Shown: positions 1 to 27,290, counted from the stretch's first letter. The stretch: DNA of 27,290 nt from Cyclobacteriaceae bacterium (GCA_029861825.1 JAOTYN010000001.1:1-27290); one strand, 5' to 3'. Made by a program: numbers and translations. The notes: generated by a model from the letters alone, not told the origin.

Positions 1-195
1 GCATCCAGGCTCCAACATAAGCGTCCTGATAGTGATGCTGATTACGAGGTTTATAAAAAGATCAAATCTGAGTTTCAAACTTTGGGTAAAATGCATCTTG
101 AGCTCAGGACAGACCAGCTCACCTTGACGGAGATGATAGAGCTAGGTATAGATTTTATCAAAGCTGTAAATTATGAAGGAACATCAGATACTTGA
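1..195 (+). CDS. 3' end of AAA_33/gluconate-kinase-like P-loop kinase (partial, runs off the left edge; absent from the ORF track)
   Basis: Frame 1 is open from base 1 to TGA at 193-195 and reads ASRLQHKRPDSDADYEVYKKIKSEFQTLGKMHLELRTDQLTLTEMIELGIDFIKAVNYEGTSDT*. RL..R..SDAD..VY is the lid motif typical of AAA_33-type kinases. Overlaps the next start (173) by 23 nt. Walker A lies outside the window. Confidence 0.7.
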   Translation, partial: ASRLQHKRPDSDADYEVYKKIKSEFQTLGKMHLELRTDQLTLTEMIELGIDFIKAVNYEGTSDT

Positions 196-1252
196 ATTAG
201 TTGAAAGGGGACATCTTCCGCATGATCAGCACTGTCAGCTTGTAAAGCAGACCCATATCTCTTGGGTGCTGCTGTGCGAGGAGTACGCCTACAAGATCAA
301 AAAACCCCTCAAGCTCAGTTTCCTGGACTTCTCAACCTTAGAAAAAAGAAAGTACTTCTGCGAGCAGGAGTTAGTGTTGAACCAGAGGCTTACCACAGAT
401 GTATATCTGGAGGTTTTACCCATTAGCAGGGAAAACGACATTTACTATCTGGGTTTGGAAAAGGGTTCTATCGTAGATTATGCAGTGGCTATGCGCCGTC
501 TGGACAACTCACGGGAAATGGAAAGGCTGCTAGTTGATTCCAGTGTTACTAACCAGGATATTAAAAATATTGCCGGTCAACTGGTAAAGTTCCACCAAAG
601 TACAGAAGTGGTTAAGGATAAAGTCACTCCTCAGATGCTCATTGATGATTTCAATGACATTCAACAAGTGCAACCGTGGATTGAGGCAAAGTTGGGTACT
701 GCCGCTGCCAAAAAATTGAATGAATCCGTTTCATTTGTTGAACAGTTCATTCAGGAAAACATCCACTTAATCAACCAGCGGGATCAGGAAGGTTTTACCC
801 GTGATTGCCATGGAGACCTGCATTCCGGCAATATATTTCTGCTAAGGGAACCGGTAATATTTGATTGCATTGAATTTGATCCGCACTTGAGACAGATCGA
901 TATACTTTGTGAATTAGCTTTCTTTTGCATGGATTTGGAGTTTTCCGGGCGTCAGGACCTGAGTGACTATTTTATAACTATTTACAATAGCCGGTTCCCG
1001 GTAATCCGCAATCAGGCAGAGGAGCGGTTATTTCTTTACTATAAGCTTTACCGGGCCAATGTCAAGGTGAAAATTAATGCTATTAAGACTAGCCAGGCGC
1101 GAAAACCACATATCGCAGCCTCTCGCCAGCAGTTGTGCAAACAATATTTTGAACTATTTTTAAGCTATTCCCAAACCTTAAGACGATCCAACTCTTCCAC
1201 ACACAAAGGTCCGCCGAACCTGGAACAGAGCAAAGGATTACCTATTCTTTAA
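173..1252 (+). CDS. Aminoglycoside-phosphotransferase-like kinase (COG2187/Rv2004c N-terminal-domain type), substrate unknown
   Basis: THISWVLL..AYKIKKP..LSFLDFSTLEKRKYFCEQELVLNQRL N-lobe; Brenner-type HGDLHSGNI; metal-binding FDCIEFD; ELAFFCMDLE. Confidence 0.85.
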   Translation: MKEHQILELVERGHLPHDQHCQLVKQTHISWVLLCEEYAYKIKKPLKLSFLDFSTLEKRKYFCEQELVLNQRLTTDVYLEVLPISRENDIYYLGLEKGSIVDYAVAMRRLDNSREMERLLVDSSVTNQDIKNIAGQLVKFHQSTEVVKDKVTPQMLIDDFNDIQQVQPWIEAKLGTAAAKKLNESVSFVEQFIQENIHLINQRDQEGFTRDCHGDLHSGNIFLLREPVIFDCIEFDPHLRQIDILCELAFFCMDLEFSGRQDLSDYFITIYNSRFPVIRNQAEERLFLYYKLYRANVKVKINAIKTSQARKPHIAASRQQLCKQYFELFLSYSQTLRRSNSSTHKGPPNLEQSKGLPIL

Positions 1253-1312
1253 TCTTTTTAATGGTTCCCCCCCGAAAATTTAATATTTTGTTTAACCAAG
1301 AAACAAGCTCCA

Positions 1313-3214
1313 ATGCTCATGAGAACGTTATTAGCCATATTTATTCCCTTAGTAGTGTGCTTCACAGGTCTCTCTTCGGTCCAAGCCCAGGAAATCCTGG
1401 AAAAACTGCAGGGGATCGCCATCATAGACCAAAAAGTGATGATGCCCATGAGAGATGGAGTGAGGCTGGCCACCGATATTTACCGACCTAAAACCAATGA
1501 CCCAGTACCTGTTATCTTCTCACGTACTCCTTACAATTTCAATTCCTGGGGTGATGGCGAAGTGCGTACCCGCACTTATGAGCGCGCTTATGAGGCCGTT
1601 AATAGAGGATATGCCTATGTAGTACAGAATGAAAGAGGGCGGTTTTTCTCAGAAGGTGAGTGGGATATTTTAGGGACGCCACTAACCGATGGGTATGATG
1701 CTTTATCTTGGATGTCGGAACAGTCCTGGAGCAACGGAAAGATCGGTACCTTGGGCTGCTCTTCCACCGCTGAATGGCAAATGGCGGTAGCCGCCCTGGA
1801 TCATCCGGCACATACCGCCATGGTCCCTCAGGGTTATGGAGCTGGCGTAGGCAGGGTAGGGGACTACTTTGAACAGGGAAATTGGTACCGGGGTGGCGTG
1901 GAACAGATGCTGTTCATATCCTGGTTGTACCGCACCCAGCATGACGAACTAAAGCCTAAACTACCCGAAGGAATCTCCCAGCAAGACCTCCAACGTCTGC
2001 AGCGATTCTATGATATGGCCCCTGAATACCCCGATGTTGACTGGTCGGAGGCCTTTTACCACCTGCCCCTGCAGGATATCATCAAATCACACCAGGGACC
2101 TTTGGGGGTCTATGAGAAAATGGTGCGTCGCAAACCTAATGACCCTGCCTGGTATCAAGGAGGATTGTATCACGACGACATGGGTTTTGGGGTGCCAAGT
2201 TTCTGGTTTGTGTCTTGGTATGATGTATCGACCAGTCCTAACTTGGCCCTGTTCAATCATGTGCGCAACAACATCCAAGACCGGGAGGTAGCGGATAACC
2301 AATACCTGGTGATTGCCCCAACCCTGCATTGTCGGTTTACCCGGGCTACCGAAAACACCATTGTAGGAGAGCGGGATCTTGGTGATGCCCGACTAAATTA
2401 TGACGAAATAGTCTATGGCTGGTTCGACTACTGGCTCAAGGGAGAAAAAAATGGCATCCTGGATATGCCCAGGGTGCAATACTATACCATGGGCAGCAAT
2501 AAATGGCAAACTTCCGATACCTGGCCGCCCCGTCAGGCCCAAATGACCACGCTTTATCTGGACAGTGAGGGCCATGCCAATAGCTTGTATGGCGATGGTA
2601 AATTGAACTTGGGGTTGCCTTCAGACAATCAGTCCGACTCATTCACCTATGATCCTCTAAATCCGGTTCCCTCACATGGTGGCAATGTCTGCTGTACCGG
2701 CAATGCCATTGAAGGCGGTGCTTTTGATCAGCGACAGCTGGAATCCCGCAACGACATCCTGGTGTATACTTCAGATCCGCTGGAGGAAGGAGTGGAAGTT
2801 AGCGGATTCATTGAAACCACTTTATTTGTTTCTTCAGATGTTAAGGACACCGATTTCACCATAAAATTAATTGATGTATATCCAGATGGCCGTGCGTTCA
2901 ATTTAGACGAGACCATCCAAAGGGTCCGCTACCGTGAAGGGTACGATAAGGAAGTTTTTATGGAGTCGGGGAAAGTATATGAAGTGAAACTGACCCCTAT
3001 GTCCACCAGTAATTTCTTTAAAAAGGGGCATCGTTTACGTATTGAGATCTCCAGCAGCAATTTCCCGCGTTTTGCCCGAAATCTAAATACCGGGGGGAAC
3101 AATTATGACGAGACTGAGGCCAAAGTGGCTCACAATGTCATTCATCACGGTAAGGATTTTCCTTCTCAGATCCGGCTGCCATTGATGAAGCAGCTAAAAA
3201 TTCATACGAAATAA
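1313..3214 (+). CDS. Secreted CocE/NonD (S15/X-Pro dipeptidyl-peptidase-like) alpha/beta hydrolase
   Basis: Signal peptide ending SVQA|QE; [14 protein letters not shown]; oxyanion RTPY; [11 protein letters not shown]; nucleophile elbow GCSSTA; SWYD (Asp); PTLH (His); C-terminal jelly-roll with [19 protein letters not shown]. The start could be 1319. Confidence 0.92.
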
Positions 3215-3293
3215 GGGGATTGTAGTTCAGCAGATCTTAACTGATCAACAGCGAAATATGGTATGGGATAACCATGTGCAAGGGCTAAATTAA

Positions 3294-3324
3294 TCCCTCA
3301 AGAATAGTTCCTATCCTTGAGGGA
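3294..3324. terminator. Hairpin between convergent genes, probable intrinsic terminator (best fit for the minus-strand transcript)
   Basis: TCCCTCAAG-A-ATAG-TTC-CTAT-C-CTTGAGGGA gives 9+4 bp of stem; on the minus strand it is followed by TTAATTT. Confidence 0.6.
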
Positions 3325-3366
3325 CACATGAATCAGAAGTATTAAATTAAACTGTAATAAAAGCCT

Positions 3367-3681
3367 TTAACTAATTTTTATGTAGGCTCCAGGAGCTGTT
3401 AAAAGTATTTCTAACGGTTTCAAAGGCCCAATGGGAACTAGTTCGAAGTCCAACAACTTTTCTTTTACCAATGGAAGCTCATTGATTACCCTTTGTGCTT
3501 CATCAAGCGAATCACTTTCCATAATAAATACTACTCCTGGACGATCTTTTCTAAAGAAGAAAGTCCGTATCTTTTCATCCAGGTACAACTGAATAGTATG
3601 GGCCAATTCCTTTGGTAAATGGTGCCGCATCTTCTCTTCGGTGGTACCCTTGGTTAATTTGTCAATTGCTAGGATTTGCAT
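3367..3681 (-). CDS. Muconolactone delta-isomerase-like small ferredoxin-fold protein
   Basis: From the ATG at 3681: MQILAIDKL...KELAHTIQLYLDEKIRTFFFRKDRPGVVFIMESDSLDEAQRVINELPLVKEKLLDFELVPIGPL. The pattern (E..a..L...G.i...f......G.v.i.e..s..ea...l..LP......fe..P) fits the MIase-like family. The ORF-track start at 3738 lies deep inside the upstream gene, so 3681 is preferred (20-nt overlap). Confidence 0.65.
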   Translation of the reverse strand: MQILAIDKLTKGTTEEKMRHHLPKELAHTIQLYLDEKIRTFFFRKDRPGVVFIMESDSLDEAQRVINELPLVKEKLLDFELVPIGPLKPLEILLTAPGAYIKIS

Positions 3682-4750
3682 GATAATTAAATTTATAAGG
3701 TTCGACATTTGACATTTGATGTGTAGCCAGCCATTCAAGAGACTGACTGGATAATCGTGTTTTGCTAAAATTTGGGAAACCTTGTTCCTTTTCGAATTTT
3801 TCCATGTTCCAATTCGCAGTAAATAGCACTTTTATCATAAACAGCAGGGCTTTTAACTTATTCGCCAGTGTTTGTTGAGCTATAGGCCGACTAGTAAGAT
3901 ATCGACGGGTAATGGTTTCGAAGTCATCTGCTTCTTTTCCCACAATGTCTTTTACCACATTGGTGGGTGCATTAATTTTCCAGGTACCTGCGTGCCCTTC
4001 TTCCATATAGTACCGAACCTGAGAAATATCCATTTGTGGATATCCGGAAGCCCTTAATACTTTATTTATCATCTTTTGTGACATGTCGGTCACTTTAACT
4101 TTCCTGCCAATTACCTTGCTTATCACCTGAGCCATTTGCTTTGCGTTAAGCAACTCTTTACCGGTAACTCGATAAGTTTTACCTTCATGGGCATCAGGAT
4201 CTTTTAGAATATGGGCTGCTACCAGCCCGATATCTTCGTTGGACGGGGGTGCATTGGTCCCAAAATCAGGGAGCATTCCAAACTGAGCTAAGGGCTCTGG
4301 TGTCAAGAAATAAATAAATCCGAACAACCCAGGATTCAAAAAGGTGATGCTTGTATTGGACAAGCGTTTAAATGCCTGATCCACCAACCAATGCTCTTTT
4401 GTGTAAACAGATGGGTGGATATTGGAACTAAGCCATTGCGTGAGGACCACTATATGTCTGGTTCCTAACTCATCCACAGCAGTGGCAAATGTTTCACCTT
4501 GAAACAAAACATTGGGGTAAGTAGGCACAAAATAGGCTCTTTCGATGCCATAAAGGGCTTTCCGAACATCGCTAATGTTCTCAATATTTCCCACAAAAAG
4601 TTCAGCGCCGGATTTTTTCAGTTGCTTCGCTTTCGCACTGTTTGGGTTTCTCACAAAGGCCCTGACGGGGAATCCTAGTGTTAAAAGTTCCATGGCCGCG
4701 GGAAATCCGGTGTTGCCGTTAGCTGCGGTAATTAAAATTTTAGGTTTCAT
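3662..4750 (-). CDS. NmrA-family NAD(P)-binding protein (atypical SDR)
   Basis: N-terminal Rossmann ILITAANGNTG, VRAFVRNP, PSNEDIGLVAAHIL, HEGKTYRVTGKELL; about 60-aa C-terminal extension. Confidence 0.88.
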   Translation of the reverse strand: MKPKILITAANGNTGFPAAMELLTLGFPVRAFVRNPNSAKAKQLKKSGAELFVGNIENISDVRKALYGIERAYFVPTYPNVLFQGETFATAVDELGTRHIVVLTQWLSSNIHPSVYTKEHWLVDQAFKRLSNTSITFLNPGLFGFIYFLTPEPLAQFGMLPDFGTNAPPSNEDIGLVAAHILKDPDAHEGKTYRVTGKELLNAKQMAQVISKVIGRKVKVTDMSQKMINKVLRASGYPQMDISQVRYYMEEGHAGTWKINAPTNVVKDIVGKEADDFETITRRYLTSRPIAQQTLANKLKALLFMIKVLFTANWNMEKFEKEQGFPNFSKTRLSSQSLEWLATHQMSNVEPYKFNYHANPSN

Positions 4751-4779
4751 AATTGATAATCTTTTCAGTTGGTTTAATA

Positions 4780-4794
4780 AATTAGACTGTTCTA
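4780..4794. promoter_or_regulatory. Putative TetR operator upstream of the NmrA gene
   Basis: AATTAGACTGTTCTA contains the palindrome TAGA-CTGT-TCTA; 13/14 identical to 5405-5418. Confidence 0.65.
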
Positions 4795-4812
4795 CTTATT
4801 TTATAATAAAAT

Positions 4813-5397
4813 TTAAGATCGTAAGAAATTAAAGCCCATATTATCCAAAAGCTGAAAAGCCTTGGTACTCTTAGTGGCCTTTGATCTGGATAATACACCG
4901 TAATAAGTGAGGTGTAAAAACTCCGCCAATTCCAATGCAGAAACATCCGACCTAATTTCACCTTTTTGCTGTCCTTCTTCGATGGTTTCTGCCAGTATTT
5001 CTATCAGGCTTATAAACTCCTCATTGGCAATTGAAACCAATGATTCATCTTCCGCCGCGGCCTCAATGGATATGTTATTCAGTAGGCAACCACTTTGATA
5101 TCGTTCTTCTACACTTACACTTTCCAATGCTTGGTAAACATGTTTCAATCTCTCTAAGGGGGATAATTCGGAAGTAGCTTTCATACCCTCCTGCAATTTT
5201 TTTCGCATATCTTTACCATAGTGTTTGATAGCTCTCAATGCGAAATCCTCTTTGGATTTGAAGAAATTATAAAAGGAGCCTTTCGGTAGATTACTAGCTT
5301 CCAGAATCTCAGTAATGCCGGTATTGTAATACCCATTCTTCCGGATCAATCCAGCTCCTTTTTCTACGATGTCCTCTATATTATGTTTATACCCCAT
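4813..5397 (-). CDS. TetR/AcrR-family regulator (NemR/LmrA-like, TetR_C_13-type C-domain)
   Basis: HTH GYYNTGITEILEASNLPKGSFYNFFKSKEDF; conserved GCLLNN motif in the ligand-binding domain. Confidence 0.93.
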   Translation of the reverse strand: MGYKHNIEDIVEKGAGLIRKNGYYNTGITEILEASNLPKGSFYNFFKSKEDFALRAIKHYGKDMRKKLQEGMKATSELSPLERLKHVYQALESVSVEERYQSGCLLNNISIEAAAEDESLVSIANEEFISLIEILAETIEEGQQKGEIRSDVSALELAEFLHLTYYGVLSRSKATKSTKAFQLLDNMGFNFLRS

Positions 5398-5404
5398 TTA
5401 GACT

Positions 5405-5420
5405 AATTAGACTGGTCTGA
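5405..5420. promoter_or_regulatory. Putative TetR autoregulatory operator just upstream of the tetR ATG
   Basis: AATTAGACTGGTCTGA has core AGAC-TG-GTCT; an extra TTAGACT half-site lies at 5398-5404. Confidence 0.65.
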
Positions 5421-5693
5421 TTATTTATACGCTATTTGTAAAAGAAGGTTACTTCATTAAAAGAATATTTACATAAAAACGCTTTTCCTGAGTCAACTGA
5501 AAGAGGTTTTGTGGGTTCCTCACTTAGGTTTAGAACTTGTAAGCAGTTTGAACCACCTCAATGGCCCTTATTGATTAATGCCATAGGCGCAAAACTCCCA
5601 TCAAATTTGAAATTCGTGATCGAGACTATCTTCTCAGATCCGGCTGCCTTTGATGAAACCACTGAGGATCAGAACCAGATAGGCTGGGGACCA

Positions 5694-6128
5694 TTACTTA
5701 AATGTAACAATAGACTTTCCCTGATTGACATCATGACATAGCTGAGAAAGCGTTTTCTCACTTAGCAATTTGTGGATTTTCTCCTTTACTACCTTGTAAT
5801 CAAAATGAATGGGACAGGGCGTTTTATCCGAACATTGCTTTAATCCTATTCCACAGCGGTCAAAAATGTCCAAACCATCGATTATCTCTACTATGGTAAT
5901 GAGTCTTAGCTCTTCGGGAGGAATGTTCAAGGAGAATCCTCCATGTGGGCCTTTTGTAGAAATTAAAACTTTTTGTTTTACCAGTTGCTGCAAAATTTTG
6001 CTGAGAAAATGCAGGGGCACTTGCTGGGATTCCGATATTTCCTTCAATCCTACGGCCTTGTTTTCCTCACCGTGTAGGGTAATGTAAAGAATGGACTGTA
6101 ACGCGTATTCGCATGATCTGGAGAACAT
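5694..6128 (-). CDS. Rrf2-family transcriptional regulator with Fe-S ligand motif
   Basis: MFSRSCEYAL; wHTH VPLHFLSKILQQLVK..STKGPHGGF; C-x6-C-x5-C-x2-H (RCGIGLKQCSDKTPCPIH, 5805-5855). Confidence 0.95.
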   Translation of the reverse strand: MFSRSCEYALQSILYITLHGEENKAVGLKEISESQQVPLHFLSKILQQLVKQKVLISTKGPHGGFSLNIPPEELRLITIVEIIDGLDIFDRCGIGLKQCSDKTPCPIHFDYKVVKEKIHKLLSEKTLSQLCHDVNQGKSIVTFK

Positions 6129-6174
6129 ATCACCTAAATTAACTTTTTTATCAGATTATATAAGTATCCGGGTT

Positions 6175-6194
6175 ATTGTGGGAGTTCTCACAAT
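6175..6194. promoter_or_regulatory. CRP/FNR-family-type palindrome in the Rrf2/ACAD divergent region
   Basis: ATTGTGGGAGTTCTCACAAT = AT-TGTGG-N6-TCACA-AT, one mismatch from TGTGA-N6-TCACA; 8 of 9 arm positions are complementary. Confidence 0.5.
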
Positions 6195-6325
6195 CGATCT
6201 CTTCCGTAGCGTCCCATACCTGGAATCTTAAATATTCAGCTTGGAGAACTGTTGACAATAAAACACCAAATATTACATATTATAGATTTTTAGACCTTTT
6301 TATCCAATTTAATCAAAAAATTATC

Positions 6326-6332
6326 TAATTTG
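6326..6332 (+). promoter_or_regulatory. Possible Bacteroidota -7 element for the ACAD operon
   Basis: TAATTTG followed by CG, 65 nt upstream of the ATG at 6398; one nt shorter than canonical TAnnTTTG. Confidence 0.35.
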
Positions 6333-6397
6333 CGACCGGTTCGAACATAAAATAGGTTGGGAACAGGCGAACTGAAGCCTAACAAAACTGAAGAAAA

Positions 6398-7636
6398 ATG
6401 GAACAAGCATTACAAAATGGGCAAATGACTGCCACAGAAGAAAAGGATCTCATTGCTCTATGTGGGGATCTATCAAAAAGATTTGCGGAGCGGGCGGCTG
6501 ATTACGACCGACAAGCTACCTGGCCCATTAAAGACTATGAAGATCTGAAAAAAGCCGGACTTTTAGGTATCATGGTACCCAAAGAAAAAGGAGGCTTAGG
6601 AGCTAGTTTTTTAACCTATACCAAGGCTCAGGAACAGCTTTCAAGTGGTGCCGCTTCTACCGGGCTTACTTTCAATATGCATAATATCACCGCCGGCATT
6701 CTCTCCGAAAGCAAAACCGAAGACATCGGAGGAACCCGCGGAAAGGCTATGAATGATTTCAGGGACTGGGCTCTGAATGAGATTGTCAACGGCCACAAAA
6801 TGTTTGCATCGGCTAACTCAGAACCTGGTATTGGCGCTCATTTCAGCGCGTTAAAAACCACCTATCGTAAAGTGGATGGAGGATACGTCATCAACGGGTA
6901 TAAGATGTTTGTCTCTATGTTGGGCTACGCCGATTATTATGTAGTGGCAGCTCGTAGAGAGCAGTCTTCCGGGGACCTGCCTGAGATTTCATTTTTTATC
7001 GTGGAACTGGACAACCCGGGAATAGAAGTAGAAGAGGTTTGGGACACTATGGGTATGCGGGCTACGGTGTCCAATAACATGAAACTCAAGGATTGTTTCG
7101 TTTCCCAGGATCGACTGTTTTTAGGTACCGAAGGACTAGGTATTTATAAGCTTACTCGGGAGCCTCATTGGGTCATAGGCGGTTATGTGGGGACCTATTT
7201 GGGTCTTTGTCAAGCTACTTTCGACTATATGATCAGCCACTTGCAGAAGAAAAAGATACCGGGTAGTGATCAGTCGGTTATTAATCGGGATTGGGTGCAG
7301 CGGGATGTTGGTAAACTTGCGGTGCAATTAGAAGCAACCCGCGAATTGGTATATAAAGCGGCCCGCCTGGTTGACGAGCAACGAGGAACACCACAAACCA
7401 ATGCTGCTATTCATCATTCCAAATATATGGTGAGTGAATTTGCCCCCAAGCTAGCCTCCGACGCCATACGGCTTTGCGGGGGCAGCGGAATTGCCAGGGC
7501 CTTGCCTTTGGAACGCTTTTACCGGGATGCCCGATGTGCCGGCCTGATGCCTGCCACCAGCGATGAATGTCTGCTGTACGCAGGCAAATCGGCCCTGGGG
7601 TTTGATCTCACCCATATCGAAGAGACCTACTGGTAG
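6398..7636 (+). CDS. ACAD-fold flavoprotein lacking the catalytic Glu (possible flavin monooxygenase or non-catalytic subunit)
   Basis: GLLGIMVPKEKGGLG, SEPG, YVINGYKMFVS, WDTMGMRAT, RLCGGSG, PLERFYRDAR. Val (7172-7174) occupies the IVD/LCAD Glu position and Pro occupies the MCAD Glu position (LMPAT). Confidence 0.9.
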   Translation: MEQALQNGQMTATEEKDLIALCGDLSKRFAERAADYDRQATWPIKDYEDLKKAGLLGIMVPKEKGGLGASFLTYTKAQEQLSSGAASTGLTFNMHNITAGILSESKTEDIGGTRGKAMNDFRDWALNEIVNGHKMFASANSEPGIGAHFSALKTTYRKVDGGYVINGYKMFVSMLGYADYYVVAARREQSSGDLPEISFFIVELDNPGIEVEEVWDTMGMRATVSNNMKLKDCFVSQDRLFLGTEGLGIYKLTREPHWVIGGYVGTYLGLCQATFDYMISHLQKKKIPGSDQSVINRDWVQRDVGKLAVQLEATRELVYKAARLVDEQRGTPQTNAAIHHSKYMVSEFAPKLASDAIRLCGGSGIARALPLERFYRDARCAGLMPATSDECLLYAGKSALGFDLTHIEETYW

Positions 7637-7680
7637 TCGTTGAGAAGCACTCGATTGATCACAATTTAAATACTGTTTAT

Positions 7681-8838
7681 ATGCAAGCATGGCAAGATCC
7701 CTCCATTGAAGAAATACGCACCAAATATCAATTGTTCGCTTCGGAAAATTTGGAAGGCGATTGGCGTCAGAGAGACGCAGACTTAGAATTTTCCGCCCAA
7801 AGATGGCAGCAATGCGCGGATTTGGGACTATTTGGGTTATCTATGAAGAAAGAGTATGGCGGGCAGGAGCTGCCTTATTCTCATACCATAGCGGCCCTTG
7901 AAGGATTATGTCAGGGATGCCACGACACGGGTTTTTTCTTTGCCATGGCTTCGCAAATAAGCGGTACTCAGCTGGCTTTACAGGCCTTGGGTTCGGAAGA
8001 TCTCAAGCAAAAATATCTGCCGGCGTTAATTTCAGGGAAGCACTTTACCAGTTTGGGATTCTCGGAACTTTCTGCGGGAAGCGATATATATTCCATCGAA
8101 ACCCGGGCTACCAAAACGAAGGGAGGTTATATTCTTGAGGGGAAAAAAGCTTTTATCACCAATTCCGCGGATGCCACCTGTTGTTTGGTTTTTGCCAAAA
8201 CGGCGGACAACCGCTCTCCCTTCGATTTTACGGCCTTCATGGTCGATTTGGACTGGGAGGGAGTATCTCATGGCGAACCTTTTGAGAAGTCCAGCTTACG
8301 AACTTGTTCGTTAGGTCAGTTACATTTTAATAAAGTATTTGTCCCTGAAGCCCATGTCATCGGCTCAGAAGGTGGAGGGCTAGCCGTTATAAAAGTATCT
8401 ATTGGCTGGGAGCGCATACTTTTAATGGCAGTTTGCCTGGGGCCCATGTCGCGGGTATTGGAAACTACCGTCGAGCAGACTAAAAATAGACAGCAATTCG
8501 GTCGCCCCATCGGTAAGTTCCAGCATATTTCAGGTAAGATTGCTGACATGGTGCTGAGGAGGAATATGTCCAGACTGGTAGTATACGACCTGGCAGGTCA
8601 ATTGTCTAAGGACGATGCCGTAGGGAAATTTTTGAAAGAGGTGGCGGTTACCAAGTTATACGTAACAGAGAATTACATTCAATTTATGTTGGATGCCACA
8701 CAGATTTGGGGAGGAAGGGGTGTATGCAAAGAATGGTCCATTCAGCAAGACATGAGAGATGCCCTTTCAAGCACGATTTGGGCGGGCACTTCCGAGACCC
8801 TTCGCAATACCATCGCCAAACTGGAAGGGGTAGGGTAG
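7681..8838 (+). CDS. ACAD-family flavoprotein resembling L-prolyl-carrier-protein dehydrogenases (PltE/RedW/AnaB type)
   Basis: W.QCADLGLFGL...EYGG, ALEGLCQGCHDTGFFFAM, KQKYLPALISG, AGSD, GWER (Glu at 8410-8412), QFGRPIGKFQ, RDALSSTIWAGTSE..RNTIAK. ACAD family is certain; the subfamily call is by motif recollection. Confidence 0.85.
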   Translation: MQAWQDPSIEEIRTKYQLFASENLEGDWRQRDADLEFSAQRWQQCADLGLFGLSMKKEYGGQELPYSHTIAALEGLCQGCHDTGFFFAMASQISGTQLALQALGSEDLKQKYLPALISGKHFTSLGFSELSAGSDIYSIETRATKTKGGYILEGKKAFITNSADATCCLVFAKTADNRSPFDFTAFMVDLDWEGVSHGEPFEKSSLRTCSLGQLHFNKVFVPEAHVIGSEGGGLAVIKVSIGWERILLMAVCLGPMSRVLETTVEQTKNRQQFGRPIGKFQHISGKIADMVLRRNMSRLVVYDLAGQLSKDDAVGKFLKEVAVTKLYVTENYIQFMLDATQIWGGRGVCKEWSIQQDMRDALSSTIWAGTSETLRNTIAKLEGVG

Positions 8839-8870
8839 ACCAGGTTTGAAAGTTTGTTCTTGGCCGAGTT

Positions 8871-8900
8871 TAGAATTTGAACCAGATTCTATATTTTAGT
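8871..8900 (+). terminator. Weak candidate intrinsic terminator after the ACAD pair
   Basis: TAGAATTTG-AAC-CAGATTCTA (9 bp with one G-U pair, AT-rich) followed by TATTTTAGT. Confidence 0.35.
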
Positions 8901-8937
8901 TTCTAATTGACCCCTGCATTTGGCCCTTGCCCCAAGT

Positions 8938-10734
8938 CTAAGCTTCATCAACCTCCAAAATACCTTCTTCTTCTATGAGGGCCCGAGCATCAGCCTTATC
9001 CTCTTCTAGGATCAGATCTTGCTGAACATATAATAGTTCGCCAAAGGTGATCAGTCGGTGACCGATCAGGTTTACGGTGGCGTTGTCATTCATCAGCGAA
9101 GTGGCCATTTCATTGGTAATCAGATTTTTACGGACTAGTTTGTCGATGGATCCGTCCATTAGCACATCGCTCTTGTCCAGCTTAGCTCGTAATTTCTGGA
9201 GCTTCCTTAGGTTTAGCTCCGGTTTATCTGCACGTTTTACCTCCTGGATCTCTCGCACTATTTTTAAAATGATCCGGCGCATGTCGTTGTACTCTTTCCT
9301 AATAAAATAGTTATCCGACCCGATGTATTTCGACATGTTTTTGTGCAGGGGTTTCATAGCTTTTACCACTGTAACCAGTTGACGGTTAGCATTCAAAATA
9401 TTACGAATCAACTCAATTTTCTCCTCATTCAACTCAAACTTGCTCTGGAGCATGGTAGCGTATTCTAATATGGTATTGTAAATGGTCTTGATCTTACCGT
9501 AGTACAGGGCGTCGATGTCTACTTCTATAACTTCATTGCGGTCTACAATGGCTTTTAGTTTCGCTCCTGATTCCACATCCGACCGGTGAACATTCAATCC
9601 ATGGGTAAGTGCCCGGTAAACGGAGTTTTCAAACAATCGAGTCGATTCCTTTAATAAAGCCGAAATACCGGTTTGAGGATAGCGTAAATCGGCTTCATTC
9701 AAATACATCGGTTGGTCGATATCTTTTTCAGGGTCGACCTTTTCCGGAACCAAACGCATTACCAGGGAGGCGATCAAGGGCACGAACCAGATCAAAACCA
9801 TAGTATTAATAATGTTGAAGGAGGTGTGGAATAACGAAAGGGCCACCGGAATAGCAGTGGCTTCCACGAAGGGCGAGGCCGACCCATCATTGGTAACGAA
9901 CCAGTCGATACCCTGCAGGAAAGGCACAAAGAATATGATCATCCAAGCTACCCCCAGCACATTAAATATAAAATGGGCACGGGCGGTACGCTTGGCATGG
10001 AAATTAGCTACCAAAGCTGCCAGGTTAGCGGTAATTGTGGTTCCCAGGTTCTCTCCCAACACCATGGCCACCGCCATATCAAAGGGGATCCAGCCTTCAT
10101 TGCACATAACCAGTGTGAGCGCCATGGTTGCGCTTGACGATTGTACCACAATGGTTAAGATGGTGCCAATCAACAGGAACAGCAGCACCGAGGGCAGTCC
10201 CATTTGGGTATACTTGGTTAAAAATTCTAATGCTCCCGGGTTGTTGGCGATATCAGGGACGGAGTCTTTTAGGAACTGCAGGCCAATAAAAAGTATGGCA
10301 AACCCCACAATGAAATACCCCCAATGTTTGCGTGTTTTGTTTTTGGCAAAGGTCAACAAGAATCCAAACCCTACCAGGGGTAATGCAATTGCGCTCATGC
10401 TCACCTTAAAACCCAATATGGTAATGAGCCAGGCCGTAACAGTGGTTCCGATGTTGGCGCCCATAATCACTCCAATGGATTCACCCAGAGTGAGTAGGGC
10501 TGCATTGGAAAAACTAACCACCATTAGGGTAGTAGCAGATGAGGATTGAATTACTGAGGTGATAAGAAATCCGGTGAAGACTGCAAACATCCGATTGGAT
10601 GTCATAGTAGCCAGGATAGTACGCATTTTGTCCCCGGCGACTTCCATCAACGCATCACTCATCACCTTCATTCCAAAAAGAAAGAGCCCTAATGACCCGG
10701 CTAAGGTTAATATTTCACCGATACCGAATTGCAT
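8938..10734 (-). CDS. Na/Pi cotransporter family (NptA/YjbB-like) with soluble PhoU-like C-terminal region
   Basis: Two repeats with the QSSSAT signature (VIQSSSATT, VVQSSSATM), GANIGTT and GENLGTT; helical cytoplasmic tail. Confidence 0.93.
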   Translation of the reverse strand: MQFGIGEILTLAGSLGLFLFGMKVMSDALMEVAGDKMRTILATMTSNRMFAVFTGFLITSVIQSSSATTLMVVSFSNAALLTLGESIGVIMGANIGTTVTAWLITILGFKVSMSAIALPLVGFGFLLTFAKNKTRKHWGYFIVGFAILFIGLQFLKDSVPDIANNPGALEFLTKYTQMGLPSVLLFLLIGTILTIVVQSSSATMALTLVMCNEGWIPFDMAVAMVLGENLGTTITANLAALVANFHAKRTARAHFIFNVLGVAWMIIFFVPFLQGIDWFVTNDGSASPFVEATAIPVALSLFHTSFNIINTMVLIWFVPLIASLVMRLVPEKVDPEKDIDQPMYLNEADLRYPQTGISALLKESTRLFENSVYRALTHGLNVHRSDVESGAKLKAIVDRNEVIEVDIDALYYGKIKTIYNTILEYATMLQSKFELNEEKIELIRNILNANRQLVTVVKAMKPLHKNMSKYIGSDNYFIRKEYNDMRRIILKIVREIQEVKRADKPELNLRKLQKLRAKLDKSDVLMDGSIDKLVRKNLITNEMATSLMNDNATVNLIGHRLITFGELLYVQQDLILEEDKADARALIEEEGILEVDEA

Positions 10735-10768
10735 AGTTTACTCGTGGATTAGTTTTTCATGATATTAG

Positions 10769-10812
10769 TTAACATTTAGGTTACATTAACTTAACAATTA
10801 ATTCACATTTAA
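10769..10812 (+). promoter_or_regulatory. Pho-box-like array of four direct repeats at exact 11-bp period
   Basis: TTAACAT-TTAG / GTTACAT-TAAC / TTAACAA-TTAA / TTCACAT-TTAA starting at 10769, 10780, 10791 and 10802; lies between two divergent phosphate transporters. Confidence 0.75.
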
Positions 10813-10879
10813 ATTAATATAAATAATTGGTTATTTTTACTACTTTCATGACCTTGAGCTCTCGTTAAACTTCCGAATA

Positions 10880-13252
10880 ATGGCTTCATTCTATCTAATT
10901 CTGGTGGTGGTATTGTTTCTGCTGGCGATATCGGACCTGGTGGTTGGTGTAAGTAACGATGCCGTCAACTTCTTGAACTCCGCGGTAGGCGCGAAAGCAG
11001 CTGCATTTAAGGTCATAATGACCGTAGCCGCATTAGGGGTCTTAGTGGGCGCTACTTTCTCCAGTGGTATGATGGAAGTTGCACGTAAAGGTATCTTCCA
11101 CCCGGAGTTTTTCTATTTCTCGGAGATAATTATTCTCTTTTTGGCGGTTATGGTTACTGATGTGATCCTGTTGGATACCTTTAATACCTTCGGTATGCCC
11201 ACCTCTACCACAGTATCCATAGTTTTTGAGTTACTGGGGGCGGCCGTAGCCATTGCAGCGGTAAAGATATTTACCGATCCCAATGCTTTAGCTCTTTATG
11301 AATATATCAATTCTGCCAAAGCCCTGGCTATCATTTCCGGGATACTACTGTCCGTAGTTATTGCGTTCACCTGTGGTGTATTAGTGCAATACCTTAGTCG
11401 TTTATTGTTCTCATTCGACTATGAAAAGAGAATGCGTCAATACGGAGCTATTTGGGGAGGACTGGGGGTGATGGCTATCACCTATTTCATGTTGATCAAG
11501 GGTGTAAAGGGGGCATCTTTTATGAGTGTTAATATCGTGACCGCTGTGGGTGAAAACACTATTGTCATCCTTCTGGGAAGCTTTGTTGGTTGGACCCTAA
11601 TCCTCTATCTTCTTAATCGGGTGTTTAAAGTTAACATCCTTCAGGTACTGGTATTGGTGGGTACCTTTGCTTTAGCCATGGCTTTTGCGGGGAATGACCT
11701 GGTGAATTTTATTGGGGTGCCTCTGGCAGGATATAATTCCTACCTGCTGTTTACTGAATCGGGAAGCGGTGCAGATCAGTTGTTGATGGATGGCTTAGCC
11801 GGTAAAGTACCTACACCTACTTTACTACTACTACTGGCCGGACTAATTATGGTGATTACCCTGTACACTTCCAGGAAAGCGAAATCCGTGGTAAAAACCT
11901 CATTGGACCTTGGAAGGCAGGATGAAGGACAAGAGCGTTTCTCTTCCTTCGTACTTTCCAGACGGATTGTCCGGAATTTCGCCAGTGCCGCCACGGCCAT
12001 AAACAATGCCTTGCCCGAGAAATGGACGCAAGGAGTGAAACGTCAATTCGACCATTCTCCTTTCACCAAGCGCCAACGAGTTCAGGGTAAAGAAGCCCCT
12101 GTTTTTGATATGATCAGAGCATCTGTGACTCTGGTGGTAGCCAGTATCCTCATCGCTATTGGTACTAATCTTAAACTGCCCCTGTCCACCACTTATGTGA
12201 CTTTTATGGTCTTCATGGGTACTTCATTGGCCGATGGAGCCTGGGGACGGGAAAGTGCTGTTTACCGGGTTTCTGGAGTTCTTTCCGTGATAGGAGGCTG
12301 GTTCTTTACGGCATTTTCAGCCTTTATCGTGGCCTTTGCCATGGCGTTGATCTTTCATTTTGGAGGCTTGATAGCCATCAGCATAACTTTGGTTATCGCG
12401 GGAATTCTGATCTATAGAACCCACCGCTATCACGGAAAACGATTGAAAGAGCAGGTGGCCTTTGAAAAAAGCTTTGATGAGGGAACGCTAACCGGCGAAA
12501 AGCTAGTTAGCTTAAGTCACAAGCAGCTCAAAACATTCCTGATCCAATTTGAAACCCAGGTGGACTCTTCATTAAAGGGTCTGAAGGAAGAAAACCTGAA
12601 CATTTTAAATCATTCTTATCAAACTTTCAGACCGGTCTTAGGCCAGGTGCGAAGATTGAAAACAATTTCCAGTAATTTTCTAGACCGCGTACCGGAATCC
12701 GATCTGGAAGCTGGACATCTGTATATCCTGGTGGTGGACTATTTGTATGAGATGGGTAAACTGACTATGGATATGATTGAAAACAATCTCAATCATGTGG
12801 ACAATAATCATAAGCCGTTGCTTCCGGAACAGATGGAGGAGTTGATGTCCTTGCATGATATGCTTAGGGAACGGTATCAGTCCATTATTGAGGTTTTCAA
12901 AACAAGTGACCAAGAGCTCACCGGTAAACTGTACGACCATGTGATTACTTATGTGAACATCATTCGCAATGTTCGTAAGAAACAAATCAAAAGGATCAAA
13001 AATCACGAGGTTGGAACCCGTAACAGTGCTCTTTACCTGGGTCACTTAGGAGAATTAAGAAATCTAGGTTTGTTCTCAAATCGTATTGTTAGGGTCCTCG
13101 ATGAATTAATTCTGAATCCACATGACGACGGGGAGTTCTCCGTGGACAGGATAAAGAGGGAGTTAAAGCAATTGCGTAAGGAAGTGAAAACCATCCCCCT
13201 GGAATCGGATAAGGATCTCCCCAAAGCATCTGGTGAGGGAGAAAAAACTTAA
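10880..13252 (+). CDS. Inorganic phosphate transporter (PiT/PHO4 family) with long PhoU-like C-terminal domain
   Basis: GVSNDAVNFLNSAVG and AFAGNDLVNFIGVP signature pair, MPTSTT, LPLSTTYV; about 270-aa soluble helical tail. Confidence 0.93.
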   Translation: MASFYLILVVVLFLLAISDLVVGVSNDAVNFLNSAVGAKAAAFKVIMTVAALGVLVGATFSSGMMEVARKGIFHPEFFYFSEIIILFLAVMVTDVILLDTFNTFGMPTSTTVSIVFELLGAAVAIAAVKIFTDPNALALYEYINSAKALAIISGILLSVVIAFTCGVLVQYLSRLLFSFDYEKRMRQYGAIWGGLGVMAITYFMLIKGVKGASFMSVNIVTAVGENTIVILLGSFVGWTLILYLLNRVFKVNILQVLVLVGTFALAMAFAGNDLVNFIGVPLAGYNSYLLFTESGSGADQLLMDGLAGKVPTPTLLLLLAGLIMVITLYTSRKAKSVVKTSLDLGRQDEGQERFSSFVLSRRIVRNFASAATAINNALPEKWTQGVKRQFDHSPFTKRQRVQGKEAPVFDMIRASVTLVVASILIAIGTNLKLPLSTTYVTFMVFMGTSLADGAWGRESAVYRVSGVLSVIGGWFFTAFSAFIVAFAMALIFHFGGLIAISITLVIAGILIYRTHRYHGKRLKEQVAFEKSFDEGTLTGEKLVSLSHKQLKTFLIQFETQVDSSLKGLKEENLNILNHSYQTFRPVLGQVRRLKTISSNFLDRVPESDLEAGHLYILVVDYLYEMGKLTMDMIENNLNHVDNNHKPLLPEQMEELMSLHDMLRERYQSIIEVFKTSDQELTGKLYDHVITYVNIIRNVRKKQIKRIKNHEVGTRNSALYLGHLGELRNLGLFSNRIVRVLDELILNPHDDGEFSVDRIKRELKQLRKEVKTIPLESDKDLPKASGEGEKT

Positions 13253-13255
13253 TAC

Positions 13256-13576
13256 TTACTTTCTTACCAACGGTCTTATCTTTTTCAATACTTCGATGGC
13301 TGAGTGTTTGTTGTGGTTCCGATAAAGATGTCTTCCTTGGTGTACCACCAAAAGTCTCCAAAGTGTACGCCATTGCTCACTCTAATAAGATCTCACCTTC
13401 CTGTTCAATTATTATAGAGCCCGGAAGCCTTGATCAGCCAGCTCCTTAAGTGTATCATGTACGGATTGCGCCAGCTCTCCCTTGATCACTTCTGGTTGAT
13501 TGATCTGACTATGGATCAAGGGAATTTGCACGATCATCCATAGTAAGAGAAAAAAGCTGATTCTTGAGATTGGCAT
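13256..13576 (-). pseudogene. Collapsed remnant of a secreted serine hydrolase (beta-lactamase/AmpC-like fold)
   Basis: Signal peptide MPISRISFFLLLWMIVQIPLIHS|Q, then LKELADQGF, a frameshift to GSIIIEQEGEILL, a junction near 13380 to SNGVHFGDFWWYTKEDIFI, and a further shift to NHNKHSAIEVLKKIRPLVRK* (TAA at 13258-13256). The GF[S]G.iii...G.il and G..f.df..y.ke.ifi segments resemble the N- and C-termini of that family; the catalytic SxxK core is absent. Confidence 0.55.
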
Positions 13577-13769
13577 AGGAACGGACTTTGTTCGCACCGC
13601 TTAACTTACGTAAAAGATGTGTTCCGACAGGGCATCAGTCTGAAAATCGACTTCAACGGCCTTCAGTAGCTATGGCTAGTCGGTATCCAACTTTTTTATG
13701 AGACTCTCACCAACTATTTTGGTAATTCGAACGTTTATAAATTACAACCTATATTAACGGGTCAATAGG

Positions 13770-13871
13770 ATGAGGCGCGATAAAGAGAAAATCAAATCTT
13801 TAGTGAAGAAATTGGGTATTACGTTGGCCGTAATGCTTCTCCTGTTCATTCTCCATCTGGTGTCATATTAG
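13770..13871 (+). CDS. Putative 33-aa single-pass membrane small protein (not in the ORF track)
   Basis: MRRDKEKIKSLVKKLGITLAVMLLLFILHLVSY*: basic N-terminus plus a 19-aa hydrophobic helix; A at -3; fills an otherwise empty intergenic gap. Confidence 0.5.
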   Translation: MRRDKEKIKSLVKKLGITLAVMLLLFILHLVSY

Positions 13872-13939
13872 TTGGTAATGTAACCTCCACAATTTCATTT
13901 TATTTTAGACGATGCTTACCCATTGTGCAGAGCACCCTT

Positions 13940-13947
13940 TATATTTG
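13940..13947 (+). promoter_or_regulatory. Bacteroidota -7 promoter element for the HAD/S2P pair
   Basis: TATATTTG matches TAnnTTTG, 15 nt before the GTG start; no clear -33 TTTG. Confidence 0.55.
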
Positions 13948-13962
13948 GGTTTTTAAAATCAC

Positions 13963-14601
13963 GTGCCTGCACTCAATAACATAAAGAATATCATTTTTGA
14001 TCTGGGAAATGTTATTATTGATCTGGATTTCCCGGCCACATTTCAGTGCTTTTCGGAGCTAAGCGGACTTAGTCCCCACGAGGTAAAGGATCGTACCCAG
14101 GGACTAATGTTTTTTGTGGAATATGAAAAAGGTTTGATCAGTTCACAAGTATTCCGCGAACAAGTGCGAGAACTGCTGGGGTTATCTGTGGAAGATCACC
14201 AGATCGACCGAGCCTGGAACAGTATGCTGGGTGGAATACCAGCGGAACGCCTGCAGCTGTTGAAGGATCTCCAACCCCATTTTAGAACGTTTGCCTTAAG
14301 CAATACCAATGAAATTCACGTACAGGAGTTTAACAATATTATCGCACGCTCCACCGGAAGTGTGCAGTCTTTTATGGATCATTTCGAAAAGGTCTACTAT
14401 TCTTGCCACATGAAAATGCGAAAACCTGAAGCGCAGATCTACCAGAAAGTACTGCATGAGCAGAATTTGCGGCCCCAGGAAACGCTATTTATCGACGATA
14501 ACCTGAGCAATATAGAAAGTGCATCTAGCCTTGGAGTACGCACCGTTCATCTTACTAACCCAGGCGACTTAATCTCTTTGTTTAATGGAGCCATTGGATA
14601 G
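13963..14601 (+). CDS. HAD-family phosphatase (YihX/glucose-1-phosphatase-like)
   Basis: Motif I FDLGNVIID, motif II ALSNTN, motif III MRKP, motif IV LFIDD; GTG start. Confidence 0.92.
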   Translation: MPALNNIKNIIFDLGNVIIDLDFPATFQCFSELSGLSPHEVKDRTQGLMFFVEYEKGLISSQVFREQVRELLGLSVEDHQIDRAWNSMLGGIPAERLQLLKDLQPHFRTFALSNTNEIHVQEFNNIIARSTGSVQSFMDHFEKVYYSCHMKMRKPEAQIYQKVLHEQNLRPQETLFIDDNLSNIESASSLGVRTVHLTNPGDLISLFNGAIG

Positions 14602-15823
14602 TAGTATAGAGTCACCTGCCACGGAGAATGAGGTGCCGGTTAATCGTTGGAAGACTTACGGAATCCATCTAGGGTTGTTTTTACTTACTTTGATCGGCAC
14701 TACTTTCGCCGGTGCTGAATGGAGCGAAGGTAGCGTAGTGGGTATGGAAGGTTATGGCTGGAGTAATTTTACAGCCGGATTTGGATTCTCTATTCCCTTT
14801 CTCTCTTTTTTAACCTGTCATGAATTTGGTCATTACTTCACTGCCCGCAGATACAATATCAAGACCACCCTGCCTTATTACATCCCTTTTTGGTTGGGAT
14901 TTTTCCCATTGTTAGGTGGCTATTTTTTTCCTTCGATCGGGACTTTTGGGGCGGTGATCCGTATCAAGGAACAGATCAAGACCCGATGGCATTACTTCGA
15001 TGTGGGAATTGCCGGCCCATTGGCAGGGTTTGTGGTAGCCATTGGTGTGTTGACCTTTGCTTTTACTCATTTGCCTCCTCCAGAACATATTTTCACCATC
15101 CACCCGGAATATGAGCAATATGGTTTGGATTATGCGGACTATGCTTACAGTGAACCCCGTGATCAACCGGGAATAGCGTTTGTGATGGGTACTAACTTAA
15201 TTATGGAGTTCTACAAACATGTAATAGCCGAAGATCCGAGTTTGGTACCCAATACCTTTGAGTTAGTACATTACCCCTGGTTGTTTGCCGGTTTTCTGGC
15301 GCTGCTTTTCACGGCCCTCAACTTATTGCCTATCGGTCAATTGGATGGTGGACACATCATTTACGGGCTTTTCGGCCCCAAAATGCATAAGATCTTGTCT
15401 GTTACCTTTATGCTGATGCTGGTATTCTATGCAGGCTTGGGATTGATCACCCCAGAGCATCTCAATGGAATGATCAGCTTTAGGCCCGATAAATGGTATC
15501 AAGCTCCTTTATATTTCTGGTTCCTCAACATTGTTTTTTTTCGAATATTCCCACAGTGGCAGCAGCGCCTAATGTGGTGCCTGGGCATACTGGCGCTACA
15601 ATTGTCCCTGCTATTGACCTTCCCGGGAATTGAAGGTTATCCGGGCTGGTTGTTGTTTGCCTTTTTATTGGGACGAATTATGGGGGCAGGGCATCCAATT
15701 CCGTTACAAGATGAGCCGTTGGATTTTAACCGTAAACTTTTGGGCTGGCTGGCTATCTTGATCTTTATCTTATGCTTTTCACCGGCGCCTTTGCAGGTGG
15801 TGGAATTGGGTGTAGTGGATTAG
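14585..15823 (+). CDS. Site-2 protease family (M50) intramembrane zinc metalloprotease
   Basis: HEFGH, GIAGPLAGF, NLLPIGQLDGGH; multiple TM helices; 17-nt overlap with the HAD gene. Confidence 0.93.
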   Translation: MEPLDSSIESPATENEVPVNRWKTYGIHLGLFLLTLIGTTFAGAEWSEGSVVGMEGYGWSNFTAGFGFSIPFLSFLTCHEFGHYFTARRYNIKTTLPYYIPFWLGFFPLLGGYFFPSIGTFGAVIRIKEQIKTRWHYFDVGIAGPLAGFVVAIGVLTFAFTHLPPPEHIFTIHPEYEQYGLDYADYAYSEPRDQPGIAFVMGTNLIMEFYKHVIAEDPSLVPNTFELVHYPWLFAGFLALLFTALNLLPIGQLDGGHIIYGLFGPKMHKILSVTFMLMLVFYAGLGLITPEHLNGMISFRPDKWYQAPLYFWFLNIVFFRIFPQWQQRLMWCLGILALQLSLLLTFPGIEGYPGWLLFAFLLGRIMGAGHPIPLQDEPLDFNRKLLGWLAILIFILCFSPAPLQVVELGVVD

Positions 15824-16119
15824 TCGGCCTGTTGCTGATATTCCTCAATGCCGCCTAACAGGTTCCTTACCTGAGTAAATCCCTGTTGCTGCAGATAACG
15901 CTGTGCCTGGCCACTGCGATTTCCTGTACGACAATACAGAATTAATTCCTGGTCTTTGTAATCGTCTAACTCCTCAAGTCTGTGTGGGAGTGAAGCCAAA
16001 GGAATGTTCGCACCACCTAGGTTATTTTCCTGGTGTTCCCATTCCTCACGAACATCTACCACATTCAATGTTTCCGAGGGGTTTCGCTTCTTGAGTTCTT
16101 GAGCAGTAATATCTTCCAT
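15820..16119 (-). CDS. Single-domain rhodanese (sulfurtransferase)
   Basis: VVDVREEWE, GANIPL, active-site loop YCRTGNRS, NLLGGI; start overlaps the upstream stop (TAATG). Confidence 0.92.
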   Translation of the reverse strand: MEDITAQELKKRNPSETLNVVDVREEWEHQENNLGGANIPLASLPHRLEELDDYKDQELILYCRTGNRSGQAQRYLQQQGFTQVRNLLGGIEEYQQQAD

Positions 16120-18008
16120 TATCTATCCAATAATATCAGTTTTTCTATTTGAATAAAGGTGGAGGTATGTAATTGCACTACATAAATACCTTTATTAACA
16201 GGGGAAAATTCGATAACTTTTCTCAGTTTATCAAATCTGGAAGGTATTTCCCGACCGGTAAGATCTACCACTCGCACTTCCTTTAAGTTTCTGACATCTC
16301 CCCGTATTTGCACTTTGGCTTCCATTAAAGGATTGGGATATAACACCAGTTTTTCTTGCGGAGCAGGCTCCGGTAAATTGGTGATCACATCATCGGTGCT
16401 TCCGAATATCGGTCGCAACATTAGATTTCCTGATATACTGGTATTGGCCTCCCATACTCCGGCGGTGTTGAAGTACATCTTGTCACCGCTGTCCCCATTC
16501 TTATCCAAACCTATTACAATAGGCTTTTCCCCCAGCTGTTGAATACCAATAAAAAGGCTGTCTTTGACCAGTAATGCTTTGGACAGGGGAAAATTAGTAA
16601 ACTCATCCAGAGTGTCGGAAAGCTCAATAAAAAGAGTCTGAGAATGGATCAATTGCTCCTCATCACCTAATCTTGTCCAAATTGACAATCGTACGCTTTC
16701 ATTGGCCTGGTCAGATTCTGTATTAGGAAAATATATATCCACTGCGGTAAGGGTGTCCTGGACTGGTAAAGCGTAGAGATAGGCCAATTTGCCGTTTATT
16801 CGGTTTACTCCAGCGCCAGTTTCCGCACTACCGTCATCATAGGCATAATGCCGCCCCAAGCTGATGTGCGCACGGGCGGTGTCGTTAACGGCAAGGTCAA
16901 CGTTATCAAAAAAGACACTATCCCCGCTGGTGTTAATATAATCGAAGAGCAGGGAATCTTTACTCCTGATAAAAAATTTGGTAATAATCTCCACGCCTTC
17001 TGCAGATTTGGCGGCTATCAAGGCACTGGTATCTATACCATTGGCTTGCAGGGTGATAAAATTTTGACCGTTGAACAACAAGCCGTCTTCACTGGTGTTA
17101 TTCATTTCATCGATAATGACGCCGTTGCTGGCATTAAGGATCTGAGCACCGAAACGAATGGAGGACGGGAACCCCACCGGAGGCTCTAGGCTAAAGCCTT
17201 CCACCGTAGTACTGTCGGTAAAGGATCCTGCACGTTCACAGTAATGTTCAAAAGGAATAGCCCTGAAATCTTTGAAGATACTGGTAGGTGGGGTACTCAA
17301 GGTCCGGTCCCTTACATAGTAGTCCTGATCGTTTCTACGGGTTCGCAACAGAATATAATCTATGTGCCAATTATCATATCCTCCAGTGAGCTTGCCAAAA
17401 GATTGAAAACGGAACTGAAAGCTGGCATGCTGAAAAGGTCCTGGGGGAACCTGGACAAGTTCTTGCTTGAAAGACGCGGTTTGGGAGGTATCACCTCCTA
17501 TAGCACTCCATTGGGTTATCCACTGGCCATTAGTGTCCTTGAACTGTAAGCGGATGCTATCCACCTTTTCTGGGATCTCCCCTAATCCACGCTTTTGCCA
17601 AAAGAAGCTGAAGTAGAGAGTATTGCGCAAGCCTATATCAATATTGCCCAGATTGATGGGCTGAGACACCAGACTGTCGGCAGGCCCTCGCTCGTCCGTA
17701 GTGCTATAGGGTACCCCGTTCACATCAGTGCCATCAAAGGTGGCAACCTGTAAGGAGGGGGGTCTCAGACCTCTTCCTGGGTTCACGTTTACGTTGATAC
17801 CGTAAAGCCATAAGGTACTGTCTGGGATCAGGCTGGAGCTTGAAAAATCATCCCAGAAGGGTAGTTCCAGAGTGTCTACGGCTTGGGTGGCGTGTTTCTG
17901 AAGGGCTTGAGGGTTTTTTATAGGGTACTCCATCATTTGTCCCCAAGAAAAATGGGTGACAAGGACTGTAGTCAAAGTCCATAAGCATTTTCTTATACCC
18001 TGCCACAT
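16119..18008 (-). CDS. T9SS type-A CTD secreted protein of unknown function
   Basis: The likely start is the ATG at 18008 (MWQGIRKCLW...FSWG|Q), just downstream of the PASTA stop at 18019; the ORF-track start 18065 overlaps PASTA. LPFWDDFS and YAYDDGSAE motifs; CTD LYPNP...VVDLTGR...KGIYVVQL...EKLIL. Confidence 0.85.
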   Translation of the reverse strand: MWQGIRKCLWTLTTVLVTHFSWGQMMEYPIKNPQALQKHATQAVDTLELPFWDDFSSSSLIPDSTLWLYGINVNVNPGRGLRPPSLQVATFDGTDVNGVPYSTTDERGPADSLVSQPINLGNIDIGLRNTLYFSFFWQKRGLGEIPEKVDSIRLQFKDTNGQWITQWSAIGGDTSQTASFKQELVQVPPGPFQHASFQFRFQSFGKLTGGYDNWHIDYILLRTRRNDQDYYVRDRTLSTPPTSIFKDFRAIPFEHYCERAGSFTDSTTVEGFSLEPPVGFPSSIRFGAQILNASNGVIIDEMNNTSEDGLLFNGQNFITLQANGIDTSALIAAKSAEGVEIITKFFIRSKDSLLFDYINTSGDSVFFDNVDLAVNDTARAHISLGRHYAYDDGSAETGAGVNRINGKLAYLYALPVQDTLTAVDIYFPNTESDQANESVRLSIWTRLGDEEQLIHSQTLFIELSDTLDEFTNFPLSKALLVKDSLFIGIQQLGEKPIVIGLDKNGDSGDKMYFNTAGVWEANTSISGNLMLRPIFGSTDDVITNLPEPAPQEKLVLYPNPLMEAKVQIRGDVRNLKEVRVVDLTGREIPSRFDKLRKVIEFSPVNKGIYVVQLHTSTFIQIEKLILLDR

Positions 18009-18018
18009 CTTAGTTCGT

Positions 18019-18798
18019 CTAATTGCCGGTGGATGAGCGGTAGTCCACGGTCTGAGTTTCTTCATCGAAGCCTACTACCCATAGATCGACGTCCTCACCC
18101 ACTCTTATGGACCTTCCGGCCTGAGGAATTTGCTTTACTACTATTCCTACTGGTACTGTATCTATAGCCACTGACAATATGCTGCCAAGACTAAGTCCGG
18201 AGCTTTGCACCGCAAATTTGGCATCTTCGAAGTCCATACCCAACAAGGCGGGAACTTCCAGAGTTTGGTTGCCTAAACCGTCTCCCACCACCAAGTCTAC
18301 GGCCGAACCCTGGTAGATAGAGTCGCCCGGTTCAATGCTTTTGCCGTCAAATTTTTGATCCAAAACGGCATTTTGGGCCAGGTCCGGTATATACTCGATG
18401 GCTCCTACCTCCAAACCATAACTTTCTAAAACCATATGGGCACTTTTGACCGACCCATCTACCAGATCGGGCATTAACACTTTGCGGGGATTTGTCTTGT
18501 TCAGGTTAAGAAAAATTTTGCGGTTGGCCTTTACTTTTGAACCCGCTTCCGGGTATTGTTTTAAGACCGTCAGCGGAGGAGATTCACTATTGTATCCGGA
18601 ATCGGTTTCCACTTCGTATCGCAAATCCCGATCGGCCAAGTATTGATCCAGCTCCTCATGTGACAATCCTTTGAGATCCGGAACGGTTATTGTCTCCCCA
18701 TGATTGGTATAGGAGGGTAGGAAATTGTAAAAAAATACCAAAATCAAAGCCAATGCTATCACCAGCATGATGGCTAGGTGTATTCCTATCTTCTTCAT
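18019..18798 (-). CDS. PASTA-domain membrane protein (three PASTA repeats, no kinase or PBP domain)
   Basis: N-terminal TM helix, then VPDLKG, MPDLVD and VPALLG repeats with VLKQYPEAG, VLDQ and VVKQIPQAG. Start 18798 is preferred because a promoter lies inside the longer ORF. Confidence 0.9.
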   Translation of the reverse strand: MKKIGIHLAIMLVIALALILVFFYNFLPSYTNHGETITVPDLKGLSHEELDQYLADRDLRYEVETDSGYNSESPPLTVLKQYPEAGSKVKANRKIFLNLNKTNPRKVLMPDLVDGSVKSAHMVLESYGLEVGAIEYIPDLAQNAVLDQKFDGKSIEPGDSIYQGSAVDLVVGDGLGNQTLEVPALLGMDFEDAKFAVQSSGLSLGSILSVAIDTVPVGIVVKQIPQAGRSIRVGEDVDLWVVGFDEETQTVDYRSSTGN

Positions 18799-18816
18799 TA
18801 AAAACCCGTGTTTGAG

Positions 18817-18847
18817 CAAAATTACAGGATTTGTGCGATTCGACAAA
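18817..18847 (-). promoter_or_regulatory. Complete Bacteroidota primary-sigma promoter for PASTA-T9SS-rhodanese
   Basis: Minus strand: TTTG (18847-18844), 19-nt spacer, TAATTTTG (18824-18817) = TTTG-N19-TAnnTTTG. Confidence 0.8.
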
Positions 18848-18916
18848 TTTTTCAGCGATTCCCGGCTATTAGCCCAACGGGTTTTAGCAGTAAATTATTG
18901 TAAATGAAGGGCTTTA

Positions 18917-19999
18917 CTATAGATTTTCCTGGTAGTCGCGGTTCAGGGTTTCCCGCTGCTGAAAGCGCTCTATGGCCAGATCGAGGATTTTGGTGATAAG
19001 ATCTTGGTAGGATATGCCATGTTGGCTCCAAAGAGAGGGGAACATACTGCTGTTGGTAAAACCTGGAATAGTATTGATCTCGTTAATAAAAATGTCATTT
19101 TGTGGGGTTAGAAACAGGTCGACCCGGGCAAAATCTTCGCAATTAAGGGCTCGGTAGGACGCTAGGGACAATTCTTTAATGCGATTGGCGACCTGTTCCG
19201 GGATCTCAGCAGGGATTTTTATTTCTACGGCGTCGGGATCTTCATACTTGGCATCATAGGTGTAAAATTCATACCGGGGACTTATGATGATCTCTCCGGG
19301 ATACGAAGCTTGAGCATTTGTATTTCCCAGTACCGCGCATTCCAGTTCTCGCCCGGAGATATACTGCTCCAAAAGCACTCCCTGATCATAGCGGAGGGTT
19401 TGGTCCAGGGCCTGTTGGTATTCCTGTTCCGACTTGACTTTAGAAACACCCACTGAGGATCCCAAAGAAATTGGCTTTACCATAAAGGGTGTGCCTAAAG
19501 CTGTTACCACTTCCTGATACACATAAGGTTTCTCACTTGAAGCATCAATGGTCAAGTATTTACTGGTGGGGACGCCTGCCTGCAAGAGTAAACGCTTGCT
19601 TAGGAGCTTGTCCATGGCTACCGCCGAGCCTAGCACCCCTGAGCCAGCGAAAGGCAGATTTACCGTCTGTAGCAAACCTTGAATGCTGCCATCTTCTCCG
19701 TCGGTACCGTGTAAAACGGGAAAGATCGCATCCAGTTTTCCGGTTCCAATACTGCCGTCATTGGTTACAAAAGTATCGGAGGTGTGGCCTAAATTTAAGT
19801 TTAAGGCAGCTCCGGTTGAGATGTCTTTATCGATGTCGGTTACCAGATGCCAACTGCCGGTTTTGGTGATACCGATCAATACTGGAGTAAAAAGGGATTT
19901 ATCTATGTTTTGAAAGACATTGTGGGCCGATCGAATGGAGATTTCATGTTCTACAGATTTGCCTCCATACAGTAAGCCGATCCTGCGTGTGGTATTCAT
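18917..19999 (-). CDS. ddl: D-alanine--D-alanine ligase (DdlA type)
   Basis: GGKSVEHEIS, FPVLHGTDGEDGSIQG, MDK, VKPISLGSSVGV, GRELEC, FYTYDAKY, ARVDLF, NEINTIPGFT. Confidence 0.97.
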   Translation of the reverse strand: MNTTRRIGLLYGGKSVEHEISIRSAHNVFQNIDKSLFTPVLIGITKTGSWHLVTDIDKDISTGAALNLNLGHTSDTFVTNDGSIGTGKLDAIFPVLHGTDGEDGSIQGLLQTVNLPFAGSGVLGSAVAMDKLLSKRLLLQAGVPTSKYLTIDASSEKPYVYQEVVTALGTPFMVKPISLGSSVGVSKVKSEQEYQQALDQTLRYDQGVLLEQYISGRELECAVLGNTNAQASYPGEIIISPRYEFYTYDAKYEDPDAVEIKIPAEIPEQVANRIKELSLASYRALNCEDFARVDLFLTPQNDIFINEINTIPGFTNSSMFPSLWSQHGISYQDLITKILDLAIERFQQRETLNRDYQENL

Positions 20000-20053
20000 G
20001 TAACAGGGTGCTAAAATTCATCCTAAAGAAAATAAAAATACTTGAATAATATT

Positions 20054-23050
20054 CTATCGGGTCATGATAATACGGTGGGTTTCTTTAAACGACGTGCCAA
20101 TGGCCTGCAAGATATATACACCACTGGAGTTGGGCAGCTCTACTTTCAGGGTTTGGTTCAGAACTTCCCCTAAATCGAATCGGCTCACCACTCTTCCCAA
20201 TGGGTCGATGATCCGTATTTCCAACGGTTGCCTTTGGGACAGTCTGAAAGCCACACTGAATTCGCTTTTGGCGGGATTTGGAAAGAGGATCATTTGCTCC
20301 GGAGTAAGTTTTAAACTGGTGGTTAAGTCATTAATAAAGAATTCAATATTGTCTACGAACAGGTTGTTGCCAAAGTCGTTGACCCCTAAAAAGGCCACTC
20401 TGATATCGGTTAGACCTGCGAATGTCGAGAGATTGACTTCTATCTTTTCCCAGTCGCTGGTACCGTCCGGGAAAAACTCACCATTTGATTCTGCTGTAGT
20501 CAGTTGCGCACCAAACGCGCTATATACGGTATCGCTGTATTGTTCACCACAATCCGTTGAAACCAGTATTATTAACCCGTCATTTACATTGTCCCCACCT
20601 CCGTAAGCAAGATCGAAGGTTAAAGTAGGGTCAGAGGCTCCTGAAAAGTCCAATACCGGGCTCACCAGGTAGTCCAATTCTCCAATTTGCGAATAATTGA
20701 AAAAGTTTAACATGGCACCTTGATTACCCGATCCGATCAATCCCGGGGCATCATCAACTTCCCATGACACGCTTTGATCAGTGCCTATTTGCAACCAATC
20801 GGTAGCACTCAACGGGCCTTCGAAAGTTTCGATTTTTGGAAGCACATCCCGTTGGTCATCGAGAATGAATGGTTGACTAAGCACATCATTGCTGGCTTCG
20901 CCATCACCGGAGCTGCCATTCACCATGCTTATGGTAGCAGTAAAGGTATCTTCCCCTAAAGGCATTGATGTCTGTGGAAAATACACTTCAAGGGTTTGGT
21001 CGCGGGTCAGATTCACCCCATCAACATTCAGCGTACCGCTGGCGCCGTTGGTAGTTGCATAGAAAACCTGAAAACTATTGATCTCATTTAACCCGGTATT
21101 CTTCAGGGTGATACCCGGTTCAACCTCTGTACCGCAACTGATCAAATCCGGATTATTAATGGCTGCCACCGCCAGATCAAGGTCAGGACGTAGGGTACCG
21201 ATGATTTCCACGTCATCCAGATAAAGATTGTTGCCGAAATCATTTATACCGATAAAAGCGATTTTTATTTGTCCCATACCAGCGAAATTGTTCAGATCAA
21301 TGCTTTCGGACCGCCAATCATTGGGCGAATCCGGGACAAAATCATCATTGTCAAATCCTACGGTGGACAGGTCCGAGCCTTCCTGTTGAAAAATGTAATT
21401 GGCTGTACTGTATGTATTGCCGCAGTCCGTGGAAACCGCAACGATGAGGCCGTCACGGCTACTGGACGAAAACTGGGCATATGAGAGCTTAAAATCCAGT
21501 GTTACATCGGAAAAACTACTAAAGTCCAGGGCAGGAGTGATCAGATAATCAAATTCCCCGTCCCCGTTGTCGTAATCAAAGAAGTGTACCCGCATAGCCT
21601 TGTTATTGGGCGCTTCCAACACCGCGTCGACAACTTCCCAAGTAAAGCTGTTGTCATCGTTTCGCAATTCCCAACTTGCCGGGAATACCTCGAATGTTTC
21701 TATAATGGGCAGATTACTGAAGGATTTAGCAGACAGCGTTAGGCTTCTTTGATCATTCTGTGGGTTGTTGTCCGCTCCACCGTTGGTTTGAATCACTCGA
21801 AACTCCACCAAGGACATATCATTAACCGGCTGATTGCTGAATACTAAACTGCCGGTGTCCAATGGCTCCAAGGTTTGATTTAAAGTAAGTGTTTCCACAA
21901 TAATGTTGTCTATGAGCAAGGCTACTTGTACCGATGTAACATTGTTGGTCCCATAATTACGAATGATAGTTTGAGGTATCGCTTCGGTTTGGCAGTTATT
22001 AGCCTGGGGCATGCCGATTTCTTTTATTCCCGCATCGTTAGTCACCATAACCGGCGGAGAAAGTGCGGGACTACTTCGCAAACTAAGTCTGCGAGGGCTG
22101 TTATCCAGTACCGCACGCATACGGCTCTTCTGACAGATAGTAAACAGGTTCATGCACTGGTCGTCGGTTAGATCCATATAATTCTCCACCATGTCGTCGC
22201 TGCCGCAGGAGTTGCTATCAGGGCATCCGAAATTACTGCTGTTGGCCAAAGGTGTATCATCACAAAAATCGTCCACGCCACATCCACCGTCTCCCCAGAT
22301 ATGTCTCAAGCCCAGGTAATGACCCACTTCGTGGGTGGCGGTACGGCCCAGACTTTCGGGATTGCTATTGGGATTAATACCCACAAAATCGCTATCAATC
22401 ACCACCCCGTCGGTTAGGCGGTTTTCGCTGGCGATCTCCAGGCCTTCCAAGCTGGAAACGGGGAACTGTGCATACCCCAGTAAACTTTCCAATTGTGCTA
22501 CCCATATGTTCAAGTAGTCTTCAGCGGGCCAGTAACTTTGGGATTTAAGTTCAGTGTTGTGCACCAAGCCATACTCACTTCGCGTGCCTTGAACTCTTAC
22601 AATACCAGGGGTGGGGAGGCCTTCGGGGTCGCGCATGGCCAGAACAAACTCAATCTCCACATCTGCGGCTACCGGCAGAAATTCGCCAGGTGTGTTAATG
22701 GTGTCGGCATTTAAGCGCCTAAAATCCTCATTAAGAATCTGTATCTGCTGCAGAATACGAGCATCATCCAGGTTGGAGCCGGCACTTATAGGTTCTCCAT
22801 TATGAATGACGTGTACTACTACTGGAATGGTGATCACCTCTTTAAGTAGATGTTCCTGGCTTAGTTTTGTTGGAGGTCGGTAGAGACGTTCTTTTATCCA
22901 CTCTTCAAACTGCTGAGTGTGCTCCAGTTGGGGGTACTTTTCTTTCAAAATTTCCTGATACAGTACGGTACCGCAGTTCTTTTGGCCAAACGCCTTACCT
23001 GGTACTAGCCATAGACCGCAAAGAAATATGAGGAGCACTCGTAAGGGCAT
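20054..23050 (-). CDS. Secreted M43 (ulilysin/pappalysin-like) zinc metalloprotease with 2x(Ig/CARDB-like + beta-sandwich adhesin-like) modules and T9SS CTD
   Basis: Signal AFG|Q; prodomain CGT; IPVVVHVIH; HEVGHYLGLRH (22301-22333); Met-turn NYMD; CTD LFPNPAK...SGVYILQ...RIIM. Confidence 0.92.
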   Translation of the reverse strand: MPLRVLLIFLCGLWLVPGKAFGQKNCGTVLYQEILKEKYPQLEHTQQFEEWIKERLYRPPTKLSQEHLLKEVITIPVVVHVIHNGEPISAGSNLDDARILQQIQILNEDFRRLNADTINTPGEFLPVAADVEIEFVLAMRDPEGLPTPGIVRVQGTRSEYGLVHNTELKSQSYWPAEDYLNIWVAQLESLLGYAQFPVSSLEGLEIASENRLTDGVVIDSDFVGINPNSNPESLGRTATHEVGHYLGLRHIWGDGGCGVDDFCDDTPLANSSNFGCPDSNSCGSDDMVENYMDLTDDQCMNLFTICQKSRMRAVLDNSPRRLSLRSSPALSPPVMVTNDAGIKEIGMPQANNCQTEAIPQTIIRNYGTNNVTSVQVALLIDNIIVETLTLNQTLEPLDTGSLVFSNQPVNDMSLVEFRVIQTNGGADNNPQNDQRSLTLSAKSFSNLPIIETFEVFPASWELRNDDNSFTWEVVDAVLEAPNNKAMRVHFFDYDNGDGEFDYLITPALDFSSFSDVTLDFKLSYAQFSSSSRDGLIVAVSTDCGNTYSTANYIFQQEGSDLSTVGFDNDDFVPDSPNDWRSESIDLNNFAGMGQIKIAFIGINDFGNNLYLDDVEIIGTLRPDLDLAVAAINNPDLISCGTEVEPGITLKNTGLNEINSFQVFYATTNGASGTLNVDGVNLTRDQTLEVYFPQTSMPLGEDTFTATISMVNGSSGDGEASNDVLSQPFILDDQRDVLPKIETFEGPLSATDWLQIGTDQSVSWEVDDAPGLIGSGNQGAMLNFFNYSQIGELDYLVSPVLDFSGASDPTLTFDLAYGGGDNVNDGLIILVSTDCGEQYSDTVYSAFGAQLTTAESNGEFFPDGTSDWEKIEVNLSTFAGLTDIRVAFLGVNDFGNNLFVDNIEFFINDLTTSLKLTPEQMILFPNPAKSEFSVAFRLSQRQPLEIRIIDPLGRVVSRFDLGEVLNQTLKVELPNSSGVYILQAIGTSFKETHRIIMTR
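20339..21718 (-). repeat. Intragenic protein-level duplication in the M43 gene (copies at about 21203-21718 and 20339-20848)
   Basis: LP.IETFE...WEV.DA...DYL..P.LDFS...L.F.L.Y...DGLI..VSTDCG..YS...F.PD...DW....L..FAG...I..AF.G.NDFGNNL..D..E occurs twice. Confidence 0.9.
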
Positions 23051-23126
23051 ACCGCGAATATTAACAGCTAATTAGGATAAGATATGAGTAACAACTAGAC
23101 GATAAAAATGAAAAAAACGCCAAGAC

Positions 23127-23405
23127 TTATTTTAGATTCTCCGGTAATTCTGCCCTGGGGGCATCGGAAGTGGTGATGTTGATGGCTTCCACCTTGCGAA
23201 TTTCAGGAACTGATCGCTTTATTGCTTCTTCGATACCCGCCTTGAAAGTCATAGAGGACATTGGGCAGGCGCCACAGGCTCCTAGTAGTTCAATCCGTGC
23301 AATTTTGTCTTTAGTAACTTCCAGGAGCTTTACATCGCCTCCATCCGTTTTAAGATAGGGTCTAATGCTTTCCAGGGCTAGTTCTATTCTTTTCTTAAGC
23401 TCCAT
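23127..23405 (-). CDS. NifU/NfuA C-terminal-domain Fe-S carrier protein
   Basis: IRPYLKTDGGDV and LLGACGACPMSSMTFKAGIE (CxxC). Confidence 0.95.
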   Translation of the reverse strand: MELKKRIELALESIRPYLKTDGGDVKLLEVTKDKIARIELLGACGACPMSSMTFKAGIEEAIKRSVPEIRKVEAINITTSDAPRAELPENLK

Positions 23406-23413
23406 AAGTATCT

Positions 23414-24508
23414 CTATAACTTAATTTCCACTTTTTTAGTTTGTGGATTTTGAGCATTTCTAATGGCGATCTCCTGTGCTACATTTTGAGCTAAGTTCTT
23501 AAAGATTCCTCCCAATGGTCCTTCATTCAAAGCACTGGGATATCCCACATCACCGCTTTCACGGATAGGTTCTTCTAAGGGGATTTGAGCCAGCAATGGA
23601 ATTTGATGTTGCCGGGCAAACTTCTCGCCACCACCTTTTCCGAACAAAAAGTACTTATTTTCAGGCAATTCAGGGGGTGTAAAATACGCCATATTTTCAA
23701 TAATACCCAGCACCGGAACGTTAATATTGGGCTGTCTGAACATGGCAATACCCTTCTGTGCATCGTTTAATGCCACCTTTTGCGGAGTGGTTACGATTAA
23801 GGCACCGGTGACCGGAACGGTCTGCACCAGGGTCAAATGAATATCGCTGGTTCCCGGTGGCAGATCCACCAGCAAATAATCCAGTTCTCCCCATTCTGTG
23901 TCCCCGATAAACTGCTTTAATGCGCTGCTAGCCATAGGTCCCCGCCAGATAACCGCATTGTCGGAAGGAGTCAAAAATCCAATGGACAGCAACTTTACCC
24001 CATATTGTTCCAGGGGAACGATTAAGTTTTTATCGCCCTTCTTAATTATTCCGGGTTGTTCCTGGGCACAGTTGAACATGGTAGGTATGGATGGGCCAAA
24101 GATATCAGCATCGATAAGCCCTACCTTGGCACCGCTACGGGCCAGGGCCACCGCCAAATTGGTGGAAATAGTAGATTTTCCCACTCCTCCTTTTCCTGAT
24201 GCCACGGCGATGATGTTCTTAACCTGGGGGAGCAATGGGGCGTTATCCCGGATGGTGGTGACCTGAGAAGTCATGTTGATCTCTACCGGTACCTGGTCCG
24301 ACACCAGCTTGCTGATGGCCTCTTGGCATGACGTTCTGATCATTTCTTTTAAGGGACATGCCGGAGTGGTGAGCACCACGGTGAACTTAATGCATTCAGA
24401 GGATGCTTCAATATCGCGCACCATGTTAAGCGTAACCAGATCCTGCTTAAGATCCGGATCCTCTACTGTACTCAGCGCTTTGATTACGGCTTCCTTGGTT
24501 ATACGCAT
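23414..24508 (-). CDS. mrp: Mrp/ApbC/NBP35-family P-loop ATPase with N-terminal DUF59 domain
   Basis: DPDLKQDLV..TTPACP (DUF59), ASGKGGVGKST, DADIFGPS, WRGPM, DLPPGTSD, ENMAYF. Confidence 0.95.
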   Translation of the reverse strand: MRITKEAVIKALSTVEDPDLKQDLVTLNMVRDIEASSECIKFTVVLTTPACPLKEMIRTSCQEAISKLVSDQVPVEINMTSQVTTIRDNAPLLPQVKNIIAVASGKGGVGKSTISTNLAVALARSGAKVGLIDADIFGPSIPTMFNCAQEQPGIIKKGDKNLIVPLEQYGVKLLSIGFLTPSDNAVIWRGPMASSALKQFIGDTEWGELDYLLVDLPPGTSDIHLTLVQTVPVTGALIVTTPQKVALNDAQKGIAMFRQPNINVPVLGIIENMAYFTPPELPENKYFLFGKGGGEKFARQHQIPLLAQIPLEEPIRESGDVGYPSALNEGPLGGIFKNLAQNVAQEIAIRNAQNPQTKKVEIKL

Positions 24509-24634
24509 AATGCTTGTTCACTCAATATGCAATTTACCCTTAATCCGTCATAATTTTACTAAATTGTTAAAATAGATCAGCAGCTAATTTGACATTAAAA
24601 GCTTAACTTTACCATCCGGTATATTTCAGTTCCC

Positions 24635-26539
24635 TTGAGTATTAGCGATCAATCATTAGAAGAAATAAAAGCCCGCATCGAAATAGAGGAGGTGGTCTCG
24701 GATTTCCTTTCACTTAAACGCAAAGGCCAAAATCTATGGGCTTGCTGTCCCTTCCATGACGAGAAAACGCCTTCTTTTTCAGTTTCTCCGGCCAAGGGTA
24801 TTTTCAAGTGCTTTGGATGCGGAAAAGCCGGAGATGCCATTGAATTTGTCAAGGAGATTGAAGGTCTTGACTACCTGGAAGCCATGAAATTCCTGGGGAA
24901 GAAGTATGGGGTGGAGCTTGAAGAAGAGCCTCCCACTCCCGAAGACCTCGCCCGGCAAAGCCAGCGGGAAAGCCTTTTTATAGTGCTGAATTTCGCCAAA
25001 GAATATTTCCAGAAACTGCTGTGGGAACACGAACAGGGCCGAGCTATTGGATTGAGTTATTTCAAAGAGCGGGGTTATCCTGAAAAAGTGATAAAGATCT
25101 TTGAATTGGGATATAGTCTGGAAGCCTGGGATGCTTTGCGAAAAGCTGCCCTGGAGCAAGGATATCAGCAGAAGCTGCTGGTGGAGGCTGGATTGGTGGT
25201 GGAAAAAGAGGAAAAAGCCTATGATCGTTTTCGCGGAAGGGTCATTTTCCCTATTCACAACATTACCGGTAAGGTAATTGCATTTGGCGCGCGTACTCTA
25301 AATTCACAAAAGGGTCCGAAATATCTTAATTCCCCGGAAACGGATGTCTACCAGAAAAGCAAGGTATTATACGGCTTGTATCAAGGGCGTACCGCTATAC
25401 GTCAAGAGGACAATTGTTACCTGGTTGAAGGTTATACGGATGTCATTTCCATGCACCTTTCCGGAGTTCCTAATGTGGTGGCCTCCTCAGGTACCAGTCT
25501 CACGGAGGATCAGATCAAACTCATTAAAAGATACACGAATAATATCACGGTACTGTTCGATGGAGATACAGCAGGCATTAAAGCTTCCCTGCGGGGTATC
25601 GACATGATATTGTCCAGCGGTGCTAATGTACGGGTGGTGGAGTTTCCCCAAGGTGAAGACCCAGACAGTTACGCCACCAAGCTGGGAACCACGGAATTTA
25701 AGGACTTCCTCAACTATCAGGTGGCGGATTTTATCACCTACAAAACGCAGCTCTTCCTGCGTGAAGCACATGATGACCCATTTAAGCGGGTACAAACTAT
25801 TAAAGAAGTAGTGCTGAGTATATCCAAGATACCGGATCCACTGCAAAGAGCGGTCTATATGAAGAAATGTAGTGGGTTGCTGGATATTGATGAGAGTTTA
25901 CTGATCGGTGAACTCAATAAGTTACAGCTCAAAACGTCCCGTCAAGGGGTGCCGCCACCTACGTTGCGGACTGAGGATTTAACGGAGCTGACTAAAGAAC
26001 GGATCTCTCGGAACCCTAATGACGCCATAACCCACCAAGAAAGTGAGAGCATTAGATTGTTGTTGAACTACGGCAACAGTAAGCTCGATGACGATATGTT
26101 CCTGCATCAGTATTTCTTTCAGGAGCTGGCTGATGTAGAGTTCAAAACTCCGAAATATCAGACCATCCTGGAACTGCTGCACACCTGTGTCAAAGAACAG
26201 GGCCGAGTGGATGCCCAAATCCTTCTGGAGCGATCCCAAGGTGCCGTGAAATTGGAAATAATCAATTTGCTGTCGGACAAATATGAGATCAGCTCTCAGT
26301 GGATGGACAAATTTCAGATCTATGTACCCCAGGAAAAGGAAATCCTTTCAGACGTGGCTTACAGCAATTTACTGCGGTTGAAATACCGGGTAATAAAGAA
26401 ACTAATAGATGAAAATCGGGCCGAACTCAAACAGGTAGAAGCTCAGGATCAGCAGCAAAAGCTGCTTCAGGTAGATTTTGAGTTGAAAAAGTCCCGCAAT
26501 GAGTTGGCAAAATTACTGGGAATCGTAGTATCGGATTAG
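24635..26539 (+). CDS. dnaG: DNA primase
   Basis: Zn-binding CPFHDEKTPSF...CFGC, FRGRVIFPI, KYLNSPET, Toprim EGYTDV / FDGDTAG / DPD; TTG start. Confidence 0.98.
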   Translation: MSISDQSLEEIKARIEIEEVVSDFLSLKRKGQNLWACCPFHDEKTPSFSVSPAKGIFKCFGCGKAGDAIEFVKEIEGLDYLEAMKFLGKKYGVELEEEPPTPEDLARQSQRESLFIVLNFAKEYFQKLLWEHEQGRAIGLSYFKERGYPEKVIKIFELGYSLEAWDALRKAALEQGYQQKLLVEAGLVVEKEEKAYDRFRGRVIFPIHNITGKVIAFGARTLNSQKGPKYLNSPETDVYQKSKVLYGLYQGRTAIRQEDNCYLVEGYTDVISMHLSGVPNVVASSGTSLTEDQIKLIKRYTNNITVLFDGDTAGIKASLRGIDMILSSGANVRVVEFPQGEDPDSYATKLGTTEFKDFLNYQVADFITYKTQLFLREAHDDPFKRVQTIKEVVLSISKIPDPLQRAVYMKKCSGLLDIDESLLIGELNKLQLKTSRQGVPPPTLRTEDLTELTKERISRNPNDAITHQESESIRLLLNYGNSKLDDDMFLHQYFFQELADVEFKTPKYQTILELLHTCVKEQGRVDAQILLERSQGAVKLEIINLLSDKYEISSQWMDKFQIYVPQEKEILSDVAYSNLLRLKYRVIKKLIDENRAELKQVEAQDQQQKLLQVDFELKKSRNELAKLLGIVVSD

Positions 26540-26616
26540 ACCGGTTTTAACCCTGGGGCAAACAATTTCCCGCATTTTTGTATTAATTTTAATAGCAACA
26601 ACCCAGATTTTGAGTT

Positions 26617-27290
26617 ATGAGCGAGCATTTAACCACCCTTGATCCTATAGAAAGCGCCATTGAGGCCATTCAAAAGGGTGAAGTGGTCATAGTGGTAGAC
26701 GACGAAGACCGTGAAAATGAAGGCGATTTTATCTGCGCAGCAGAAAAGATCACTCCTGAAATCATAAATTTTATGGCCACCCACGGTCGCGGCTTGATTT
26801 GCACGTCTTTGGAAAATAAGCGATGTGAGGAACTAGGGCTTGACCTGATGGTAGGCCGTAATACCGACAGTTTTAAGACAGCCTTTACCATATCGGTTGA
26901 TTTAATTGGACAAGGCAATACCACAGGGATCTCGGCTAGTGATCGTGCCCGTACTATTCAGGCATTGGTAAATCAGCAAACCAAACCCCAGGAACTGGCC
27001 CGTCCCGGCCATATTTTTCCCCTCAGGGCTAAATCCGGAGGCGTTCTGCGTCGAGCCGGACATACCGAGGCATCTATCGACCTGGCACGATTAGCAGGCT
27101 TATATCCTTCCGGTGTGCTGGTAGAGATTATGAAGGAAAATGGTGAGATGGCGAGGCTGGAAGATCTTAAGAAGGTGGCTAAACGCTTTAACTTGAAACT
27201 GGTTTCCATCAAAGACCTCATCAATTACCGGCTACGTAAAGAAAGTCTAATTAAAAAAGAGGTCCGTGTCTCCCTGCCTACTGACCACGG
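26617..27290 (+). CDS. ribBA: 3,4-dihydroxy-2-butanone-4-phosphate synthase, probably bifunctional RibBA (partial, runs off the right edge; absent from the ORF track)
   Basis: ATG at 26617 reads [43 protein letters not shown]...HGRGLIC...TAFTISVD...[10 protein letters not shown]...RPGHIFPL...RAGHTEA...[10 protein letters not shown], and stays open into SLPTDH, as expected at the start of the GTP cyclohydrolase II half. Confidence 0.95.

Follow-up and report, generated by a model that had tools for sequence, protein, structure and literature searches.

Relatives of the ChmG/ChmH enzyme pair, set apart from loading enzymes and divergent from a putative Fe-S Rrf2 regulator, in a Cyclobacteriaceae bacterium

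Introduction

Which reaction would be carried out by two very different proteins of the acyl-CoA dehydrogenase (ACAD) fold that are encoded in tandem, head-to-head with an Rrf2-family regulator, and does the regulator control them? Such a locus lies in a 27,290-nt stretch of DNA from a Cyclobacteriaceae bacterium (GCA_029861825.1 JAOTYN010000001.1:1-27290), hereafter the window. A preliminary description, made from the sequence alone, regarded the locus as an undescribed system and offered two models, (a) an α2β2 heteromeric dehydrogenase and (b) an oxygenase and a dehydrogenase acting in sequence. Our analysis favors a form of the latter, with a probability of roughly 0.6. The operon would encode a ChmG-type flavin-dependent N-oxygenase (ACAD1) and an ACAD of the prolyl-carrier-protein dehydrogenase type (ACAD2), loaded in trans and controlled by the Rrf2 protein.

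To our knowledge, ChmG-type N-oxygenases were first described in 2024. In the thiotemplated formation of the chalkophomycin N-hydroxypyrrole, ChmG and ChmH act with the carrier protein ChmI, the proline adenylase ChmJ and the hydrolase ChmF; HrmK-N of hormaomycin are a second example of this kind of pathway (Crooke, Chand, Cui, Balskus 2024, PMC10849742). The ChmG-type enzymes of that report were found in gene clusters of actinobacteria, Nocardia and Pseudomonas.

Results and discussion

Organization of the locus

The open reading frames agree with the preliminary description as to the divergent rrf2 gene, the closely spaced tandem ACAD genes and the convergent transporter gene (Table 1). The intergenic region between rrf2 and ACAD1 spans 269 nt. 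An alternative start of ACAD1 is M10 (position 6425), from which close relatives are called. No terminator was predicted in the 44-nt spacer between ACAD1 and ACAD2, and the two genes are probably one transcript. The hairpin that had been taken to end the unit fared less well: a terminator consensus scan of 8838-8938 gave no match, and the region 8830-8945 did not fold better than its shuffles (z = −0.62). It was rejected on these grounds as the terminator 3′ of ACAD2, and what is left is a weak 9-bp AU-rich stem, a possible but unproven terminator. The reported lack of certain partner genes was borne out by domain searches, which found no ETF, ligase, thiolase or hydratase among the ORFs of at least 100 aa in the window, and no PP-binding or flavin-reductase domain along the whole contig that carries it. 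The sequencing runs that contain the stretch are all of DNA and derive from metagenomes of marine and estuarine sediment.

Table 1. Positions of the features of the locus, counted from the first nucleotide of the window.
Feature	Position	Strand	Remarks
Rrf2-family regulator gene	5694..6128	-	144 aa; Pfam PF02082, TIGR00738
Imperfect palindrome ATTGTGGGAGTTCTCACAAT, rejected as operator	6175..6194		genome-unique
Conserved box TAGATTTTTAGACCTTTTTATCC, candidate Rrf2 operator	6283..6305	+	shared with other lineages
ACAD1, putative ChmG-type N-oxygenase relative	6398..7636	+	412 aa; Pfam domains, ChmG-orthologue match, tree
ACAD1-ACAD2 spacer	7637..7680	+	44 nt
ACAD2, putative prolyl/aminoacyl-carrier-protein dehydrogenase relative	7681..8838	+	385 aa; PDB/NCBIfam matches, Glu244
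AU-rich 9-bp hairpin, weak, then U-rich stretch	about 8871..8891	+	fold vs shuffles
Na/Pi cotransporter family gene, convergent	8938..10734	-	domain search

Relatives of ACAD1

ACAD1 carries the Pfam ACAD N, M and C domains and a type-2 C-terminal domain. In the alignment, Pro385 occupies the column of the SCAD/MCAD YEG glutamate and Val259 that of the IVD-type catalytic residue; both canonical catalytic Glu residues are thus missing, as had been claimed. The MCAD-type column is Pro in all 80 members of the ACAD1 family. ACAD1 also has the invariant REPHW motif. The IVD-type column differs between groups, with Met in 22/22 actinobacterial/Pseudomonas homologues and V, T, L or Q in the marine clade. 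The AF2 model of ACAD1 (pLDDT 80.5, pTM 0.84) matched ACAD-fold structures with a TM of about 0.8, and its top PDB match was 5z8t, titled 'flavin-containing monooxygenase'. Since Foldseek scores all ACAD folds in the PDB alike, an oxygenase and a dehydrogenase are not separable by fold match. A literature search on the PDB entries that ACAD1 matches best in fold and sequence, 5Z8T and 5GJ7, gave no paper.

Like the nitrososynthases KijD3, ORF36 and DnmZ, and like DszC, ACAD1 combines the ACAD fold and the type-2 C-terminal domain with the lack of a catalytic base, but it is only about 24-28% identical to them. Those enzymes use free dTDP-amino sugars or dibenzothiophene, not carrier-bound substrates. 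A higher identity, 44% over 408 aa (E = 5e-114), was found with a protein of Streptomyces anulatus, encoded in a locus with the order adenylase, carrier, ACAD, ACAD, hydrolase. This gene is the S. anulatus orthologue of chmG, and the order matches chmJ-I-H-G-F (PMC10849742). ACAD1 shares with ChmG the REPHW and MPA motifs and a wider family linked to adenylases and carriers; it differs in having Val where ChmG has Met instead of Glu at the IVD-type position (PMC10849742). In the tree, the window protein falls in a marine clade of many phyla, separated from the ChmG clade by a long branch. These comparisons support ACAD1 as a relative of ChmG, a prolyl-S-carrier-protein N-oxygenase. One homologue is named 'BEC protein' at its source, and a literature search on this name gave nothing. 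A scan of metagenome contigs using the single protein returned three loci.

Relatives of ACAD2

The two proteins of the window are only 20% identical to each other, consistent with their description as very different, and ACAD2 keeps the IVD-type Glu as stated there. This residue, Glu244, aligns with the catalytic Glu of AnaB and PigA, and the column is Glu in 45/45 members of the ACAD2 family. The best four PDB sequences were AnaB (243 bits), PigA (225 bits, two entries) and Bmp3 (203 bits), the last being 6CXT (PMC10849742); PDB 6af6 is the wild-type PigA chain except for Ala at the catalytic Glu residue. The identity to ChmH is 34%. ACAD2 resembles PigA, RedW, PltE, AnaB and Bmp3 in fold, in the Glu at the IVD position and as best sequence matches. 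Unlike these enzymes, it has an N-oxygenase-type partner and no adjoining carrier gene, and it stays below the equivalog cut-offs of its top NCBIfam models, PigA (308 bits, cut-off 500) and RedW (292 bits, cut-off 650). Its place among the prolyl-carrier-protein dehydrogenases is supported by the sequence comparisons.

The pair as a whole resembles ChmG/ChmH, being tandem and very different ACAD-fold proteins, one Glu-less and KijD3/nitrososynthase-like, the other with a Glu of the AnaB/Bmp3 type. The relationships of both proteins favor model (b), and the term 'undescribed system' was too strong, since the enzyme pair is of a kind already described (Crooke et al. 2024, PMC10849742). The guesses of organosulfur scavenging and heterocycle degradation found no support.

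We give next to no credence to the reading that both genes encode ordinary β-oxidation or branched-chain acyl-CoA dehydrogenases. The Pfam ACAD domains, and SCAD and IVD among the PDB matches, would fit it, but neither protein reaches any NCBIfam ACAD equivalog cut-off, for which reason we rejected either as a characterised acyl-CoA dehydrogenase. Moreover, ACAD1 is without the catalytic Glu, the closest relatives of ACAD2 are carrier-protein enzymes, and the context of the family is adenylase and carrier protein, not ETF, thiolase and hydratase.

Family context and the bare clade

We compared 80 loci of the ACAD1 family, 58 marine and 22 actinobacterial/Pseudomonas. In 69 of them (47/58 marine, 22/22 actinobacterial/Pseudomonas), an adenylating enzyme, a carrier protein or both are encoded within 8 kb. 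The pocket anchors of the marine adenylases, at positions which we take to be those of the Stachelhaus code, match ChmJ (D-L-x-x-F, L before YGPTE, and V-C/I after it). No flavin reductase gene adjoins ACAD1 in the 58 marine loci. ACAD2 adjoins ACAD1 in 23 of these 58 and is absent in the other 35.

This last count bears on model (a), in which the proteins would form an obligate α2β2 dehydrogenase with ACAD1 as a non-catalytic subunit. Mycobacterial ChsE4-ChsE5 is such a heteromeric ACAD, and the short distance between the tandem genes, one of them without a catalytic base, would suit a similar assembly. Nevertheless, we regard the heteromer as very unlikely, because ACAD1-family genes so often occur without ACAD2 and because LflChmG is active alone, with LflChmH acting only afterwards (PMC10849742). 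ACAD1 is also better conserved across phyla than ACAD2 (50-60% identity, 105 near-invariant columns), which fits a scaffold subunit poorly.

The window pair belongs to a 'bare' clade, with neither an adenylating enzyme nor a carrier in the window or its contig. It differs from the chm locus in being without a cis adenylase, carrier, hydrolase, NRPS or flavin reductase, in its reversed order with the oxygenase first, and in its linkage to rrf2 and a conserved box. Some bare ACAD1 genes stand without ACAD2 (L003, L130, L131, L132). With no adenylase or carrier in cis, such a clade could use a free or otherwise tethered substrate. It may have left thiotemplated chemistry. ACAD1, alone or together with ACAD2, would then oxidise a lipid-bound amine or some free small molecule, within a regulon that Fe-S sensors tie to O2, NO or oxidative stress. 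Several neighborhoods point this way. A bare ACAD1 of Calditrichia adjoins an FNR-like regulator with an N-terminal Cys cluster; others lie near an esterase, a Zn-ADH and a truncated globin (L131), near ferredoxin, DsbB and redoxin (L132), near Cpn10 and MsrA (Rhodothermales L083), or beside an FA_hydroxylase gene (L081, L130). A 53% homologue of the window Rrf2 is the last gene of a ScdA/hemerythrin-DUF2249-DUF1858 operon. However, this evidence is anecdotal and varies by locus, and we consider such a departure unlikely. Of 105 columns with at least 96% conservation among marine ACAD1 proteins linked to carriers, 102 are identical in the window protein, and its three differences are all conservative. 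In the tree, the bare clade nests with NRPS-linked genes of Granulosicoccaceae. A complete cluster is present in four of the five genomes with a bare copy; that of the window's genome lies on contig C74, syntenic with and 97.5% identical to the L019 cluster. The independence from carrier proteins implied by the preliminary description is doubtful, since the family is overwhelmingly carrier-linked and the same genome holds the complete cluster.

The Rrf2 regulator and the conserved box

The regulator scored above the cut-offs of PF02082 (91.7 bits, cut-off 30) and TIGR00738 (92.6, cut-off 73.3), and below the equivalog cut-offs of IscR (64 vs 207), NsrR (30 vs 182), RirA (33 vs 193) and CymR (36 vs 195). 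It resembles IscR, NsrR, RirA and RsrR in its winged-helix Rrf2 domain and C-terminal Cys cluster. Its motif C92-x6-C99-x5-C105-x2-H108, read from the translation, aligns with the Cys/His ligand region of IscR, in which the spacing is similar (C-x5-C-x5-C-x2-H). The three Cys and one His probably hold an Fe-S cluster. What sets the protein apart from the IscR, NsrR, RirA and RsrR regulons is the candidate operator and the neighbors (FA hydroxylase/desaturase, N-oxygenase).

The 258 homologues with E < 1e-30 (63-81% identity) form a Cytophagales-wide subfamily. Its conserved partner, directly upstream, is a membrane di-iron oxygenase, not an ACAD: FA_hydroxylase in L130 and L145, FA_desaturase in L146-L149. 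The first 80 loci had suggested that the adjacency of rrf2 to ACAD1 was species-specific, a view overturned by L130, of another lineage, where an 81% Rrf2 orthologue with the Cys/His ligands kept adjoins an 83% ACAD1 orthologue. Of the proposed Rrf2-ACAD1-ACAD2 triplet, the Rrf2-ACAD1 part therefore recurs, whereas ACAD2 is missing in L130.

A box, TAGATnnTTAGACCT, precedes the ACAD1 start by about 92-122 nt in three lineages, L130 and L133 among the loci that carry it. The window copy lies 94-115 nt from the ACAD1 start and 155 nt from that of rrf2, upstream in both cases, and is the only occurrence in its genome at up to 3 mismatches. In Agaribacillus (L145/L150), with no ACAD at the locus, the box precedes an FA_hydroxylase-Rrf2 unit and agrees at 22/23 positions. 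Each Rrf2-bearing genome has one exact box, adjoining rrf2. Boxes with one mismatch elsewhere in five genomes were no commoner than in the control and lay mostly inside ORFs. Near distant Rrf2 homologues (31-68% identity), the core TTAGACCT gave 3 matches against 3.2 expected, that is, no enrichment. The candidate operator pattern reads TAGAT-N2-TTAGACCT-N3-TATC, and we propose that the window box is a candidate operator for Rrf2 and overlaps the promoter of ACAD1; it could also be a promoter element of some other factor. The palindrome ATTGTGGGAGTTCTCACAAT, likewise unique in the genome, was rejected as operator: in the 98%-related L001, substitutions cluster there and degrade the dyad, and the remaining spacer is 96% identical.

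It is possible, if doubtful, that Rrf2 is a mere neighbor that regulates itself or other oxygenase genes, with the ACAD pair controlled independently. The di-iron oxygenase as the conserved partner of the subfamily would agree with this, as would the closest orthologues among the genomes compared, G003 (68%) and G068 (53%), which occur without the ACAD1 family, and Splendidivirga, which has the bare pair and no close Rrf2 genome-wide. On the other hand, the distance of the box to the ACAD1 start is conserved in the three lineages, the same box precedes the ACAD-less Agaribacillus operon, and the divergent genes share their control region, the commonest layout of a regulator and its target. Control by Rrf2, as suggested in the preliminary description, has gained support from the recurrence of the adjacency in a second lineage and from a box common to ACAD1 and Rrf2-operon promoters. 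Two relatives are in culture and might be used as models, Agaribacillus aureus BMA12, in which Rrf2 and the box are present, and Splendidivirga corallicola BMA10, with the bare pair and no Rrf2.

Proposed mechanism

On the reading that we favor, an N-oxygenase and dehydrogenase pair loaded in trans, ACAD1 would, by analogy with ChmG/ChmH of chalkophomycin, use reduced flavin and O2 to hydroxylate the nitrogen of an amino acid that is bound as a thioester to a phosphopantetheinyl carrier protein. The substrate is most likely L-prolyl-S-CP. ACAD2 would act next, with Glu244 as base, and oxidise the ring by two to four electrons to an N-hydroxypyrrole-2-carboxyl thioester. As neither the adenylating enzyme nor the carrier protein is encoded in the window, both would have to be supplied in trans, most obviously by the paralogous complete cluster on contig C74. 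Rrf2 most likely binds the box at 6283-6305 and would couple expression of the pair to the status of its cluster, set by O2, iron or NO. We counted against this reading the missing cis adenylase and carrier, the occasional lack of ACAD2, Val in place of Met, the long branch, the PigA and RedW scores of ACAD2 below cut-off, the lack of an adjoining flavin reductase in marine loci, and Splendidivirga without Rrf2.

Implications

Standing apart from the loading enzymes, beside an Fe-S-type regulator and a conserved box, these ChmG/ChmH relatives would represent a new regulated form of known chemistry. The enzyme pair is part of a marine family that is large and spans many phyla, and it can stand as a free two-gene module apart from its loading machinery. 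The bare module and the putative Fe-S Rrf2 regulator have a conserved control box in common, and a so far uncharacterised Rrf2 subfamily gains a candidate operator. In chalkophomycin, the N-hydroxypyrrole acts as a metal ligand, and the locus is a concrete test case of whether redox or iron status controls the formation of N-hydroxy heterocycles. More tentatively, the Cytophagales Rrf2 protein and its own operator may govern a small set of O2-consuming oxygenases, namely membrane FA hydroxylase/desaturase and the stand-alone ChmG/ChmH-type pair. If so, isozymes of a thiotemplated pathway would replace one another under regulation by O2, iron or NO status.

Identity of the ACAD pair

The source genome is a fragmented metagenome-assembled genome of Bacteroidota (Cytophagales), with 609 contigs, 4.18 Mb and 86.6% completeness. 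The window's contig also encodes T9SS sorting domains, and the runs containing this stretch were of marine and estuarine sediment DNA only. The layout reported in the preliminary description, with Rrf2, ACAD1, ACAD2 and a convergent transporter, was confirmed (see table), and the contig has no carrier-protein or flavin-reductase domain; the hairpin placed after ACAD2 proved weak. Beyond ACAD2, two phosphate transporters lie in divergent orientation (8938–13252). On the other side, the best NCBIfam match of the TetR-family regulator was AcuR-like, under the cut-off, and this gene and its NmrA-like neighbour are co-located with the locus in L134, a contig of the same species.

Coordinates of the window features and of elements at related loci (L-numbers)
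Feature	Location	Strand	Remark
TetR-family regulator and NmrA-like NAD(P)-binding protein	window 3662–5397	−	rrf2 strand, downstream of rrf2 past a 296-nt gap
Rrf2	window 5694–6128	−	ORF
rrf2/ACAD1 spacer			269 nt
Box	window 6283–6305		94–115 nt upstream of ACAD1 start
ACAD1	window 6398–7636	+	ORF
ACAD1/ACAD2 gap			44 nt
ACAD2	window 7681–8838	+	ORF
Na/Pi-cotransporter gene	window 8938–10734	−	family match; convergent to ACAD2
PiT/PHO4-family protein	window 10880–13252	+	790 aa
Box	L130, L133		same relative position before ACAD1
Box	Agaribacillus		22/23 positions; upstream of FA_hydroxylase-Rrf2 unit, no ACAD there
Rrf2 orthologue with FA_hydroxylase upstream	L130:2485–3839; Agaribacillus L145:4147–5435		
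Rrf2 orthologue with FA_desaturase upstream	L146–L149 (L146:4146–5435)		
27-bp palindrome	L125:5142–5237		genome G068
FGIS adenylating enzyme	L141:2976–4565 (C74); L019:6217–7806		immediately upstream of ACAD1'
ACAD1, ACOX-like long ACAD, ACAD2	L083:9958–14186; also L015		Rhodothermales
Crp/FNR-family regulator	L003:274–1014	+	Calditrichia

The two ACADs are indeed very different, with 20% identity. ACAD1 lacks both catalytic Glu residues, with Pro385 in the column of the SCAD YEG glutamate and Val259 in the IVD-type column. ACAD2 retains the IVD-type residue, and its Glu244 aligned with the catalytic Glu of AnaB and PigA. Its four closest solved relatives (AnaB, two entries of PigA, and Bmp3) are all prolyl-carrier-protein dehydrogenases, and its best curated models were PigA (308 bits) and RedW (292 bits), each below the cut-off. 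An AF2 model (pLDDT 80.5) matched ACAD folds generally, with a top match titled 'flavin-containing monooxygenase', and the fold search was non-discriminating.

A related enzyme pair is known from chalkophomycin biosynthesis, in which ChmJ loads proline onto ChmI (Crooke et al. 2024, PMC10849742). ChmG, a KijD3-like protein of the ACAD fold with Met at the catalytic-Glu position, N-hydroxylates prolyl-S-ChmI; the Glu-bearing ChmH acts next, oxidising the ring to N-hydroxypyrrole, and ChmF releases the product (PMC10849742). ACAD1 is 44% identical over 408 residues (E 5e-114) to P0178 of S. anulatus, and ACAD2 is 34% identical to the adjoining ChmH orthologue. The P0178 locus encodes an adenylase, a carrier, two ACADs and an alpha/beta-hydrolase, with an NRPS alongside, in exactly the order of the ChmG/ChmH system. 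In Streptomyces lydicamycinicus, an adenylase gene is followed by genes for a carrier protein, an ACAD2-like protein, an ACAD1-like protein and a flavin reductase, in that order.

We compared 80 loci of the ACAD1 family from species-representative genomes (58 marine, 22 actinobacterial or Pseudomonas), counting neighbours within 8 kb. The family is sharply conserved, at 50–60% identity across Bacteroidota, Gammaproteobacteria, Acidimicrobiia, Calditrichota, Myxococcota and Planctomycetota; ACAD1 is ~40% identical to the members from Streptomyces, Nocardia and Pseudomonas. In a joint alignment, all 80 proteins shared Pro at the MCAD-type column and the REPHW motif. The IVD column held Met in 22/22 actinobacterial and Pseudomonas proteins, as published for ChmG, and V, T, L or Q in the 58 marine ones, while Glu was present in all 45 ACAD2-family proteins.

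Judged from sequence, the pair belongs to the ChmG/ChmH family of N-oxygenase/dehydrogenase modules (probability about 0.85), here as a variant that is unusual in being unlinked and apparently regulated; the odds that its substrate is carrier-bound proline are roughly even. The system is thus of a known kind and not undescribed as had been proposed. Two models had been offered. An alpha2beta2 heteromeric dehydrogenase of ACAD1 and ACAD2 is unlikely, since ACAD2 accompanied the ACAD1 homologue in only 23 of the 58 marine loci. The alternative, an oxygenase and a dehydrogenase acting in two steps, was essentially right, given the relation of ACAD1 to ChmG and of ACAD2 to prolyl-carrier-protein dehydrogenases.

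The Rrf2 regulator and the conserved box

The ligand motif proposed for Rrf2 can be read as C92-x6-C99-x5-C105-x2-H108, and these residues align with the IscR ligand region. Members of this Rrf2 subfamily occur widely across Cytophagales and are consistently paired with a gene for a membrane di-iron oxygenase, directly upstream on the same strand; the orthologues in L145, L146 and L130 are 77–81% identical to the window's Rrf2. In Agaribacillus (L145), a paa epoxidase operon (paaE-A-B-C-D-hydratase-dehydrogenase) follows the Rrf2 unit. Among genomes, the closest orthologues (68% and 53% identity) occur where the ACAD1 family is absent; one adjoins enoyl-CoA hydratases and the other ends a ScdA/hemerythrin operon.

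Among the first 80 loci, Rrf2 adjoined ACAD1 only in the window's species. Recurrence of the Rrf2-ACAD1-ACAD2 linkage held in part: a metagenomic homologue look-up found Rrf2-ACAD1 adjacency again in L130, where the genes for an Rrf2 orthologue (81%) and a fatty-acid hydroxylase diverge from that of an ACAD1 orthologue (83%). The link is lineage-specific, because Splendidivirga has the pair without such a close Rrf2. Cultured relatives with these elements are Agaribacillus aureus BMA12 (FA_hydroxylase-Rrf2 unit) and Splendidivirga corallicola BMA10 (bare pair and cluster pair).

Spacer comparison revealed a box, TAGAT-N2-TTAGACCT-N3-TATC. The exact box occurred once per Rrf2-bearing genome searched, adjoining rrf2; one-mismatch sites in these genomes were at background level and mostly intragenic, and the core TTAGACCT was not enriched near more distant Rrf2 homologues. 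The box is a candidate Rrf2 operator, and we slightly favour control of the ACAD pair through it here. Rrf2 control, as first proposed, has thereby gained real, if circumstantial, support from the adjacency in L130 and the shared box. In G068, a perfect 27-bp palindrome, ACGGTTATATCA-CTT-TGATATAACCGT, precedes the ScdA/hemerythrin-DUF2249-DUF1858-FeS_assembly_P-Rrf2 operon; it is likely the operator of that 53% homologue and is dissimilar to the box.

The Rrf2 neighbours are all O2-consuming oxygenases, the hosts are sediment-dwelling, and one bare ACAD1 lies behind an FNR-like regulator, which together point to O2, iron or NO as the Rrf2 signal. This regulator, a Crp/FNR-family protein of Calditrichia with an N-terminal C-x2-C-x4-C and further Cys residues later on, is an FNR-like Fe-S candidate; its gene is directly upstream of this bare ACAD1, which no ACAD2 adjoins.

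Bare loci and the complete cluster

ACAD1 homologues without an adenylase or carrier protein nearby ('bare') were found in the window's species (L001, L134), Splendidivirga (L002/L081), Roseivirgaceae (L004), Calditrichia (L003), the metagenomic contigs L130–L133 and the Rhodothermales trio, plus a few truncated contigs. Neither an adenylase nor a carrier protein lies within 8 kb of the trio (L083, L015), which in L083 follows genes for Cpn10 and methionine sulfoxide reductase. Bare genes and NRPS-linked Granulosicoccaceae genes form one supported clade (97/99). The chemistry of the bare genes is probably unchanged, because the window's ACAD1 departs at only three (F42W, F47Y, G381A) of the 105 columns with at least 96% conservation among carrier-linked marine ACAD1 proteins.

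A complete cluster is also present in 4/5 genomes carrying a bare copy. Contig C74, from the same genome as the window, shares 97.5% identity with the complete cluster of a near relative (L019), which comprises, in order, an A-PCP-hydrolase fusion, a hydrolase, a non-amino-acid adenylase, ACAD1', ACAD2', a carrier protein, a Pro-type adenylase and more genes. In L019, the carrier protein is encoded at 10430–10705 and the adenylase bearing Asp235 at 12040–13623. With this cluster in the same genome, the simplest mechanism would be that the bare pair works in trans on the carrier protein of the C74-type cluster. The adenylase upstream of ACAD1' has FGIS instead of FDxS, with Gly in the position of the alpha-amino-binding Asp; it therefore probably activates a non-amino acid, which would give the cluster two different adenylases.

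Setting of the marine family

A carrier protein, an adenylating enzyme or both lay near the ACAD1 homologue in 47/58 marine and 22/22 actinobacterial or Pseudomonas loci. A longer ACOX-like ACAD was found in 23 marine loci. A flavin reductase was found in 18/22 actinobacterial and 0/58 marine loci. The marine adenylases passed the amino-acid-adenylation model and, at positions of the specificity code, have the same pocket anchors as ChmJ: D-L-x-x-F, an L ahead of YGPTE, and V-C/I following it. Among their further neighbours are genes for a ligase, a hydrolase and a FemAB-like protein, as well as for sulfotransferases and an AAC(3)-like acyltransferase; this set resembles an exosortase-associated polysaccharide cassette and not an antibiotic cluster.

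In five loci (L082, L089, L019, L090, L092), ChmG-like genes cluster with genes for an amino-acid adenylase, a carrier protein of 80 aa, a FemAB-like protein and an AAC(3)-like acyltransferase, together with DUF354, pairs of hydrolases, sulfotransferases or a C-A-T NRPS and PPTase. Several of these neighbours are like those of the exosortase (XrtA/PEP-CTERM)-associated cassette, which suggests that the marine ChmG-like clusters serve the decoration of a cell-surface polymer and not a diffusible antibiotic.
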